DNA of 64,000 nt from Candidatus Binatia bacterium. GTDB lineage: Bacteria; Desulfobacterota; Binatia; UBA9968. The notes below the pieces were generated by a model. That model was not told where the DNA came from and did no database searches. It worked only from the letters and a program-made list of their open reading frames with translations. The stretch covers positions 25,548-89,547 of the forward strand of contig JBHHYU010000001.1 in assembly GCA_046757725.1 (NCBI GenBank), given 5' to 3'. Positions 1 to 64,000 of the stretch are shown here, piece after piece (positions within the stretch are counted from its first letter, which is position 1; each line of letters opens with the position of its first letter). A program made the translations under genes and the position numbers.

Positions 1-20
1 CTCTGTTAGGACGATTTGCA

Positions 21-827
21 ATGCAAGCCATATACAAAGCCCTCACCATTGCCGGTTCGGACTCGGGTGCTGGGGCCGGCATTCAGGCGGATCTCAAGAC
101 CTTTGCTGCCTTTGGGGTCTATGGAACATCTGTCGTCACGGCCGTCACGGCCCAGAACACCGAGAGGGTAACTCAAATTCTGGAGTTGAATCCGAGTCTG
201 GTTGCGGCCCAGTTCGATGCCGTGATCCAGGACATAGGAGCCCATGCTCTCAAGACCGGTATGCTTGCCAATTCGGCCATTATCGAGCTCGTTGCAGAAA
301 AGATCCATGAGCACCGTTTGCCAAATCTCGTCGTGGATCCGGTCATGGTAGCTAAAGGAGGGGATGTTCTTCTGCGGAAAGACGCCATCGAGACCCTACG
401 TCTTCGGCTCATACCGCTGGCCACGATTGTAACTCCTAATCTTCCCGAGGCTGAACAATTGACAGGCATTCGGGGGAACCGGCTCAAGGATGTAAAGGAA
501 GCAGCGCGGCGGATCATGGCCATGGGGGCGAGAAGCGTTGTTATTAAGGGGGGTCACCGAAGAGGCGCGGCTAGGGATCTATTTTACGACGGAAAACAAT
601 TCCGTGAGCTCACTGCCCCTCGGATTCGCACAGCAAACACCCATGGCACAGGATGCACGTTTTCCGCGGCTATTGCAGCGAACCTAGCTAGGGGCGAGAG
701 GTTGCAAAAGGCAGTTGCCCATGCGAAACGGTATATTACGCAGGCAATCCGTAAGGGCTTCACCGTTGGTTCCGGTCACAGTCCCGTGCATCACTTTTAC
801 TGTTATTGGGAAAAGGGTCGACCCTAA
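21..827 (+). CDS. thiD: Hydroxymethylpyrimidine/phosphomethylpyrimidine kinase
   Basis: 268-aa ORF. N-terminal ALTIAGSDSGAGAGIQADLKTF and C-terminal THGTGCTFSAAIAA are the ribokinase-fold HMP(-P) kinase signatures. Confidence 0.9.
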   Translation: MQAIYKALTIAGSDSGAGAGIQADLKTFAAFGVYGTSVVTAVTAQNTERVTQILELNPSLVAAQFDAVIQDIGAHALKTGMLANSAIIELVAEKIHEHRLPNLVVDPVMVAKGGDVLLRKDAIETLRLRLIPLATIVTPNLPEAEQLTGIRGNRLKDVKEAARRIMAMGARSVVIKGGHRRGAARDLFYDGKQFRELTAPRIRTANTHGTGCTFSAAIAANLARGERLQKAVAHAKRYITQAIRKGFTVGSGHSPVHHFYCYWEKGRP

Positions 828-1001
828 TGGGAAGAGGTTGCCCTTGGCATGACTAACCGAAGCAGGGCCTATCACGGTGATCACCGTGGGGTGCGTTTGC
901 TGCGGGTGGTGCCGGCACCGCTGACCTGTCTGCCGACTTGGGCTGCATTGAGTTGGTCCCGTGTAATCCGTTTGGAATGGGTATTGGATCTCAAGCCAAT
1001 C

Positions 1002-1964
1002 CTAGAGGTCGAGAGCTGCAGGAAAAAACAGGCTCTCTATGTTCGGTCGCTTGTCCAAAATCCCCTGTTGGACCTGATATTCTATAAGCGTTGCCAGAGA
1101 TCTGCGCGCGCAACCTTTTCTTAGGCTGTAAGAAAAATCTTCGCCCATCACCGTCCTCTCCCACTTTGCCTCGGCTCTATCCTCATCTTTGCGGTATCGG
1201 TTGGCCGATGACTCTGCCTGACGGAAAGCTGTGAGCAAGCTTTCCACTACCCAGGGATTGGCTTCTGCGATCTCCTCGCGGAGGACCACGACATGGTTGA
1301 TGGGAAAGGCTCCAGTACGGCGAAAAAATTCTTGCTCGGCTTGACGGAAATTGGGAATAAGATGGCGCAGTCTGCGGTTCGCGAAAAGCCCCTGGTATGG
1401 CTCGAAGGCTGCATCCAGTCTCCCATCCTCCACCAGTTCTATAGCATGTGCACGAGTTAAGGGGGGAGGAATCAATCGAATAGAAAACCGGGGGGGAGGG
1501 GGATGCAAAGACTCCTCTGAGATGTCCGGCTCTGCCACGAACCACTCCACTGTCTCAAGGTTTACCCCATAATGATTTTGTAAAATGCCCTTCAGCCACA
1601 CCGGCGTCGTTGCATTATAGCGATGTACGGTTACTCTCTTTCCACCTAGTTCGGAAGGATGCCGGAGGGGCGAGCCCGCAGAACAATAGAAACAGCGATG
1701 GCGGAACCGGCGCGAGAGAAAGACCGGTAGTCCCCGAAGCGGTACTCCTCGTAAGCGTGCCAGGATAAAAGACGATAACGAGAGTTCACCCCCGTCGATC
1801 TTCTCGTCAATAATCCAACGGTGCCTTGCGCCGATGTTATCAAATCCCTCACTGAAGTGGGTTCGAACGTGAAGTTTTACCCCCTTCGGTTGCACCGATC
1901 TGTCAATAAGGGCTTGAGTATTCGGTGCTCGACCAAGTCCTAAAACAAGGGGTAGCTTCGTCAT
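1002..1964 (-). CDS. NMT1/THI5-fold protein of the family usually annotated 4,5-dihydroxyphthalate decarboxylase (PhtD-like); function uncertain
   Basis: 320-aa ORF with no signal peptide. General resemblance (recalled, not searched) to cytoplasmic periplasmic-binding-fold PhtD-like proteins. Confidence 0.5.
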   Translation of the reverse strand: MTKLPLVLGLGRAPNTQALIDRSVQPKGVKLHVRTHFSEGFDNIGARHRWIIDEKIDGGELSLSSFILARLRGVPLRGLPVFLSRRFRHRCFYCSAGSPLRHPSELGGKRVTVHRYNATTPVWLKGILQNHYGVNLETVEWFVAEPDISEESLHPPPPRFSIRLIPPPLTRAHAIELVEDGRLDAAFEPYQGLFANRRLRHLIPNFRQAEQEFFRRTGAFPINHVVVLREEIAEANPWVVESLLTAFRQAESSANRYRKDEDRAEAKWERTVMGEDFSYSLRKGCARRSLATLIEYQVQQGILDKRPNIESLFFPAALDL

Positions 1965-1968
1965 ATCT

Positions 1969-2733
1969 CTAGGAGGTCAGTAACCTGCCGTATTCCATTT
2001 CAGAGACCATTGCTTGTGCGGCCCTAAGGGGGTCCTTGGCCTCCAAGATTGAGCGCCCGACGACTATATAATCGACCCCTGCCCGTATTGCCTCCCTTGG
2101 GGTCATCACGCGCTTCTGATCGTCGCGCTTTTTCTTCGAGGGCCGGATTCCAGGCGAAACAATGATAAAACGATGACCGCAGGAAGCGCGAATACCAGCG
2201 ACCTCATGGGGAGCAGCTACAACCCCATCCATGCCTGCTTCCCGGCTTAGAGTAGCCAGACGGGCAACCTGATCGGCCACCTCTCGATCGACACCCACTT
2301 TTTCAAGGTCGCTTTTGTTAAGACTGGTCAAAACAGTGACCGCCAACATGATGGGCCGCCTCAGTGCCTCTTGGCGACAGACTCGGCGTACCTCTCTAAC
2401 AGTCAGTCGCATCATCTCCAGACTACCGGAGGCATGTACATTGAACATCTTTACTCCCAGACGTGTTGCCTCAATAGCAGCTTTTGCTACCGTCGTTGGT
2501 ATATCGTGAAATTTGAGGTCTAAAAACACCTCACCTCCCATGTCTTGGATCAGGCGCACAGCAGATGGACCGGCGCATGTAAAGAGCTGCTTCCCAACCT
2601 TGAACATGCCAACCTTTCCTGCCAGGCGTGAAACCAGACTTTTCATTCTCTCGAGATCATCCAGGTCAAGAGCAAGGATCAACCTCTCTCGCATGGAAGA
2701 GGGGGACCGAACCAACTGGAGATTCGACGCCAT
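1969..2733 (-). CDS. pyrF: Orotidine 5'-phosphate decarboxylase
   Basis: 254-aa ORF with LILALDLDD, FKVGKQLF and FLDLKFHDIP motifs typical of OMP decarboxylase. The start could instead be the internal Met of MRERLIL. Confidence 0.9.
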   Translation of the reverse strand: MASNLQLVRSPSSMRERLILALDLDDLERMKSLVSRLAGKVGMFKVGKQLFTCAGPSAVRLIQDMGGEVFLDLKFHDIPTTVAKAAIEATRLGVKMFNVHASGSLEMMRLTVREVRRVCRQEALRRPIMLAVTVLTSLNKSDLEKVGVDREVADQVARLATLSREAGMDGVVAAPHEVAGIRASCGHRFIIVSPGIRPSKKKRDDQKRVMTPREAIRAGVDYIVVGRSILEAKDPLRAAQAMVSEMEYGRLLTS

Positions 2734-2735
2734 TT

Positions 2736-4463
2736 TTAGAGACTCATTGCGTCTGTAACCAACGCTTGTATCTTCTGCCGCGCCTCACCCACTGAAAACT
2801 CTTCAACACTGCCGCCACGCCGCCAACGCACTTCCACGCAGTCCCTTTTCAGTCCCTTGGCACCAATGGTAACCCGTAACGGAACCCCGATGAGATCCGC
2901 ATCCTTAAACTTGACACCGGGCCGTTCATCCCGATCATCCAAGAGGACCTCAATCCCGTGCCTTAAGAGATCCCCGTAGAGTACATCGGTTACGGCTCCA
3001 ATTTGTTCATCTTTGTAGTTGATCGGTAAGATCAGAACATGAAAAGGGGCCAATAAAAAAGGCCAGATAATTCCACTGTCATCGTGGTTTTGCTCAACAG
3101 CGGCGGCGAGCAAACGAGTGATACCGATTCCATAGCAACCCATTTCAATTGGCCGCTCCCGGCCTTCGGCATCGAGGTAGGTCGCACCCATGGATTCACT
3201 GTATTTCTTTCCTAGATAGAAGACCTGCCCAACCTCAATTCCACGATGGTACTCTAGGGCCCCGGTATCACACCGAGGACAGGGGTCTCCTGCCAATGCC
3301 GTTCGAAGATCGGCAAAATTGGAAGGTGTAAAATCCCGCTCCTGATCCACCTCTATCAAATGGGCATTGACTTCGTTGGCACCTGTCACCGCCCTGCGTA
3401 TTCCCTGTATAGCCTGGTCTGCAACGATACGGAGATTGAGCCCCATAGGTCCCAGAAAACCAGGCGGAATATTGGTGGCTTCCTCGAGCTCCGCGTCGTT
3501 CGCCAGGGCTACCTCCTGACAGTTTAAGACCGACCTCAGCTTTGATTCATTGACCTCATGATCCCCACGGACCAAAACAGCCACTAACTCTGTTTGGTCA
3601 ACCTTGTAGACTAGCGTCTTGACGAACCTCGCCGGAGGCAGGGAAAGAAAATTAGCCACCTCAGCCACGCTTTTCTTCCCTGGGGTGGCGACTTTTTTTG
3701 AGGGTGGGGAGGGTTCTTTGAGGTCGCGCGCTGATGGCCGCTGCGTCTTGACCTCCGCCTTCTGGACGTTGGCCGTGTAGTCACAACGATTACAGCTTAC
3801 GAGAGCATCCTCTCCCGAATCGGCGAGCACCTGAAATTCATGGGAGAGGGAGCCCCCTATGGTACCTGTATCCGCCTCTACTGGACGAAACTTCAGACCA
3901 CAGCGGGTAAAGATTTTTTTGTAGGCTTGAAACATGTTTTCATATTCTCGCCGGCAGTCTTCTTGAGTGGCGTGGAAGCTGTACGCATCCTTCATGATGA
4001 ACTCTCGACCCCGCATCAAGCCAAACCGGGGACGCACTTCATCGCGGAACTTGGTTTGGATCTGGTACAGGTTCAACGGAAGCTCGCGATAGGACCGAAC
4101 CACATGCCGGACTAAGTCTGTAATCACTTCCTCATGCGTAGGACCAAGGCAGAAATCTCTCTCGTGACGGTCCTTGAAGCGTAAAAGTTCCTTCCCGTAG
4201 ACTTCCCAACGGCCACTTTCCTGCCACAGCTCGGCGGGGGAAACAATGGGTAGTAAAAGCTCCTGTGCCCCGGCCCGATTCATTTCCTCTCTCACCGTGG
4301 TCTCTATCTTGCGGATAATCCTGACTGCTAAGGGGAGGAAATCGTAAATGCCTCGACTCACTTGGCGGATAATCCCCGCGCGGACCAGGAGTTTGTGACT
4401 GACTACCTCTGCGTCAGCAGGGTCCTCTTTTAGCGTCGGTATGAACGTTGTGCTCCAGCGCAT
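2736..4463 (-). CDS. proS: Proline--tRNA ligase (bacterial type with editing insertion)
   Basis: 575-aa ORF. N-terminus MRWSTTFIPTLKEDPADAEVVSHKLLVRAGIIRQ and class II aaRS motifs (FRDE..RPRFGLMRGREF). Confidence 0.95.
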   Translation of the reverse strand: MRWSTTFIPTLKEDPADAEVVSHKLLVRAGIIRQVSRGIYDFLPLAVRIIRKIETTVREEMNRAGAQELLLPIVSPAELWQESGRWEVYGKELLRFKDRHERDFCLGPTHEEVITDLVRHVVRSYRELPLNLYQIQTKFRDEVRPRFGLMRGREFIMKDAYSFHATQEDCRREYENMFQAYKKIFTRCGLKFRPVEADTGTIGGSLSHEFQVLADSGEDALVSCNRCDYTANVQKAEVKTQRPSARDLKEPSPPSKKVATPGKKSVAEVANFLSLPPARFVKTLVYKVDQTELVAVLVRGDHEVNESKLRSVLNCQEVALANDAELEEATNIPPGFLGPMGLNLRIVADQAIQGIRRAVTGANEVNAHLIEVDQERDFTPSNFADLRTALAGDPCPRCDTGALEYHRGIEVGQVFYLGKKYSESMGATYLDAEGRERPIEMGCYGIGITRLLAAAVEQNHDDSGIIWPFLLAPFHVLILPINYKDEQIGAVTDVLYGDLLRHGIEVLLDDRDERPGVKFKDADLIGVPLRVTIGAKGLKRDCVEVRWRRGGSVEEFSVGEARQKIQALVTDAMSL

Positions 4464-4511
4464 GGTCTTCTCTTTCTTTGAGGCAGAGAACGCAATGGGT
4501 AAACAGCACCC

Positions 4512-5606
4512 CTAATCGTCCCGGGCAGCACCTTTTTCTGCCGCCTTCTCCACCACGAGCTTTTCCACCTCCTCCATGAGGGTGCTTACGATCTGTGCCT
4601 CAGGAACCTTACGGATCACTTCCCCCTTTTTAAAGATGAGGCCGATACCCTTGCCTCCCGCGACACCGATGTCAGCAGCACGTGCCTCACCCGGACCGTT
4701 TACTTCACAACCCATGACAGCCACATGGATATCCTGTTTGCTGAATGGAATCATACGTTGTTCCACTTCCTTGGCTAAACTGACCAGGTCGATATCCGCG
4801 CGGCCGCAGGAAGGGCAAGCAACGAACGTTAGCCCTCCCCCGCGCAATTTAAGGGATTTCAATATCTCAATTCCTACCCGCACCTCTTCCACTGGATCAG
4901 CCGAGAGCGAAACGCGGATGGTATCTCCGATCCCCTCCGCCAAAAGCGTGCCGATACCCACTGATGACTTAATAGTTCCCACAGAGGGGGTCCCCGCCTC
5001 AGTGACCCCTAAGTGCAATGGATAGTCTACTTTCTGGGCCAGGAGGCGGTAGGCCTCGATCATCATGAGAGGATCTGAGGATTTAAGGGAGACCTTGATC
5101 TGATTATAGCCGAGATCTTCCAATATATGGATATGGCGCAGCGCGCTCTGGACCATTCCGCCTGCGGTGGGACCACCAAACTGCTTCAAAAGATCTTTTT
5201 CCAAGGAACCTGCATTCACCCCGATCCGGATCGGGATCTTGCGTTCTGAGGCGGCTTTGATCACCTCCTGAATGTATCGACGAGCACCTATGTTACCTGG
5301 ATTGAGGCGCAGTCCGTCGACTCCCTGCTCCAAGGCCATGAGGGCTAGCTTGTAATTAAAATGGATATCGGCAATGAGCGGTACTCTGATCTGTTTTCTG
5401 ATCTCTCTGAGTCGCTCGGCCGCCTCCCGCACGGGGACCGCTACTCGTACAATGTCACACCCAGCCACCTCTAGGGCCCATATCTGGTCCACCGTCGCGT
5501 TCACATCGCGGGTATCCGTTTTGGTCATGGATTGAACCGCAATCGGGGCATTGCCCCCCACTTTGAGGCTGCCGATCTGGATCTGTCTCGTGTTACGTCG
5601 CTTCAT
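4512..5606 (-). CDS. ispG: 4-hydroxy-3-methylbut-2-en-1-yl diphosphate synthase
   Basis: 364-aa ORF. RRNTRQIQIGSLKVGGNAPIAVQSMT N-terminus and C-terminal CPSCGR..GCEVNGPGE cluster motifs of GcpE/IspG. Confidence 0.95.
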   Translation of the reverse strand: MKRRNTRQIQIGSLKVGGNAPIAVQSMTKTDTRDVNATVDQIWALEVAGCDIVRVAVPVREAAERLREIRKQIRVPLIADIHFNYKLALMALEQGVDGLRLNPGNIGARRYIQEVIKAASERKIPIRIGVNAGSLEKDLLKQFGGPTAGGMVQSALRHIHILEDLGYNQIKVSLKSSDPLMMIEAYRLLAQKVDYPLHLGVTEAGTPSVGTIKSSVGIGTLLAEGIGDTIRVSLSADPVEEVRVGIEILKSLKLRGGGLTFVACPSCGRADIDLVSLAKEVEQRMIPFSKQDIHVAVMGCEVNGPGEARAADIGVAGGKGIGLIFKKGEVIRKVPEAQIVSTLMEEVEKLVVEKAAEKGAARDD

Positions 5607-5789
5607 GGTTAGCTTTCTAACTCTAATAGAGTACTGGAAAGGTTGTCAATAAACAGTTTACTCTTCCGCAAAAGGTGTGAACATCCGGAGGGTCAACATA
5701 TTGATTCTGCAGGGATTTACGCCGGTTTACAAGGGCCCTTCACGCGTGTTTTTTAACTGCTGGCCAGCCACACGGGTCATGGATCCTTA

Positions 5790-8700
5790 CTAGAGCACCG
5801 GATGCGTCGATTCTGGGTTGCTAGAGGTAGAGGCGAACTCTTTGCGGGTAGGGATTCCGAGGAGGCGTTTAAATGCTGTACCCATGTCATCCACCATAGC
5901 GTACAGACATGGGATGAAGACCAAGGTGAGGCAGGTGGCAAACGAGAGACCCCAAACCACGGAGATTGCCATGGGGGAGAGAAACTTCGCTTGTCCAGTG
6001 GCGAAGAACGCCAAAGGAACAAGGCCACCGACGGTCGTGACCGTCGTAAGTAAAACCGGCCGAAGTCGCGCCACCCCGGAAGCCAAGAGCGCTTCATCTC
6101 GAGGTACCCCTTGATCCCGGGCTCGGTTAATGAAATCTACCAGAATCAAAGAGTCATTGACGACTATCCCGGCAAGCGCGATGAGTCCCATGACGGAGAG
6201 GAAGCTCAACGGTTCCCCCATGATTAAGTGTCCAATAACCACGCCAACCATACCGAAGGGGATAGCTGTCATGACGATGAGGGGCTGAATAAACGATTTA
6301 AAGAGTGAGCCCAAGACAAAATAGATGAGTAGAAACGCGATCAGGGAGATCTGCGGTAACGCAGTTACAGCCTCCTGGAACTCTTGCCGTTCTCCCTTGA
6401 GAATGACCCGATATCCGGGGAATTGGCGATCCACATCAGCAAACTTTCGCTTTAGCCGTTCAGTGATTTGGAAAACATTTGCCCGTTGGGTCTCCACATC
6501 AGCTAAAACAGTAATAGCTCGTTTCTGGTCATATCGCCGGATCTTACTTGCACCAACAGCGGTGTCCAGATGGGCAATGTCCTGGAGGAATACCCGTTGG
6601 CCGGTTGGCAGTGCCAGTTTCATATTGGCCACTGTGTCGAGCCTTTCGCGAACCGCTTGAGGAAATCGAATCACGATGGGAACATCCTCATCACGTCGTT
6701 GGATGGTTGAGGCCTCGACGCCCCGAAATCCCTGCTGGATTTGCCGGGCAATCTGTCCCAGATCCAATCCGAGGGCTCGAGCCTCCGGTCGCAAGGTAAT
6801 CTGAAACTCCTCTTTTCCTTCCGTGAAATCGTCCCGGACATCCTTCACACCGGGTATGGTATCCAGGAACCCCTTCACCTCGTTTGCTAGTTTGCGTAAA
6901 AGTTGAATCTGGTCACCAACGATGCGGGCTTCGATAGCGGGTCCGCCGGGACCGGCTTGCAGCCTTAGAAACTGGACCTTCGCCATCCCCGGGATACCGG
7001 CAATCCCGGCGCGGATTTCTGCAATCACATCGTTAACGCTACGCCGGCGGTCTTCCTTGAGTTCTACCATCAATTGTCCTAGATTCGGTCCGCTCTCGGC
7101 CCGGTGCACGTCCAGGAAAGTGACCCCGACATTGGTGGCGAGCGACTTGAGTTCTTCCGGAGGTAGGTTTTTAACGACCTGCTCAGCCTTTTTAGCCACC
7201 TCGAGCGTGTCTTCGAGCTTGGATGCCGGAGAGGTTTCAAAGTTTACGAAGAACTGAGAGGACTCGAATTGCCGAAACAAAACAAAGGGAATCCGATAAT
7301 AGGCGAAGGCTCCAAGCACTAGGGTCACGCAGAGAAGGGAGGTGACGAACAAATAGCGCCATCTCAGGACCAATGTGAGCAGATTCCCATAGGTTTTACG
7401 CGCGCGTAACAACCAGGGTGACTCCCGAAGACGAACTTGCTGGGCGTAGGCCGGTGTAATTAGATCCGTTAGGTGGGAGGGGAGCACCAAAAGCGCCTCT
7501 ACAAGTGATGCAAGCAGAGCAAAACTGACCACCAGCGGGATAGGTGCTAAAAAAACTCCCATGGTTCCTGGGAGCATCAAGAGGGGGACGAATGCGGCCA
7601 CGGTAGTGACCACCGTAGCCACCACGGGCCACGCTACCTCTGCTGCCCCTTGTATGGCTGCCCGAGTTGCATCTAGGCCCTCCTCCACGTAACGATAAAT
7701 GTTTTCTGTGACAATGACAGCGTCATCGACCAAAAGCCCTAGGACTAGGATAAGGCCGAAGACCGAGACCATGTTGAGACTAATCCCATACACCGACATA
7801 AGGACAAGGGCTCCAAGCACCGCGAATGGAATTCCTAAACCCGTGAGCAGGGCAATGCGGGTTCGCACGAAAAGCCAAAGGGTAATCAGGACAAGGATTA
7901 AACCAACGATTCCACTCAAGCGCAGCGTGTTCAGGCGGTTTCGTATAAAAACGGAAAAGTCGTTGTACACTCCGATGGTCACCGTCTCCGGCAACTCCGC
8001 CCGGACGTTTTCTATGAGTTTGCGGACACGTCTTGCGACATCAATAGAATCACCCTGACGTTCCTTAGATATCACCAGATTAATCGCCGGACGCCCGTCG
8101 AAGCGCCCCATGATGGTGGCATCCTTGAAGGTCTCCCGCACCGTTGCGATATCACCCACAGTCAAGGGATGCCCAACTTTTTTTGAGCGTACAATGATTC
8201 GCTCAACGTCACGGACTCCTTGGGCCTCGCCCAGAGTGCGCAAGAGGATCTCTCCGCGAGCCGTCTTCAGCGTTCCCCCGGGAACGTTTCGATTATGGCT
8301 GGCAATAACCGCTCTGAGATCATCCAGGCTCAGACCGTAACCCTCGAGCTTTTCCGCGTCCACCTCAACCCAGATCTGCTTCTCACGGATCCCTAACACG
8401 CGAACGGTTGCAACACCTCTGATGCGGCGCAGGTCGTCCCTAAGATCTTTGGCCATCTCTCTAAGGGTTGCTTCATCGATATTTCCTGCTAGAGACACCG
8501 TGATTACGGGAAACGAGGATTTTACTTCTTGAACCTGAGGTTCATCCGCCTCATCCGGCAGGTCTGTGACACGGTCGAGTGCGGCTCGGGCATCACTCAG
8601 GGCTCTACTCATGTCGGTGTCAGGCTGGAACTTAATCAGGATCTCCGAGCGGCCTTCTTGGGATATTGATTGGAGCTCTTCCACGTCGTCAATGTCCGTC

Positions 8701-8915
8701 ACTTCATCCTCGATCTTTGCCGTGATGAGCTTTTCCACCTCTTCGGGGGACGCCGCGAAGTATTCTGTAGTAATTCGGATTGCCTGCCGCGAAAATTCCG
8801 GAAACATTTCCCGATGCATCCTGGAGTAGGTTATCAACCCGGCCCCTAGGATAAGAAGGGTAAGCAGATTTACCAAAACTCGGTTCCGAACGGAGAACTC
8901 GACTAATTTCCTCAC
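5790..8915 (-). CDS. RND efflux transporter permease subunit (AcrB superfamily)
   Basis: 1041-aa ORF. Twelve-TM/two-large-loop layout, with N-terminal FSVRNRVLVNLLTLLILGAG and a DDAVIVTENI motif. 4-nt overlap with the upstream MFP gene. Confidence 0.9.
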   Translation of the reverse strand: MRKLVEFSVRNRVLVNLLTLLILGAGLITYSRMHREMFPEFSRQAIRITTEYFAASPEEVEKLITAKIEDEVTDIDDVEELQSISQEGRSEILIKFQPDTDMSRALSDARAALDRVTDLPDEADEPQVQEVKSSFPVITVSLAGNIDEATLREMAKDLRDDLRRIRGVATVRVLGIREKQIWVEVDAEKLEGYGLSLDDLRAVIASHNRNVPGGTLKTARGEILLRTLGEAQGVRDVERIIVRSKKVGHPLTVGDIATVRETFKDATIMGRFDGRPAINLVISKERQGDSIDVARRVRKLIENVRAELPETVTIGVYNDFSVFIRNRLNTLRLSGIVGLILVLITLWLFVRTRIALLTGLGIPFAVLGALVLMSVYGISLNMVSVFGLILVLGLLVDDAVIVTENIYRYVEEGLDATRAAIQGAAEVAWPVVATVVTTVAAFVPLLMLPGTMGVFLAPIPLVVSFALLASLVEALLVLPSHLTDLITPAYAQQVRLRESPWLLRARKTYGNLLTLVLRWRYLFVTSLLCVTLVLGAFAYYRIPFVLFRQFESSQFFVNFETSPASKLEDTLEVAKKAEQVVKNLPPEELKSLATNVGVTFLDVHRAESGPNLGQLMVELKEDRRRSVNDVIAEIRAGIAGIPGMAKVQFLRLQAGPGGPAIEARIVGDQIQLLRKLANEVKGFLDTIPGVKDVRDDFTEGKEEFQITLRPEARALGLDLGQIARQIQQGFRGVEASTIQRRDEDVPIVIRFPQAVRERLDTVANMKLALPTGQRVFLQDIAHLDTAVGASKIRRYDQKRAITVLADVETQRANVFQITERLKRKFADVDRQFPGYRVILKGERQEFQEAVTALPQISLIAFLLIYFVLGSLFKSFIQPLIVMTAIPFGMVGVVIGHLIMGEPLSFLSVMGLIALAGIVVNDSLILVDFINRARDQGVPRDEALLASGVARLRPVLLTTVTTVGGLVPLAFFATGQAKFLSPMAISVVWGLSFATCLTLVFIPCLYAMVDDMGTAFKRLLGIPTRKEFASTSSNPESTHPVL

Positions 8916-10162
8916 GTTTTGAGCTCCCGTTTTCCCACGACCTGGATGGCAGCTCCTTCCTGAAGCAACTGTTGGCCGGTTACCACTAGAAGATCGCCTG
9001 GCCTGAGTCCTTCTCGTATGAGATGTTGAGATCCAAAGGTTCGAGCAATCGTAACGGGCCGGCGGTGGGCGACTCTACGGTTTTCATCGGCAACGAACAC
9101 CGCGGGGGCACCGTTCCCCCTAACAATGCTCGAACGTGGGATCAGAATAGCCCTTGGGTAGGTGCGGACCGGTATAAACGCGCGGGCAAACATTCCTGGG
9201 AGGAGCTGCCTTGGAGCCTCGTTTTTTACGATAACCTCCACCGGAAAACTTCGGGTCTCGTCATCTGCACGAGGGCCAATGTATTCGACCTTGCCGAGGA
9301 AGGATTCCGACTGGTCTTTAAGCCTGACCTCGGCTATGATTCCGGGTCGGAGAAAGCTGATGTCATCCGGCGCGATCCGTACCAATAATCTCACTTTTGT
9401 GATGTCGGCTAGGTGGAAAAGAACAGAAGTCGGAGAAACCTGTTCACCGAGAGTTACCTTCTTTTCGGATATGATTCCCGAAAAAGGGGCTTGAACCCTG
9501 GTATCGGCCAAGGCCTTGCGGGCCCTTGCTAATTCCGCCTGTGCCGACGCCAACTCAGCTTCCGCCACTAAGCGCTGGACCTCGGCTTCCTGCAACCCGC
9601 TTTCGGCCCGCTCAAACTCCTCCTCACTTTGGCGAACGGCCAACTCCGCGCGCTCTACGTCTTGTTTGGCGATTAGCTTTTTCTCCAGTAAGCTGAGTAA
9701 TCGGTTATGTTCAGATTGGGATAATCGTAGCTTTTCTTTGCTGAGGCGAATGAGCGTTTTTTGTCGTACTATGTCAACTTCCTTGGCACGAACCTCTGCC
9801 AGACCACGGGCTACCAGTGCAGTCTGGTGATTTACCTCGATTCGAAAAGATGTTGGGTCAATCTTGGCCAGTAGCGCATTCTGTTTTACGTTTGCGCCCA
9901 GCTCTATTTTTGAGGGGATCATCGTTACCGGGCCCGAAACCTTAGCTCCTACCGACGCCTCCCGAATGGCATTTACGGTTCCCAGCGCCTCTAAACGGTA
10001 TATAAAACGATGTGGTTTGATACTGGCTACTTCCACCGGCACAGGGACTCGCTCCAGCTCAGCCTGGGTAGGTTTTTTGACTGCGCGGATCAGGTAAAAA
10101 CTTAATGCGGTCAAGCAAACCATAACCAGTATTGAAATCGTTGTGATTCTTTGGTGACTCAT
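8912..10162 (-). CDS. RND efflux periplasmic adaptor (membrane fusion protein, HlyD family)
   Basis: 416-aa ORF with an N-terminal TM anchor, a long coiled-coil segment (AEAELASAQAELARARKAL) and beta-barrel domains. Overlaps tetR and the RND gene by 4 nt each. Confidence 0.85.
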   Translation of the reverse strand: MSHQRITTISILVMVCLTALSFYLIRAVKKPTQAELERVPVPVEVASIKPHRFIYRLEALGTVNAIREASVGAKVSGPVTMIPSKIELGANVKQNALLAKIDPTSFRIEVNHQTALVARGLAEVRAKEVDIVRQKTLIRLSKEKLRLSQSEHNRLLSLLEKKLIAKQDVERAELAVRQSEEEFERAESGLQEAEVQRLVAEAELASAQAELARARKALADTRVQAPFSGIISEKKVTLGEQVSPTSVLFHLADITKVRLLVRIAPDDISFLRPGIIAEVRLKDQSESFLGKVEYIGPRADDETRSFPVEVIVKNEAPRQLLPGMFARAFIPVRTYPRAILIPRSSIVRGNGAPAVFVADENRRVAHRRPVTIARTFGSQHLIREGLRPGDLLVVTGQQLLQEGAAIQVVGKRELKT

Positions 10163-10761
10163 GAGCGTAAACTCCGTAATGTAGACTGGGTAAAATGCTC
10201 ACATATAGCATCTAGTTTGAACGCGTTCCGGTCGCAAAGCCACTGCAGAACTAACCCGTCCAGAGATGCTAAGATTGCAGAAGCCGCCAGCAAAGGATTA
10301 TCACAGCAGAACGATCCATCTTCCACTCCGGCAGCGATGATGGCAGCCATATCGTTGCGTGACGCTGCGTAAGCCTCACTCAAGCGTGTCTGTATTAGAG
10401 CGTGATGCTCTCCGCGACCTCCTTCCGCCCAGAAATCAAAAAATACCAAAAAAAACGGCTCCCATAGACGAAATGTTTGAAAAGCCACCGAGATGAGACG
10501 GTCCAGGAGGATGGCAGGCTTATCAATCCCTGCCAATTCTTGCATGTAAAAATTTTTCAGCTCAGAGATCATGTGATCATACAGCGCAAGAAAAAGGTCC
10601 GTCTTACTCCCGAAGTATTCGTAAATGGTGCCTTTCCCAATACCGGCCTCCGCTGCCACCGCGCCCATCTTTGCTCGATGGTAACCCTGACGGGCAAAGA
10701 CCTTCATAGCTGCCTCAAGGATCATTCTTCGTTTTTTATCTTTATCTACAATTATAGGCAC
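10159..10761 (-). CDS. TetR/AcrR family transcriptional regulator
   Basis: 200-aa ORF. N-terminal HTH ILEAAMKVFARQGYHRAKMGAVAAEAGIGKGTIYEYFGSK. First gene of the efflux operon. Confidence 0.85.
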   Translation of the reverse strand: MPIIVDKDKKRRMILEAAMKVFARQGYHRAKMGAVAAEAGIGKGTIYEYFGSKTDLFLALYDHMISELKNFYMQELAGIDKPAILLDRLISVAFQTFRLWEPFFLVFFDFWAEGGRGEHHALIQTRLSEAYAASRNDMAAIIAAGVEDGSFCCDNPLLAASAILASLDGLVLQWLCDRNAFKLDAICEHFTQSTLRSLRS

Positions 10762-11339
10762 TTACCACCCATTTTGAATATGACCGACTAGCCGGTCAAT
10801 TTTATTTTCCGCTTAAACTGGCTTGATGTCAATGCGCCTCCACGGTTTTTTTCTTGGCTGAGAGCGTGGTGTAAAAAACGTTATCGGGCCTGTGAGCGGT
10901 TCTCGAATCTATGTTAAAAGGTGTGGGGACCTCATACCCACTGCACTTACCCCAAGGCGAAGGATACAACCACCTGTGAGATGAAATACAATATCTTTAA
11001 AAGCAGCGGAATCTTTCTGTGCCGAACCAAAGTTTGGTACGGGGGCCACCAAGGTGTTTAAAAAGTCAGGAAAAACAGCATCGAGTAATTGAGCCCAAGT
11101 TGTATACAAACCGGTGAGATTTCAATGCTGTGTGAAGCGCACGGTATAAGCGTTTCTATCACACGACGCTGACACGAAGAGAATTGCGTTTTTCCGTAAA
11201 ATCAGGTCACTTCCACGCCACACTTGCGGCCGGACAACGGCGGAGGTCTCACCGTTGATTAAAAGATGGCAGTACTTTACAATGCCTTCTCCTGGGGCGT
11301 GAAGACAAAACTAGCCGTATGAATAAGCGTAGCGTGGAT

Positions 11340-12113
11340 CTACTTCCGGCCCTTGGATTCCTGCCGACCCGAAAGAGGACCTTTCTCTTGCCCCCTTTTT
11401 TTTCGGTCTCCCTCAGGAATGATAAGCAGACGACGGTAAGCACCCGTGCCTAGGCTTCGGGTTGTTAGCCACGGGTCATCTTGGAGGGCAACATGAATTA
11501 TCCGGCGGTCGGCCGCAGTTAAAGCATTTACGGTAACAGTCTTTCTTTGCCTCTTGGCCTTTTCTCCAAAACGCAAGGCCATGTCCTCCAGGTTTTTTCG
11601 TTTGCGCGCGCGATAATTTCCCGTATCAATAACCAACTGCGGCCCTTCTCTCCCTTGCCCTTCACCTGTAATGCGCATCACGAGGTATTGCAAGGCCTCA
11701 AGGGTTTGCCCTTTACGCCCAATTAGAAGGCTACCACAGTCTCCGTGAATATCCAGACTAACCTCCTCCGCTGTTTCTCCCGGCTTAACGTTGACGGTAG
11801 ATGGAACACCCATAAGCCTGAGAATCTCTGCCAGGACCTCTCTTCCCTTTTGGCCCAACGCGGCTGCCTCCTCATCCGTTATCCGCTTCTCCTCGGGGAG
11901 TTGCTTCCCCACAGGTTCTTCATCCGCCAATAATGACCTTCTGAGAGATGCTCGGATGCGTGCCTTCTGGGACCCGAATCCCAAAATGCCCTTCCTTCCC
12001 TCGGTCAGGATATCCACAGTCACTTTATCACGCTCGACGCCTAACACCTTGAGAGCGTTGTCTATCGCTTTATCGATGGTTTCACTCTCGGTTTCCACAG
12101 ATTCCATTTCCAT
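11340..12113 (-). CDS. jag: Jag/SpoIIIJ-associated RNA-binding protein (Jag_N, KH and R3H domains)
   Basis: 257-aa ORF directly downstream of yidC. Carries Jag_N (IDKAIDNALKVLGV), KH-like (GSLLIGRKGQTLEALQYL) and R3H (RRIIHVALQ) segments. Confidence 0.8.
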   Translation of the reverse strand: MEMESVETESETIDKAIDNALKVLGVERDKVTVDILTEGRKGILGFGSQKARIRASLRRSLLADEEPVGKQLPEEKRITDEEAAALGQKGREVLAEILRLMGVPSTVNVKPGETAEEVSLDIHGDCGSLLIGRKGQTLEALQYLVMRITGEGQGREGPQLVIDTGNYRARKRKNLEDMALRFGEKAKRQRKTVTVNALTAADRRIIHVALQDDPWLTTRSLGTGAYRRLLIIPEGDRKKRGQEKGPLSGRQESKGRK

Positions 12114-12141
12114 GGATCAAACACCTCCAGAAGAATCCGTC

Positions 12142-13767
12142 CTACTGCTCTTTCCGATTGATCAGATATTGTTGCGCAATACTGAGGATGTTATTCATCA
12201 GCCAGTAGATGGTCAAACCAGCCGGGAATGTGACGAACATGGCTGTAAAAATCACCGGCATCATAAGCATCATACGCCTCTGGTTGGGGTCCCCGGCGCT
12301 GGGCGTCATCCATTGCTGGACGAACATGCTGACCCCCATAAGAATAACGAGGATGGGAATGCCCACGTGATAACCGAAAAGGTTTAATGGTAAAGACTCC
12401 CAATCGGGGCGGGAGAGGTCTTGAATCCACATGAAAGGGGCATGGCGGAGCTCAATGGGCGTAAGCAGTGCTTTATAAAGACCGAGGAAGACCGGGAACT
12501 GAAATAGCATCGGTAGGCATCCCCCTAATGGATTGACCTTGTTGCGCCGATAGAGCTCCATGATCTCTTTATTCAATTTTTCTTTGTCGTCTTTGAACCT
12601 TTCCTTTATCCGCTCCATTTGAGGTTGCAGCTTCTGCATTCGTTTCATCGAGACATAGCTCTTACGTGTCAAAGGTGCGGTGAGAAGCTTGATAATCAAG
12701 GTGAGAAGAATTATGTCGATACCATAGCTGCTTGTGAACTGATGGGAAAAACGCAGCACATAGAGGAACGGAATCGAGATAAAGGCAAACCAGCCGAAAT
12801 TAATGGACTGATCCAATCCCTTGTCCATAGCCTTCAGGACATCCAGGTCCTTTGGGCCAATGAAGAGTATGTAGCGAGCTTTATCCGCAGCAATCTCTTC
12901 AGATTGGCTCTCGAGGGCCAGAAGCAAGGCGGGTCCTTTTTGTTTAACCGTAACCTTCTTGCCTGGCCGGTTCTCGGGTAAGAGGGCAAAGAGAAAATAG
13001 GTATAACCAAACCCGGCCCAGGAAATAGGGCCATTTAGCTCTTTGCCCTCCTTAAGGGCTTTTGGAGCTTCGCGGTGTATTTCACTGTCAATGAGGGCTA
13101 GGAATCCCTCAAACGGTGCTCCCTTTGTGGACCCTTTGTCGTTTGCCTCGGAAGTCAACAGTAGGCTTGGAGGTTGTCCTTTAGTTCCTTCGGCGGAAAC
13201 CTCCAGACCAATAGAGTAACCTGAACCGACAAATGTAAACTTCTTGGTGAGTGTCACTCCGAAGGGAGATCGGGCGTGAAACAGCAGAGTCCCTTTCGCA
13301 TTTCCAGTAAGCCTTAGTGGACCCCCTTGAATTTTATACATCAGACCATTGTCATTGAACGGCTTGGGACGCTGTATCTGTAAACCTAAGGGATAGGGTA
13401 CCCCGGGTGCAGTAGAGATCATTTCAAAGGCGGGGCTCTCCCTGTCCACAGAGCGTCGGTAATGCTTAAGAATGAAACTCTTAAGGCGCCCCCCCCGATT
13501 GGTCAAGACCGCTATGTATTGGTCTGTCTCCACTTTGACCTCTTCTTCTAGCTGTTCCTGAAGAGTAGGGGCGGTCGCAAGTTCCTTGTCAGGTTCCCTG
13601 TACGGGGCAGGCTTCGGTTTCAATGGAGGCGCGACGGCCTTCTTAATTGTTTTTTGCTTCTCTCGCCTCGGTTGGGGAGCGGTACCGTAATGACGTCCCA
13701 CCCACGCTTGGTAGACGATTAGAATCAGAAGAGAAAGAATGACGGCCATCAGTGTACGTTTTTCCAT
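12142..13767 (-). CDS. yidC: Membrane protein insertase YidC
   Basis: 541-aa ORF with an N-terminal TM, a large periplasmic domain, and a C-terminal 60-kDa IMP core (KMQKLQPQMERIKERFKDDKEKLNKEIMELYRRNKVNPLGGCLP). Confidence 0.92.
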   Translation of the reverse strand: MEKRTLMAVILSLLILIVYQAWVGRHYGTAPQPRREKQKTIKKAVAPPLKPKPAPYREPDKELATAPTLQEQLEEEVKVETDQYIAVLTNRGGRLKSFILKHYRRSVDRESPAFEMISTAPGVPYPLGLQIQRPKPFNDNGLMYKIQGGPLRLTGNAKGTLLFHARSPFGVTLTKKFTFVGSGYSIGLEVSAEGTKGQPPSLLLTSEANDKGSTKGAPFEGFLALIDSEIHREAPKALKEGKELNGPISWAGFGYTYFLFALLPENRPGKKVTVKQKGPALLLALESQSEEIAADKARYILFIGPKDLDVLKAMDKGLDQSINFGWFAFISIPFLYVLRFSHQFTSSYGIDIILLTLIIKLLTAPLTRKSYVSMKRMQKLQPQMERIKERFKDDKEKLNKEIMELYRRNKVNPLGGCLPMLFQFPVFLGLYKALLTPIELRHAPFMWIQDLSRPDWESLPLNLFGYHVGIPILVILMGVSMFVQQWMTPSAGDPNQRRMMLMMPVIFTAMFVTFPAGLTIYWLMNNILSIAQQYLINRKEQ

Positions 13768-13789
13768 AGATCAAAAGTCTTCTAATACC

Positions 13790-14164
13790 TTATTTTCGTA
13801 ATGCGTGGAAAATGTGCCAAATTCGAGGTCTGCGGGAACCCCCTGACCAGAGCCGGGCTCGCCTAGTCTGTTGGATCAAAGGTAGGGAGCCAATCTTTCT
13901 TTTTGAGGGTAGGTCTATGGTGGAGAGGGGCTTTTCAATCGCCTGAGGAACCGGATCATAGCCCCCGGGATTCGCCGGGTGACATTGAATGATCCGATGG
14001 AAGCCGAGCTGTATTCCTCTCTTGATCCCGTGTTGTTCTATGGCCTCCAGGGCGTAAGCCGAGCAGCTAGGAAAAAAGCGGCAGGACCGGGGCAGGCAAG
14101 GAGACAAGAAGCGACGGTATCCTACAAGCGTGAAAATAATGACTCTCTGGCACAACCCAACCAC
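13790..14164 (-). CDS. yidD: Membrane protein insertion efficiency factor YidD (start uncertain)
   Basis: The conserved core YRRFLSPCLPRSCRFFPSCSAYALEAIEQHGIKRG..HRIIQCHPANPGGYDPVP lies in ORF 13790..14290. The first 42 codons of that ORF overlap rnpA. A GTG at 14164 overlaps the rnpA TAG stop by 1 nt and is the most economical start. Confidence 0.7.
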   Translation of the reverse strand: MVGLCQRVIIFTLVGYRRFLSPCLPRSCRFFPSCSAYALEAIEQHGIKRGIQLGFHRIIQCHPANPGGYDPVPQAIEKPLSTIDLPSKRKIGSLPLIQQTRRARLWSGGSRRPRIWHIFHALRK

Positions 14165-14523
14165 TAACCTTGCCGACTCCCTCGATTGGCCAAGACTTTC
14201 CTGAGTTCCCCTGTCAATTCCTCGAAGGAGAGCGCTCCTGACCCTTTTTTTGCGATTATCACGAAATCTCGTCGCGGAGACAACTCGCAACGATAGCGAC
14301 GAAAGAACTCCCTCAAAAACCTCTTGAGACGGTTGCGAACAACGGCCCGCCCCACCCTTGCGCTAACCGTGACTCCCAGTCGATTTTCTCCCTTGTCATT
14401 GGTTTTGCTGAGGACAACAAAATGCGAAGTATACGCCTTTTTCCCTCCTCGTGACAGGTTCAAAAACTCAGAGCGGCGCGTAAGACGGGCTTGCTTTGCA
14501 AACCTTTCCCCGTCTACAGTCAA
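14164..14523 (-). CDS. rnpA: Ribonuclease P protein component
   Basis: 119-aa basic ORF between rpmH and yidD. Contains the RNR-type motif GRAVVRNRLKRFLRE. Confidence 0.85.
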   Translation of the reverse strand: MTVDGERFAKQARLTRRSEFLNLSRGGKKAYTSHFVVLSKTNDKGENRLGVTVSARVGRAVVRNRLKRFLREFFRRYRCELSPRRDFVIIAKKGSGALSFEELTGELRKVLANRGSRQG

Positions 14524-14540
14524 TGGACCACCATTCTAGT

Positions 14541-14702
14541 CTAGGAGCGAGCTCGTTTCGGCGGCACTGTGACGGTCAACTTTTTACGACCCTTCGCTCG
14601 TCTCCGTCTAATGACATTGCGGCCCCCCGGTGTTTCCATCCTGGTGAGGAAACCATGGGTCCTTTTTCGTTTTATATTACTTGGCTGATAAGTTCTTTTC
14701 AT
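14541..14702 (-). CDS. rpmH: 50S ribosomal protein L34
   Basis: Not in the ORF track (53 aa). Hand translation of the minus strand gives [53 protein letters not shown], the canonical L34 N-terminus, in the canonical position upstream of rnpA. Confidence 0.9.
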
Positions 14703-14760
14703 AAAAGCAAAATCGCCCCCTCACCTTGTATTTCAACCACAGAGCGGTGCTCTTGTCAAT

Positions 14761-15768
14761 TTACAGAATTTCAGCCTTTAGAGACCGCTGCATCAGATGA
14801 CGCGCGGCTTCTAACGGTTCCTTGCCTTCATGGAGAACAAGATACATCTGCTCTACGATAGGCATTTCTACCCCAAGCCGGAGAGCAAGGAGATGCACGG
14901 ACCTAGTATTTCTTATTCCCTCTGCTACCATGTGCATCCCGTCCAGAACCTCGTCGATGTTTTTCCCCTGTGCGATCTGTAGGCCGACTTGACGGTTCCG
15001 GCTCAATTCTCCCGTACAGGTCAGAATCAAATCTCCCAAACCGGGCAATCCGGAAAGGGTAAGTGGATTTCCTCCCATCCTGACTGCTAGACGCGTCATC
15101 TCAGCGAGTCCACGAGTGATCAATCCTGCGCGAGCATTGTAACCTAAACCCAACCCATCGGTGATACCCGCAGTAATGGCAATCACGTTTTTGACTACGC
15201 CGCCCATCTGTACCCCAATCACGTCCTTGGAAGTATAGACTCTAAGAGTCTCCGTGCTAAGGGTCTTCTGGATATCCTGCCCCACCTGCTCACAGGGAGC
15301 TGCCACGGTAATAGCGGCCGGCAAACCTTGTGCTACTTCGAAGGCAAAGGTCGGACCGGATAAAAAGGCGGTTCTCTCTTTCTGCGAATCACCAAAGATA
15401 TCGCCCAGTACCTCCCCCATGGTCATCAAGCTTCCCTCTTCGATGCCCTTTGTTCCACACACTATGATAACGTGAGAGGCCAGGTAAGAAAGGGTCTTTT
15501 GTAAAACTTCGCGTACCCCATGAGACGGCACGGCGCAAAAGAGGAGTTCTTTGCCGGAAACGGCTTCTTTTAACGCACAGGTAACCTTAAGTGAGTGAGG
15601 GAGAGGGATACCAGGAAGATAGGAGGAATTTATCCCTTTCTCTTGAATCTGCCGACAGCACTCTGCTCCACGACACCAGAGAGTTACCTGGTGGCCCTTT
15701 TCACATAGCAGCTTGGCCAGGGCGGTTCCCCATCCCCCGGCTCCTATAACTGCTATTGCTTTTCCCAT
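14761..15768 (-). CDS. gpsA: NAD(P)H-dependent glycerol-3-phosphate dehydrogenase
   Basis: 335-aa ORF. Rossmann N-terminus IAVIGAGGWGTALA and the GpsA C-terminal domain (GLGDLILTCTG.LSRNR). Confidence 0.9.
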   Translation of the reverse strand: MGKAIAVIGAGGWGTALAKLLCEKGHQVTLWCRGAECCRQIQEKGINSSYLPGIPLPHSLKVTCALKEAVSGKELLFCAVPSHGVREVLQKTLSYLASHVIIVCGTKGIEEGSLMTMGEVLGDIFGDSQKERTAFLSGPTFAFEVAQGLPAAITVAAPCEQVGQDIQKTLSTETLRVYTSKDVIGVQMGGVVKNVIAITAGITDGLGLGYNARAGLITRGLAEMTRLAVRMGGNPLTLSGLPGLGDLILTCTGELSRNRQVGLQIAQGKNIDEVLDGMHMVAEGIRNTRSVHLLALRLGVEMPIVEQMYLVLHEGKEPLEAARHLMQRSLKAEIL

Positions 15769-15837
15769 GGTCTTTGTGATTGGCTAAGTCCCACTCGATA
15801 TTTTTGTTGCTCATCAACCGATCGGTGACAGGCGCAT

Positions 15838-18279
15838 TTATTCCTCCTCTTCCTTTTCCGCCAATCGTGCCAAGGAAACCACTTTCTCCCCGTCTTCGAG
15901 GTCAATGAGACGGACTCCCTGCGTATTACGTCCAATAATCCGAATATCCTTGACTCTCAAGCGAATAATCTTGCCCCTATTGGTTACCAGCATCAGTTGG
16001 TCATCTTCAGTCGCTTGCCGGACACCGACTACCGGCCCGGTCCTTTCGGTGGTTTTCATGGTAATGATTCCTTTACCGCCACGGGATTGAAGACGATACT
16101 CTTCCATGTCGGTGCGTTTGCCATAGCCGTTTTCCGCTACCGTTAGAATATTGGCGCTCGGGCTTAAGATCTCCATGCTTACCACTGCATCGCCCTGGTC
16201 CAGTCGCATCCCCACGACTCCGTGCGTCCCTCGCCCCGTAGCCCGAACCTGCCCCTCCTTGAAATGGACGGACTGGCCATTCAGGCTGGAGAGAATAATC
16301 TCCTGATTTCCATCCGTCAGACGAACACCGATCACCTCGTCTCCTGCCTCAAGTCCTATAGCACGCGTCCCGGCTGAGCGGGGATTGGCATGGGCCATAA
16401 GTTCGGTTTTCTTGATAGCCCCATGTTTCGTAGCGAAGATCACAAAACGCCCTGCCAGGAACTCACGGACAGAGAGAAAGGCAGAGACCTTTTCTCCGTC
16501 ATCCAAGTGCAGGAGGTTGACGATGGGTTTTCCCCTGGCCGCTCTGCCCGCCTGGGGAAGTTCATGGACCTTGAGCCAGTAGACTTTGCCTGTCGTGGTA
16601 AAAAAGAGGATGTAAGAGTGAGTGGAAGCGACAAAGAGATATTCAACAAAATCCTCGTCCCGTGTTGTGGCCCCAATCTTCCCCTTTCCACCTCGCCGCT
16701 GTGCGCGGTAGAGTGTTACCGGATTACGCTTAATATATCCCTCGTGGGAGATGGTAACGACCATATCTTCTTCGACGATGAGATCCTCAATGGATATCTC
16801 TTCAGAGCGATTCTTGATCACGGTTCGTCTTGGGTCACCGTAGCGCTCCTTAATCTCCTTCAGCTCTTGGACTATGAGTCCGTAGATTTCCTTCTCATCG
16901 GCGAGAATCCCGCGCAGTTTCACAATGAGTTGAGAAACCTCTTTGTGCTCCTGTAGGACCTTGTTACGCTCCAGTCCCGTCAACCTCTGCAATCGCATCT
17001 CCAAGATCGCTTGGGCCTGGGCCTCCGACAAACCGAGGCTCTCCATTAGCCCATCTTTGGCCATTTTGGGGTCCTTGGAGCTGCGAATGAGGGCAATCAC
17101 TGCGTCCAGATGGTCGAGGGCGATCCTCAACCCTTCGAGAATATGCAGGCGCGCCTCGGCTTTGCGTAGCTCATAGGCGGTACGGCGCGTGACGACCTCT
17201 TTACGATGGTCTAGAAATGCTTTAAGGGCCACCCTCAGGTTGAGAAGCTTGGGCCGGCCTTCCACGATGGCAAGCATATTGACACCGAAGGATTCCTGTA
17301 GGGAAGTATGCTTATAGAGCTGGTTGATCACCACCTCAGCCGCCGCATCCCGTTTGAGCTCGATGACGATACGCATCCCTTCCCGGTCGGATTCATCACG
17401 CAGATCACCTACACCATCAATTTTTTTTTCTTGAACCAGCCTGGCAATTTGCTCAATGAGGCGAACTTTGTTCACCAGATAGGGGATCTCACTAATAATA
17501 ATTTGTTCTCTACCGGTACGTTTAACAGTTTCGGTGTACGCCTTACCCCTCATTTGGATGATGCCACGGCCTTCTGCATAGGCCTGGCCGATGGTCTCTT
17601 TACCGTGGATAAAACCGCCCGTGGGAAAGTCGGGGCCAGGAATATATTTCATTAGTTCTTTGACAGAGATATCCGGCTTTTTCACCATGGCTGCCAATCC
17701 GTCTATCACTTCTCCCAGGTTATGCGGGGGGATATTAGTAGCCATTCCCACAGCAATACCGGAGGTGCCGTTGATTAATAAATTGGGTATGCGGGAAGGG
17801 AGGACGGTGGGCTCTTTCAGAGAATCATCATAGTTGGGAACAAAATCAACAGTTTCCTTTTCTATGTCTGCCAAGATCTCGCCGGACAGTTGCGTCATGC
17901 GGATCTCCGTGTACCTCATGGCGGCGGGCGGATCACCATCAACGGAGCCGAAGTTCCCCTGTCCATCCACAAGGGGGTGCCGCATGGAAAAATCTTGGGC
18001 CATACGTACGATGGTGTCGTAAGCCGCTACGTCACCATGTGGATGATATTTACCTATGACGTCACCGACCACCCGGGCAGACTTTTTATAGGGGCTGTTC
18101 CAGACGTTTCCCATATCGTACATAGCATAAAGAACGCGCCGGTGAACCGGCTTTAATCCATCACGTACATCCGGGAGCGCCCGACCAATGATCACGCTCA
18201 TTGCGTAGTCCATATAGGACTGACGCATCTCGTCTTCTATGTAAACTGGGACTTTTTGCTGTTTCAGCGTGGCTTCCAT
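15838..18279 (-). CDS. gyrA: DNA gyrase subunit A
   Basis: 813-aa [32 protein letters not shown], the active-site AAMRYTE, a C-terminal beta-pinwheel repeat region, and an acidic tail. Confidence 0.97.
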
Positions 18280-18351
18280 GAATCGTTAAATCCGTTCAAC
18301 CCGCTCAGACTATTCTGAACGCGTTGAATTTTTTGAGCTTTTAATCTTAGG

Positions 18352-20784
<2,433 letters not shown>

Positions 20785-20932
20785 TTATACACGGTTCAGG
20801 TTTAGATTTGCTTGGAAAGTCTAGGGGTTAGATCCGTTTACAAGCATAATAAACTCTACCGAAAAAGGGGTCAAAAGTAAAGCAAAAAGTGACCTTGAAA
20901 GCGGTTAAATTTGGGCTTAATTCAATAGTTTT

Positions 20933-20960
20933 TTGACAAACGCTTCCGTCTCCTTATACT
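20933..20960 (+). promoter_or_regulatory. Sigma70-like promoter candidate upstream of the AEC transporter gene
   Basis: TTGACA (20933-20938), 16-nt spacer, TATACT (20955-20960). Read directly; not validated. Confidence 0.35.
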
Positions 20961-21120
20961 GGACATGGATCCTCCAAAAAACCTTACGTAAGCAGAGCGC
21001 AGATAAAGCTTTTCCCAACGCTCTGGAACTTTAGCCACTGATCGAAAAGAAGATGGTTTTACACACGGAGCCAGATTTGGGTGGTTGAAGGGAACTGACG
21101 CATGAAGTTACAAAGTACCT

Positions 21121-21996
21121 ATGCATAGGATTGGACCTCTTTCTCCGGTAATCCCCGTTTTTCTTCTGATTGCGATCGGGTTTTTCTTTGCCCGGTGGAA
21201 AAAGATCAGCCTGGTCCCCGTCACAGAGATTATTGTTTACCTCGGGGCTCCCTGCCTGGTCTTTACCTCGCTGACCACCAGGCCGATCCTCGGTGCAGAT
21301 ATCGCAGTCATTCTGCTCGGTGCCCTTGGGATCATCGCAGGGGTTGGGTTGCTGATTCGGCTTTATTCCTTGGTCTTTCATTTTTCTTCTAGGGGCTTTG
21401 CCCTCCCTTTACTCTTTATGAATGCCGGCAATATGGGGATCCCTTTAGCCCTTTTCGCCTTTGGCGAGGCCGGGTTGCAGAGGGCCTCTCTTTTTTTTGT
21501 AATCATGTCAACCCTACACTATTCCCTTGGAATTTATGTCCTTAGCGGAAAGGGCAGTTGGAAAGAGATCTTTCGTTTACCACTCATTTACGCAACCGTT
21601 TTTGGCCTACTGGTTAACCTTGCCGGACTCAGCGTTCCTGACCCGGTCTTTAAAGCACTCTGGCTCCTTGGCTATTCCACTATTCCTCTAATGCTGATCA
21701 GCCTGGGTTATCGTCTTCAAAGTATTCAGTCAGTCATGTGGGCCCATTCCGTTGGCGGCGCGCTCATCCGCATCGTTGGCGGATTCGCGTCCGCCTATGG
21801 AACGGTAACCCTGCTTGGAATTCACGGAATCAACCGCCAAGTTATTCTTCTTTATGGCTGCCTCCCCTCGGCTGTGGTCAACTTCGTGCTCACCGAGAAA
21901 TATGGTCAGGACCCTGAGCTCGCCGCGTCTATTATCCTCCTTACTACCCTTTTCTCATTTGCGACAGTCCCCCTGGTCTTCTGGTTCATCTTATGA
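21121..21996 (+). CDS. AEC (auxin efflux carrier) family transporter
   Basis: 291-aa polytopic ORF with the two-repeat hydrophobic layout and sequence style of AEC/membrane transport family proteins. Confidence 0.75.
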   Translation: MHRIGPLSPVIPVFLLIAIGFFFARWKKISLVPVTEIIVYLGAPCLVFTSLTTRPILGADIAVILLGALGIIAGVGLLIRLYSLVFHFSSRGFALPLLFMNAGNMGIPLALFAFGEAGLQRASLFFVIMSTLHYSLGIYVLSGKGSWKEIFRLPLIYATVFGLLVNLAGLSVPDPVFKALWLLGYSTIPLMLISLGYRLQSIQSVMWAHSVGGALIRIVGGFASAYGTVTLLGIHGINRQVILLYGCLPSAVVNFVLTEKYGQDPELAASIILLTTLFSFATVPLVFWFIL

Positions 21997-22143
21997 GGCA
22001 ATTATACCCAGGCCGGGTGAAAGATCCTCCAACCATAAAAAGGTGAAATAATGAATAATATATTGTAGCAGGTCGGAAAAAATACCGGCGCGGTTAGGTG
22101 GCACGCAAGGTTATTCTCGTTCTGGGAAAAAGAGAATGGTGAT

Positions 22144-23877
22144 CTATGTTCGGCTCCAGCGCCAAAAAAAACCTAACCCGAGACCGAGAAAGCACAGAAG
22201 CGGCAACAGGCTGATCAGCCTGCCCGACCATAAGAATTCTCCCAGGTTAAAAGAGTTCCAGTGGTCCGGAATGGTGCCTCCCGGCTGATAAACGCGGCGA
22301 AATGGCGATTCATAAATACCAATCGGATTCGCTGACACCGGCCCTTCAAGAAGTTCCTCACCGATGTGTTCTCCAGACGGGTGGGAAAGAATCAATCGTA
22401 TCGTCTGCCCTCGAAGCAAGGGTAAAAGGTATTGGCCCATCGGATTTGGAATCCCTTGCGGAAAGCGCGGATCGACGGCCGTCGCTAGAAGCATGGTCAA
22501 TGCTGAAAACATGGCCAAGACGAGTGTGGCGCGGAAGCACTTCTGAAAAACAGGCGTCAGCGAGAGACATAGAAACGGTAAAGCGGGAATTAAAAAGCGC
22601 GGGCCCATGGCCCACCCGCCATCCCACGAGTTATACGAGGAATTCGTAAACAGGAATCCGAGGAAGATTGCGATCCACAGCACAATCTCCGCCCGCTTCT
22701 GCTGCTCGCTTGCCGTTAGCCAAATACCTAAACCCGAGAGGAAAAGCACTGGAGAAGTGAAAAACAAACCGCGGTAGCCGGAAAAGAGCAAAGCAACCAT
22801 AATTTCAAATCGGGGCCGACCAAACATACCTAAACTGAGCCCTTGATGCAGCATCCATTCGCCTTGGTAAGCGTAAGAAATCGTCACCGGGCTGCCGAAA
22901 CACAATAAATTATACCATCCGAGCACGGCTACAGGCGGTATCGCCCCCGCAATAAAAGAAAGGACCTTCCAGCGAGGTCGAGTTGCCCAGAAGACGTAAA
23001 GCGTAAAGCAGGCTACAGTGATAATGGAGGTATATTGCATGAGTAAGATAGTCCCACTGACGACACCCGCGACAAAAAGGATAAGTGCGGGACGAACGGA
23101 TGCGATCCCACTGTTTTTGTTAACCAAAAGGAGTAAATAAACAAAAAGAGATAGTACGGCGACAAGATCATGCTCAATTAGCATCGTGGAATACGGCAGC
23201 ATGAGTGTTCCCAAGCCAAACGTTAATGTTGAGGCAATATGAGCCCAGGCGGGAGATGAAGGAAAAAGCTGAAGCGAGGTCCGGTAAAAGATAACACCTC
23301 CAAGGGCCGCGATGAGGGATACCGAGAAGACGGTCGTGAAGTAGACATTCATAGTCATTGGCCACCAGTGATCCGGATGGATACCCAGGAGACGGTCAAC
23401 GTTATAGACGATAAAATAAGCCGGCACTGCGCTAAGAACGGCTCCGGGAGGTTTATTTGGGTAAATATGGCTGCCAAATCGCGATACATCTCCAGTATTC
23501 CAAGCCGTGCTGATCTGCTCAAGCGGAAGATCTGCGAGCGCAGATGGAGGGAACGTTAGCCGGCGGAGCGCCAGCCTCCCTTCCCGGTCGGGGCCAGCGG
23601 TGTAAAGCGAAAAATTCTCAATTTCTAACGTACCCTCTTCAACAATGGAGCGAACTTGGTCAAATCTGCCGTTTACGCCCCACCCTCCGCCTTGATAGAA
23701 ATAGGCATAGGTGAGGAGAAGCATGAAGAAGATCGTCAGATCTATGCGTATTTTCCTCACCTCTTTTAAATGATGAAACTTTTTGCCGGGACAGGTAGAG
23801 GTCGAAACTACTTTCGAACGACCTGGCGGCAGTTCACCTACGTTGGAAACTACAATCCCAGGGCCTTTGTTTTGCAA
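22144..23877 (-). CDS. Large polytopic membrane protein, GT-C-like (ArnT/PMT-type glycosyltransferase-like); function and start uncertain
   Basis: 577-aa ORF with more than 10 predicted TM helices and an early extracytoplasmic loop (YQGGGWGVNGRFDQ..GDVSRFGSHIYPNKPPG). The track start is a TTG, so the true start may be further downstream. Confidence 0.45.
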   Translation of the reverse strand: MQNKGPGIVVSNVGELPPGRSKVVSTSTCPGKKFHHLKEVRKIRIDLTIFFMLLLTYAYFYQGGGWGVNGRFDQVRSIVEEGTLEIENFSLYTAGPDREGRLALRRLTFPPSALADLPLEQISTAWNTGDVSRFGSHIYPNKPPGAVLSAVPAYFIVYNVDRLLGIHPDHWWPMTMNVYFTTVFSVSLIAALGGVIFYRTSLQLFPSSPAWAHIASTLTFGLGTLMLPYSTMLIEHDLVAVLSLFVYLLLLVNKNSGIASVRPALILFVAGVVSGTILLMQYTSIITVACFTLYVFWATRPRWKVLSFIAGAIPPVAVLGWYNLLCFGSPVTISYAYQGEWMLHQGLSLGMFGRPRFEIMVALLFSGYRGLFFTSPVLFLSGLGIWLTASEQQKRAEIVLWIAIFLGFLFTNSSYNSWDGGWAMGPRFLIPALPFLCLSLTPVFQKCFRATLVLAMFSALTMLLATAVDPRFPQGIPNPMGQYLLPLLRGQTIRLILSHPSGEHIGEELLEGPVSANPIGIYESPFRRVYQPGGTIPDHWNSFNLGEFLWSGRLISLLPLLCFLGLGLGFFWRWSRT

Positions 23878-24066
23878 AGAAAGTATCCGATATGACGAAT
23901 GATGTCAAAATAATGGAGACACTTTGGCAAACGGCTCCGACCGGGTAGTTTAGGGTGCTGGTGACGGATTCGGGACTGCGGAAGGCGGGCTGATCGGTGA
24001 CCGCCGTAGAAACCCTGAATTTCTGATACTCAACCTCACAAACCATTTGCTGCTATCATTTAACTC

Positions 24067-24433
24067 GGCTCTACCGTAAAAAGAGTGCTGTTCCAGTTAA
24101 ACACAGGGGGCCCGCTCCTCAGTGAGAGCCGATAGACCTGTACTTCTCTGCCCCCTAAGCTGTTAACCCATTAGGCCCATTTCCCTCAAGTCTCTTTAGG
24201 GTCGGCCGTCTCCCTCTCCTCGGAGCCTACCCCCTGCGCCGTGCACCCATGTATCCGGTTCCGAGGGAGGAGACCTGGAGGCCTGGGGCACGGGGAGGTG
24301 GAGGTTTAAGGCAGGCCCAGGCCGTTGGAGAGCTCAGCCGAAGGGGACGGGAGGGTGGCCGTCGAGGCACAGGACTTATTGACTCAGGCCGGAAGGTTTT
24401 TTCCTGAGGAACCACACTAATTAACGGTGAGCC
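24067..24433 (+). mobile_element. Non-autonomous MITE-like element, copy A (367 bp)
   Basis: Ends are GGCTCTACCGTAAA / TTAACGGTGAGCC (imperfect TIR). A perfect 9-bp direct duplication ATTTAACTC lies at 24058-24066 and 24434-24442. Homologous to 34937-35281 in reverse orientation. No ORF is conserved between the copies. Confidence 0.85.
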
Positions 24434-24442
24434 ATTTAACTC

Positions 24443-24469
24443 TTGACAAGCATTTTACCTCGTTATAGT
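24443..24469 (+). promoter_or_regulatory. Sigma70-like promoter candidate for the riboswitch-tonB transcript
   Basis: TTGACA (24443-24448) and TATAGT (24464-24469) with a short 15-nt spacer, about 20 nt upstream of the riboswitch P1. Confidence 0.35.
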
Positions 24470-24491
24470 TTCTTTTCACTTTGATTCAGTG

Positions 24492-24675
24492 CTCTAAGGC
24501 GTCATAGGGAAGTCCGGTGCAATTCCGGCGCGGTCCCGCCACTGTAATTGGGTAAGTTCTCCTGCGCTTCAAAGCCACTGTCCTGAGATGAGTTAAAAGG
24601 ATGGGAAGGCCGCAGGAAGTTGGAGGGTTGAATTAAACTCCTTCCAGACCCATAAGCCAGGAGACCTGCCTAGAG
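24492..24675 (+). promoter_or_regulatory. Cobalamin (B12) riboswitch 1
   Basis: Core GGGAAGTCCGGTGCAATTCCGGCGCGGTCCCGCCACTGT, internal GCCACTG...GGGAAGGC, and 3' AAGCCAGGAGACCTGCC. The closing helix CTCTAAGGC / GCCTAGAG is present. Located upstream of tonB. Confidence 0.9.
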
Positions 24676-24901
24676 CCAAATAACCCGACTTTCCGAAGGA
24701 GAGAGAAAGGTTCACCTTGTCCGCTCGGTCCTCAAATCCAATCCCTTGTTATTACGGTGAGGTCGAAACTTCCGGGATTTGGTGTTTGCAATTTTGACCC
24801 CTTCCCTCTCGTTTTCGGCATAGTCCTGAACCCTTTTTGAGTGTTGCTAGAAAAGCCTGGTGGCGCCGGGGCGATTTTTTTTGGTACAGGGAGCCGCACA
24901 C

Positions 24902-25846
24902 ATGAGATTGTCTCCATTCCTTGGCATCTCCGTTTTACTGCACGCTTTAATTCTTACGTTGCCATCCTGGTCTTCTCAGTCAGGGCAAGGGCATGAGATC
25001 ATCCCTGTGGCTTTGTTCATGACAGAGCATGCTGGAGATCATGGGCTGATCCCGGTGGGCAACAAAATCGGTTTGGATGTATCTGAACCACTGTTACCGG
25101 GCAGGCCAGAGCAAACTGTACGCGAAGAGCCGCGAAAACTTAAAAAGGCACGATCGACTATGAGCGACACGCTTAAGTTCCAGAATCGCCCGGTTAAACA
25201 GCAGACGCCCGTGAAGAGACGAGTGAAAAAATATCAAACCACAAGGGTTTTGGCGGGTCGGAGTTTTGATAGACTCGGCCCCGCCGCAAGCATCGCGACG
25301 AAAAGTCGGGCCCTTGGCCAAGAGAAGGACATTCAGAGGCCAAAAGTCCCTGCGGAGGTTGTAAGCCGGCGGGGCTTATCTGAGTGGTACATCAACGAAG
25401 CTGGTACGGAAGATCCGCTGTTAGGGGAGTTGACTAAAGGTGAGACTGTGGCGCCCAAAGATGGCGGCCGGGAAGGGGTGGAATCCGGGAAAAACAACCT
25501 ACCCTTGGCAGATCAAGCTCAGTCGGCGATGGATCCTATCTCGGAAAGTCGGCAGAAAGGAGGTCTTACACAGGCGGGTTATGAGTATTGGTTCAATCCG
25601 GAATATCCTAAAAAGGCAAGAAAAGAAGGTTGGGAGGGAACTACCGTGCTCAGGGTCTTAGTCGATGAACAGGGAAACTCTAGAAGGATTCAGATAACGC
25701 GAAGCTCCGGTTTCGAATCTCTCGATCAGGTGGCAGTGAAAGCAGTCAAGCGCTGGCATTTTCATCCGGCCCAACGAGGGGCCAAACCGGTGCCGAGCTG
25801 GGTCAAAATCCCGATCGTCTTTCGTCTCAACGGTGGCAACATGTAA
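24902..25846 (+). CDS. tonB: TonB family energy transducer
   Basis: N-terminal anchor MRLSPFLGISVLLHALILTL and the C-terminal TonB_C domain (YPKKARKEGWEGTTVLRVLVDEQGN..IPIVFRL). ATG 24902 is preferred over the track start 24860 because a GGGAG lies 8 nt upstream. Confidence 0.8.
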   Translation: MRLSPFLGISVLLHALILTLPSWSSQSGQGHEIIPVALFMTEHAGDHGLIPVGNKIGLDVSEPLLPGRPEQTVREEPRKLKKARSTMSDTLKFQNRPVKQQTPVKRRVKKYQTTRVLAGRSFDRLGPAASIATKSRALGQEKDIQRPKVPAEVVSRRGLSEWYINEAGTEDPLLGELTKGETVAPKDGGREGVESGKNNLPLADQAQSAMDPISESRQKGGLTQAGYEYWFNPEYPKKARKEGWEGTTVLRVLVDEQGNSRRIQITRSSGFESLDQVAVKAVKRWHFHPAQRGAKPVPSWVKIPIVFRLNGGNM

Positions 25847-25868
25847 ATAGGCAAGACTCATATCTATT

Positions 25869-26034
25869 GGCTGCAGATCGGATTCGAGGGAAAGGGGTGA
25901 AATTCCCCTGCTGCCCCGCAACTGTGATGGCCACGAAAGCCGCAGGTATCAGCCACTGTCCTGAGCCAAGTCAAAGGATGGGAAGGCGCGGCGAGTAGGT
26001 TAAAGCCTAAGCCAGGAGACCTGTCCATTCTGCC
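25869..26034 (+). promoter_or_regulatory. Cobalamin (B12) riboswitch 2
   Basis: GGGAAAGGGGTGAAATTCCCCTGCTGCCCCGCAACTGT core, AGCCACTGTCCTGAG...GGATGGGAAGGC, and 3' AAGCCAGGAGACCTGTCC. Ends about 30 nt before the btuB SD/ATG. Confidence 0.9.
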
Positions 26035-26068
26035 TTAACGATCCCCCTTCGTGGGAGAGGAGGTTCTC

Positions 26069-27916
26069 ATGAAACGATCCATATTTTTTGTCTTTCTTCT
26101 CTTCGTCAGTTTTCTCACGAGCATATCCTCTGGAGTGGAACCTGAGGAAAAAACTCTCGAGCCTGTCGTGGTGACGGCGACCCGGATTGAAACTCCCGTA
26201 AAAGAGGTTACAACCTCGATCACCGTGATCACGGAAAAGGAAATTAGGGAACAGCAGGCGGAAACGGTTTTGGATGTTTTACGTGACGTGCCGGGGGTAG
26301 ATGTGATTCAAACCGGTTCTCGGGGAGCAGTTGCCTCGGTGTTTATTCGTGGCTCCAATTCGAACCAAGTTTTAGTGCTCGTGGATGGCATGGAGGTTAA
26401 CAGCGTTACGGCAGGACTGTTTGATTTCGCCCATCTGCTTACAGATAACGTTGAGCGAATTGAAATCTTGAGGGGAGCCGGTGGCACTCTCCACGGCTCA
26501 AAGGCGGTCGGCGGTGTTATCAACATCTTGACTAAAAAAGGGAAGGCTGGGCCCGAACTGATTACCTCCCTGGAAGGAGGAAACGGTTCCACTCATCGGG
26601 AAACGGTTAATTTTTCAGGCGGGTCAGACAGGTGGAACTACTCCGTGACGGGAAGTTTCTTAAAAACAGACGGGTTTCGCAGGGTCAATGACGATTATAA
26701 AAACATCTCCGGCTCAGCAAAGCTTGGCCTTAAGCCGATGGATCATGCCTCTCTGACCGCGACTTTCTGGACGACTGAAACGAGACTCGGGCTTTCGAAC
26801 AGCAACAACTTTCTTTCCGTTCCGGATCCCAATGACCGTCAAGAAGACCAATTCTGGGCCGGTCGCATACAGTGGAAACACGAGCCGGTGAAAAGTTTGG
26901 ACTATCGTTTTGGCTTGGGAATGACGCAGGGTCATCAGCGGAACGTTACAAGGATCGACTCAATAGATACGACAAACAGAATCAGTCGTATTCGGCCTCA
27001 AATTATCAATCCGGAGTTCCAGATCCATTACCGCTTGAATCGGCTCGCTGAACTCACCTTCGGTGTAGATTGGGATATCAGAGAGGCAAAATTCAGTGGG
27101 ATTCAACCCAAGCAGAATAACCAGGCCCTCTACGTTCAAAACCGTTTCCACATGCTGGACGAGAATTTTATCGTAGTAGGGGGGATCCGTTGGGACCATA
27201 ATGAAGACTTCGGTCAAGAGTGGAGCCCCTCCGGCTCGTTTGCCTATCTCGTTCCAAAGCTGGGTACGAAACTTAAGGCCAATTATGTGCAGAGTTTCCG
27301 CGCCCCAACCTTTAATGACCTCTTTTTTCCCGGTTTTAGTGATCCTAATCTGAGCCCGGAGACGGCCTGGGAAACCGATATTGGAATTGAGCAGCCTTTA
27401 TTTAAGGATCGATTACACTTGGAGGCGATTTACTTTCATAGGGAGGTTAAGGACCTCATCGTCTTCCGGGGATTTAGTCCCGAGAACGTGGGCCAGGCGA
27501 TCTTCGATGGTGTGGAATTTATCGCAGCGCTCAAGTTGCCTTGGGGGCTTTCGTGGCGGGGAAACTACACTTTCCTAAACATCAGCGATCGCATCATCCG
27601 CCGGCCCAAACATAAAGGAAACTTGACGCTTAATTACAAGAATGGTCCCCTTAACTTCAACCTGAATACCCACATTACGGGGCGGCGTCTGGATATTGAT
27701 GCCAATACCTTCCGTACGATCGACAAGGGAGGATACACGCGTTTTGATCTTGCTGCCTCATACGTGCTTCCCTGGCGAGCTCCTGGAGTCAAATCGGTCA
27801 GCCTTTACGGTAAAATTGAAAATCTCTTTGACAGGGGATATGAGGAGGCCGACGGCTTCCGTGCGCGACCTATCAATTTCCTGATCGGGATTCGAGGAGC
27901 ATTCGGGAGGAATTAG
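26069..27916 (+). CDS. btuB: TonB-dependent outer-membrane receptor (cobalamin receptor by riboswitch context)
   Basis: Signal peptide MKRSIFFVFLLFVSFL, TonB box/plug (EPVVVTATRIETP), and a beta-barrel with a terminal aromatic region. Directly preceded by a B12 riboswitch. Confidence 0.85.
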   Translation: MKRSIFFVFLLFVSFLTSISSGVEPEEKTLEPVVVTATRIETPVKEVTTSITVITEKEIREQQAETVLDVLRDVPGVDVIQTGSRGAVASVFIRGSNSNQVLVLVDGMEVNSVTAGLFDFAHLLTDNVERIEILRGAGGTLHGSKAVGGVINILTKKGKAGPELITSLEGGNGSTHRETVNFSGGSDRWNYSVTGSFLKTDGFRRVNDDYKNISGSAKLGLKPMDHASLTATFWTTETRLGLSNSNNFLSVPDPNDRQEDQFWAGRIQWKHEPVKSLDYRFGLGMTQGHQRNVTRIDSIDTTNRISRIRPQIINPEFQIHYRLNRLAELTFGVDWDIREAKFSGIQPKQNNQALYVQNRFHMLDENFIVVGGIRWDHNEDFGQEWSPSGSFAYLVPKLGTKLKANYVQSFRAPTFNDLFFPGFSDPNLSPETAWETDIGIEQPLFKDRLHLEAIYFHREVKDLIVFRGFSPENVGQAIFDGVEFIAALKLPWGLSWRGNYTFLNISDRIIRRPKHKGNLTLNYKNGPLNFNLNTHITGRRLDIDANTFRTIDKGGYTRFDLAASYVLPWRAPGVKSVSLYGKIENLFDRGYEEADGFRARPINFLIGIRGAFGRN

Positions 27917-27923
27917 ACCATTG

Positions 27924-28859
27924 ATGTTCTCACGCGCCAATGTTCTGTTCGCCCTTTTCTTGTCTCTTCTGTTTTTCACAGGCTGCAAAATGCGGTCGCC
28001 GGAAGGAGATAGACGGGTCGTGGACGACCTGGGAAATCAGGTAACGATCAAAGGACAAGTGGAAAGGATTGTCTCACTGGTGCCCACTAACTCGGAAATG
28101 GTCTGCCTCCTGGATTGCGCACGTTTGAAAGGAGGGACCCGCTACGATCGTTTTCCGCCAGAGTTAGTCAGAAGGATCCGGGAAAGGCAAGTCGAGATCA
28201 TTGGAGGTGGGTTCGACGCCAGCCTGGAGAAAATCGTCCAGATTGCACCCGACCTGATTTTAGCGAACGGCCCCAGTCAGCAAAGAGTTGTGACGTCGCT
28301 GAAAAGACTGGGTTATTCGGTCTTGAGGATCTGGCCACAAGATCTTGAAAGCCTCAAAAGAGACTTTTTGGTCCTGGGAGAGATTCTGGATCGGGAGGTC
28401 AAAGCGAAAGAGATTTTGAAGGAGGTCGAACGGGGCTTCGCGGCAATTCAGATTAAGACCAAACGGAAAAGACGCAAGACAGTTTACCTTCAAATGTGGT
28501 CTGACCCCATGATCACTGTGGGAAAAAAATCCTTTCCTCATTGGCTCCTCTCCGCAGCGGGAGGGATCAATATCTTCGAGGATCTGGCTTTCGACTCTGG
28601 CCAGGTCGGCCTAGAATGGATCCTCGGGCGGGATCCGGAGGTGCTGATCTTCCTAACGGGGCAGGAGGCTTTTGTGAAGCGAGCCGTCACGCGCACTGAG
28701 TGGAAATCGATCCGGGCCGTTCAAAATGGTCATATCTGCTTTGTAGATGCGGCTGATATCCGACGCGGCGTTCGGTTCCTCGATGGATTGGTAAAACTCC
28801 ACCGATGTCTATTTGGAACCGCGCAAGCCGGTCAGGGCGATCCGAGGGGCAAACCATGA
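27924..28859 (+). CDS. btuF: Periplasmic substrate-binding lipoprotein of a cobalamin/siderophore-type ABC importer
   Basis: Lipobox LFFTGC and a class III (PF01497-like) binding-protein layout. Sits in the operon between btuB and the FecCD permease. Confidence 0.7.
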   Translation: MFSRANVLFALFLSLLFFTGCKMRSPEGDRRVVDDLGNQVTIKGQVERIVSLVPTNSEMVCLLDCARLKGGTRYDRFPPELVRRIRERQVEIIGGGFDASLEKIVQIAPDLILANGPSQQRVVTSLKRLGYSVLRIWPQDLESLKRDFLVLGEILDREVKAKEILKEVERGFAAIQIKTKRKRRKTVYLQMWSDPMITVGKKSFPHWLLSAAGGINIFEDLAFDSGQVGLEWILGRDPEVLIFLTGQEAFVKRAVTRTEWKSIRAVQNGHICFVDAADIRRGVRFLDGLVKLHRCLFGTAQAGQGDPRGKP

Positions 28860-29833
28860 GCCGGCGCGTTTGGGGTTGGATGATCATTTTTGTTTCTTTG
28901 TTATTTACCTTTCTGTTGACTCTCAGCGTCGGTCCGGTGACACTCTCTCTTCCGGAAATGTCTGCGACGGAGAAAATAATTTTGTTCAACCTGCGTCTTC
29001 CCCGTAGCCTCTCAGCCTTTTTCGTCGGCGGCGGGTTGGCGCTTTCAGGTGCTATCTTTCAGGGGATCTTTCGTAATCCGCTGGCCGATAGCTACCTCCT
29101 GGGGGTCTCGTCGGGAGCGTCACTCGGCGCTGCGGCGGCCCTGGTGCTTGGGTTAACCTCTCCCCTGGCTGCCTTCACCGCCGTCAGCATCTTTTCCTTT
29201 GCGGGTTCGCTGCTTGCTTTGGCCTTGGTCTTTTACTTCGCTACCCGGAACGGACAGATCTCGATCTTTCGCCTACTGCTGGCAGGATTGGGAGTGAGCC
29301 TTTTCATCTCCTCTCTGGTCGCCGTGCTCATGCTTCTGGCCGAAGAACAGCTCAAAGCGTTGATCTTCTTCTTTCTCGGGGGATTTTCTACCTCGGGATG
29401 GGATAGCGCATGGCTGTCGCTCACCTGCGTGCCTTTGGGGGTCTTCACGGCCTGCTTCTTCGCGCGCGAGCTGAATGTTCTCTTACTGGGAGACGAGACG
29501 GCTAAGAGTAGTGGGATTCATACCGGCCGTATACAACTGCTCTATGCCATCCTGGCTGCGTTTTTAACTTCGGTTTCGGTGTCGATCGCCGGTCTCATCG
29601 GCTTTGTCGGGCTGATTGTTCCACATATGATCCGGATCATGTTTGGTGCCGACCACCGGACTCTCTTCCCGCTGACTTTCTTTGTCGGCGGTCTGTTTCT
29701 CGTTCTCTGCGATACCGTCGCAAAGACCGCGATTGCCCCGGCCGAGCTGCCGGTGGGCATCGTGACCTCGCTGGTCGGAGTGCCCTTCTTTCTCTATCTG
29801 CTTCGGAAAGAGACGGGTGGATATGGGCTCTAA
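28856..29833 (+). CDS. btuC: FecCD-family ABC permease (BtuC-like)
   Basis: Polytopic ORF with FecCD-type motifs (LRLPRSL.AFFVGGGLALSGAIFQGIFRNPLADSYLLGVSSGA). ATG 28856 overlaps the btuF TGA (ATGA). Confidence 0.8.
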   Translation: MSRRVWGWMIIFVSLLFTFLLTLSVGPVTLSLPEMSATEKIILFNLRLPRSLSAFFVGGGLALSGAIFQGIFRNPLADSYLLGVSSGASLGAAAALVLGLTSPLAAFTAVSIFSFAGSLLALALVFYFATRNGQISIFRLLLAGLGVSLFISSLVAVLMLLAEEQLKALIFFFLGGFSTSGWDSAWLSLTCVPLGVFTACFFARELNVLLLGDETAKSSGIHTGRIQLLYAILAAFLTSVSVSIAGLIGFVGLIVPHMIRIMFGADHRTLFPLTFFVGGLFLVLCDTVAKTAIAPAELPVGIVTSLVGVPFFLYLLRKETGGYGL

Positions 29834-30632
29834 AAAGGAATGGCAAACCGTTCTCGAGGCCCAAAACCTGTCCTTTGGCTACGGTGAAAAACCCGTGCTT
29901 CAGGATATCTTTCTTTCCGTCCGAGAGGGCGACCTTTTGGCCCTCATGGGTCCCAACGGCTCCGGCAAAACCACGCTCCTGAAGGTGCTTCTCGGTATCC
30001 TTGCTCCCGAACAGGGAACCGTGTTGCTGTACAACCAGACTCTAGACTCTTATCCGCCGAAAGAGAGGGCGAAAAAGGTTGCTTATGTTCCGCAGCAACC
30101 GGAGTTGAGTTTTCCGCTGACGGTGTTCGAGCTGGTCTCGTTGGGAAGGTACCCACACATCGTCCGCTTCGCGCGCAAACCCGAAGAGACGACGGCGATT
30201 GAAGAGGCGCTGGCGCTGACGGATTCCGCCCACCTGAAGGATCGAAAATTCGCCACCCTCAGCGGTGGCGAAAAGCAGAAGGTATTGATATCGAGGTCGT
30301 TGGCCCAGTCAACGGGCATCCTGCTGCTGGACGAGCCGACGGTCCACCTGGATCTTCGCTATCAGCTGCAGATCTTGAAGATGTTAAAAAAACTATCCAT
30401 CGAGCGGCGCGCGACGGTCGTTGCGGTTTTGCATGACGTCAATCTTGTCTCCCTTTTTGCAGATAGGGTTGTCATGCTGCACTCCGGAAAGATCTACCGC
30501 TGCGGAACTGTCCGGGAAGTGATGACCGAAGAAAACATCAAAGAGGTGTTCGGCGTAGATATGACAGGACAAGACCACAGCGGAGCGGTTGGCCGCTATT
30601 TTCTCCCGCGTGATCCGCTTAGTACGAAGTGA
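29817..30632 (+). CDS. btuD: ABC transporter ATP-binding protein (BtuD/FepC-like)
   Basis: Walker A GPNGSGKTT, signature LSGGEKQ, and Walker B LLLDEP. The start may be GTG 29817 or ATG 29823. Confidence 0.85.
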   Translation: MDMGSKKEWQTVLEAQNLSFGYGEKPVLQDIFLSVREGDLLALMGPNGSGKTTLLKVLLGILAPEQGTVLLYNQTLDSYPPKERAKKVAYVPQQPELSFPLTVFELVSLGRYPHIVRFARKPEETTAIEEALALTDSAHLKDRKFATLSGGEKQKVLISRSLAQSTGILLLDEPTVHLDLRYQLQILKMLKKLSIERRATVVAVLHDVNLVSLFADRVVMLHSGKIYRCGTVREVMTEENIKEVFGVDMTGQDHSGAVGRYFLPRDPLSTK

Positions 30633-30641
30633 GGTCGAAGC

Positions 30642-30812
30642 ATGGAAGGATTCTTGATTGCCGGGAGTGGCAGTGGGGTGGGAATGCCCACCGTTGTGAC
30701 GGGACTTATGGCCGCACTGCCGATCTCACGGGTAAATAACCCAAAGACAGTCAGTAAGCTTTTATTTCCTGAGCGGAGGAGACCTCACAGCGGCCTGTTT
30801 GCTTTCCTGTAG
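30642..30812 (+). pseudogene. Truncated N-terminal relic of a cobyrinate a,c-diamide synthase (CbiA/CobB-like)
   Basis: Hand translation gives MEGFLIAGSGSGVGMPTVVTGLMAAL..., matching the CbiA/CobB N-terminus (..LIAGtgSGvGKTTVtlGLMrAL) with the Walker A GKT changed to GMP. Similarity stops after about 26 aa. The frame then runs into the convergent ACAD gene and terminates after 56 aa. Confidence 0.5.
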
Positions 30813-31942
30813 CCAAGGGCGTCTTGAGCAATGATGAGTTTTTGGATATTAGATGAGCCTTCGACGATCTGGTAAGACTTGGCATCCCGCAAATGACGCT
30901 CCGCGGGAAATTCCGTTGAATAGCCGTAGGCCCCTAGGATCCTGAGGGAGACATCCGCGGCAAACGCTGCGGCTTCGGCGGCGGTGTATTTAGCTATGGA
31001 GACTGCGAGATTATTGGGCCGTTTTTGATCTGCAAGCCATGCCGCACGATAGACCAACAGGCGTGCTCCCTCTTCACGCACCACCATTTGGGCAATCAGG
31101 TCCTGGTTCATCTGAAAGCGACCGATCTTTTGTCCGAACTGTTCCCTCTGGTTAGCGTAGCGTACAGCCTCCTCCCGAGCCGCCCGTGCCAAACCCAACG
31201 CCCCGGCGGCGCAACTCAGCCGGGTCTGATTAAGTTGCCACATACAGACCTTGAAACCTTCACCTTCCTCCCCGATGAGGTTCTTTACCGGAACACGGAA
31301 ATCTTCCAAGTTAATTTCACCTACGGGTGAGGCATGGACGCCAAGTGTCTCCAGAGATCGGCGGGTTACCCCGTGCTGATGCAAATCCGCGTAAAAGGCC
31401 GAGATTCCCCGGTGTTTCTTGGAGGGATCCGTGGAGGCATAGATAAGGGCCCTATCCGCGACCGTTGCGTTGGAAATCCAAATTTTAGATCCCGTCAGAA
31501 CATAGCTGTCCCCCTCTCGGACCGCTGTAGTTCTGATGGCCGCCACGTCCGAACCGGCATCTGCTTCGGTGATGGCAAAACAGCCGACAAGCTCTCCACG
31601 GATCAAGGGTGGAATCCAAATTTTCTTTTGTTCCTCCGTGCCGAAATGGAGTAAGGCTAGTGCTGGGCCGACCTGCATGTTGATCAGGACACGCATGGCG
31701 CTATGAACCCGGGCGATTTCTTCCGTTATGAGTACTAAAGCTAGAAAACCTAGACCGTTTCCTCCATAGTTCTCTGGGATAATGGAGCCGTAAAAACCCA
31801 GTTCCCCCATTTTAGAAACCAAGTCTCTGCGAAATGTGTGCTCCCTATCATCCTTGGCAGCGGTAGGGGCAATCTCTTTTGCGGCGAAATCCCGAGCCAG
31901 CTCGCGAACCGCCACTAGTTCTTCTGATAAATCAAATTCCAT
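30785..31942 (-). CDS. Acyl-CoA dehydrogenase
   Basis: 385-aa ORF with the ACAD N/M/C domain pattern (FAITEADAGSDVAA, IYEGSSNIQ-type C-terminus QIVEGSSNIQKLIIA). Confidence 0.9.
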   Translation of the reverse strand: MEFDLSEELVAVRELARDFAAKEIAPTAAKDDREHTFRRDLVSKMGELGFYGSIIPENYGGNGLGFLALVLITEEIARVHSAMRVLINMQVGPALALLHFGTEEQKKIWIPPLIRGELVGCFAITEADAGSDVAAIRTTAVREGDSYVLTGSKIWISNATVADRALIYASTDPSKKHRGISAFYADLHQHGVTRRSLETLGVHASPVGEINLEDFRVPVKNLIGEEGEGFKVCMWQLNQTRLSCAAGALGLARAAREEAVRYANQREQFGQKIGRFQMNQDLIAQMVVREEGARLLVYRAAWLADQKRPNNLAVSIAKYTAAEAAAFAADVSLRILGAYGYSTEFPAERHLRDAKSYQIVEGSSNIQKLIIAQDALGYRKANRPL

Positions 31943-32028
31943 TTCTTCTCCCTATCAGAGGCGGCAGGCAATAGATGCTAGGCAGCAAAAGCGACGGTTA
32001 TAAAGACTAGGTTGGATAGGAATTTCGC

Positions 32029-33186
32029 CTATTGCCTGTTTCTGCTTTGCCTAAGCAGGCTCCGTGCTATGACGAGTTTTTGGATCTCTGAGGTCCCTTC
32101 ATAGATTCTCAATGCGCGGACTTCGCGGTAAAGTCGTTCCACGACGGTTCCAGCCACTACGCCCATCCCGCCATGGATTTGCAGCGCCTGGTCCACGATT
32201 CTCTGGGCGGCCTCAGTGGCAAAGAGCTTGGCCATTGAGGACTTCTGTGTCAGACCCTGTCGGCCACAATCATTCATCGAGGCGGCCTGGTAGACGAGGA
32301 GGCGAGATGCCTCCAGCTCTGTGGCCATGTCGGCGAGTTTGAACTGAATCCCCTGGAACCGAGCCAACTCCTGTCCAAACTGACGGCGGCTTTGGCTGTA
32401 CCGGATCCCTTCCTCCAGAGCCCTTTGAGCCAACCCAACGGCTGCAGCCCCGACACTGGCACGGAGGGTGTCCAGAGTTTTCAGTGCTATTTTGAGCCCT
32501 TCCCCTTCTTTACCTAAAAGATTCGTTTCTGAAACACGGCATTCCTCGAAGGCAATAACGCCGATGGGATGGGGAGCGATAAGCGGAATCTTCTCTTTAA
32601 GAACCAATCCCGGGGTGTCACCCGCCACCACAAAGGCACTGATTCCCTTTGCTCTTTTATCGGGATCCGTCAAGGCAAAGACCACATAGGTGTCGGCCAG
32701 TCCCGCATTGGAAATGAAGCGCTTAACTCCTTTGAGATAATATTCCGTGCCGCGCTTGACTGCCAGGGTTGCCATAGAGGAAACATCCGACCCCGCCTCT
32801 GGCTCCGTAAGGGCGAAGGCAGCAATAGCCTCTCCCATGGCGATGGCCGGGAGATAACGGGCCTTCTGCTCCTCGTTTCCTGCGATAGTGATGGGATAGC
32901 TCCCGAGGCCTTGCATGGCGAACATCGCATCTGCCAGGGAGGAGCCCCGAGCCAATTCCTCCCGAAGCAAACACAAGTCGCGGGCCTGAACCTTAGCGTG
33001 GACACCACCGAATCTTTTGGGCGCCACATAGGCAATAAATCCATCACGGCCGAGCCGCCTTACGAGCTGCACAGCTTTTTTCTCGATATCTGTTTCGTCT
33101 TCGGAAACCCCGAATAGGTTCTTTTCCACCCAGGAACGGATGTGCTCGCGCAGGGATAATTGCTCTTGGTCAAGAAAGAGATCCAT
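32029..33186 (-). CDS. Acyl-CoA dehydrogenase (start reassigned to internal ATG)
   Basis: ACAD homology starts at MDLFLDQEQLSLREHI (ATG at 33186), giving 385 aa. The upstream 181 codons of track ORF 32029..33729 overlap the enoyl-CoA hydratase gene in another frame and are low-complexity. Confidence 0.88.
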   Translation of the reverse strand: MDLFLDQEQLSLREHIRSWVEKNLFGVSEDETDIEKKAVQLVRRLGRDGFIAYVAPKRFGGVHAKVQARDLCLLREELARGSSLADAMFAMQGLGSYPITIAGNEEQKARYLPAIAMGEAIAAFALTEPEAGSDVSSMATLAVKRGTEYYLKGVKRFISNAGLADTYVVFALTDPDKRAKGISAFVVAGDTPGLVLKEKIPLIAPHPIGVIAFEECRVSETNLLGKEGEGLKIALKTLDTLRASVGAAAVGLAQRALEEGIRYSQSRRQFGQELARFQGIQFKLADMATELEASRLLVYQAASMNDCGRQGLTQKSSMAKLFATEAAQRIVDQALQIHGGMGVVAGTVVERLYREVRALRIYEGTSEIQKLVIARSLLRQSRNRQ

Positions 33187-33200
33187 TATGAATCCACATC

Positions 33201-33995
33201 TTACGTTCGGTTGAATATCGGCTTCCTTTTTTCCATAAAGGCCCTGTACCCTTCTTGAAAATCCGGCATCTCCATGCATTTGGCCTGGGCAGTAGCCTCC
33301 ACTTCCAAAGCGGCCTCCAAGTCCATATCTGCCTCGAGCTTGAGTAGCTCCTTGGTCACCCCCAGAGCATGAAGCGGTCCCTCTTTCAGCCGGCGTGCAA
33401 GTGCGTACGCCTCCTCCATTAATTTTTCCTGCGGTAACACTCGATTGGCTAAACCGATCCGATAGGCTTCCTGGGCATCTACAGAGTTCCCTAGAAAGAG
33501 AAGTTCTGTTGCTTTGGCCTGACCCACTATTTTTGGCAACAAGTACAGGGCCCCCATATCGGCTCCGGCCAGACCTACCTTTACAAAGAGAAAGGCAAAC
33601 CTCGCTTTGTCCGAAACGAGCCGAAAATCGCTCGCCAATGCCAACATGGCTCCTGCACCGGCAGAGATTCCATTGACCGCCGCTATGATCGGCTGCTTGA
33701 GGTTGCGTATGTTTTTCACCACGTTGCACGTCATGCGGGTAAACTTGTATAGTTCATCCCCTTTCATCCGAATCAGTTTTCCGATAATGCCGTCGACGCT
33801 TCCACCGGAGCAGAAACCCTTTCCGTTTCCAGTGATGACCAAGACCTTGACTGTCCTATTCTCGGCTAGCTCTCTCGTTAGGCTCTCCAGTTCTTCGTAA
33901 GTCTGGAAGGTCAAGGCGTTCAGCTTATCCGGATCATTCAGACGGACGGTTGCAATGCCGTCTTCGACTTCGTAGATAAAACTCTGATAGGTCAT
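33201..33995 (-). CDS. Enoyl-CoA hydratase/isomerase family protein
   Basis: 264-aa crotonase-fold ORF (VITGNGKGFCSGGS, AAVNGISAGAGAMLALASD). Confidence 0.88.
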   Translation of the reverse strand: MTYQSFIYEVEDGIATVRLNDPDKLNALTFQTYEELESLTRELAENRTVKVLVITGNGKGFCSGGSVDGIIGKLIRMKGDELYKFTRMTCNVVKNIRNLKQPIIAAVNGISAGAGAMLALASDFRLVSDKARFAFLFVKVGLAGADMGALYLLPKIVGQAKATELLFLGNSVDAQEAYRIGLANRVLPQEKLMEEAYALARRLKEGPLHALGVTKELLKLEADMDLEAALEVEATAQAKCMEMPDFQEGYRAFMEKRKPIFNRT

Positions 33996-34079
33996 TTTCC
34001 GACTCCTCTCGTAAGTTATAAACTAAAAATGGTAACCCAACCCCCGAAGAACTCAAACTTGGAAGCCATAGGGCAAAAC

Positions 34080-34859
34080 TCACATCATAACCGCTCCACC
34101 ATCCACGTTAATCGCTTGTCCCGTAATCCCCTTTGCCGACTCGGCGGCCAAGGTCAGGGTCAGGTCCGCAACTTCCTCAGGTGAGATCAACCGCTTCTGA
34201 GGTGAGGTACCCTTAAAAAAGTTGAGCACTTTTTCTGGATCCTTACCTGTTTTTTCGGCCATCGACTTCGCGTTATTCAGTGTTAAGGGAGTATCAACAT
34301 AGCCCGGGCACACGGCATTGACCGTAACACCGGATCTTGCCATCTCGATGGCCAGGGCACGTGTCAGCCCCAAGACGGCGTGCTTTGATGTCGTATATGC
34401 GGAGATATGGGAGTAAGCAACTTTGGCGACCGTTGAAGCGATGTTAATAATCCTTCCCCAACCCGATGCGATCATTGCTGGAAGAAAGGCTCTGCAGCAG
34501 TAGTAAGTCCCCGTTAGATTGACCTTCAAAACTTCTTCCCAAAGTCGATCATCCATCTGCAAGAAGGCTACAGCCGGAGCAATTCCGGCATTATTGATTA
34601 AAACCTGGACAGGTCCAAGACGGGCTTTGATCTCATGCTCCAGTTTTTCGACCTGGTTTTTTTTGGTAACATCGCAGGGCAAGGCAAGGGCGTCAGACCC
34701 AACATTGCGGATCTCCTCAACTACCGCCTCAAGGCTCTCCTGAGTTCGTCCCGTAACGACCACGCGGGAACCCTGAGCAGCAAAAGCAAGGGCAATGGAA
34801 CGCCCGATGCCTCGGCTGCCTCCTGTCACCAAGACGATCTTGCCATTACGCTCTTTCAT
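34080..34859 (-). CDS. Short-chain dehydrogenase/reductase (3-hydroxyacyl-CoA/3-oxoacyl reductase-like)
   Basis: 259-aa ORF with TGGSRGIGRS cofactor motif, NNAG, and catalytic YTTSK. Confidence 0.88.
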   Translation of the reverse strand: MKERNGKIVLVTGGSRGIGRSIALAFAAQGSRVVVTGRTQESLEAVVEEIRNVGSDALALPCDVTKKNQVEKLEHEIKARLGPVQVLINNAGIAPAVAFLQMDDRLWEEVLKVNLTGTYYCCRAFLPAMIASGWGRIINIASTVAKVAYSHISAYTTSKHAVLGLTRALAIEMARSGVTVNAVCPGYVDTPLTLNNAKSMAEKTGKDPEKVLNFFKGTSPQKRLISPEEVADLTLTLAAESAKGITGQAINVDGGAVMM

Positions 34860-34898
34860 GATGTTCCCGTTTCCTCAAGCTTCCGATAGATAAATCAA

Positions 34899-34927
34899 AG
34901 AATATGGCCGCTATGCAGCCGCGTCAA
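34899..34927 (-). promoter_or_regulatory. Sigma70-like promoter candidate for the SDR-ECH-ACAD-ACAD operon
   Basis: On the minus strand: TTGACG (34927-34922), 17-nt spacer, TATTCT (34904-34899), about 40 nt upstream of the SDR ATG, which has a GAGGAAA SD. Confidence 0.4.
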
Positions 34928-34936
34928 GTCCTGGGA

Positions 34937-35281
34937 GGCTCTCCGTTAAAGAGAGTGGTTCCTCAGGAGAAAACCTTCCGGCCTGAGTCGATAAGTCTGT
35001 GCCTCGACGGCCACCCTCCCGTCCCCTTTGGGTGAGCTCTCTGACAGCTTGGGCCTACCTCCAACCTCCACGTCCCCGTGCCCCAGTCCTGCAGGTTTCC
35101 TCCCTCGGAACCGGATGCATGGGTGCACGGTGCGGGGGTAGGCTCCGAAGAAAGGGAGACGTCAAACTGTGATCGTGCTCGGTGTCGAACACGAAACACG
35201 AACACGAGCCACGAAATGGGCTCCCACTGAGGAGCGGGCTCCCTGCGCCTCTGGAGCACCACATTTGTTAACGGTAGAGCC
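34937..35281 (-). mobile_element. Non-autonomous MITE-like element, copy B (345 bp, inverted relative to copy A)
   Basis: Read on the minus strand it starts GGCTCTACCGTTAA and ends TTAACGGAGAGCC. A perfect 9-bp duplication (TCCCAGGAC on the minus strand = GTCCTGGGA on plus) lies at 34928-34936 and 35282-35290. About 9 in 10 positions are identical to copy A over the 3' 226 nt by hand alignment. Confidence 0.85.
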
Positions 35282-35296
35282 GTCCTGGGATGCCTG

Positions 35297-35325
35297 TTGA
35301 TCGCTTTCGCAACTCTCTTTATAAT
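35297..35325 (+). promoter_or_regulatory. Sigma70-like promoter candidate for the M48/TPR protease gene
   Basis: TTGATC (35297-35302), 17-nt spacer, TATAAT (35320-35325). An AGGAGG SD and GTG 35342 follow. Confidence 0.4.
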
Positions 35326-35341
35326 TCTCCGTAGGAGGATT

Positions 35342-36748
35342 GTGCCTTTGGTACGTTGCCGACTCAAGGGGTCCCTCAGTGTTTTTTTGTTGTTTATGTT
35401 GGGGGCATGTGGTTCTCATCTTCCGAATCTTCCATCCGAGATGCCATTCATGCATCGGATCACCCAAGCGGATGAGATAAAAGCCGGTCGACAATTCCGC
35501 CGCGAGGCAAAGGACAAGCTCAAGTTTGTACACCGACCGGAAATTGAGCGATATGTCAACGAGGTAGGGCAGAGAATCCTCTCCGTTATGGGACCTCAAC
35601 CCTTTGAATATCGTTTTTTTGTGGTAGAAGACTCCCAGGTAAATGCCTTTGCTATTCCTGGCGGATCCATTTATGTATTTAGCGGCCTTATTGAACGGGT
35701 AACTAGCACGGACGAGTTAGCTAGTGTTTTAGGTCATGAAATCATACACGTAAAGGCACACCATATGGCCCGCATGTCAGGGCCAAACGTTACGAGCCTG
35801 TTAGGGATTCTAGGTTTTTTTCTGACTGCCAGCGGTTCCCAGGCCGCAGGGGTATTGAGCCAAGCCGTGGCTGCGACGAACCAACTCTCGTACACTCGCA
35901 AATTGGAGCAGGAAGCCGATGCTGGTGGTGTCAAAAATATGTCGGCGGCGGGTTATGACCCAAACGCAGCTCTGGGGTTTCTTAACATCATAGATCAGGA
36001 GCGGACCTTAAACCCAGTTGATGTCCCTCCTTTTTTGCTAACTCACCCTCTAAGCCAGGAGCGGCTCAACAGGATGGAAGCGGTGATACGCTCCTTTAGA
36101 CTGGAGAGGCCACACTTGGGGCGTCCCGACGGGATCAAGAGAATCCAGACGATGCTGGTTTTGGAAAAACAGGATCCGGAGGCCGTGTTAGAAAAACTAA
36201 AAAAATCATATGGCCAGTCTCCAAAGAGTGCCGAGTCAATGCACCTTTTCGGTCTTGCCCGTTATCGCAAAGGAGATTGGGGTCCGGCTAGGAACTATTA
36301 CGAGCAGGCAAGGCGGATTAACCCCAAGTGTCCAGGGATTGATCGGGATTTAGGCCGTCTCTATACCAAAACAGGAGAGTTCCGTTTGGCCCATGCAGCA
36401 TTTGAGCGTTCGGTAAAGGCCAGCCCCAATAACTCTCTGAACTATTTATACCTGGGCGAGTTATTTGAGAAGGAATCCAATCTTCCACAAGCGGTCGGTG
36501 CATACCTCAGAGCCCACAACCTCTCCCCCTTGTGGCCTGAACCGCCGCGTCGCATGGGAGTCATCTATGGTAAGATGGACCGCATGGCGGATGCCTTTTA
36601 CTATTCGGCGAGATCCCATCTTTTGTCGGATGAAGATGAAAAGGCAAAGGCCGACCTGCGCCAGGCGTTGTCCCTCTATGGAAAAGCCTCTCCTCGCGGC
36701 CAAATGGTGAAAGAAGAGCTCGAGGTGATCAAAGCTCGGGACAACTAA
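35342..36748 (+). CDS. M48 family metalloprotease with C-terminal TPR repeats (BepA/YfgC-like lipoprotein)
   Basis: HEIIH zinc motif, lipobox MLGAC, and TPR-like C-terminal half. GTG 35342 is preferred because of an AGGAGG at 35333; the track start is TTG 35297. Confidence 0.8.
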   Translation: MPLVRCRLKGSLSVFLLFMLGACGSHLPNLPSEMPFMHRITQADEIKAGRQFRREAKDKLKFVHRPEIERYVNEVGQRILSVMGPQPFEYRFFVVEDSQVNAFAIPGGSIYVFSGLIERVTSTDELASVLGHEIIHVKAHHMARMSGPNVTSLLGILGFFLTASGSQAAGVLSQAVAATNQLSYTRKLEQEADAGGVKNMSAAGYDPNAALGFLNIIDQERTLNPVDVPPFLLTHPLSQERLNRMEAVIRSFRLERPHLGRPDGIKRIQTMLVLEKQDPEAVLEKLKKSYGQSPKSAESMHLFGLARYRKGDWGPARNYYEQARRINPKCPGIDRDLGRLYTKTGEFRLAHAAFERSVKASPNNSLNYLYLGELFEKESNLPQAVGAYLRAHNLSPLWPEPPRRMGVIYGKMDRMADAFYYSARSHLLSDEDEKAKADLRQALSLYGKASPRGQMVKEELEVIKARDN

Positions 36749-36793
36749 ACAAACCAAGGACCAATACTACCCTGACCGGACGGTCGGGGCAAT

Positions 36794-37168
36794 TTACCCT
36801 TGGTTACAGATAGTCGAAAAAGAATAAGCCCTGCCGCCAGCGGATTTTATTAGTTCGCGCTCCCGTTTCAGCAGAAATTCTCGCATGTAATCAGGATCAA
36901 AGCCTAGGAAGTCGCAGATATTGGTGAAAGAGAAGAGCCAGTCCGTACTTTTATCACCAATCCACTGAATAGCATTCTGGTAGAGATCACTACACGAGCT
37001 ACTATTGCTTACCCGATGTTTCTCAAGGCACTCCACGGCGTCCTTAAGAATAGCGATCATAAGCCTTTTCTCCCCCTCTAGTTGGCGAGATAACCCGCTA
37101 TTCCCATAGAATTGGGAAGGCAAATAGGCGTCTGGTTCTAGAATCTTTGCTAGAAAATCATCGTACAT
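36794..37168 (-). CDS. Hypothetical protein (orphan, 124 aa)
   Basis: Intact ORF in a locally AT-rich patch. I could recognise no family. Confidence 0.5.
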   Translation of the reverse strand: MYDDFLAKILEPDAYLPSQFYGNSGLSRQLEGEKRLMIAILKDAVECLEKHRVSNSSSCSDLYQNAIQWIGDKSTDWLFSFTNICDFLGFDPDYMREFLLKRERELIKSAGGRAYSFSTICNQG

Positions 37169-37315
37169 AGGATCACCCTAACCAAACAAATCTGATAATG
37201 ATCAATAAAATCAAATAGCACAAACTCCCTGAAATTACAAGGAAATTGTACTTTGGAAGGATCAAAGAGCTCACCACTGAGGCAAACTCTTTAGTGAAAT
37301 TAGGGGGTTATGGTA

Positions 37316-38023
37316 TCAAAGGTCATCCATGATCCTAGCCAGTTTAGCCTTGGCTAAGTAATGATCCCAGATCTTTTGGACCACTGGGGGACGCCGTCGA
37401 CCTTTGGCCACCCTATGAACCTCATCCTCGGTGTAAAAGCGGACCGGTCCTAAAAGCGATGCAGAGTATAGTCTTTTAGCGCTTTCCTCCAAGTCGATGC
37501 AAGCCATAAACGTCCACTCGATTGACTGACCTGCGACAAGAGAACCGTGCCCGCGCAGGATCACGGCGTCGCCACCACCCAGGGTTCTGGCGACCTCGTC
37601 CCCCTGTTCGTTGGTGTGGATCAAAGCAGGGTCGAGGTGTACAGGAATTGAGCCAGGGCCAAACAAGGCTCCCGTGTTTGAGGCAGGGATAAGTGGTCGA
37701 TCAGCCATGCTTAAGATCACCACCATGCGGTTATGAAGATGAGCTAAGCTCTCTACGTCTTTTCTGAAGTGGTAGGTGCGAGTATGCATGGGAAGCTCCG
37801 AGGGGAGATCCCACTTTCCTTCCACACGTCTCCCGTTCAAGTCAAATGTCAAGATGTCCTCTGGAGTTACCCGCGCCCGGCTTATAGGATGTGGGTTGAT
37901 CAGAAATCGCTCCGTACCCGGTATTCTCACGCTGATATGGCCACTGTAATCAATCAGCTCTGCAAGAAAGAGCATGCGGCAGGCCATAGCGACCTTCCTT
38001 TTTAGGTCATCCATTTCCGCCAT
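37316..38023 (-). CDS. Class II aldolase/adducin-domain protein
   Basis: 235-aa ORF. The layout and His-containing segments (HTRTY..., LAHLHN, ILRGHGSLVAG) are typical of class II aldolase/adducin N-terminal domain proteins. Confidence 0.8.
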   Translation of the reverse strand: MAEMDDLKRKVAMACRMLFLAELIDYSGHISVRIPGTERFLINPHPISRARVTPEDILTFDLNGRRVEGKWDLPSELPMHTRTYHFRKDVESLAHLHNRMVVILSMADRPLIPASNTGALFGPGSIPVHLDPALIHTNEQGDEVARTLGGGDAVILRGHGSLVAGQSIEWTFMACIDLEESAKRLYSASLLGPVRFYTEDEVHRVAKGRRRPPVVQKIWDHYLAKAKLARIMDDL

Positions 38024-38149
38024 GGGAATTCTCCTTTTGTACGATCACTGACTTGTGCTATACCGCCCAATCTGCGAGGCTGTCAACGCTTACTTTCATC
38101 CTCGTTACAGACAAGAACTTTATTACCTAAAGTGATAGAAAGGATTTTG

Positions 38150-39952
38150 ATGATGACCAATAGCGCCGAAGGTATCCGATGGGACTTGAGCGATCTCTTC
38201 TCCTCTTATGATGACCCACAGATTGACGCGACCTTGACCAACTGTCGTGTTCGTGCAGAGTCTTTCTCCCGCCAATACCGAAATACAATCAATCTCCCCG
38301 GAGGCCCTGCCCCAGAGCTTCTCCTTCAAAGGATTAAGGAATTAGAAGAGATCCAAGATGCATTGAGCCGGGTGGCCAGCTATGCAAGCCTTCTCTATTC
38401 GGCGGATTCCTTGAGGCCTGAGTACCGGGTTCTGGAGCAGAAAGTTGAGCAGCGAGTAACCGAGGTGAGAAATCTGCTCCTCTTTTTTGAACTAGAATGG
38501 CTGGAGCTTGGTGAAGAGACGGCAGAACGAATCATCCATGATCCAGCTTTGAAATCCTACAGTCATTATCTCAAGAGTCTCCGCCGTTTTCGGCCTCACC
38601 GACTTTCCGAGCCAGAGGAAAAAATTATCAATGAGAAGGATAATACGGGGCGAAACGCCTTCGGCCGCCTCTTCTCGGAGATCACCTCGGCGCTGACCTT
38701 TTCTCTGGAAAGGGAGGGAGTGAGAATAGAGTTAACTTTGAGCGAGATCTTGGCGCTTCTCCACGAGCCTGATCGGGAACTGAGACGCAAAGCTATGGAG
38801 GAGGTATTTCAGGAACTCTCTCATCATGGCCAGAACCTGACTTTCATCTACAATACGCTCATACAGGATCATCTAACGATGGACCGACTGCGGCATTATT
38901 CCGGCCCGATGGTAGAGCGCCATCTCACCAACGAGATCGATGCGGAGGCCGTGGGTCAGATGATGGAGGTGACTGAGGCGAATTACGGAATCGCTCAGGA
39001 CTACTTCCGCCTCAAGGCGCGCCTGCTCAACCTTCCACGCCTCGCCCTTTACGACCAGTATGCGCCTGTAGTAGGAGAGCTGGCCCCTTTTACTTTTCTT
39101 CAAGCCCAGCAGATGATCCTCGAAGCCTTTGACGCCTTCGCACCGGCTTTTCGTTCCATTGCCGCCGAGTTTTTCAGCAAACGTTGGATTGATGCGGAGA
39201 TCCGTAAGGGCAAACGGGGCGGAGCCTTCTGTGCCTCACCTTCGCCTCGCCTTCATCCCTATATTTTGTGCAACTACACTGACAACCTAAGGGACGTTAT
39301 GACAGTGGCCCATGAGCTGGGCCATGGTCTGCACGGTTGCCTTAGTAGGAAGCAAAGCTTTTTTAACTACGAAACACCGCTGACGACGGCAGAGACGGCA
39401 TCGGTGTTCGGGGAGATGCTGGTATTCGACTTTCTGGTGGAACACCAAACCGACTCTCAAGTGCGGATCGCCCTAATTGCCGGCAAAATTGAGGACGCTT
39501 TTGCCACCGTTTTTCGGCAGAATGTCCTGACCCGGTTCGAAGAGGCGGTATTCTCGAAGCGAGTCGCAGGAAGATTGACGCCCCAGCAAATCGGTGACCT
39601 TTGGATAGAAGCCAATAAGCCATACTACGGTGACGCAGTGGAGATGCCTGAAGGGTACCGCTGGGGATGGTCCTATATTCCTCACTTCATCCACAGTCGC
39701 TTTTATTGTTACAGCTACGTCTTTGGCCAGCTCTTGGTCCTTTCCCTCTACCAAATGTATCGGGAACAAGGAAAAAGTTTTGTCGCTAAATACCTGGCCC
39801 TTCTTGAGGCGGGGGGATCGGACAGTCCCCAGAACCTCTTAAAGGCCCTTGGAGTCGACCTTCATGATCCCGGGTTCTGGGGGAAAGGGTTTGATGAGAT
39901 CCAGAGACTGGTCAAAAGGGTTGAGCAGCTAGCTGGACAAGTCGGCCAGTAA
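38150..39952 (+). CDS. pepF: M3B family oligoendopeptidase F
   Basis: About 600-aa ORF with the HELGHG zinc motif and PepF-type N-terminus (RWDLSDLF). ATG 38150 is preferred over GTG 38132. Confidence 0.85.
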   Translation: MMTNSAEGIRWDLSDLFSSYDDPQIDATLTNCRVRAESFSRQYRNTINLPGGPAPELLLQRIKELEEIQDALSRVASYASLLYSADSLRPEYRVLEQKVEQRVTEVRNLLLFFELEWLELGEETAERIIHDPALKSYSHYLKSLRRFRPHRLSEPEEKIINEKDNTGRNAFGRLFSEITSALTFSLEREGVRIELTLSEILALLHEPDRELRRKAMEEVFQELSHHGQNLTFIYNTLIQDHLTMDRLRHYSGPMVERHLTNEIDAEAVGQMMEVTEANYGIAQDYFRLKARLLNLPRLALYDQYAPVVGELAPFTFLQAQQMILEAFDAFAPAFRSIAAEFFSKRWIDAEIRKGKRGGAFCASPSPRLHPYILCNYTDNLRDVMTVAHELGHGLHGCLSRKQSFFNYETPLTTAETASVFGEMLVFDFLVEHQTDSQVRIALIAGKIEDAFATVFRQNVLTRFEEAVFSKRVAGRLTPQQIGDLWIEANKPYYGDAVEMPEGYRWGWSYIPHFIHSRFYCYSYVFGQLLVLSLYQMYREQGKSFVAKYLALLEAGGSDSPQNLLKALGVDLHDPGFWGKGFDEIQRLVKRVEQLAGQVGQ

Positions 39953-40105
39953 TGGCAGTGTCTTCTTCGGATACTCTCTCCCCCATGAAAGGGGGGTGGG
40001 GCCAGTGGGCTTATTACAGTGGCTTCGGGAGATTCTCAAGTGCGGGCTGACACCGGGTCGTTCGGGTCATTTTGACTTCTCGGCTGCTGACCCTAAAAAG
40101 GTCAA

Positions 40106-41548
40106 TCAACTCATTTTGAACGAGGGTGGTATAACTTCGTCTACACCTTTTCCTGCCCAGTGCCATTTGGGGACACTCGCCCACACCTCTTCTCCCTTGG
40201 CTTGAACCTTCTCCAGTAGTTCGTCTTCGTTTAGCCGAAGATATTTGCCGTTGTCGACTAGGGTTTCTCCATCAACAATAACCGTTCGCACGTCCCGGCT
40301 CACCGCGGTTTCCACTAAGGATCTGATTGGATCTCGGATCGCCCCGAAGGCAATGTCTTTGAGATTGATAATACTGATATCTGCCTTCGCCCCTTTTTGG
40401 AGTCTTCCTAAATCGGTTCGCCCGAGCATTTTTGCGCCACCCAAAGTCGCTGCGTTAAATACGTCTCTCGGGTGCCCCGCAGTAAAGGTCTTGTCGGCAA
40501 CGCGTGAGGCAACTGCGGCGTAGCGCATATCCGAGACGATGTCTTTGGGGAATGTGTCGGTGCCTATGCCCATGTTAATACCGGCCTTCAAATACTTGTC
40601 GAAGGATTCCATGGTGATGCCGAGCTTGAGGTACTTCAGGGGACTGTAAGCAACCGAGGCGCCGGAGTCGGCTATGATCTTGAGGTCGTCTCCGTAGGGA
40701 TAGGCAAGCCAACTATGGCCACTGATGAAGATACAGTGGGAGAGTGAAACTTCCGGGTCAAGAAAACCGATTTTTTTAAGTAGCTCGATCGGCGTGCAGC
40801 GGTGGAGGCGCATGACCGTGTGGAATTCAAACAAATTGATCGTCGCGTGGATCTGCACGCGCACGCCGACCTCCTTGGCGGCTTTTCGGGTTGCCTTTAA
40901 TAGCTCCGGCGTGCAGGAATCAACATGGCCTGGAAACAGCATGGTGTTCATGCGCCCGTTGCACGCACAGTTAAATCTCTTGGCAAACTCGACAGCCTTT
41001 TTCAGACCCTCGCTTCCCCGCGCCTCGTCCCAATCATATTCCAACCGTCCTTCACGATCATGGAAGAAGCTCACATTCTTGTAGCTTGGCCCGGTGGTGC
41101 AGCGGATGCCGACCTGATCCACCATGTCGACATATCGCTCCGGCTCTCGCCCCGGTCCACCGACCTCATAGGTCGTCGTCACACCGCTTTTTAATACATG
41201 GATCAGGGAAAAACGTTGCCCGATGTCAACGTCCTTTAAATGAGCATGCTTTGCCCCTTCGCGAGTCGGCCCTCCATGAGCCAGGTAGTTGGAAGCAAAA
41301 AAATCATTCTTTGTTGAATCACTGAGAAGATAGTCGCCGGCATTGATGCCGGAGTGAAAATGGGTATCGATGAAGCCGGGCGACACGAGGCAACCTCGGG
41401 CGTCAATTTTCTTGTCCACCGGATCGGAGAAGGCTTTGCCCACAAAAAGGATCCGATCTTTTTCGAAGACGACCACACCATTCCTGAATACTTCATGCTC
41501 CTTGCCGTTAAATCCGACGACATAGCTGCCTTGAATGAGAGTTTTCAT
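40106..41548 (-). CDS. Amidohydrolase family protein (chlorohydrolase/aminohydrolase-like)
   Basis: 480-aa ORF with the metal-binding GFIDTHFH motif and a TIM-barrel amidohydrolase layout. Confidence 0.8.
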   Translation of the reverse strand: MKTLIQGSYVVGFNGKEHEVFRNGVVVFEKDRILFVGKAFSDPVDKKIDARGCLVSPGFIDTHFHSGINAGDYLLSDSTKNDFFASNYLAHGGPTREGAKHAHLKDVDIGQRFSLIHVLKSGVTTTYEVGGPGREPERYVDMVDQVGIRCTTGPSYKNVSFFHDREGRLEYDWDEARGSEGLKKAVEFAKRFNCACNGRMNTMLFPGHVDSCTPELLKATRKAAKEVGVRVQIHATINLFEFHTVMRLHRCTPIELLKKIGFLDPEVSLSHCIFISGHSWLAYPYGDDLKIIADSGASVAYSPLKYLKLGITMESFDKYLKAGINMGIGTDTFPKDIVSDMRYAAVASRVADKTFTAGHPRDVFNAATLGGAKMLGRTDLGRLQKGAKADISIINLKDIAFGAIRDPIRSLVETAVSRDVRTVIVDGETLVDNGKYLRLNEDELLEKVQAKGEEVWASVPKWHWAGKGVDEVIPPSFKMS

Positions 41549-41578
41549 AGCGGGTCCTCTCCTTTTTCCGTTTTCTTC

Positions 41579-42535
41579 TTAGTAGATGCCATGCCGTGCC
41601 CAGTTTATGTAATGTTCCACCCCGCGGTAGGCATCGTATTCCGGCACAAAACCCGTCTCTTCCCGAATCCGGGAAATATCCAGAGAGGCATTGATATCCA
41701 TGGGGGTTTTAGTCGAGGTCAACGGTCCTGATTTGTCACCTAGTTGGATTGCTGCCTCAGGCAGGATTCTTCCGATTGCATCGGCAAACTGGCTAATGCT
41801 CACCAGACTGCCGAAACCGACGTTGTAAATTCGATGGTGCAACATCGGGGCCTTCAGCAGCAGGACAAGTCCCCGGGCTGCATCCTTGACATAGATAAAA
41901 TCATGGGCTTCAGCCGGATCGTACTGCTCCAATGCCGTCGGGATTCCATTGACAGCATTGGCCAGCATGAGTCCCGGAAGGTTCCGGATGCCCTGATACA
42001 GTGGTCCGTAAAGACGGCTCAGCCGGACCGAGATGACTTCCAGGCCATGCTCTTTACCGTACATAAGGCAGATAATTTCCCCGGCTTTTTTGGTTCCAGG
42101 AATGAAACGGTCCGAGGTAATAAACAACTTTTCTTCTTCCTTAAAAGGCGTCGTGTCCGGCATTCCTTGATATACGGCTTCCGAACTGATGAAGATCACC
42201 CTTTTAATCGCGGCGCGGTGCGCGGCTTCCAGCACATTGATGGTTCCGGTGATATTCACTTCCATAGCCTGGAAAAGAGGCGTATTCCCCTTTTCGGAAC
42301 GAATCGCCGCATGGACAATGCTCTTCACACCGAATTCCCGGATCGTTTGAGAAACGTTTTCTAGGGAGGTTATGTCGAGCGGGGTGACTTTAAGAGACTT
42401 GTTTACAAAGGGAACCAGGAGGGGAGGGACTTCACTTTTGCGATTGCTTGTCAGCAGAACACTTTCCCCGCGATCACAGAGGAGCTTCGCTAAATTAACT
42501 CCGAGAAACCCCAGACCGCCTGTGATCATGATCAT
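41579..42535 (-). CDS. NAD-dependent epimerase/dehydratase (extended SDR)
   Basis: 318-aa ORF. The N-terminal ITGGLGFLG Rossmann motif matches extended-SDR epimerase/dehydratase proteins; I did not locate a catalytic YxxxK. Confidence 0.8.
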   Translation of the reverse strand: MIMITGGLGFLGVNLAKLLCDRGESVLLTSNRKSEVPPLLVPFVNKSLKVTPLDITSLENVSQTIREFGVKSIVHAAIRSEKGNTPLFQAMEVNITGTINVLEAAHRAAIKRVIFISSEAVYQGMPDTTPFKEEEKLFITSDRFIPGTKKAGEIICLMYGKEHGLEVISVRLSRLYGPLYQGIRNLPGLMLANAVNGIPTALEQYDPAEAHDFIYVKDAARGLVLLLKAPMLHHRIYNVGFGSLVSISQFADAIGRILPEAAIQLGDKSGPLTSTKTPMDINASLDISRIREETGFVPEYDAYRGVEHYINWARHGIY

Positions 42536-42580
42536 AGCCCACCTCGTGAGATGCCGGGGAGCAATCTGGGCACGCAGAAG

Positions 42581-43690
42581 TCACAGGACAATCAACTCAT
42601 CTCCCACTTGGTTTAACCTCAGATTGTTCTTCTCGGTGATCAAGTAAGTCTCGCCCCAGAGAAGTGAGCTTTTTCCTTTTCCAGGGCAGGGGTGAACGAT
42701 AAAAACCATGCCAGGAACAATTTCGGTATCATTTTTTGGTGAAGGCCGATCCTCGACCATATCGATGCCTACGATGTGGCCGTAAATCGGGATGTAGTCC
42801 AGACCCGATCTCTTTATGGACTCTTCCATCACGGCCATAGGCTTGGAAACCTTGAAGCCGGGCTTCAAGTATTTGAGGGCTTCCTTGATTGCTCGGAGAG
42901 AGGCCTGATGCATTTTTACCAGCATTTTGTCGGGCTTCCCCAAGGAAACAGCTCTGGCTAATTGAGTCCAGTACCCTCCGTAGCAAGCTGTCAGTTCTAT
43001 AAAAACCATCCCTTTGTTGCCTATCTTTCTTCCCGAGGGAGGGTAGGCATCGATCTTGGGCCCCTGTGAAATGATATTGAAGGTTTTTTCTACCCCACGG
43101 CTCTTGAGCAGGTAGTCCATGTGTGCGACAACTTCCCATTCCGTCTTCCCTGATTTTATGTGCTTTATGCCTTGTCTGAAGGCCAGATCTACGAGGCCAG
43201 CCGACCTCTTGACCAAGCGGACCTCCTCAGATGTCCTGTAGGCCCGCAACTGTTTTAAAAGCAGACCAAACTCAACCAACCGCAGCTCCGGGAAAGACTC
43301 TGCAATCTTCTCACCCCACAGGAATGGGAACCGATCCAGCCCATCGATTCCCACTGTCGAATGATCCAGATGCTTCTCTTCCAGGATTTCCAGCAGAGTT
43401 TGAAAAAAATTAGAACTCAGCCTCACGTCATCGACCCAGGAATATTTTTTCGCCCTCATGGTCTGGAATCTCGATTCCACGAGCATGATTGGTTGCTCCT
43501 GTGCGTTTCTAAAGAAGATGAGAACCAGAGGGATGTTTATATTGGGAAAATCGGTGAGAAAGCGAAAACCGGCTCCATCGCCTCGGATCGCACTGGAACC
43601 CCGTAGAAGCACAGCGTCCACGGATTGTTCCTTCATCCGTTGTCGCAGCGATTGATAGCGCCTCTCTTTCTCTCGGTTAGAAAGGAACAT
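42581..43690 (-). CDS. M24 family hydrolase (creatinase/Xaa-Pro peptidase-like)
   Basis: 369-aa ORF with a creatinase-like N-domain and a pita-bread C-domain (HIVGIDMVE, PGMVFIVHP). Confidence 0.7.
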   Translation of the reverse strand: MFLSNREKERRYQSLRQRMKEQSVDAVLLRGSSAIRGDGAGFRFLTDFPNINIPLVLIFFRNAQEQPIMLVESRFQTMRAKKYSWVDDVRLSSNFFQTLLEILEEKHLDHSTVGIDGLDRFPFLWGEKIAESFPELRLVEFGLLLKQLRAYRTSEEVRLVKRSAGLVDLAFRQGIKHIKSGKTEWEVVAHMDYLLKSRGVEKTFNIISQGPKIDAYPPSGRKIGNKGMVFIELTACYGGYWTQLARAVSLGKPDKMLVKMHQASLRAIKEALKYLKPGFKVSKPMAVMEESIKRSGLDYIPIYGHIVGIDMVEDRPSPKNDTEIVPGMVFIVHPCPGKGKSSLLWGETYLITEKNNLRLNQVGDELIVL

Positions 43691-44037
43691 ACCTCCCCCC
43701 TCTGACTTCTTATCGTGCCTCGCAGTTTTTTAGAGAACCGGTCTTAGACATCCCATGTAATCAATGGCTTCATGCCTTCGATAAAGCGCCCTTTCTGGTA
43801 GGTCATGCATCTTTCCTATAATCATGTACGGAACGGAATCAAAAGCGGCACTACGATTTCATCAGCCGAGAAAATACGGGTGAAAACTCAAGGTAAGCAA
43901 CATCGCGTTATGGTTGGGGAGGCTGTGTAAAAGAATGGATTCCGAGCTTTACCGTTGAAAAAAACTAAGCTGCCGACTGAAACGGGCTCCTGTCTTTCGA
44001 CCCGGAGTCACTGAATCGCCCACTGAGGAAAGGATTT

Positions 44038-44496
44038 TTAGGGCTCGCGGGCCTGCAGAACCTCTCCGGCAAAGTTGGTTACCCGATCCAACCGGATAAC
44101 GACCGCCGCGCCTTTGCACTCCGGATCCTTCTCCATCTCCGGCTTGACCACCCTTGCCATGACCTGTTCTCTGATGGGCCCGCTCTGATGAACCGTGGCC
44201 GTGCCATGGAATCTCCAGGCGAGCCGGGCACCGGCGTTTCTAAAGAGCACAACAACATGCGGGTTCTCTGAGAGGTTTTTGGCATGTTGTCGACGTGTAC
44301 GCTCCCAGTAGGCTAGAGATTGGTTGTCGAACACCATCATACTACCCTTGTATCCGATATCGGGTTCTCCGCCAGCTGAGCCCGTGGCGATAAGGCAAGG
44401 ACACTTATTAGCCAGGGCGTTGTCGACCGCTTCGCGCATCTCGTCTGTTAGAGCAATCATGTGCGCGATACTATGAAAGGAAGGATATAAAGTCAA
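44038..44496 (-). CDS. Pyridoxamine 5'-phosphate oxidase-family (FMN-binding split barrel) protein
   Basis: 152-aa ORF with general PNPOx-like split-barrel sequence character. Called from recalled family resemblance only. Confidence 0.55.
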   Translation of the reverse strand: MTLYPSFHSIAHMIALTDEMREAVDNALANKCPCLIATGSAGGEPDIGYKGSMMVFDNQSLAYWERTRRQHAKNLSENPHVVVLFRNAGARLAWRFHGTATVHQSGPIREQVMARVVKPEMEKDPECKGAAVVIRLDRVTNFAGEVLQAREP

Positions 44497-44528
44497 GCCC
44501 GGCTGACAGGATTCGGTGCATTCGCCTT

Positions 44529-45281
44529 TTATACCGGCCAGCTTTCCAGGCGGTAGGCTTGATCCCAGAAGAGAAGCTCATAACGGCTGCTGAGGATAAA
44601 ATGGGAGAGCATAACCTGTTTCTCCGCGCGTCCGGCCATGCCCCCCAAATGATCCATTAATTGCATTTGCTCTCGCACCGGCCGCCAATAATCTTCGGTG
44701 GCGTACGTCTCGATCCATTCACGGTATATTTTTGGACTCCTAGGGCGTTGTTTGTAGAGTCTCTTTCCAACCTCCCCATAGATCCAATAGCAGGGGAGCA
44801 CAGCTGCAACGATCTCCCCCAAGCTTCCGCCTCGGGCTACCGCTTGCAGATGCCCGGTATAGGCTTCAGTGATGGGCCCCTTGGGTATGCTGTCGAGTTG
44901 CTTTTGGGAAAGCCCTAACTTCTTTCCATATCCGGCATGAAAACTTCTTTCTACTTCGACAGCAATCAGGGCGTGGCGAGTAAAAATTTCTAAAGTCTTG
45001 AGATCCGGCGACTTGGCACCGCCCAGACACAGGACTTGGGCAAAGTCGAGGAGGTAGAGGTAGTCTTGGAGCATGAAATAGGAAAAACGGCTCATGGGGA
45101 GGGTCCCAGCCTGAAGCTCCACGAGAAAGGGATGGGTATGGATGACACACCAGATTTTATCTGCCCGATGCCTTAGCTCTTCGCTGAAACGTTTTCCCGC
45201 CTTATAAGCTGCCCTGCCCGAAACCCTGCCAGGCGCTTCGATTCTTGACCTTGGCTTTCCGATCGCAGAAGTTTTATTCAT
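44529..45281 (-). CDS. TenA/thiaminase II family protein
   Basis: 250-aa ORF. HPFLVELQAGTLPMSRFSYFMLQDYLYL and C-terminal LPCYWIYGEVG are typical of TenA/Thi-4 (heme-oxygenase-like fold). Confidence 0.75.
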   Translation of the reverse strand: MNKTSAIGKPRSRIEAPGRVSGRAAYKAGKRFSEELRHRADKIWCVIHTHPFLVELQAGTLPMSRFSYFMLQDYLYLLDFAQVLCLGGAKSPDLKTLEIFTRHALIAVEVERSFHAGYGKKLGLSQKQLDSIPKGPITEAYTGHLQAVARGGSLGEIVAAVLPCYWIYGEVGKRLYKQRPRSPKIYREWIETYATEDYWRPVREQMQLMDHLGGMAGRAEKQVMLSHFILSSRYELLFWDQAYRLESWPV

Positions 45282-45295
45282 GCCTTGTTTCCTTC

Positions 45296-45324
45296 TTGCA
45301 GTTTACGCAAATTCTTTCTATAAC
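45296..45324 (+). promoter_or_regulatory. Sigma70-like promoter candidate upstream of the [2Fe-2S] subunit gene
   Basis: TTGCAG (45296-45301), 17-nt spacer, TATAAC (45319-45324). Confidence 0.3.
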
Positions 45325-45395
45325 ATACCGTCGTTGGGTTTTCACTCCGTTAGAGCCCTTGAAAAAGCTCAAGCCGGTGACAGAAAGGAAAAGGA

Positions 45396-45863
45396 ATGAA
45401 AAAGCAGATCCGCATGCGCGTCAACGGGAAACGAGTCGAATTAGAAGTACCGACCAACCGTCTTCTAGTGGACTGTCTACGCTACGACCTGGGACTGACC
45501 GGGACCAAAGAAGGTTGCAGCGTCGGCGTCTGCGGGGCCTGTACAGTGCTGATGGACGGAGAGATGGTAAGCTCTTGCCTCGCCCTCGCCGTGTTCGCCG
45601 ACGGTCACAAGATCATAACCGTCGAAGGGTTGGCCAAGAATGAGGAACTACTTCCGGTTCAGAAGAGCTTCATACGATACGGAGGATTTCAGTGCGGGAT
45701 CTGTACTCCTGGCCAGGTAGTAGCGGCGAAGGCGTTGCTAGACGAGATCCCCAAGCCCAGCGAAGAGCAGATCAAGGAATGGATGATGGGAAATCTTTGT
45801 CGCTGCACCGGCTATTACAAGATTATCGAGTCGATTAAAAAGGCGCACCAGTTCGCTAAATAA
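45396..45863 (+). CDS. [2Fe-2S]-binding small subunit of a molybdenum hydroxylase (CoxS/XdhC-iron-sulfur type)
   Basis: 155-aa ORF with both cluster motifs (GCSVGVCGACTV and FQCGICTPG...CRCTGY). Confidence 0.9.
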   Translation: MKKQIRMRVNGKRVELEVPTNRLLVDCLRYDLGLTGTKEGCSVGVCGACTVLMDGEMVSSCLALAVFADGHKIITVEGLAKNEELLPVQKSFIRYGGFQCGICTPGQVVAAKALLDEIPKPSEEQIKEWMMGNLCRCTGYYKIIESIKKAHQFAK

Positions 45864-45873
45864 GGACAAGAGC

Positions 45874-46791
45874 ATGATAGCTTTCGAATACCGTACCCCT
45901 AAAAGTCTCAAGGAAATTCACCAGAATCTAAAAGAGTTCGGCACCGAGGCTAAACTTATCGCCGGCGGTACAGCTCTCGTTATCATGATGAGACAGCGCC
46001 TCGTACGGCCTACCTGTTTGATCAGTTTGCGCTCCGTACGTGGGTTAAACGGCATCACCCAAAAAGACGGTAGCCTTCGAATCGGTAGTCGGGTAACCCA
46101 CCGCGAGGTGGAGACTTCTCCGCTAGTGCGCCGTCGAGTGCCGCTGCTTGTTGAGACTTATCGGCATGTGGCCACGATCCGTGTGCGCAATATGGCTACG
46201 GTCGGGGGAGGGCTAGCGCATGCCGATCCCAATCAAGATCCACCTCCTACGTTGATCGTCTTGGGTGCAACCGTCAAAGTGAGTTCGATCAATGGCAGCA
46301 GGAACATCCCCATCGAGGACTTTTTTACCGACTATTATGAAACCCGGCTTGAGCCGGAGGAGATCATCTCTGAAGTGTCTATCCCCCGCTTGCCGGCCAA
46401 CAGTGGAGGTGCGTTTCTGAAGTTTCTTCCCCGCACTGCGGATGACTATGCCACGGTTTCCGCCGCGGCCGCAGTCACCTTGGATCGCGCCAAGAAGAAA
46501 TTTGTGGATGTGCGCATCGCTCTCGGAAGTGTCGGGACGACACCGATCCGCGCGGGAGAGGCTGAGGCAGTCTTGCGCGGGCAGCCGGTGAAACGCGAAG
46601 CGCTCCGTGAAGCTGCAGAGAAGGCCAAAGAGGCCGTGGATCCTCTCAGTGATTTTCGTGGCTCGGCGGCCTATAAAAAGGATATGGCCGGCGTGTTTGT
46701 TCGCCGTGCCCTAGAGAAGGCGCTGGATGACCTGCGTACAAAAAGCAAGGTCGGAAGAGGTGGCCTGAGACCAAAAAGGAGGAAAAGGTGA
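45874..46791 (+). CDS. FAD-binding medium subunit of a molybdenum hydroxylase (CoxM type)
   Basis: 305-aa ORF. AGGTALV FAD motif and a CO-dehydrogenase flavoprotein C-terminal domain. Confidence 0.85.
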   Translation: MIAFEYRTPKSLKEIHQNLKEFGTEAKLIAGGTALVIMMRQRLVRPTCLISLRSVRGLNGITQKDGSLRIGSRVTHREVETSPLVRRRVPLLVETYRHVATIRVRNMATVGGGLAHADPNQDPPPTLIVLGATVKVSSINGSRNIPIEDFFTDYYETRLEPEEIISEVSIPRLPANSGGAFLKFLPRTADDYATVSAAAAVTLDRAKKKFVDVRIALGSVGTTPIRAGEAEAVLRGQPVKREALREAAEKAKEAVDPLSDFRGSAAYKKDMAGVFVRRALEKALDDLRTKSKVGRGGLRPKRRKR

Positions 46792-47240
46792 AGTTTAACC
46801 AAAGTGCGGTTATTCCAATGGCCCGCGAGCCGCTGTGGGATTTTCTCATGGATGTTCCCAAGGTAGCCACTTCACTCCCCGGAGTAGAGTCGGTTACCCG
46901 GATTGACGGTACCACCTATCAGGGACAATTGAAGGTGCGCGTGGGCCCCATTTCCCTTAATCTACAGGGAAAGATCATTGTGGAAGAGCAGGACCAAGAG
47001 AATTGGCGCGCCACGCTACGGGCTGAAGCAAACGACCGTAGGGCTGCGGGAGCGGTCAAAGGTAAAACCAGTATGGAACTCAAGGAAATCAACTCCAAGG
47101 AGACGGAACTCCTCGTCGAGACCGATGTCAGTATCTTGGGCAAGATCGGTGAGTTTGGTCAACCGATCATCCGCAGGAAGGCGGACGCTATGCTCAAAGA
47201 GTTTGTGGAAAACATAAAGAAACAGGTCGGTGGAAATTAA
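46788..47240 (+). CDS. SRPBCC-fold CoxG family protein
   Basis: 150-aa ORF overlapping the medium subunit gene by 4 nt, with CoxG-like sequence (VESVTRIDGTTYQGQLKVRVGPISLNLQGK). Confidence 0.75.
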   Translation: MKFNQSAVIPMAREPLWDFLMDVPKVATSLPGVESVTRIDGTTYQGQLKVRVGPISLNLQGKIIVEEQDQENWRATLRAEANDRRAAGAVKGKTSMELKEINSKETELLVETDVSILGKIGEFGQPIIRRKADAMLKEFVENIKKQVGGN

Positions 47241-47510
47241 GACAACGTCCGTGCCTATTTTCCTTTCTCCAACGAAACGTATCGCGCTGGGCAGGGTCCG
47301 AGAAACCGACTATTCGCCTGATAGATCGGTTAAGGGTTCCTTGAGGCCTGGTTCGAGACCGGACATAACCTCAGTTTTTCCGTCTTGACTCTGCTCTGTG
47401 CTCAGCAGGTAGAGGATTGGGCAGCCGGCGCCAGGATTATTGACGTGATACAAGTAACCCGCCGGATAGGCACCGCCTGGCGCTGGGTAAGCTTGGATTC
47501 CTCTACCTTT

Positions 47511-48272
47511 CTAGCGGTGGTTCCAACGGGGCTTTCTCTTCTCTAAAAAAGCCAGTACGCCTTCCTCTACATCCTCTGTTCTTAGCAATTCATTGAGATA
47601 GATCTCCTCGGCTCTTTTCAGGTTTTCAGGGAAATTTTTCAAAGAGATCTCCCGTAACCCTTTGAGTGCGATCCGTAACACCACACCGCTTTTCCCTTTA
47701 AGCTCATCTAAAACATTCTCCAGGGCTTGGTCCAGCTCGCCCACGGGCACCATACGGTTGATCAGACCTATCGCTAGGGCCTCCTCGGCAGAGATCCTAC
47801 GGCCTGTGAGAATCATCTCTGCGGCCCGGTGATAGCCGAGCTGAGACGGAAAACGAGCCATGGCAACCGGAGGATAACAGCCGACATCGATCTCCGGAGT
47901 AGCAAAGTGACTCTCCTCCGAGGCTAAAATGAAGTCGCAGGAGCTCGCCAGCTCGCAACCCCCGCCAAGACAGGCCCCTTGTACCAGGGCTATGGTGACT
48001 TGGGGGAGGCTCAAAAGTTTATGGATCACGCCGTGAACGACCTCGAGCATCTCTGGCACCTTCTGCTTGGTGTGATCCGTGATGTCCACCCCCGCAGAGA
48101 AGGCCCTTTCACCAGCTCCACGGACCACCAGAAAATCAACCGCATGGTCCCCGGCTATGGAGTCCAGAGTTTCCCTAAGCTCCCGTAACATGGAAAGATT
48201 CAGAACGTTGAGGGGTGCACGATTGAGTGTAACCGAAGCTACTCGGTCTCTCAGTTCCAGTGTTATATTCAT
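47511..48272 (-). CDS. Enoyl-CoA hydratase/isomerase family protein
   Basis: 253-aa crotonase-fold ORF (VVRGAGERAFSAGVD, ALVQGACLGGGCELA). Confidence 0.85.
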   Translation of the reverse strand: MNITLELRDRVASVTLNRAPLNVLNLSMLRELRETLDSIAGDHAVDFLVVRGAGERAFSAGVDITDHTKQKVPEMLEVVHGVIHKLLSLPQVTIALVQGACLGGGCELASSCDFILASEESHFATPEIDVGCYPPVAMARFPSQLGYHRAAEMILTGRRISAEEALAIGLINRMVPVGELDQALENVLDELKGKSGVVLRIALKGLREISLKNFPENLKRAEEIYLNELLRTEDVEEGVLAFLEKRKPRWNHR

Positions 48273-48517
48273 AACAACAAGAGGGGCTCAACGGTTCTCT
48301 GCCTGAGTCGGTCAGCAGGGTTTCCAGGAAACACAGACTAAAACAACCCGTGGGTCGAACTAGTTTGGTTTTTACCGGAAAAGCTTTCTTCTATTAAAAC
48401 AGCCCACCATTTTTTTACAAGTGCCTCCTTACTTCTCTTCGTTACTCTGTTTGACAAACCAAAATTAAAATTCTAGCTTATACTATGTCCTTTTTTCAAA
48501 ATTCTAAGGAGGATCCT

Positions 48518-49294
48518 ATGAAGCCATCCCGCCTTCTCATGGTTTTAATGGTCTTATGGCTAGCTCTATTTTCCCTACCAGATCGGGCTTTGGCCGATGA
48601 GTACGATGATAGTCAATCTCACCCACTTAGGATCATTGCCTATGTACTCCATCCCTTCGGTGTCCTAGCGGAATGGGTAGTAGCTAGACCGCTGCACTCT
48701 CTTGTGAGCGCCAATAAGGATCTTGAATACGTCTTCGGCCACAAACCCCATCCGCCGATGTTCGATGAGCACGGGACCTCCGCCGACTATGGTGTCACAA
48801 GGCAGACTTTAATGGGGCCGATGGCAACTGCAAGGGAGGCCGGATCCCAAGAATCGACTGCAGAAAAAATCGTCATCAAAGAGGTCCCGGTAGAGAAAAT
48901 TGTCATCAAAGAGGTCCCAAAGATAGTCCACGTAGAAAAGACGATCGAAGTCGAAAAATTCGTTCTTCCAGAAGTTGCTTTTCGTTTTGATTCGACCGAT
49001 CTGACTGATCTTGGCATAGGAAGAATCTACCTTGCAGCCCAAAAACTCAAAGAGAAATCAAACATCGTCGTTGTGCTGGAAGGGCATGCCGATTTCATTG
49101 GGAGTGAGGAATACAACCGCAGGCTTGGGCTCCGCCGAGCAGAGACAGTTATGCAACAGTTGGTGGAGATGGGTATAGACCCGGAGCGGATGTCGGTGGC
49201 TAGCCTGGGTGAGTCGAAACCGATGATTGGACAGAAAACCGATTGGGCACGAGCCATCAATCGCCGGGTCGAGATTAGAGTCAAGGCGCCTTGA
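48518..49294 (+). CDS. OmpA-family (peptidoglycan-associated) protein
   Basis: Signal peptide MKPSRLLMVLMVLWLALF after an AAGGAGGA SD, and a C-terminal OmpA_C domain (LEGHADFIGSEEYNRRLGLRRAETV..NRRVEIRV). ATG 48518 is preferred to 48485. Confidence 0.85.
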   Translation: MKPSRLLMVLMVLWLALFSLPDRALADEYDDSQSHPLRIIAYVLHPFGVLAEWVVARPLHSLVSANKDLEYVFGHKPHPPMFDEHGTSADYGVTRQTLMGPMATAREAGSQESTAEKIVIKEVPVEKIVIKEVPKIVHVEKTIEVEKFVLPEVAFRFDSTDLTDLGIGRIYLAAQKLKEKSNIVVVLEGHADFIGSEEYNRRLGLRRAETVMQQLVEMGIDPERMSVASLGESKPMIGQKTDWARAINRRVEIRVKAP

Positions 49295-49315
49295 ATAGGA
49301 ACACCCTGAATGTAG

Positions 49316-49353
49316 AAGGCCCAGCCGAAGCATTACGGTTGGGCCTTTTTTTT
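49316..49353 (+). terminator. Rho-independent terminator after the ompA-like gene
   Basis: 12-bp stem AAGGCCCAGCCG / CGGTTGGGCCTT (one G-U pair), an 8-nt loop, then a T8 run. Confidence 0.8.
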
Positions 49354-49384
49354 GCTGTCTCTCCCCTTTATTCTAACACGTGTT

Positions 49385-49993
49385 ATGACTTACCGTCCTA
49401 AAGATCTCTTTTATCACAAGGCGAAAAAAGAGGGCTATCGCTCCCGTGCAGCCTACAAGCTTCTAGAGCTCAACCGCCGCTTTAATCTCATAAAGCCGGG
49501 AGATCGAGTGGTAGACCTTGGGGCTGCGCCTGGCGGCTGGCTTCAGATCGCATCCCAGCTCACAGGACCGAAAGGCAAGGTCGTGGGAATTGATATCCAA
49601 TCCATTAAGGCCTTCAAAGACCGGAATATCTTTCTCCTGAGGGGGGATATTACCTCAGGAGAAAGTCAAATGAAAATACAGACGCTTTTGGGATCCTCGG
49701 CGGACTGTGTGCTCTCTGATCTCGCTCCCCGTTTGACCGGTATTCGCCATGCGGATGTCCATCGCTCTATAGAGCTCGCTCGCATCGGTTTTGAGATTGC
49801 CCGTCGTCTGCTCCGGCCTGGAGGAAACTTTCTCGTCAAGACGTTTATCGGAGAAGAAATGAAAATTTTTTCACTGGAGCTTGCAGCGTGTTTCCGATCT
49901 GTTCAGGGAACCCGCCCCGTAGCCACTCGTAAAGGCTCCTCCGAAATTTACTTCTGCGTAAAGGGGTTTAAAAAAGCGGCGGATAGCGATTAA
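49385..49993 (+). CDS. rlmE: 23S rRNA (uridine2552-2'-O)-methyltransferase
   Basis: FtsJ motifs RSRAAYKLLEL and VVDLGAAPGGW. ATG 49385 is preferred because the track start TTG 49352 lies inside the upstream terminator T-tract. Confidence 0.88.
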   Translation: MTYRPKDLFYHKAKKEGYRSRAAYKLLELNRRFNLIKPGDRVVDLGAAPGGWLQIASQLTGPKGKVVGIDIQSIKAFKDRNIFLLRGDITSGESQMKIQTLLGSSADCVLSDLAPRLTGIRHADVHRSIELARIGFEIARRLLRPGGNFLVKTFIGEEMKIFSLELAACFRSVQGTRPVATRKGSSEIYFCVKGFKKAADSD

Positions 49994-50196
49994 CAGGGCT
50001 TTCCGATCCACCAATGCTTCTTACTCCTTAAGGGCTCTTTCTGACATTTCTCGGAAACCCTGACCCGAGTTTTCTGGAGAGCAGGGGTGCTCCGACAGTT
50101 CATTGCATGGCTAGGGAAGCCGGCTATTTGATGGAGCTGGCAAGGAAGATTCTTCTTTCCCTTACGGGCCATCCTATATACTTCCATATTGCGCGG

Positions 50197-52026
50197 TTAC
50201 TCTACCGTTACGCTCTTAGCGAGGTTCCGCGGTTGATCCACGTCAGTGCCCCGGTGAACAGCAATATAGTAGGCCATGAGTTGGAGTGGAATCGTAAGCA
50301 CGATGGGGGTGAGAAAATAGGAGGCCTTGGGAAGCATCAAAACCCGCCAGGACGCTTCCTCGACTGGCCCGTTGGCTTGATCGGTTAGGACCACAATCTC
50401 TCCGCCTCTCGACTCCACCTCCTTGAGGTTTCCAAGAGTTTTTTCAAAATAGCGATCCTTGGGCAAAAGAACCACCACAGGCATATTCTCTTCGATCAGG
50501 GCAATCGGTCCATGTTTCATCTCACCCGCGGGATACCCTTCGGCATGGATGTAAGAGATCTCTTTCAACTTTAGGGCCCCTTCCAGGGCGATAGGATAAT
50601 TGATCCCCCTCCCGACATAGAGAAAATCCGAAGCCCTGCTCAGCTTACGTGTCAGGTGCTTCAATTCACTCTCAAGCTTCAAGGCCTCTTCAACCCAGTG
50701 GGGGAGATGCAGGAGATCGGTCAGGAACCCTCGCGCCTTGGTTGGTTTTAACCGGTTACTGAGGCGTCCCAGGCCTATCGCCAAAAGATACAGGGCTGTG
50801 AGTTGGGTACTGAAGGCCTTCGTGCTTGCCACACTAATCTCCGGCCCGGCATGGGTGTAAAGTACGCCATCGGATTTGCGAGCCAGGGAAGAGTCTACAA
50901 CGTTGCAGATGGAGAGGATCTTAGCCTTTTTTCTCCGGGCCATATTTACTGCGGCCAGGGTGTCAGCCGTCTCTCCCGACTGGCTGACAAGCAGGAGAAG
51001 GGAATGAGAGTCGATGAGAGGGGAGCGATAACGGAACTCGGATCCGTAGTCCACCTCGGCAGGGATTTGGGCGATCTCCTCCAGCATGAACTTCCCAACG
51101 AGGGCTGCGTGCCATGCGGTGCCGCAGGCGACCAGATGAATTTTCCGTATCTGTTTGATTTCACTTCTTTTAAGAGGAATTCCCTCTAGAGAAACTTCAC
51201 CTTCCCTCAGGGAGATGCGTCCCCGGAAGGTATCGGAAAGAACCCGTGGCTGCTCATGAATTTCTTTGAGCATGAAATGGCGATATCCACTCTTTCGGGC
51301 AGCCACCGTATCCCACAGGATCTCTTTGGTAGGTCGTCTGACAGTGGCTCCTTTGCGGTCCAGAATCCGGAAGCCCTCAGCCTGCACCACGCTCATTTCA
51401 CCGTCTTCTAAAAATGTCACCTTTCTGGTGTGGTCCAGCAGTGCGGGGATATCGGAGGCGACGAAGCACTCTCCCTCCCCCGACCCGATCACGATAGGAG
51501 TCGAATTCTTGGCCACAATCAGGCGGCGGGGATCTTTTTCATAGAGGAAAACCAAGGCATAGGAACCGCGAAGTTCCTTGAGGCTCTTTTGTACCGCAGT
51601 GAGAAAATCTGTTCCCTTTTGAATCTTCTCGTTGACCAGGTGGGCAACTACTTCGGTATCCGTTTCCGACTCGAACCGGGCGCCCTTTTTTACGAGACGT
51701 TCTTTGAGTTCCACATAGTTTTCGATGATGCCGTTATGAACCACTACCACCTCCCCGGCACGGTGGGGGTGGGCGTTGGTTTCAGAGGGGCGTCCGTGAG
51801 TTGCCCAGCGCGTGTGTCCAAGCCCGACCTTTCCGTTGATCGGGCTTTGTAGCATGAGTTGGTTGAGATTTTCTAGCTTCCCTTCACAACGGCGGATAGC
51901 CACGTGGTCATTTCCCAGAACGGCTATGCCCGCCGAATCGTATCCGCGGTACTCAAGCTTTCTAAGGCTTTCCAAAATAAGTGGGGCGGCCTCTCGGCCT
52001 CCTATGTACCCGACAATGCCGCACAT
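50197..52026 (-). CDS. glmS: Glutamine--fructose-6-phosphate aminotransferase
   Basis: 609-aa ORF. MCGIVGYIG N-terminal nucleophile, two SIS domains, and C-terminal ..KSVTVE. Confidence 0.97.
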   Translation of the reverse strand: MCGIVGYIGGREAAPLILESLRKLEYRGYDSAGIAVLGNDHVAIRRCEGKLENLNQLMLQSPINGKVGLGHTRWATHGRPSETNAHPHRAGEVVVVHNGIIENYVELKERLVKKGARFESETDTEVVAHLVNEKIQKGTDFLTAVQKSLKELRGSYALVFLYEKDPRRLIVAKNSTPIVIGSGEGECFVASDIPALLDHTRKVTFLEDGEMSVVQAEGFRILDRKGATVRRPTKEILWDTVAARKSGYRHFMLKEIHEQPRVLSDTFRGRISLREGEVSLEGIPLKRSEIKQIRKIHLVACGTAWHAALVGKFMLEEIAQIPAEVDYGSEFRYRSPLIDSHSLLLLVSQSGETADTLAAVNMARRKKAKILSICNVVDSSLARKSDGVLYTHAGPEISVASTKAFSTQLTALYLLAIGLGRLSNRLKPTKARGFLTDLLHLPHWVEEALKLESELKHLTRKLSRASDFLYVGRGINYPIALEGALKLKEISYIHAEGYPAGEMKHGPIALIEENMPVVVLLPKDRYFEKTLGNLKEVESRGGEIVVLTDQANGPVEEASWRVLMLPKASYFLTPIVLTIPLQLMAYYIAVHRGTDVDQPRNLAKSVTVE

Positions 52027-53420
52027 TAGCTTTTGACGTCACCCATCTTTTGCCGCTTTTGCTCTGTCCATCCCTCTTTGATTTGTTCGTGACGTTCGTT
52101 ATAAGCCAATGCCCCGGCTGGGATATCATGGCGTAGCGTGGACGCCGTGGCCACATACACGTCGTCGCCAAGAGTAATCGGGGCAACCAGCGTGGAGTCG
52201 CTTCCGACCTGCACCCGGTCACCAATGCTGGTCCGGTATTTTTCGAAACCGTCGTAATTGCAGGTAATCGTCCCAGCGCCAATGTTAGTCTCGCTGCCGA
52301 TGGTGACGTCTCCCAGATATGTTAGGTGATTGGCCTTTGTTCCCGCGCCGATGATTGCCTCCTTAGTCTCGACAAAATTTCCAATGTGGACCCTGGATCC
52401 AAGCGAAGTCCCCGGCCGAAGGTGGGCAAAGGGCCCCACAATAGCGCCGTCCTCGATTCGGCAATCGGTCAGCACAACGGAAAACCTGAGATGTACCTCG
52501 CTACCCAAGTGGGCATTTGTCACATAGGCATTGCCATCGATTTGGCATCGTTCCCCTATGACCGTGTCACCCAGGAGATGGGTATTGGGTCCGATGATCG
52601 TATCTCTCCCGATTTCCACTTCGCCTTCGATATAGGTGGTCTGTGGGTCTTTGAGGGTTACACCCGCCTCCATCCATTTTCGGTTGATCTTCTCCTGCAA
52701 GGTCTTCTCCATCTCAGCAAGCTCCCTTCTAGTGTTGATGCCCCAGATCTCGCCCGGATCCGTTACCTGAAGCGTCGCGACATTTTTTCCACTCCTTAAG
52801 GCGGGGGCCACGATATCCGGGAGGTAGTATTCGCCCTGTTGGTTGTGGTTGGTCAATCTCTCTAAGGCAGGAAAGAGGAAAGCGGAAGAAACCGCATAGA
52901 CCCCCGCGTTCACCTCTTTGATCTGTTTTTCTTGCTCGGTAGCATCACGCTCCTCAACGATGCCGATCACCTTGGCCTTATGGTTACGTAAGATCCTCCC
53001 ATAACCAAAGGGTTGCCCTAACGAGGCAGACAGAAGCGTCAGGTCCGCATTTTGTCTTCGGTGATTTTCCAGGAGCTGTTGTAAAGTCTTTTGGGAAATC
53101 AAGGGGACGTCACCGCTGAGAATCAGGAGGTCTCCCTCGAAGTCTTGAAAGAATTCTTGAGTGCAGCGAACAGCATGGCCGGTGCCGAGTTGTTTCTCCT
53201 GGAACACCCAGCCGATCTCCTCAGAGTCACACGCCCGCCTCACTGCGTCCGCCCCATGTCCCACCACGATCGCTACTCTCTCCGGGTTGAGAGTACGTGC
53301 CGTCTGCAGGGCATACGAAAGGAGGGGTTTACCCGCCAGAGAGTGCAGAACCTTGGGCAGACTGGATCTCATCCGCTTACCTAAACCCGCCGCCAGCAAG
53401 ACCACTCCAAGATCCTTCAC
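52026..53420 (-). CDS. glmU: Bifunctional UDP-N-acetylglucosamine pyrophosphorylase / glucosamine-1-phosphate N-acetyltransferase
   Basis: 464-aa ORF. LAAGLGKRM nucleotidyltransferase motif and a C-terminal left-handed beta-helix of hexapeptide repeats. The stop overlaps the glmS ATG (TAATG). Confidence 0.95.
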   Translation of the reverse strand: MKDLGVVLLAAGLGKRMRSSLPKVLHSLAGKPLLSYALQTARTLNPERVAIVVGHGADAVRRACDSEEIGWVFQEKQLGTGHAVRCTQEFFQDFEGDLLILSGDVPLISQKTLQQLLENHRRQNADLTLLSASLGQPFGYGRILRNHKAKVIGIVEERDATEQEKQIKEVNAGVYAVSSAFLFPALERLTNHNQQGEYYLPDIVAPALRSGKNVATLQVTDPGEIWGINTRRELAEMEKTLQEKINRKWMEAGVTLKDPQTTYIEGEVEIGRDTIIGPNTHLLGDTVIGERCQIDGNAYVTNAHLGSEVHLRFSVVLTDCRIEDGAIVGPFAHLRPGTSLGSRVHIGNFVETKEAIIGAGTKANHLTYLGDVTIGSETNIGAGTITCNYDGFEKYRTSIGDRVQVGSDSTLVAPITLGDDVYVATASTLRHDIPAGALAYNERHEQIKEGWTEQKRQKMGDVKS

Positions 53421-53586
53421 TCTTAAACGCCTCCACGCAGAAGATGTTGCGAATTATAGCGTAACTCTGGTTCCAATCAAAGAGAGGCAGCGCATACCAG
53501 GATCTTGACAGATCCGAGATCGTGATTAGCTTTTTATCAGGATGTTGGCTGGCCAGACAGCAAAAAAAAGTACGGAGGTGATTAAC

Positions 53587-54072
53587 ATGAGAGAGTTGAT
53601 ACATTGGAATCCATTTCGGGAGTTAGCAAGTTGGCACACGGACATTGATGATCTCTTTAGCGGGGGTTTTCCGTCTCCCGTAACCAAAAGGGGGGCGGAG
53701 CCTCTGGGGGCAGAGTGGCTGCCTGCGGTGGAGACCTTCTCAAAGGATGGGAAACAAATCCTTCGGCTGGACCTGCCGGGCGTAGAGCCTAAAGATGTCG
53801 AGGTAGCTATGGTGGATGACACCCTTATCATAAAAGGGGAACGAAAAAGCTCCGACGAGGTGAAAGAAAAAGACTATCACTACAGGGAAACCTCATATGG
53901 GCGATTCGAGAGAAGGCTTGCGCTTCCCAACGGAGTCGATGGGAACAAGGTGCAGGCGGCTTACAAGAACGGAGTGCTTGAGATCTCAATTCGGCTCCCG
54001 GCGAAGTTAACTCGCCAGTCGATACCGATCCAGACGGATGAGAACCGGTCGGACAAATTATCGGCTGCCTGA
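53587..54072 (+). CDS. Hsp20/alpha-crystallin family small heat-shock protein
   Basis: Alpha-crystallin domain (PAVETFSKDGKQILRLDLPGVEPKDVEV...AYKNGVLEISIRLP). ATG 53587 with a GGAGGTG SD is preferred to the track start 53542. Confidence 0.88.
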   Translation: MRELIHWNPFRELASWHTDIDDLFSGGFPSPVTKRGAEPLGAEWLPAVETFSKDGKQILRLDLPGVEPKDVEVAMVDDTLIIKGERKSSDEVKEKDYHYRETSYGRFERRLALPNGVDGNKVQAAYKNGVLEISIRLPAKLTRQSIPIQTDENRSDKLSAA

Positions 54073-54097
54073 GCACATGCCGTGCGCCTGTTACGAC

Positions 54098-54133
54098 AAA
54101 GAGCCCTCCTATCTAAGGAGGGCTCTTTGTTTG
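54098..54133 (+). terminator. Rho-independent terminator after hsp20
   Basis: Perfect 12-bp stem AAAGAGCCCTCC / GGAGGGCTCTTT, a 7-nt loop, followed by GTTTG. Confidence 0.8.
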
Positions 54134-54324
54134 TCCACCCGCCGGATAAGGCGGACGGGAGTGCCCATGGAGTTTGATTAACCCTCTTCGAGTCCGAATA
54201 GCTACTTCGAGTTTTTGTAATAAATCTTGCCTTTGTTTTCCTTATATAGTTCCAGTTCCTCTCTAACCTCGAGGGTCGGAAGATAAAACTGATCGTCTTT
54301 CCTTTCACGTCCGTGGGTATAGTC

Positions 54325-54641
54325 TTATGGTCTAGGCCGAATCGTACGTGATTCGGCCTTACGGTATCGCACGCCATCTTTATGGCTGAGGGTCCTGACC
54401 GGGTTCCCCGTGTTGCAAAATACCTTCTCGAAATAATCTTCAGGTCGATGCTTGCGCTTCAAATTGCCTTTCCAGCAGTTCAGATGGTCAAGGCGATTGA
54501 GGATCATGCCACCAAGGTGGGGTCCAATGAGCGGGAGGTTTGGACAGAAGCAAAGATTCCACTGCTTACACTCCCTTGCATGAGAGCACGCCGAGATTGA
54601 CGTTGTAGTGAAAAGCCATGAGAATGGGTATCGATAATCAT
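54325..54641 (-). pseudogene. Possible collapsed amidohydrolase-2/TatD-like gene remnant (weak)
   Basis: The minus strand reads MIIDTHSHGFS..., a typical metal-dependent hydrolase N-terminus, and stops after 45 aa. An overlapping frame ends ..PEDYFEKVFCNTGNPVRTL, reminiscent of the ..kIl.gNA.rl C-terminus. The middle of the gene is missing. Pattern recognition only. Confidence 0.25.
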
Positions 54642-54761
54642 CGTTCTTGTTCTAGGCGAAAAAAGATTCGTGCCCGCTCTATTTACTGTATGCCTGTTTT
54701 ACAGTTAGGAAGACAGGTTCGAAAGGCAATCAGCCGGAAGCGCAGGATTCTAAAAGACGGA

Positions 54762-54798
54762 TTGACATTTCATCGAAACATATTTATATTTCGATGAA
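54762..54798 (+). promoter_or_regulatory. Promoter (TTGACA-17-TATATT) overlapped by a 30-bp palindromic operator candidate, upstream of the sahR-like-metH pair
   Basis: -35 TTGACA at 54762-54767 and -10 TATATT at 54785-54790. Inverted repeat TTCATCGAAA (54769-54778) / TTTCGATGAA (54789-54798), with partially palindromic bases between, spans the spacer and the -10. Confidence 0.5.
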
Positions 54799-54809
54799 TA
54801 AGGCTGGAT

Positions 54810-55796
54810 ATGGATTTCGTTCGTACAATCAAGGCCGTGTGTGACCCTATGAGGCTTCGCGTACTGGCGGCCGTAGCCAAAGAAGAGTTGACCGTGGGGG
54901 AAGTCCAGGAAATTGTCGAGTCGGTTCAGTCCTCGGTGTCGCGCAATCTAGCGATCCTCCGGGATGCTGGCTTTGTTCAAGACCGGAAGGAGGGCACCAG
55001 CGTCTATTTCGCACTGCGCCAGGACATGCCCCAGCAAGCCCGGGAGCTGTTTCACTCGCTGACACCCCGCTTTGCCGAGCTGCCGGAAGCTAAGGAAGAC
55101 CAGGTGCGCCTGGGTCAGTGTCGTCGCCGGCGCGTCCACCGCTCGCGTAACTATTTCGAGGAGATAGCCGGGGACTGGGAGCGGATCCGGAGAAGCTATT
55201 TTGATGACCGGGTAACCTCTTTGGCGATCGAGAAGTTGCTCCCCTCCGATCTGATCCTGGCGGATGTGGGATGTGGAACAGGAAGCCTGACTTTTGAGCT
55301 GTCCCGTATTGCAAAAAAGGTGATTGCCATAGACCTCTCTCGGGAGATGATCCGCTACGCAGGCCGTGCGGCGAAGGGAAAGAGGATATCTAACGTTGAG
55401 TTTCGTCTCGGGGACGCAGAGGATCTCCCGGTGGAAGCTGAATGCGTCGATGCTGCCTTTTGTTTGATGGTACTGCACTTTTTAAAGGATCCTGCTCGTG
55501 CCATTGCGGAACTTTGCCGTATCACCCGTCCCGGAGGTTCCCTTATTCTTTTGGACCTGGTGCCGCATAGGCAGGAGTGGATGAGGGGGGAGATGGCGCA
55601 CCGCTGGTTGGGGTTTAAGAGGTCCTCCGTTGAAAAATGGCTTCGAGCCGGAGGCGTATCTCAGGTGGAATACGAACTCACGGGCGCCTACGCCGGGGAA
55701 AAGGTGAACAGGAATGGAAATCATCCAGTAGAGATCTTTGTTGCGCGAGGCTGTTTGCCCGGAAGACATAGACCTCGCCGTGTCAGGAAGGCATAG
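54810..55796 (+). CDS. ArsR-family wHTH fused to a SAM-dependent methyltransferase-like domain (SahR-like regulator)
   Basis: 328-aa ORF. N-terminal ArsR HTH ([41 protein letters not shown]) and a class I methyltransferase motif I ([11 protein letters not shown]). Ends 2 nt before metH. Confidence 0.75.
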
Positions 55797-55798
55797 CG

Positions 55799-58700
55799 AT
55801 GAGTGAAACTGAAAAGCGATTTAAAAAACTTCTGTCCGAGAGAATCCTTCTTTTCGACGGTGCCATGGGGACCATGATCCAGGGCTTTAAATTTGAGGAA
55901 GAGGATTTTCGGGGGCAGAGGTTTGCCAATCACAGTCGGCCTCTGAAAGGCTGCAACGACCTGCTCTCGCTTACCCAGCCCGAGGCCATAGAAAAGATTC
56001 ACCGGGATTACCTGGAGGCAGGGGCCGACATCGTGGAGACCAACACCTTTAACGCCAACGCCATATCTCTTTCAGATTACGGCCTCGAGGGGGAGGTCAC
56101 TGCCATCAACGCTGCCGCAGCAAGGATTGCGCGTCGCGCGGCAGACAGGGTTAATCATCGGAAGACCGACAGACCACGTTTTGTTGCAGGCTCCATTGGC
56201 CCCACCAATCGAACGGCTTCGCTCTCACCGGAGGTCAACAATCCGGCCTATCGGGCAGTAACCTTCGAGCAGCTGGTACGGGCTTATTACGATCAGGGTT
56301 GCGGGCTTTTAGACGGTGGAGTGGATCTGCTGCTGTCCGAAACGACCTTCGATACCCTCAACTTGAAAGCCTGTCTCTTTGCCATTGCAAGCCTGTTTGA
56401 GAAGCGTGCCATCTGCCTCCCGGTCCTCGTGTCTGTTACCATTACGGACCGAAGCGGGCGCACCCTCTCTGGTCAGACCCTGGAGGCGTTCCTTGCCTCA
56501 ATCTCCCATGCAGATCTTACAGCTGTCGGCATTAACTGCGCTTTCGGACCCGATCAGATGGCGCCTTTCGTAGAAGAGCTGTCGCGCCTGTCACCGCTCC
56601 CCACCTTTTCTTACCCCAATGCCGGTTTACCCAACGAGTTTGGTGGGTACGATTTAGGGCCAAGTGAACTGGCCAAGGCCGTGGGAGAATGGGCGAGAGA
56701 GGGATGGGTCAATCTGGTCGGTGGGTGTTGCGGCACGACGCCTGAACATATCGCCGCCCTGGCTGCTGCAGTAGACGGCGTTCAGCCTCATATTCCTCCT
56801 GTACCAGACCGATTCACTCAGTTGAGCGGTCTCGAAAGGCTTACGATCCGCCCGGACTCCAACTTCATAATGATCGGTGAGCGCACTAATGTCGCCGGGT
56901 CGCGAAGATTCGCGAGGCTGATTCGCGAAGAGAAATATGAGGAGGCTGTGTCGGTTGCCAGGGAACAGGTGCTGGCTGGGGCGAATATGATCGATGTGAA
57001 TGTGGACGAAGGAATGCTGGATTCGGTACAGGCCATGACCATGTTTTTAAATCACGTTGCGGCTGAGCCCGATATCGCCCGTGTGCCCGTCATGGTGGAC
57101 AGCTCAAATTTTGATGTCATCGAGGCGGGGCTCAAGTGCATCCAGGGGAAGGCCGTTGTTAACTCCCTCTCCCTCAAGGAAGGGGAGGAAGAGTTCAAGC
57201 GCCGCGCACGACTCGTCAAGCGTTACGGTGCTGCGGTGGTGGTCATGGCCTTTGACGAGGAGAAACAGGCTACCACGGTCGAGCATCGCGTGAGAGTTTG
57301 TAAGCGAGCCCACAGGATTCTCACGGAGGAGGTCGGCTTTGATGAAGGCGACATTATCTTCGATACCAACATTCTCATCGTGGCTACGGGGATAGAGGAG
57401 CACAACGACTACGCCATCAACTTTATTGAAGCGGCACGGCAAATCAAGGAACTCTTCCCGCGCTGCCACATCTCCGGAGGCGTCAGTAACGTTTCGTTTT
57501 CATTTCGTGGCAACGACGTGATCCGTGAGGCTATCAACGCATCTTTTCTCTACCATGCGATCCAGGCGGGCATGGACATGGGTATTGTGAATGCCGGTCA
57601 ACTCGCGGTGTACGAGGAGATCCCTGCAGACCTTCTGGTACGCATTGAGGATGTCCTCTTTAATCGTCGGCCCGATGCCACCGAACGCTTGTTGGAGATT
57701 GCTGAGCAGTTCAGGGGGACCCGAGAGGTTTCGGAAAACGAGGACGCATGGCGGAGACAGGGGGTGGAACATCGACTCTCCCACGGGTTGATCAAGGGGA
57801 TTGCAGATTTTATCGAGCAGGACATCGAAGAGGCTCTCACCAAATACGATCGCCCACTCCACATCATCGAAGGCCCGCTGATGGCCGGGATGAAGGTCGT
57901 TGGAGATCTGTTCGGTGAGGGAAAGATGTTTCTTCCGCAGGTAGTCAAGAGCGCACGTGTGATGAAGAAGGCTGTGGCGCTGCTCACCCCCCTTATGGAG
58001 GCAGAGAAACAGAAGGCCGGACCATCGCGACACCGCACTAAGCTGGTATTTGCGACCGTGAAGGGGGATGTGCACGACATCGGAAAGAATATCGTGGGCG
58101 TGGTGCTTGGGTGTAATAACTATAAGGTGATTGATCTGGGAGTTATGGTTCCAGCAGACAGAATTATCGAGGCAGCCATCGATGAACGGGCAGACATCAT
58201 CGGCCTTAGCGGTCTGATTACGCCTTCTCTGGATGAGATGATCCATGTGGCCAAAGAGATGGACCGTCGCGGTCTTGATTTGCCCCTCCTTATCGGCGGC
58301 GCTACTACGAGTAAAAGGCACACGGCGGTGAAAATTGCCCCCAATTACCGACATGAAGTCATCCACGTTATCGATGCCTCCCGTGCTGTTCCCGTGGCAG
58401 GTAGCCTGAGCCGTCCCGCTACTCGAAAGGCCTTGGATAAGAGAAATCGGGTCGAGCAGCAGGAAATGCGTGAGCAGTATAAGAACAAAGGGACAGCCCA
58501 GTTGTTGACCTACGAGGAGGCCCTGCGAAGAAAATTACACGTCCAGTGGAATAAATCCCAGATCTGCGTGCCGGCATTCACCGGACGCAGGGTTCTCTCG
58601 GGTTTTCCGCTATCGGAGCTTGTAGCGTACATTGACTGGTCTCCTTTTTTCCACACATGGGAAATAAGGGGCCGGTATCCTGAGTTGTTGGATGATCCGC

Positions 58701-59503
58701 GCACGGGTCAGGCCGCTAGAGAGCTATTTGGTAATGCCCAGGAGCTTTTGAAAGACATCGTCGAAAAACAAATGCTGGTGGCTCACGCTGTCTATGGGTT
58801 TTTCCCGGCGAATAGTGAAGGAGAGGACATTGTCCTCTATGCGGATGCGTCGCGCAGCCAGGATTTGACCCGTTTTCATACGCTGCGCCAGCAGAAAGAG
58901 AGTCAGCGGGGAAGGCCTCAGTTCGCCCTCGCCGATTTTGTTGCCCCGCGTGAGACCGGCCTTGCGGATTACCTCGGTGTTTTTGCCGTGACCGCAGGTC
59001 ATGGGGTCCAGGAGCTATCTCAGCGTTTTGAGGCGGAGCATGATGCGTATAACTCCATCATGGTCAAAGCCTTAGCCGACCGCTTAGCCGAGGCGTTTGC
59101 CGAGTATCTCCACAGGCGGGTACGTGGTGAATGGGGTTACGGCAAGGAGGAAAGGTTAAGCAACGAGGATCTCATCGCTGAACGTTACCGGGGTATTCGC
59201 CCGGCGCCGGGGTATCCCGCATGTCCTGATCATACTGAGAAAGCGACTCTCTTTAATCTGCTTGGCGTCGAACAAGCGACCGGGATCACCCTTACGGAAA
59301 ACTTTGCCATGTTCCCTGCCGCCTCGGTATGTGGACTCTATTTCGCTCATAAGGAATCGCGCTATTTCGCTGTGAGTGCGATCGGAAGAGACCAGGTGGA
59401 AGCCTACGCCGCTCGAAAACGAATGACGATATCCGAGGTGGAGCGGTGGCTCTCTCCGCTATTGAGTTACGAGTTGGGGCGGAATTCAAGCGAGACTCAG
59501 TAG
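55799..59503 (+). CDS. metH: Cobalamin-dependent methionine synthase
   Basis: 1234-aa ORF with Hcy-binding, pterin-binding, B12-binding ([10 protein letters not shown]) and AdoMet-activation domains in the canonical order. Confidence 0.97.
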
Positions 59504-59603
59504 ACCCATTGACCACGAGAGGTCCCTGTTGCCCGCTCCTAGGGCCCGCTTCTGTTAGGTCCCACGACTTCCTAGGCGGAAGGATTCGTATCCATACGCA
59601 AGC

Positions 59604-61061
59604 TCATGCAATTTGCCGTTGTAGCTCACAGGTGGTCTGGATTAGGTCTGCCAAAAACTTGTCGCTCCACGTTTGAGCGGTATAGGTGCGCACGCGGCGG
59701 TTCAAGGCGCCCCAACGCACCTCGCGCTCACGGAGCGGCATTTCCAGTGCCTGTTTAAGGGTGTTTGCGGTTCCTTTCGTATCATAAGGGTTGATGATCA
59801 TGGCCTCTCGCAAATTTTCAGCCGCACCACAGAATCGTGACAAAACCAGGACGCCAGGGTTCTCGACCTGTGAGGCAATGTATTCCTTCGCGACCAGGTT
59901 CATTCCATCGCGCAAGGGGGTGACCAGGCACACATCGGCCTCGCGGTAAAAGGCGCAGAGCTCTTTCTGACTGTACGAGTGATACAGGTGGTGAATAGGA
60001 ATCCAGTCACCGCTGGAAAAACGACGATTGATTCGTTTGACAAGCTGGTCCACCTCGCCTTTCGTGGCTTTATACTCGGGGACGTTCGTCCGTGATGGGG
60101 CGGAAATCTGAATCATAGAAACGCGCCTGTGCCAAGAAGGGGAGCATTCCAGGAGTTTTTCAAAGGCGGCTAGGCGGTGAGTAATCCCTTTAGTATAATC
60201 CAAGCGGTCGACTCCGAGGACGATGCGCTCGGCTCCAGCCAACCGGCGGAGGCGGTCTCTGTAACGAATTGCCTCCAAGCCATGCGCCCAGCCTGTGAAC
60301 AATTCCGGTTCCGTTCCTACGGGATAAACACCGACACGGAAGGATGAGGTTCGCCGACGGTAAGTGTCGCCATCCAAAATCCTACCTCTCTCTGTATCCA
60401 AGGCGTCCACGAAATTGAGAGAGTACTGTTCAGTGTGAAAACCCAAGAGGTCGTAAGCCATCAAGTTTTTTAGAAAAGCTTGGGACCAGGGAAGGGCCGT
60501 GAAGGTATCTACCGAAGGGAACGGAATGTGGAGGAAAAATCCCAGATGCCCGGTCCAACCAAGTTGACGCAGCCCGGCTCCGAGAGGGATTAAATGGTAG
60601 TCATGGACCCAGACAAGGTCTCCATGACGCAGAAGTGGAAAAAGAGAAGATGCAAAACGGTGATTGACTTGTAAATAAGTGCTGTAGGCGTTGCGACTTA
60701 AGCTCACATAGTGCGTAAATCCGTGAAAGAGTGGCCATAGGGTACGGTTGGAAAATTCTCTATAAAACTCGTTCACTTCGTTTTTTGTAAGATCGATCGT
60801 CGCAAGGTCCATCGACCCCAGGCGACGAATCTTGGGTCTCATGGGTGCACGGTAAAGAGTGGCTTCACCACTCCAGCCGAACCAGAGTCCGCTGCGTTTC
60901 TTGAGAGCCGACCGAAGGGCGCTGACCAGCCCACCGGCAGGTCGCATATTTGCATTCTCTGATGATCTGGACCCCGGATAACCTGGGACTCGGTTTGAAA
61001 CAACTACCAGGCGTCCATTTGAATGACCAGGTTTTGGGAATGGTGCTACTGCGATCGCCAT
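59604..61061 (-). CDS. otsA: Alpha,alpha-trehalose-phosphate synthase (GT20)
   Basis: [38 protein letters not shown] 61061 is preferred over the track TTG 61088. Confidence 0.88.
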
Positions 61062-61319
61062 TTTTTTACCGAGAAACCGGTAAAGCAAAGCCGAGATAAG
61101 GACAAAAAACGCTATTGACGATTTATGAAAAAGAGCAAGGAATGTGCCAAGTGCGAGGAGCCGGAAGGGTATTCAAAAACTAAGAAATTCTCCGGTAGAG
61201 AATAGCTCTTTTTCCGAGATCTAAGAAAAAAGCATTTTAGCTTTGCAAACCTGCAAAAGAAACGTTTTCAAATCCATTTCAAGCACAAATGCCTCGACAG
61301 TCTTCTTAGTTGTAAGCCT

Positions 61320-61805
61320 TCAGATTTTGTATCCGATCTTTCGGAGAAAATCTTTTCGCCAGGCGATATCACCGCCTTTTTCAATCCCTGTGGTTTTTGC
61401 CCCGTCGATTACACCGAGGATGCCTCGCCCTTGATCCGTTTCAGCAACAACCACCTCCACCGGGTTGCCCGTAGCACAAAAGATACGGCAGACCTCCGGC
61501 ACCATTTTTAATGCGTTGAGCACGTTGATGGGGAAAAAGCCGGCTCCTAAGAACAGAATGAAACTGTGGCCGGCTCCAAGGGCCAGGGCATTCCGCTTGG
61601 CCAACTCCACCATTTCATCGTCGGTTCCCGTCCAGCGTACGAGTGTGGCACCGGAAGATTCACAAAATGCGAGACCGAATTTAATATCAGGTACAGATGC
61701 AACCATAGCCTCGTGTATATCTTCGACGGTCTTAATGAAATGGCTCTGTCCCAAAATGAAATTGACCTCTTCTGGCTTGTCTATCTTGACGGTGGTGAGT
61801 TCCAT
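61320..61805 (-). CDS. PF04008-like protein (family annotated adenosine-specific kinase)
   Basis: 161-aa ORF. ILGQSHFIKTVEDIHEAMV..PEVCRIFCATGNPVEVVVAET resembles the conserved archaeal/bacterial family as I recall it. Not searched. Confidence 0.55.
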   Translation of the reverse strand: MELTTVKIDKPEEVNFILGQSHFIKTVEDIHEAMVASVPDIKFGLAFCESSGATLVRWTGTDDEMVELAKRNALALGAGHSFILFLGAGFFPINVLNALKMVPEVCRIFCATGNPVEVVVAETDQGRGILGVIDGAKTTGIEKGGDIAWRKDFLRKIGYKI

Positions 61806-61954
61806 GACGAAGTTCCTCTCGTCCGCCCGGGCTATCTGCAGGTCCTTTCAGGTAGGTTTGGTTTGTGAAGTTGCTTGACTGCTTGAGGAAAGGTCACTCT
61901 ATTCCCAGGCTGCCTGGTAGCTTTTGAGTGGTCGCGGAACAGGGTTTATGAAGC

Positions 61955-62383
61955 TTATTTTAAAAGCTTCTTTAGGATTCGTTCCGCCTTGTTCGCATCG
62001 GCTCTGGTATCAAAGGCAAAATAAACCACACTTCGCCGATTTAAAGCAGCAGCAGATAGGCCCCGCATGTTAATATCCGCCGCGGCGAGAGCGAGTGAGA
62101 TTTTTGCTCCCAGGCCTGGGCGATCCGGTCCCACCAGACGTAAGGAGTGTAGGCGATCTGCTTTCTTTAAACCCGCCTTCCTGGCTGCCCGTGTTTGCGA
62201 TGCCTTTTTGAGTGGGGCCAGGAAAACGACGCCTGTACCGCGTTTCTCTGGTGCCCGTCGGGCGATAACAAAATCGAGGTTGGCTTTCGCGCTCGATAAG
62301 GCATTTAATTTCTGTGCGAGTCCGCCCGGACGATCCTTGATCGGTCCCGCCCAAACATCTACTTTTGAAATAGCATAGCGCAT
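61955..62383 (-). CDS. ACT domain-containing protein
   Basis: 142-aa ORF with two ACT-like beta-alpha-beta-beta-alpha-beta units (RLVGPDRPGLGAKISLALAAADINM). Confidence 0.6.
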   Translation of the reverse strand: MRYAISKVDVWAGPIKDRPGGLAQKLNALSSAKANLDFVIARRAPEKRGTGVVFLAPLKKASQTRAARKAGLKKADRLHSLRLVGPDRPGLGAKISLALAAADINMRGLSAAALNRRSVVYFAFDTRADANKAERILKKLLK

Positions 62384-62555
62384 AGGATGGCCCTCCTTAA
62401 TAATAATTAGATGTAAGGAGCTTATACGAATCGTTGCTTTATGGGAAGGCTTTTAATGGCGGAGTCGAGAATCTTGCGATTCAATTCTAAGGACCGCAAC
62501 ACCAAGAGCAAAAATGCAGGCGGGGAGGATTAGGAGAATGCCATGAGAGATTTGT

Positions 62556-62747
62556 TCAGTTTATGCGTTCGCTTTGGATATTCGAGTTCCTTACCAACCA
62601 GGCCTCAACCATCTTTCTCTTAAAACGCCATTGATTACCTACCTTGAAAGCTGGAAGTCTCTTCCGAGCTAACAGCCGGTAGACAGTGAACTTATCTACG
62701 TTAAGGTATTCAGCGACTTGTTCGGTAGTCAGTAAAACCTCAGGCAT
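62556..62747 (-). CDS. Excisionase-family helix-turn-helix DNA-binding protein
   Basis: 63-aa ORF. LTTEQVAEYLNVDKFTVYRLLARKRLPAFKVGNQWRFKR is the MerR-like excisionase-family DNA-binding domain pattern. Confidence 0.75.
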   Translation of the reverse strand: MPEVLLTTEQVAEYLNVDKFTVYRLLARKRLPAFKVGNQWRFKRKMVEAWLVRNSNIQSERIN

Positions 62748-62987
62748 TGTCCTTACCTACGCTAGCCGTATCTTTTGACTTACAAGCAATATCTAAGCCA
62801 CGACCCCTTAATCAGGTAAGTTACTAAAAAACCGGGCGAATTTATACAGGCAAAAGCTCGAAGCCAGACTAAATCGGGCAGCCTTGCCGCTTTAACCTCT
62901 CTCCTAGACAAACCTGCGACAGTTATACCCCGGCCGGATTCGATCCGAATGCTCCCCTACAGACCTCTCAGTTCCTACTCGGCCGCT

Positions 62988-63002
62988 AGCGCCAAGCGTG
63001 TG
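62988..63002. repeat. Direct repeat core AGCGCCAAGCGTGTG, copy 1
   Basis: An exact 15-mer also occurs at 63331-63345. The flanks share partial similarity (CGGCCG upstream, GTAAA..TTCGA downstream). Confidence 0.6.
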
Positions 63003-63330
63003 GATCGGTAAAACCTTCGACGGTATCTATGTCTCCCCGTAGTTTTCCAAAACTACCCACTAGGGGAACGGCTTGCCGCTCCTGATGGCCAGTCTGGCAT
63101 CGCGATACCATCCTGGTCGACTAACCACAGGGGGGGGCAGCGCAAGCACCGTACCCATATCACATGGGAACGGGTTGTCAAGGAGAGCAGATCTCCTAAC
63201 GAGTCGCGAAGCGGTGAGCTGGCTACGGTCGATGCGGTTCCCCAACTTCGCCGCCGACTTCCGACTGCTTTCACGGAAAATGAATCTCGATAATCTTGCT
63301 TTCTCCACAGGAATACACCGGCCGAGATGA

Positions 63331-63345
63331 AGCGCCAAGCGTGTG
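63331..63345. repeat. Direct repeat core AGCGCCAAGCGTGTG, copy 2
   Basis: Exact 15-mer, 343 bp downstream of copy 1, within the same GC-rich non-coding stretch. Confidence 0.6.
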
Positions 63346-63592
63346 CAGCCTGCGTAAATTTTTCGATAAGGTTTTTGGGGACCAGTGGTTAGTTGCCTTG
63401 GGGGCACCGGAGAACTTCCGCGGGCGAAGCACAGGCACGATCGGGCCAGAGGTCACCGATCAAATCTATTGAAACAGTTGCATTTTCGCGTTATGAGAGG
63501 ACAACTTGGCAAGAGGGCCGGGTGTGTATTGACCAGCGGAGGGTAGAAAAGTAACCCTAGAAGAAGACTCTCGCGGCTACGGAGGTGTCCAA

Positions 63593-64000
63593 ATGAGCAA
63601 GCATAAACTCAAAAATTGCTACGTCAGTGTTTTCTTTATTGTTGCCTTCGGATTGGTCCTTATACCAAGTGTGCGGAGTCAGTCGGTGCACACGGCCAAG
63701 CTTATTGAGGGAGCTAAGAAAGAAAAGAAACTGGTATGGTACACCTCGACGAGTGTTCCCGACGCAAGTGCTCTCCTCAAGGCTTTTAACAAGAAATACC
63801 CGTTCGTCGAGACGAACCTTTTCCGCGCGAGCAACGCAAAGCTTTCTAACCGTATCATGACTGAAACTCGTGCGGGAAGATGGGCGTACGACATAGTCAG
63901 TATGAGTGGCGGCCCGTTGTTACGTCGCATGAAGTTAATCAAGCCCTACTTTTCTCCGGAGTCCAAGGCCTATATTGAAGCATTCAAAGAGCCGAACGGT
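63593..64000 (+). CDS. Extracellular solute-binding protein of an ABC transporter (5' partial; runs off the window)
   Basis: Hand translation from ATG 63593 (GGAGG SD) gives MSKHKLKNCYVSVFFIVAFGLVLIPSVRSQS..KKLVWYTSTSVPDASALLKAFNKKYPFVETNLFRAS.., open to the window end. Signal peptide plus a family-1 SBP N-terminus. Confidence 0.7.
   Translation, partial: MSKHKLKNCYVSVFFIVAFGLVLIPSVRSQSVHTAKLIEGAKKEKKLVWYTSTSVPDASALLKAFNKKYPFVETNLFRASNAKLSNRIMTETRAGRWAYDIVSMSGGPLLRRMKLIKPYFSPESKAYIEAFKEPNG

Follow-up and report, generated by a model that had tools for sequence, protein, structure and literature searches.

An undescribed family of non-coding mobile elements (MITEs) from uncultured Binatia found next to TTGAC motifs that resemble -35 boxes

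The insertion sites described for most bacterial insertion sequences (ISs) and MITEs are AT-rich DNA, TA, REP sequences or positions behind terminators. For IS903, the target motif has been given as WTTYA-N9-TRAAW with a 9-bp duplication (PMC2577343, Table 1), and elements of the IS903 group have ends of the form GGCTTTGTTGCACAAA, likewise accompanied by 9-bp duplications (PMC6382973, Table 2). MITEAba12 is a non-coding MITE with 9-bp duplications, which are kept in only 40% of its copies (PMC6382973). ISPst2-like elements of the ISL3 family have the ends GGGTATCCGGAATTT and GGGTATACGGATTT, the classical ISL3 duplication being 8 bp, and recombination between copies has been described for ISL3 elements with lost or mismatched duplications (PMC7643977). 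MITEs associated with promoters, namely Correia of Neisseria, ERIC and MITEAba12, are small, non-coding and palindromic, lie mostly just upstream of genes and can alter neighbouring transcription (PMC10969869).

The two copies described here, copy A and copy B, lie in a 64,000-nt stretch of DNA from a Candidatus Binatia bacterium (hereafter the window, meaning the whole stretch that was analysed) and represent an undescribed family of non-coding mobile elements of the MITE kind from uncultured Binatia. Members of this family adjoin a TTGAC -35 box through their 9-bp duplication far more often than expected by chance, and the association is statistically strong.

Structure of the two copies and of the family

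Copy A occupies positions 24067-24433 of the window on the forward strand (367 bp; nhmmer E=1e-126), is non-coding and carries what is termed here a type I internal module. It starts with GGCTCTACCGTAAA and ends with TTAACGGTGAGCC, its left terminal inverted repeat (24067-24087, +) reading GGCTCTACCGTAAAAAGAGTG and its right one (24413-24433, +) reading ...CACACTAATTAACGGTGAGCC. On the same strand the 9-mer ATTTAACTC stands directly to its left (24058-24066) and again directly to its right (24434-24442), the two agreeing at 9/9 positions in a register that was confirmed. With the insert and one 9-mer removed, the uninterrupted target would read ...GCTGCTATC-ATTTAACTC-TTGACAAG.... Copy B is located at 34937-35281 on the reverse strand (345 bp; nhmmer E=9e-111); it is also non-coding and has a type II internal module, which it has in common with one related locus (L010). 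Read in the orientation of the element, its duplication is TCCCAGGAC, found on the right side at 34928-34936 and on the left side at 35282-35290, both on the minus strand. Terminal inverted repeats beginning GGCTCT... are present in both copies, and the chance of a 9/9 match at a fixed position is ~4e-6 per copy. A profile of the element searched with nhmmer identified these as the only two copies in the window.

The interior of copy A is made up of two palindromic domains, whose coordinates on the forward strand are approximate (~24101-24239 for domain 1 and ~24257-24413 for domain 2). In domain 1, conserved arms (GCGCAGGGGGCCCGCTCC... and ...GGAGC..ACCCCCTGCGC) enclose a replaceable module, found at ~24131-24205 in copy A, and it is this module that is of type I in copy A and of type II in copy B. 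Domain 2 is the best-conserved part of the family and contains the nearly invariant block GACTCAGGCCGGAAGGTTTTyTCCTGAGGAACCAC. Full-length identity between copies A and B is only 78.5%, because ~70 nt of the 5' half form a different module in each.

A sequence-only reading of this DNA had previously given the coordinates of the two copies, their terminal repeats and their perfect 9-bp duplications, and all of these were confirmed in the sequence. The 32-nt run that it had reported as identical between copies A and B is present, and its estimate that about 9 in 10 positions agree in the 3' part holds, with a repeat finder returning arms of 142 nt (89%) and 61 nt (90%) over the 3' ~200 nt. Its description of the copies as MITE-like also stands, on the evidence of the terminal inverted repeats, the 9/9 duplications and the lack of a shared ORF: as it had noted, no ORF is common to copies A and B, in which indels break the frames, and the sole ORF of at least 60 aa in copy A is antisense to those of copy B. 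The ORFs called in related copies were short, differed in extent and were without a Pfam domain. That the element is non-autonomous agrees with the failure to recognise a transposase in the window, where flanking genes and ORFs that could not be named by eye gave no match to a transposase family in Pfam, and where the remaining ORFs, judged by eye only, were of housekeeping or metabolic appearance. Rfam 15 returned cobalamin riboswitches only, and no match fell on the element, either in the window or at 10 related loci.

The same reading had predicted a larger family, and 11 further independent loci with unrelated flanks were recovered from public metagenome and MAG contigs belonging to several different assemblies and samples. 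A metagenome scan with a 25-nt internal motif yielded four contigs with related elements. A profile of a spurious ORF running through the conserved 3' part was also searched against protein collections and yielded 8 proteins and then 7 more, the first 8 leading to contigs L009-L016 and the later round to L017; copies were located on the contigs by nhmmer profile or by sequence. Copies A and B bring the number of independent loci to 13, of which 8 have full-length copies. All of the extra loci are on short metagenome contigs, and loci are therefore counted across samples and not within one genome. The protein leading to L009 is labelled Candidatus Binatia and the GyrB of the window is 86% identical to that of Candidatus Binatia MAGs; so far, the family has been seen only in genomes of Candidatus Binatia type and in metagenomes. 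The proteins of the window are singletons at 90% identity and are encoded on an NCBI contig of 110 kb. Contigs assembled from short reads of the same strain (two runs) stop within both copies (40-45 nt into copy B, 75 nt into copy A), which is expected because multi-copy repeats break assemblies. Neighbouring-gene look-ups gave only occupied sites of the same strain, and no empty-site allele was seen among them.

Full copies measure 335-404 bp (~335-405), or 533 bp with a nested insert, and fall within the MITE size range of ~50-800 bp. All of them have GGCTCT...AAAAGTGTGG at both ends. Alignment of 7 full copies gave a terminal repeat of the form GGCTCT-N5-7-AAAAGTGTGG, in which the outer GGCTCT and the inner AAAAGtGTGG are conserved and the middle 5-7 nt are variable. 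The interior of the family consists of two large palindromes, both imperfect, and one of two unrelated hairpin modules forms the apex of the first. The A-type module recurs in L004, L011, L012, L013 and L017 (5 loci) and the B-type module in L010, which supports the earlier proposal that copies A and B descend from sources that had already diverged. The second palindrome has variants with a 39-nt hairpin insert (L013, L014) or a 31-nt deletion (L012), and it also hosts a nested insertion of a different, 180-nt MITE (L003, L004/L009). L016 is the most diverged copy and keeps the second palindrome (domain 2) only. Some internal blocks, 20-35 nt long, hardly vary between copies whose overall difference is 15-25%. 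A recognisable duplication is found in 3 of the 8 full-length copies (A 9/9, B 9/9, L012 8/9), with degraded ones in L004 (6/9) and L011 (5/9) when compared by hand and none in L010, L013 and L017. This loss may stem from the age of the copies and from recombination among them, the latter being known for ISL3 copies (PMC7643977).

Promoter-like sites next to the duplications

Copy A is situated between a divergent gene for a 577-aa membrane protein and a B12 uptake operon, the order of which is riboswitch, TonB-like protein, second riboswitch, TonB-dependent receptor, periplasmic binding protein, FecCD permease and ABC ATPase (tonB-btuB-btuFCD). The first cobalamin riboswitch (24472-24687, +; Rfam, 86.1 bits) starts 30 nt after the right-hand duplication of copy A; it is not part of the element and forms the leader of the tonB-like gene (24860-25846, +; TonB_C domain). 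The second cobalamin riboswitch is found within the operon at 25863-26042. Directly abutting the duplication is a promoter-like site (24443-24469, +) with TTGACA at 24443-24448, a 15-nt spacer and TATAGT at 24464-24469, whose -10 element scores 5/6 and which ends 2 nt before the riboswitch match. This site was missed by the automatic scan because of its 15-nt spacer.

Copy B is situated between an operon for a short-chain dehydrogenase, an enoyl-CoA hydratase and an acyl-CoA dehydrogenase and a divergent M48 peptidase gene. Here too a promoter-like site, identified by consensus scan, abuts the duplication (34899-34927, -; TTGACG, 17-nt spacer, TATTCT), and the short-chain dehydrogenase gene (34080-34859) lies downstream of it. 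A divergent promoter-like site (35297-35325, +; TTGATC, 17-nt spacer, TATAAT; 10/12) begins 6 nt beyond the duplication on the other side and faces the M48 peptidase gene, and copy B is therefore placed between two back-to-back promoters. The TTGAC -35 box that abuts the duplication in both copies and in most of their relatives is absent from the sequence-only reading.

Across the family, TTGA(C/T) was found at exactly the tenth base outward from the element (+10), which is the first base after the 9-bp duplication, in 9 of 21 flanks and at 9 of the 13 loci, on the right flank in A, B, L003, L005, L012, L015 and L017 and on the left flank in L004 and L011. With the background taken from the same contigs, the binomial probability of TTGA at exactly +10 was P=2.5e-14 (8/19 flanks), or P=5e-16 when L017 is included (9/21), and that of TTGAC was P=9e-19 (8/21). 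TTGA(C/T) never occurred more than once at any other offset in the 19 flanks. At L013, TTGACA is present at +12, beside a poly-A tract. Because only internal sequence was used to find the copies, the flanks had not been selected for TTGAC. Among the nine positive flanks the motif is strictly TTGAC in 8, and its sixth base varies (A, G, C, T). It is also one-sided, the opposite flank being without a mirrored GTCAA, and the duplicated 9-mers have no consensus among themselves. The skew of 7:2 towards the right end of the element is not significant (two-sided p=0.18). Another three ORFs, which leave the element through its right end, have [L/V]-D at the codons matching nTT-GAY; P0014, one of the three, belongs to the L017 locus, whose DNA was confirmed to contain TTGACA.

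TTGAC is the core of the sigma-70 -35 box. Hexamers resembling a -10 box are enriched 15-19 nt downstream of the motifs (sum 31 vs 23 +/- 2.4 in shuffles, p ~0.001), several of the matches being weak (3-4/6), and the genes called or ORFs listed for these loci are downstream of the motifs and co-oriented with them. At L013, the adjacent promoter-like site lies upstream of a cobalamin riboswitch that resembles the second one of the window. By these sequence features the TTGAC motifs next to the copies look like real -35 boxes, and the -10-like hexamers and co-oriented genes that follow them would place the copies at the exact upstream edge of promoters.

Proposed mobilisation and alternative readings

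The copies are probably a non-autonomous DNA transposon, a MITE moved in trans by a transposase that reads the bases flanking its cuts, of which the copies at promoter edges are the survivors. A DDE transposase supplied in trans would move the element by 9-bp staggered cuts, through either a cut-and-paste or a copy-paste route; the duplication and the inverted repeats are the basis on which the DDE-type chemistry and the 9-bp cuts are inferred. Such a transposase may favour target sites with TTGAC beside the staggered cut, in analogy to IS903. Insertions at TTGAC motifs inside genes would be disruptive and would be purged by selection, and with TTGAC being the -35 core this would leave surviving copies at the upstream edges of promoters. 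In a survivor, 9 nt would separate the end of the element from the -35 hexamer; the core promoter would remain whole, and the DNA originally upstream of it would have been moved ~350 bp away. Copy A would in this way have replaced all the sequence that lay upstream of the duplication abutting the -35 box in the riboswitch-controlled tonB-btuB-btuFCD promoter, and copy B would have separated two divergent promoters.

Mobilisation in trans is only inferred, because the collections searched yielded no autonomous element that has these ends. These comprised two scans of genome collections with exact patterns of two internal motifs (species-representative genomes, in which the lineage is absent or masked), a BLAST search of 72,556 plasmids with copy B as query and two scans of viral contigs. 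No IS5-family transposase gene could be linked to the element. Several observations count against this explanation: the collection scans and the look-ups of neighbouring genes gave no empty-site allele, only 3 of the 8 full-length copies have a recognisable duplication, TTGAC stands on one side only while the IS903 motif is palindromic, and the ends are also like those of ISL3, which classically has 8-bp duplications. The internal blocks are moreover nearly invariant and the middle of the terminal repeat is variable, which would be unusual if only the ends mattered. The conserved palindromic interior is most simply taken as inherited element architecture, including nested smaller MITEs.

A reading in which the repeats of the window are immobile, arising from segmental duplication or chance similarity with the 9-mers as part of a duplicated block, was tested here; of these, the sequence-only reading had named the segmental duplication. 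There are indeed only two copies in the window, but each has a different pair of 9-mers and the flanks beyond these are unrelated and do not align, so the copies are not a segmental duplication; eleven further loci also have unrelated flanks and related copies occur in several assemblies and samples. The unrelated flanks and the pattern of TTGAC at +10 refute this reading, which is regarded as extremely improbable. It is conceivable, if unlikely, that the element is instead a domesticated and portable upstream promoter module, which spreads by transposition and is kept because its conserved interior acts in cis. Such an interior could serve as an insulator, a factor-binding platform, a bent or UP-like region or a source of structured RNA, and selection at the level of the host would then explain both the adjacency to promoters and the conserved core. 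The near-invariance of blocks of 20-35 nt in copies that are 15-25% different, beside a variable middle of the terminal repeat, would fit such a module, as would the fact that the variable parts are replaceable hairpins (the type I and II modules, the 39-nt insert of L013 and L014 and the 31-nt deletion of L012) and that L016 retains domain 2 alone, with 3 compensatory pair changes. The orientation skew of 7:2 can be added to this, along with an A/T-rich CTTTTTAA located 10-17 nt inside the right end, which together with the 9-nt duplication would put it at ~-52 to -62 from the transcription start, at about the position of an UP element. However, consensus folding and pair counting gave covariation that is at most weak, and a structured RNA is not claimed: the covariation term was unfavourable (+4.6 and +1.6 kcal/mol), L016 is the only sequence to contribute compensatory pairs (3), and one-sided changes are about evenly wobble-compatible and pair-breaking, as neutral transitions would give. 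The same stems are palindromes in the DNA and would also be explained by nested repeats, and Rfam gave no match. When single copies were folded, the outcome was uninformative (z=-0.55 for copy A and z=-3.5 for copy B). The possibility that the element contains an outward promoter or a terminator was also considered and set aside, no promoter-like or terminator-like site being called inside either window copy. The occurrence of TTGAC at the left end in two loci further shows that a fixed geometry is not required, and selection alone fails to explain the single exact offset.

The one-sided motif and its fixed offset could also be produced if TTGAC were not itself read and the transpososome were recruited by promoter-bound sigma-70/RNA polymerase, inserting upstream of the -35 box at a constant distance from it. 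Comparable guidance to promoters is known for some eukaryotic elements, and the -10-like hexamers, the co-oriented genes downstream and an orientation skew in the direction expected of an asymmetric tether would all agree with it. We consider this very unlikely. Since genuine -35 boxes depart from the consensus at one or two positions, a tether would give a looser motif than the strict TTGAC of 8 of the 9 positive flanks with its variable sixth base; several of the -10 matches are weak (3-4/6) and both orientations occur. Direct reading of the flanking bases has a precedent in IS903, and we are not aware of one in bacteria for the tethering of integration to promoters. The broader proposition that either integration is coupled to promoter-bound sigma-70/RNA polymerase or the modular core of ~160 nt is a cis-acting or RNA module delivered to promoter edges is improbable. 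Were the core functional in this sense, the element would be a mobile promoter accessory rewiring operons such as that for B12 uptake.

Relation to known element families

This is an undescribed MITE family, and its habit of abutting TTGAC -35 boxes is notable without being categorically new. The Binatia elements occupy the position immediately upstream of -35 boxes systematically, with the duplication set against TTGAC. If the preference is mechanistic, it would amount to a simple bacterial 'safe haven' strategy, which also strips promoters of their native upstream sequence; the element could then be used as a natural promoter marker in an uncultured phylum and its transposase as a site-biased integration tool. 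For annotation, the family explains two unannotated gaps of ~350 bp as well as assembly breaks in Binatia genomes, and it flags possible regulatory changes at the B12 uptake operon.

The promoter-associated Correia, ERIC and MITEAba12 elements come with outward promoters of their own or with IHF sites, and their targets are TA or AT-rich DNA. The Binatia family is unlike them in that no promoter-like site is present inside the window copies and in that an existing -35 box stands at a fixed distance of 9 nt. MITEAba12 is further distinguished by its length, the Binatia element being three times longer, G+C-rich and built of nested palindromes. Elements of the IS200/IS605 group (e.g. ISDra2, target TTGAT) insert next to a specific pentanucleotide that resembles TTGAC/TTGAT, and a derivative of this group was considered because of the TTGAT-like motif. 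Such elements have no terminal inverted repeats and no duplication and abut their motif directly, and a derivative is excluded by the inverted repeats and by the 9-bp duplication that lies between the Binatia element and the motif.

A typical ISL3 end is GGCTCTT according to ISfinder, and the Binatia terminal repeat resembles those of this family in a start of the form GG(C/G)T(C/A)T..CCG; compared by hand, the left end of L011 (GGGTCTCCGTTA) matches the ISPst2-like end at 9/12 positions. ISL3 differs in its 8-bp duplication, as against 9/9 in copies A and B and 8/9 in L012, and a Binatia duplication of 8 bp is unlikely, as it would need two chance matches (~1 in 16). Further candidate families with 9-bp duplications are ISLre2, ISKra4, IS1 and IS256. 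The IS903 group (IS5 family; IS903, ISAba12, MITEAba12) has the same 9-bp duplication as the Binatia family, and its ISAba12-type ends start with GGCT and continue A-rich, which the Binatia ends partly resemble. By hand comparison the left end of L012, GGCTCTAGTGCAAAAA, agrees with GGCTTTGTTGCACAAA at 12/16 positions and the consensus at ~10/16, and the same values (12/16 for the left end of L012 and 10/16 for the consensus) are obtained by hand against the expected IS903-group form GGCTTTGTTG(C/A)A(C/T)AAA. The 9-bp duplication is free in sequence and the target would be set by 5 nt on the flanks, an architecture like that tabulated for IS903. The Binatia motif is TTGAC and on one side only, whereas that of IS903 is TRAAW and palindromic. 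At the level of sequence comparison, the 9-bp duplication and the apparently flank-defined target point to the IS903 group as a candidate parent family, with ends that resemble those of the IS903 group and of ISL3 about equally.

Cobalamin riboswitches and other genes of the window

One gene cluster of the window carries two cobalamin riboswitches in tandem, the first (24472-24687) located ahead of a TonB-like gene and the second (25863-26042) ahead of a TonB-dependent receptor, with a binding-protein, permease and ATPase set being found downstream. An independent member of the main element family, identified on metagenome contig L013 (275-678), is also promoter-adjacent, where it adjoins the TTGACA promoter of a cobalamin riboswitch (L013:17-233, minus strand) that is more similar to the second riboswitch of the window than to the first. 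The main element therefore adjoins B12-riboswitch promoters at 2 of the 13 independent loci, an association which, on these two cases alone, seems to be above chance.

Four ORFs of the window had no Pfam match at the thresholds applied, namely those at 1002-1964, 22144-23877, 36794-37168 and 63060-63407 (each on the minus strand). The product of the ORF at 22144-23877 (577 aa), which is divergent from copy A of the main element, looks like a multi-pass membrane protein when judged by eye. There is also a jag-yidC-yidD cluster adjoining gpsA, gyrA and gyrB (11340-20781). Clusters of this type frequently occur near the replication origin.

Copy B, contig breaks and a diverged relative

Two promoter-like sites are arranged back-to-back around copy B, at 34899-34927 (minus strand) and 35297-35325 (plus strand). 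Their present spacing is ~360 bp, with copy B in between, whereas just 15 nt would lie between the two -35 boxes if the site is reconstructed as empty.

Logan short-read contigs of the same strain (SRR29324609 and SRR29324611) stop within the main element at both the copy A and copy B loci, retaining only parts of it (L001:1-45, L002:1-45, L007:5865-5941 and L008:5560-5636). The 32-nt run common to copies A and B does not account for these break points, which implies more copies of the element in those samples.

The relative found on contig L016 (5666-5861) is diverged, comprising the second palindromic domain only, with no recognisable GGCTCT ends and with different flanks. Given these features, it may be that this domain is a separate unit, older than the composite element.

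A second MITE family flanked by TA

A further MITE family of ~180 nt, unrelated to the main element, was observed on five of the metagenome contigs and is absent from the window. It is nested within the main element on L004 (2260-2439) and L009 (1-107), lies at a TA within the left repeat of the main element on L014 (316-495), and is solo, outside the main element, on L011 (1075-1212), while L003 (220-395 and 1748-1834) has both a nested and a solo occurrence. The ends of this MITE read (T)A-GCCCGCAATTCTC...GAGAAATGCGGGC-TA, and these TA flanks suggest an IS630/Tc1-like origin.

Follow-up and report, generated by a model that had tools for sequence, protein, structure and literature searches.

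Several families of bacterial MITEs, such as Correia/NEMIS, ERIC/IRU, RUP and Chunjie, occupy promoter or operon contexts, form RNA hairpins and can alter the expression of their neighbours. Correia and RUP elements duplicate TA on insertion. The IS903 group of the IS5 family, by comparison, produces a 9-bp duplication, has ends starting with GGC and shows a preference for the sequence that flanks the duplication; the end of IS903 itself is GGCTTTGTTGAATAAATC. The third group to be considered is the ISL3 family. ISArsp7 has the end GGCTCTTCGCGGTTGGTGGTGAAT and an 8-bp repeat (PMC6305408), an ISL3 element from Fervidobacterium is bounded by GGCTCTAT... and ...AAAGAGCC (PMC5398504), and a 187-nt ISL3-derived MITE of Microcystis aeruginosa as well as its ISL3 partners have the ends GGCTCTTCG and 8-nt repeats (PMC11448079).

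The element described here was found in 64,000 nucleotides from a Candidatus Binatia bacterium (assembly GCA_046757725.1, contig JBHHYU010000001.1, positions 25,548 to 89,547), referred to as the window. A first-pass annotation had placed a MITE-like element, copy B, between two divergent promoters, and every sequence feature that it described for 34928-35290 is present where it was said to be. The element and its borders are composed as follows.

34928-34936, no strand: first copy of the target-site duplication, GTCCTGGGA on the plus strand, identical to 35282-35290 (direct read).
34937-35281, minus strand: MITE-like element copy B, 345 bp, whose own orientation is that of the minus strand of the window (repeat search, alignment, blastn, nhmmer).
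34937-34949, minus strand: right terminal inverted repeat, ...TTAACGGAGAGCC on the minus and GGCTCTCCGTTAA on the plus strand (direct read, alignment of copies A and B).
34956-35112, minus strand: conserved core hairpin, about 157 nt long, which has a tandem G-A/G-A internal loop close to the base (covariance model, 169 bits).
35162-35215, minus strand: central module peculiar to copy B, a CGTGTT-rich hairpin (CGTGTTCGTGTTTCGTGTTCG...) (alignments, fold).
35268-35281, minus strand: left terminal inverted repeat, GGCTCTACCGTTAA (direct read, repeat match in the window).
35282-35290, no strand: second copy of the target-site duplication, GTCCTGGGA (direct read).

The perfect 9-mer can be read directly from the sequence at both borders, and the 345 bp between the duplications run from GGCTCTACCGTTAA to TTAACGGAGAGCC on the minus strand. 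The two termini form an inverted repeat of 13/14 nt (GGCTCTACCGTTAA against GGCTCT-CCGTTAA, with one single-base gap), which an imperfect extension (GGCTCTnCCGTTAAnnAGnGTGGTnCCTCAG) brings to about 30 nt. The probability that one element has a perfect 9-mer at both borders by chance is about 4e-6, and a different 9-mer recurs at copy A. The G+C content of the two window copies is 59-61% versus 52% for the window.

Mobility of the repeat, as the first-pass annotation had proposed, is indicated by its further copies. A repeat search of the whole window returned one family of long inverted matches, pairing 34937-35245 with 24104-24433, the latter belonging to copy A.

24067-24433, plus strand: copy A, 367 bp, flanked by ATTTAACTC duplications at 24058-24066 and 24434-24442 and followed by TTGACA at 24443-24448 (alignment, blastn, nhmmer).

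These borders of copy A slightly amend the first-pass annotation. Copies A and B lie 10.5 kb apart in opposite orientation. Copy A has the same ends as copy B and a perfect 9-bp duplication of its own, ATTTAACTC, which differs in sequence from GTCCTGGGA. According to blastn, the copies are 89% identical across the 3′ 227 bp and 79% across the first 67 bp, with an unalignable central module of 50-90 nt between these parts. The third copy resides on metagenome contig VAPJ01885271.1 (L005) between prfB and the next gene, a genomic context unrelated to that of the window copies, and shares 83% identity with copy A over 334 bp, a stretch that includes the central module of copy A. As the central module of copy B is missing from copy A and the metagenomic copy and is unrelated to the module that these two share, the family is a mosaic. 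The metagenomic copy has degenerate ends, and a matching duplication was not found at them; it is therefore either older or the outcome of recombination between copies. An nhmmer profile of all three copies matched copy B with an E-value of 7e-110.

The metagenomic copy was the sole true relative among eight loci returned by a 20-mer scan of metagenomes, the other seven being chance matches. An exact 22-mer of the core gave one chance match (Dactylosporangium) in species-representative genomes, with no alignment beyond the 22 nt. Neither viral contigs, searched with two patterns, nor a plasmid collection, searched with copies A and B by blastn, contained a match to the element, and a covariance model of the core yielded no additional copies when about 175 kb of loci from relatives were scanned.

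An assembly artefact was ruled out, since both junctions of copy B are reproduced in two independent samples. By exact look-up of the flanking proteins, contigs carrying the same junctions were identified from two sequencing runs, SRR29324609 and SRR29324611. On the dehydrogenase side they end 40 and 45 nt into the element, and on the M48 side 61 nt into it in both runs. Contig breaks at the first highly conserved block, on both sides and in two samples, are probably those that a multi-copy repeat causes in de Bruijn assembly.

The overlapping ORFs predicted in this region had been regarded as artefacts of the element, and we agree. None of the four ORFs over the element has a Pfam match, and two six-frame pseudo-protein queries had no homologue among the matches listed. 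A protein-coding reading was rejected since none of the frames runs through all three copies free of indels and stops.

Taken together with the features expected of a MITE, these observations make it very probable that copy B, which lacks a transposase of its own, derives from a DDE-type insertion sequence and was moved in trans as a non-autonomous element of a family not previously catalogued. Terminal inverted repeats are present at both intact copies, and both are flanked by duplications of fixed length and variable sequence (9 bp, GTCCTGGGA and ATTTAACTC). With 345 and 367 bp the copies are small and contain neither a transposase nor any other conserved ORF. They are dispersed, as the window contains two copies and another metagenome a third, and an orthologous site lacking the element exists (see below). 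ISL3 elements and their MITEs are among the closest known systems. The likeness lies in ends that start with GGCTCT, followed by a C/G-rich part, a T/A-rich stretch and a GTGGTG-like motif; the GGCTCT(T) terminus was recovered in comparison with the published ends of ISArsp7, Fervidobacterium and the Microcystis ISL3 elements and MITE. For instance, the present end GGCTCTACCGTTAACAAATGTGGTG and the ISArsp7 end GGCTCTTCGCGGTTGGTGGTGAAT have the same GGCTCT start. Like ISL3 MITEs, the element is small, non-coding and intergenic, folds into stem-loops and is flanked by direct repeats. In contrast, its duplication measures 9 bp rather than the 8 bp of the published ISL3 examples compared, neither junction of either intact copy is compatible with an 8-bp reading, and nucleotide similarity is limited to the ends. 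The host also differs, being an uncultured Binatia-like lineage, and an autonomous partner such as an ISL3 transposase with matching ends was found neither in the window, which holds no other terminal-repeat match, nor in plasmids or species-representative genomes, where the only match was due to chance. Because the ends of the element most resemble those of the ISL3 family, an ISL3-like transposase is the leading candidate for the partner. Given that no partner transposase was found and that the duplication is 9 bp long, we classify the element as a MITE whose ends are ISL3-like and do not claim a proven ISL3 derivative.

Members of the IS903 group would be alike in their 9-bp duplication, a terminal GGC(T) and possibly a flank preference; the IS903 end GGCTTTGTTGAATAAATC would have no resemblance to GGCTCTACCGTTAA beyond GGCT. 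The classical bacterial MITEs are likewise non-autonomous, 100-400 bp long, largely palindromic, intergenic and organised in modular or mosaic subfamilies; their sequences, however, are unrelated to the present element and their duplications differ in length. Co-transcriptional effects of the kind known from those families are not expected at the copy B locus, as the element is located upstream of both promoters and not inside a transcript.

The surroundings of copy B consist of two divergent transcription units, each preceded by a promoter-like site.

34080-34859, minus strand: short-chain dehydrogenase (SDR) gene, the first of the divergent operon (Pfam, exact product look-up).
34899-34927, minus strand: promoter-like site TTGACG-17-TATTCT of the SDR-ECH-ACAD-ACAD operon, with the -35 hexamer abutting the duplication (scan; TTGACG-17-TATCCT in the relative L020).
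35297-35325, plus strand: promoter-like site TTGATC-17-TATAAT of the M48/TPR lipoprotein gene (scan; identical in L020).
35342-36748, plus strand: M48 peptidase/TPR gene, GTG start at 35342, 468 aa (Pfam, translation).

Deletion of the element and one repeat yields ...CGTCAA GTCCTGGGA TGCCTG TTGATC..., precisely the ancestral arrangement that had been reconstructed before. A promoter scan independently listed both proposed hexamer pairs, TTGACG-17-TATTCT and TTGATC-17-TATAAT, which are 15 bp apart in the reconstructed site, and these were the only two sites in the 1 kb from 34600 to 35600, where 0.4 were expected. At present, 369 bp separate the two -35 hexamers. Both promoter-like sites are situated just outside the element and are directed away from it, and scans of copies A and B detected no promoter-like or terminator-like site inside either of them.

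An AGGAGG ribosome-binding site at 35333-35338 precedes the M48 gene, which encodes a lipoprotein signal ending in an LGAC lipobox. Two independent assemblies have records identical to its 468-aa product. The mechanically predicted M48 ORF takes the TTG of the -35 hexamer as its start codon, whereas the gene in fact begins with the GTG at 35342. The dehydrogenase operon comprises, according to Pfam, the SDR gene followed by genes for an enoyl-CoA hydratase and two acyl-CoA dehydrogenases. At 32029-33729, a mechanical ORF of 566 aa overlaps the hydratase gene. Its long N-terminal extension is not real, since independent gene calls give an acyl-CoA dehydrogenase of 385 aa. Within the putative dehydrogenase promoter, the spacer separating the -35 from the -10 hexamer is taken up by a G+C-rich inverted repeat (GGCTGCATAGCGGCC, minus strand) at 34906-34920, a possible operator that is only partly conserved in L020.

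Decisive for the history of the locus is a relative in which the element is missing. The nearest SDR homologues are just 78% identical and stem from MAGs with the label Deltaproteobacteria or Candidatus Binatia. One of them, L020 (GCA_044231025.1, contig JAZHBT011300476.1), carries the M48 gene divergent from the dehydrogenase, hydratase and acyl-CoA dehydrogenase genes in the same arrangement as the window. It is a fairly distant relative and no sister strain, with 78% amino-acid identity for the SDR and 65% over 219 aa for the M48 protein. Neither the nhmmer profile nor the covariance model found the element at this locus. The intergenic region of L020 is 79% identical to that of the window after removal of the element and one duplicate, with both promoter-like sites in register, and the promoter scan of L020 recovered this pair of sites as TTGATC-17-TATAAT and TTGACG-17-TATCCT. 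Both -35 hexamers are unchanged, and the distance between them is 12 bp versus 15 bp in the reconstructed site. As both promoter-like sites stand back to back in an ortholog without the element, the element is an insertion. Orthologous loci carrying it as conserved, non-repeated DNA would have contradicted the first-pass annotation; such loci were looked for and the opposite was seen. Conservation of the four hexamers between the window and L020 amid diverged spacers amounts to a phylogenetic footprint and argues that the putative promoter elements are real.

Other relatives, namely L012, L014, L018, L021, L023, L024 and L025, gave no information on an empty site, because the genes upstream differ. 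In two of them the dehydrogenase operon is preceded by TTGGCACAGTTTGTGCT (L023, 85-105; L024, 2240-2262), which resembles a sigma-54 -24/-12 promoter and takes the place of the sigma-70-like site of the window and L020. In L020 itself (650-700), the likely start of the M48 gene (MFRRLL...) follows only 7 nt after TATAAT, so its mRNA may be leaderless; the corresponding 16 nt in the window carry the AGGAGG motif.

Copy B sits exactly between divergent promoters, where regulatory DNA would be expected, and might thus be taken for a native, non-mobile region of the M48/SDR spacer, i.e. a large operator or enhancer with coincidental 9-mers at its borders. This idea has practically no likelihood left. 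Nothing separates the -35 hexamers in L020 apart from 12 bp, the element sequence is also present at two other, unrelated loci whose flanks differ, and a perfect 9-mer at both borders, observed twice, is not plausible as a chance event. The native-region explanation is effectively refuted by the element-free relative together with the copies at unrelated loci.

Beyond its ends, the element contains a hairpin whose distribution is not tied to them. In the closest relative (L012), the profile of the three copies matched two regions, 1166-1346 and 3300-3412, in both cases to the 3′ core only, and the covariance model placed the corresponding repeats at 1175-1334 (149 bits) and 3310-3433 (80 bits). 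Both are short hairpins of the same architecture, TTCCGAGGG...GGCCC...CCnGAGGAA with the tandem G-A/G-A internal loop near the base, and have no GGCTCT ends or different ends. They occur within 4.2 kb in the same genome as L013 (GCA_022565095.1), both in sense orientation between or after co-directional genes, and a perfect 13-nt inverted repeat, ACTAATACAAACG/CGTTTGTATTAGT, encloses the second one. Weak matches of the covariance model to the left modules of copy A and the metagenomic copy, in reverse orientation, suggest that an A-type element approximates two hairpin units arranged head to head.

An alignment of five sequences, representing about three independent lineages, defined a consensus hairpin of 44 pairs with 89% of cells paired; the structure was derived from the same alignment on which it was tested. 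Pairs that had changed on both sides and yet remained paired numbered eight according to RNAalifold and nine according to a pair-count tool. The observed pairing was reached in just 0-1 of 500 column shuffles, and slid controls dropped to 32-60% paired. Moreover, the forward strand of the three window-type cores folded as RNA with -70 to -76 kcal/mol versus -46 to -51 kcal/mol for the reverse strand, an asymmetry in which composition favours the G-rich strand. The shuffle z-scores were -3.4 for the forward (0 of 200) and -1.5 for the reverse strand (15 of 200).

It is conceivable, if improbable, that this hairpin of about 157 nt is the actual functional unit, acting as a structured RNA (a stabiliser, a processing site or a small RNA), and that the ends and the duplication are only its vehicle. 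The core persists in the two repeats of the closest relative without GGCTCT ends, and the sense orientation of these repeats would suit an RNA. A purely DNA-level parasite needs neither strand asymmetry of a hairpin nor compensatory changes, of which up to nine in 44 pairs were counted. On the other hand, copy B is probably not transcribed at its locus, being placed between two outward promoters with none inside, and the metagenomic copy is antisense to its neighbouring genes. Rfam 15 produced no match on the element at gathering score, at which it reported only two cobalamin riboswitches elsewhere in the window, nor any at a credible score up to E 5 in permissive E-value mode, where the best values were 1.3 and 3.9. 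The covariation comes from few lineages and from a structure tested on its own alignment, better folding of the G-rich strand is expected from composition, and templated repair within palindromes can mimic compensatory change.

The same hairpin raises the question of the mode of spread. A long strand-asymmetric core and the occurrence of core-only short variants without GGCTCT ends in a relative are reminiscent of REP/BIME-type repeats, which would be spread by a single-strand HUH/RAYT or IS200/IS605-like mechanism and not by a DDE transposase. We regard this as very improbable, because 9-bp duplications combined with terminal inverted repeats at both intact copies reflect staggered double-strand cleavage, which HUH systems do not perform. 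In addition, REP/BIME units are palindromes of 20-40 nt without duplication and go along with a RAYT gene, whereas the element, at 345-367 bp, exceeds a REP unit about tenfold, and neither an HUH gene adjoining any copy nor a RAYT gene near any copy was seen. Transposition by a DDE enzyme supplied in trans thus remains the preferred explanation.

The sequence next to the duplications deserves attention, as each intact copy is followed on the same side, and a decayed copy on both sides, by a -35-like motif.

24434-24448 and 34922-34936: 9-bp duplication adjoining the right end of copy A and copy B, respectively, then TTGAC(A/G) (direct read).
About 1305-1330 and 1690-1712 of the metagenomic copy L005: beyond each end, 9 nt followed by an outward-reading TTGACA or TTGATA.

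At the right end, GAGCC is followed by ATTTAACTC and TTGACA in copy A and by TCCCAGGAC and TTGACG in copy B; it is the same end with the same spacing. This adjacency is unlikely to be due to chance, because TTGAC occurs in the window at a rate of only 0.0012-0.0016 per oriented position, although it was noticed after the fact and in two intact copies plus one decayed copy. It could represent a flank preference that aims the element at -35 boxes, or a survival bias. In the former case, the transposase would prefer a 9-bp segment followed by TTGAC, and insertions flush against -35 hexamers might modulate promoters. Such targeting is possible but unlikely. Consistent with it, the TTGACG beside copy B belongs to the ancestral flank, as it is present in L020, and both ends of the metagenomic copy have 9 nt before the outward motif. 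Yet the motif was picked after the data were seen, the three copies are few, the left flank of copy A is devoid of such a motif, and the sequence following copy A scores poorly as a promoter in the scan (TAGTTT as -10). Survival bias in intergenic regions would enrich promoter-proximal insertions anyway. We are also doubtful about a combined scenario, in which a promoter-seeking MITE inserts flush to TTGAC, strips promoters of their upstream DNA and carries a compensatory, strand-specific hairpin, found stand-alone in relatives, with a function at the level of RNA or single-stranded DNA.

Copy A is located 38 bp upstream of the first of two plus-strand cobalamin riboswitches (24472-24687 and 25863-26042; Rfam 86 and 91 bits). 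The first riboswitch precedes a gene with a TonB-C domain (24860-25846). The second precedes a TonB-dependent receptor gene (26051-27916) followed by periplasmic-binding, FecCD and ABC genes. Divergent from copy A, a 577-aa ORF on the minus strand (22144-23877) has no Pfam match at E 0.01.

For copy B, insertion of a MITE by a DDE transposase would have proceeded in three steps. A transposase encoded elsewhere presumably recognised the terminal inverted repeats of roughly 14-30 bp (GGCTCTnCCGTTAA...), cuts staggered by 9 bp would have been made in the target TCCCAGGAC with joining of the element, and gap repair would have generated the 9-bp duplication. The putative target was the 15-bp gap between the -35 hexamers of the back-to-back promoters, and both core promoters would have stayed intact as it lay between these hexamers. 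Each putative promoter would thereby have lost its native upstream DNA and now have foreign DNA in this position. Since the element is free of sigma-70-like promoters and intrinsic terminators and the flanking promoters would fire away from it, copy B is most likely a tolerated, largely neutral spacer at this locus. An effect via lost shared upstream sites or via supercoiling coupling is nevertheless conceivable.

In summary, copy B adds a family of mobile elements to the record of a poorly known uncultured lineage, and the element explains the spurious ORF calls and the assembly breaks at these sites. The locus amounts to a natural experiment, in which the same promoter pair exists with its -35 hexamers 12-15 bp apart in the relative and the reconstructed ancestor and 369 bp apart after insertion. 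It could show to what extent divergent promoters depend on shared upstream DNA. If true, TTGAC-adjacent targeting would be a simple, sequence-based route for a transposon to find promoters.
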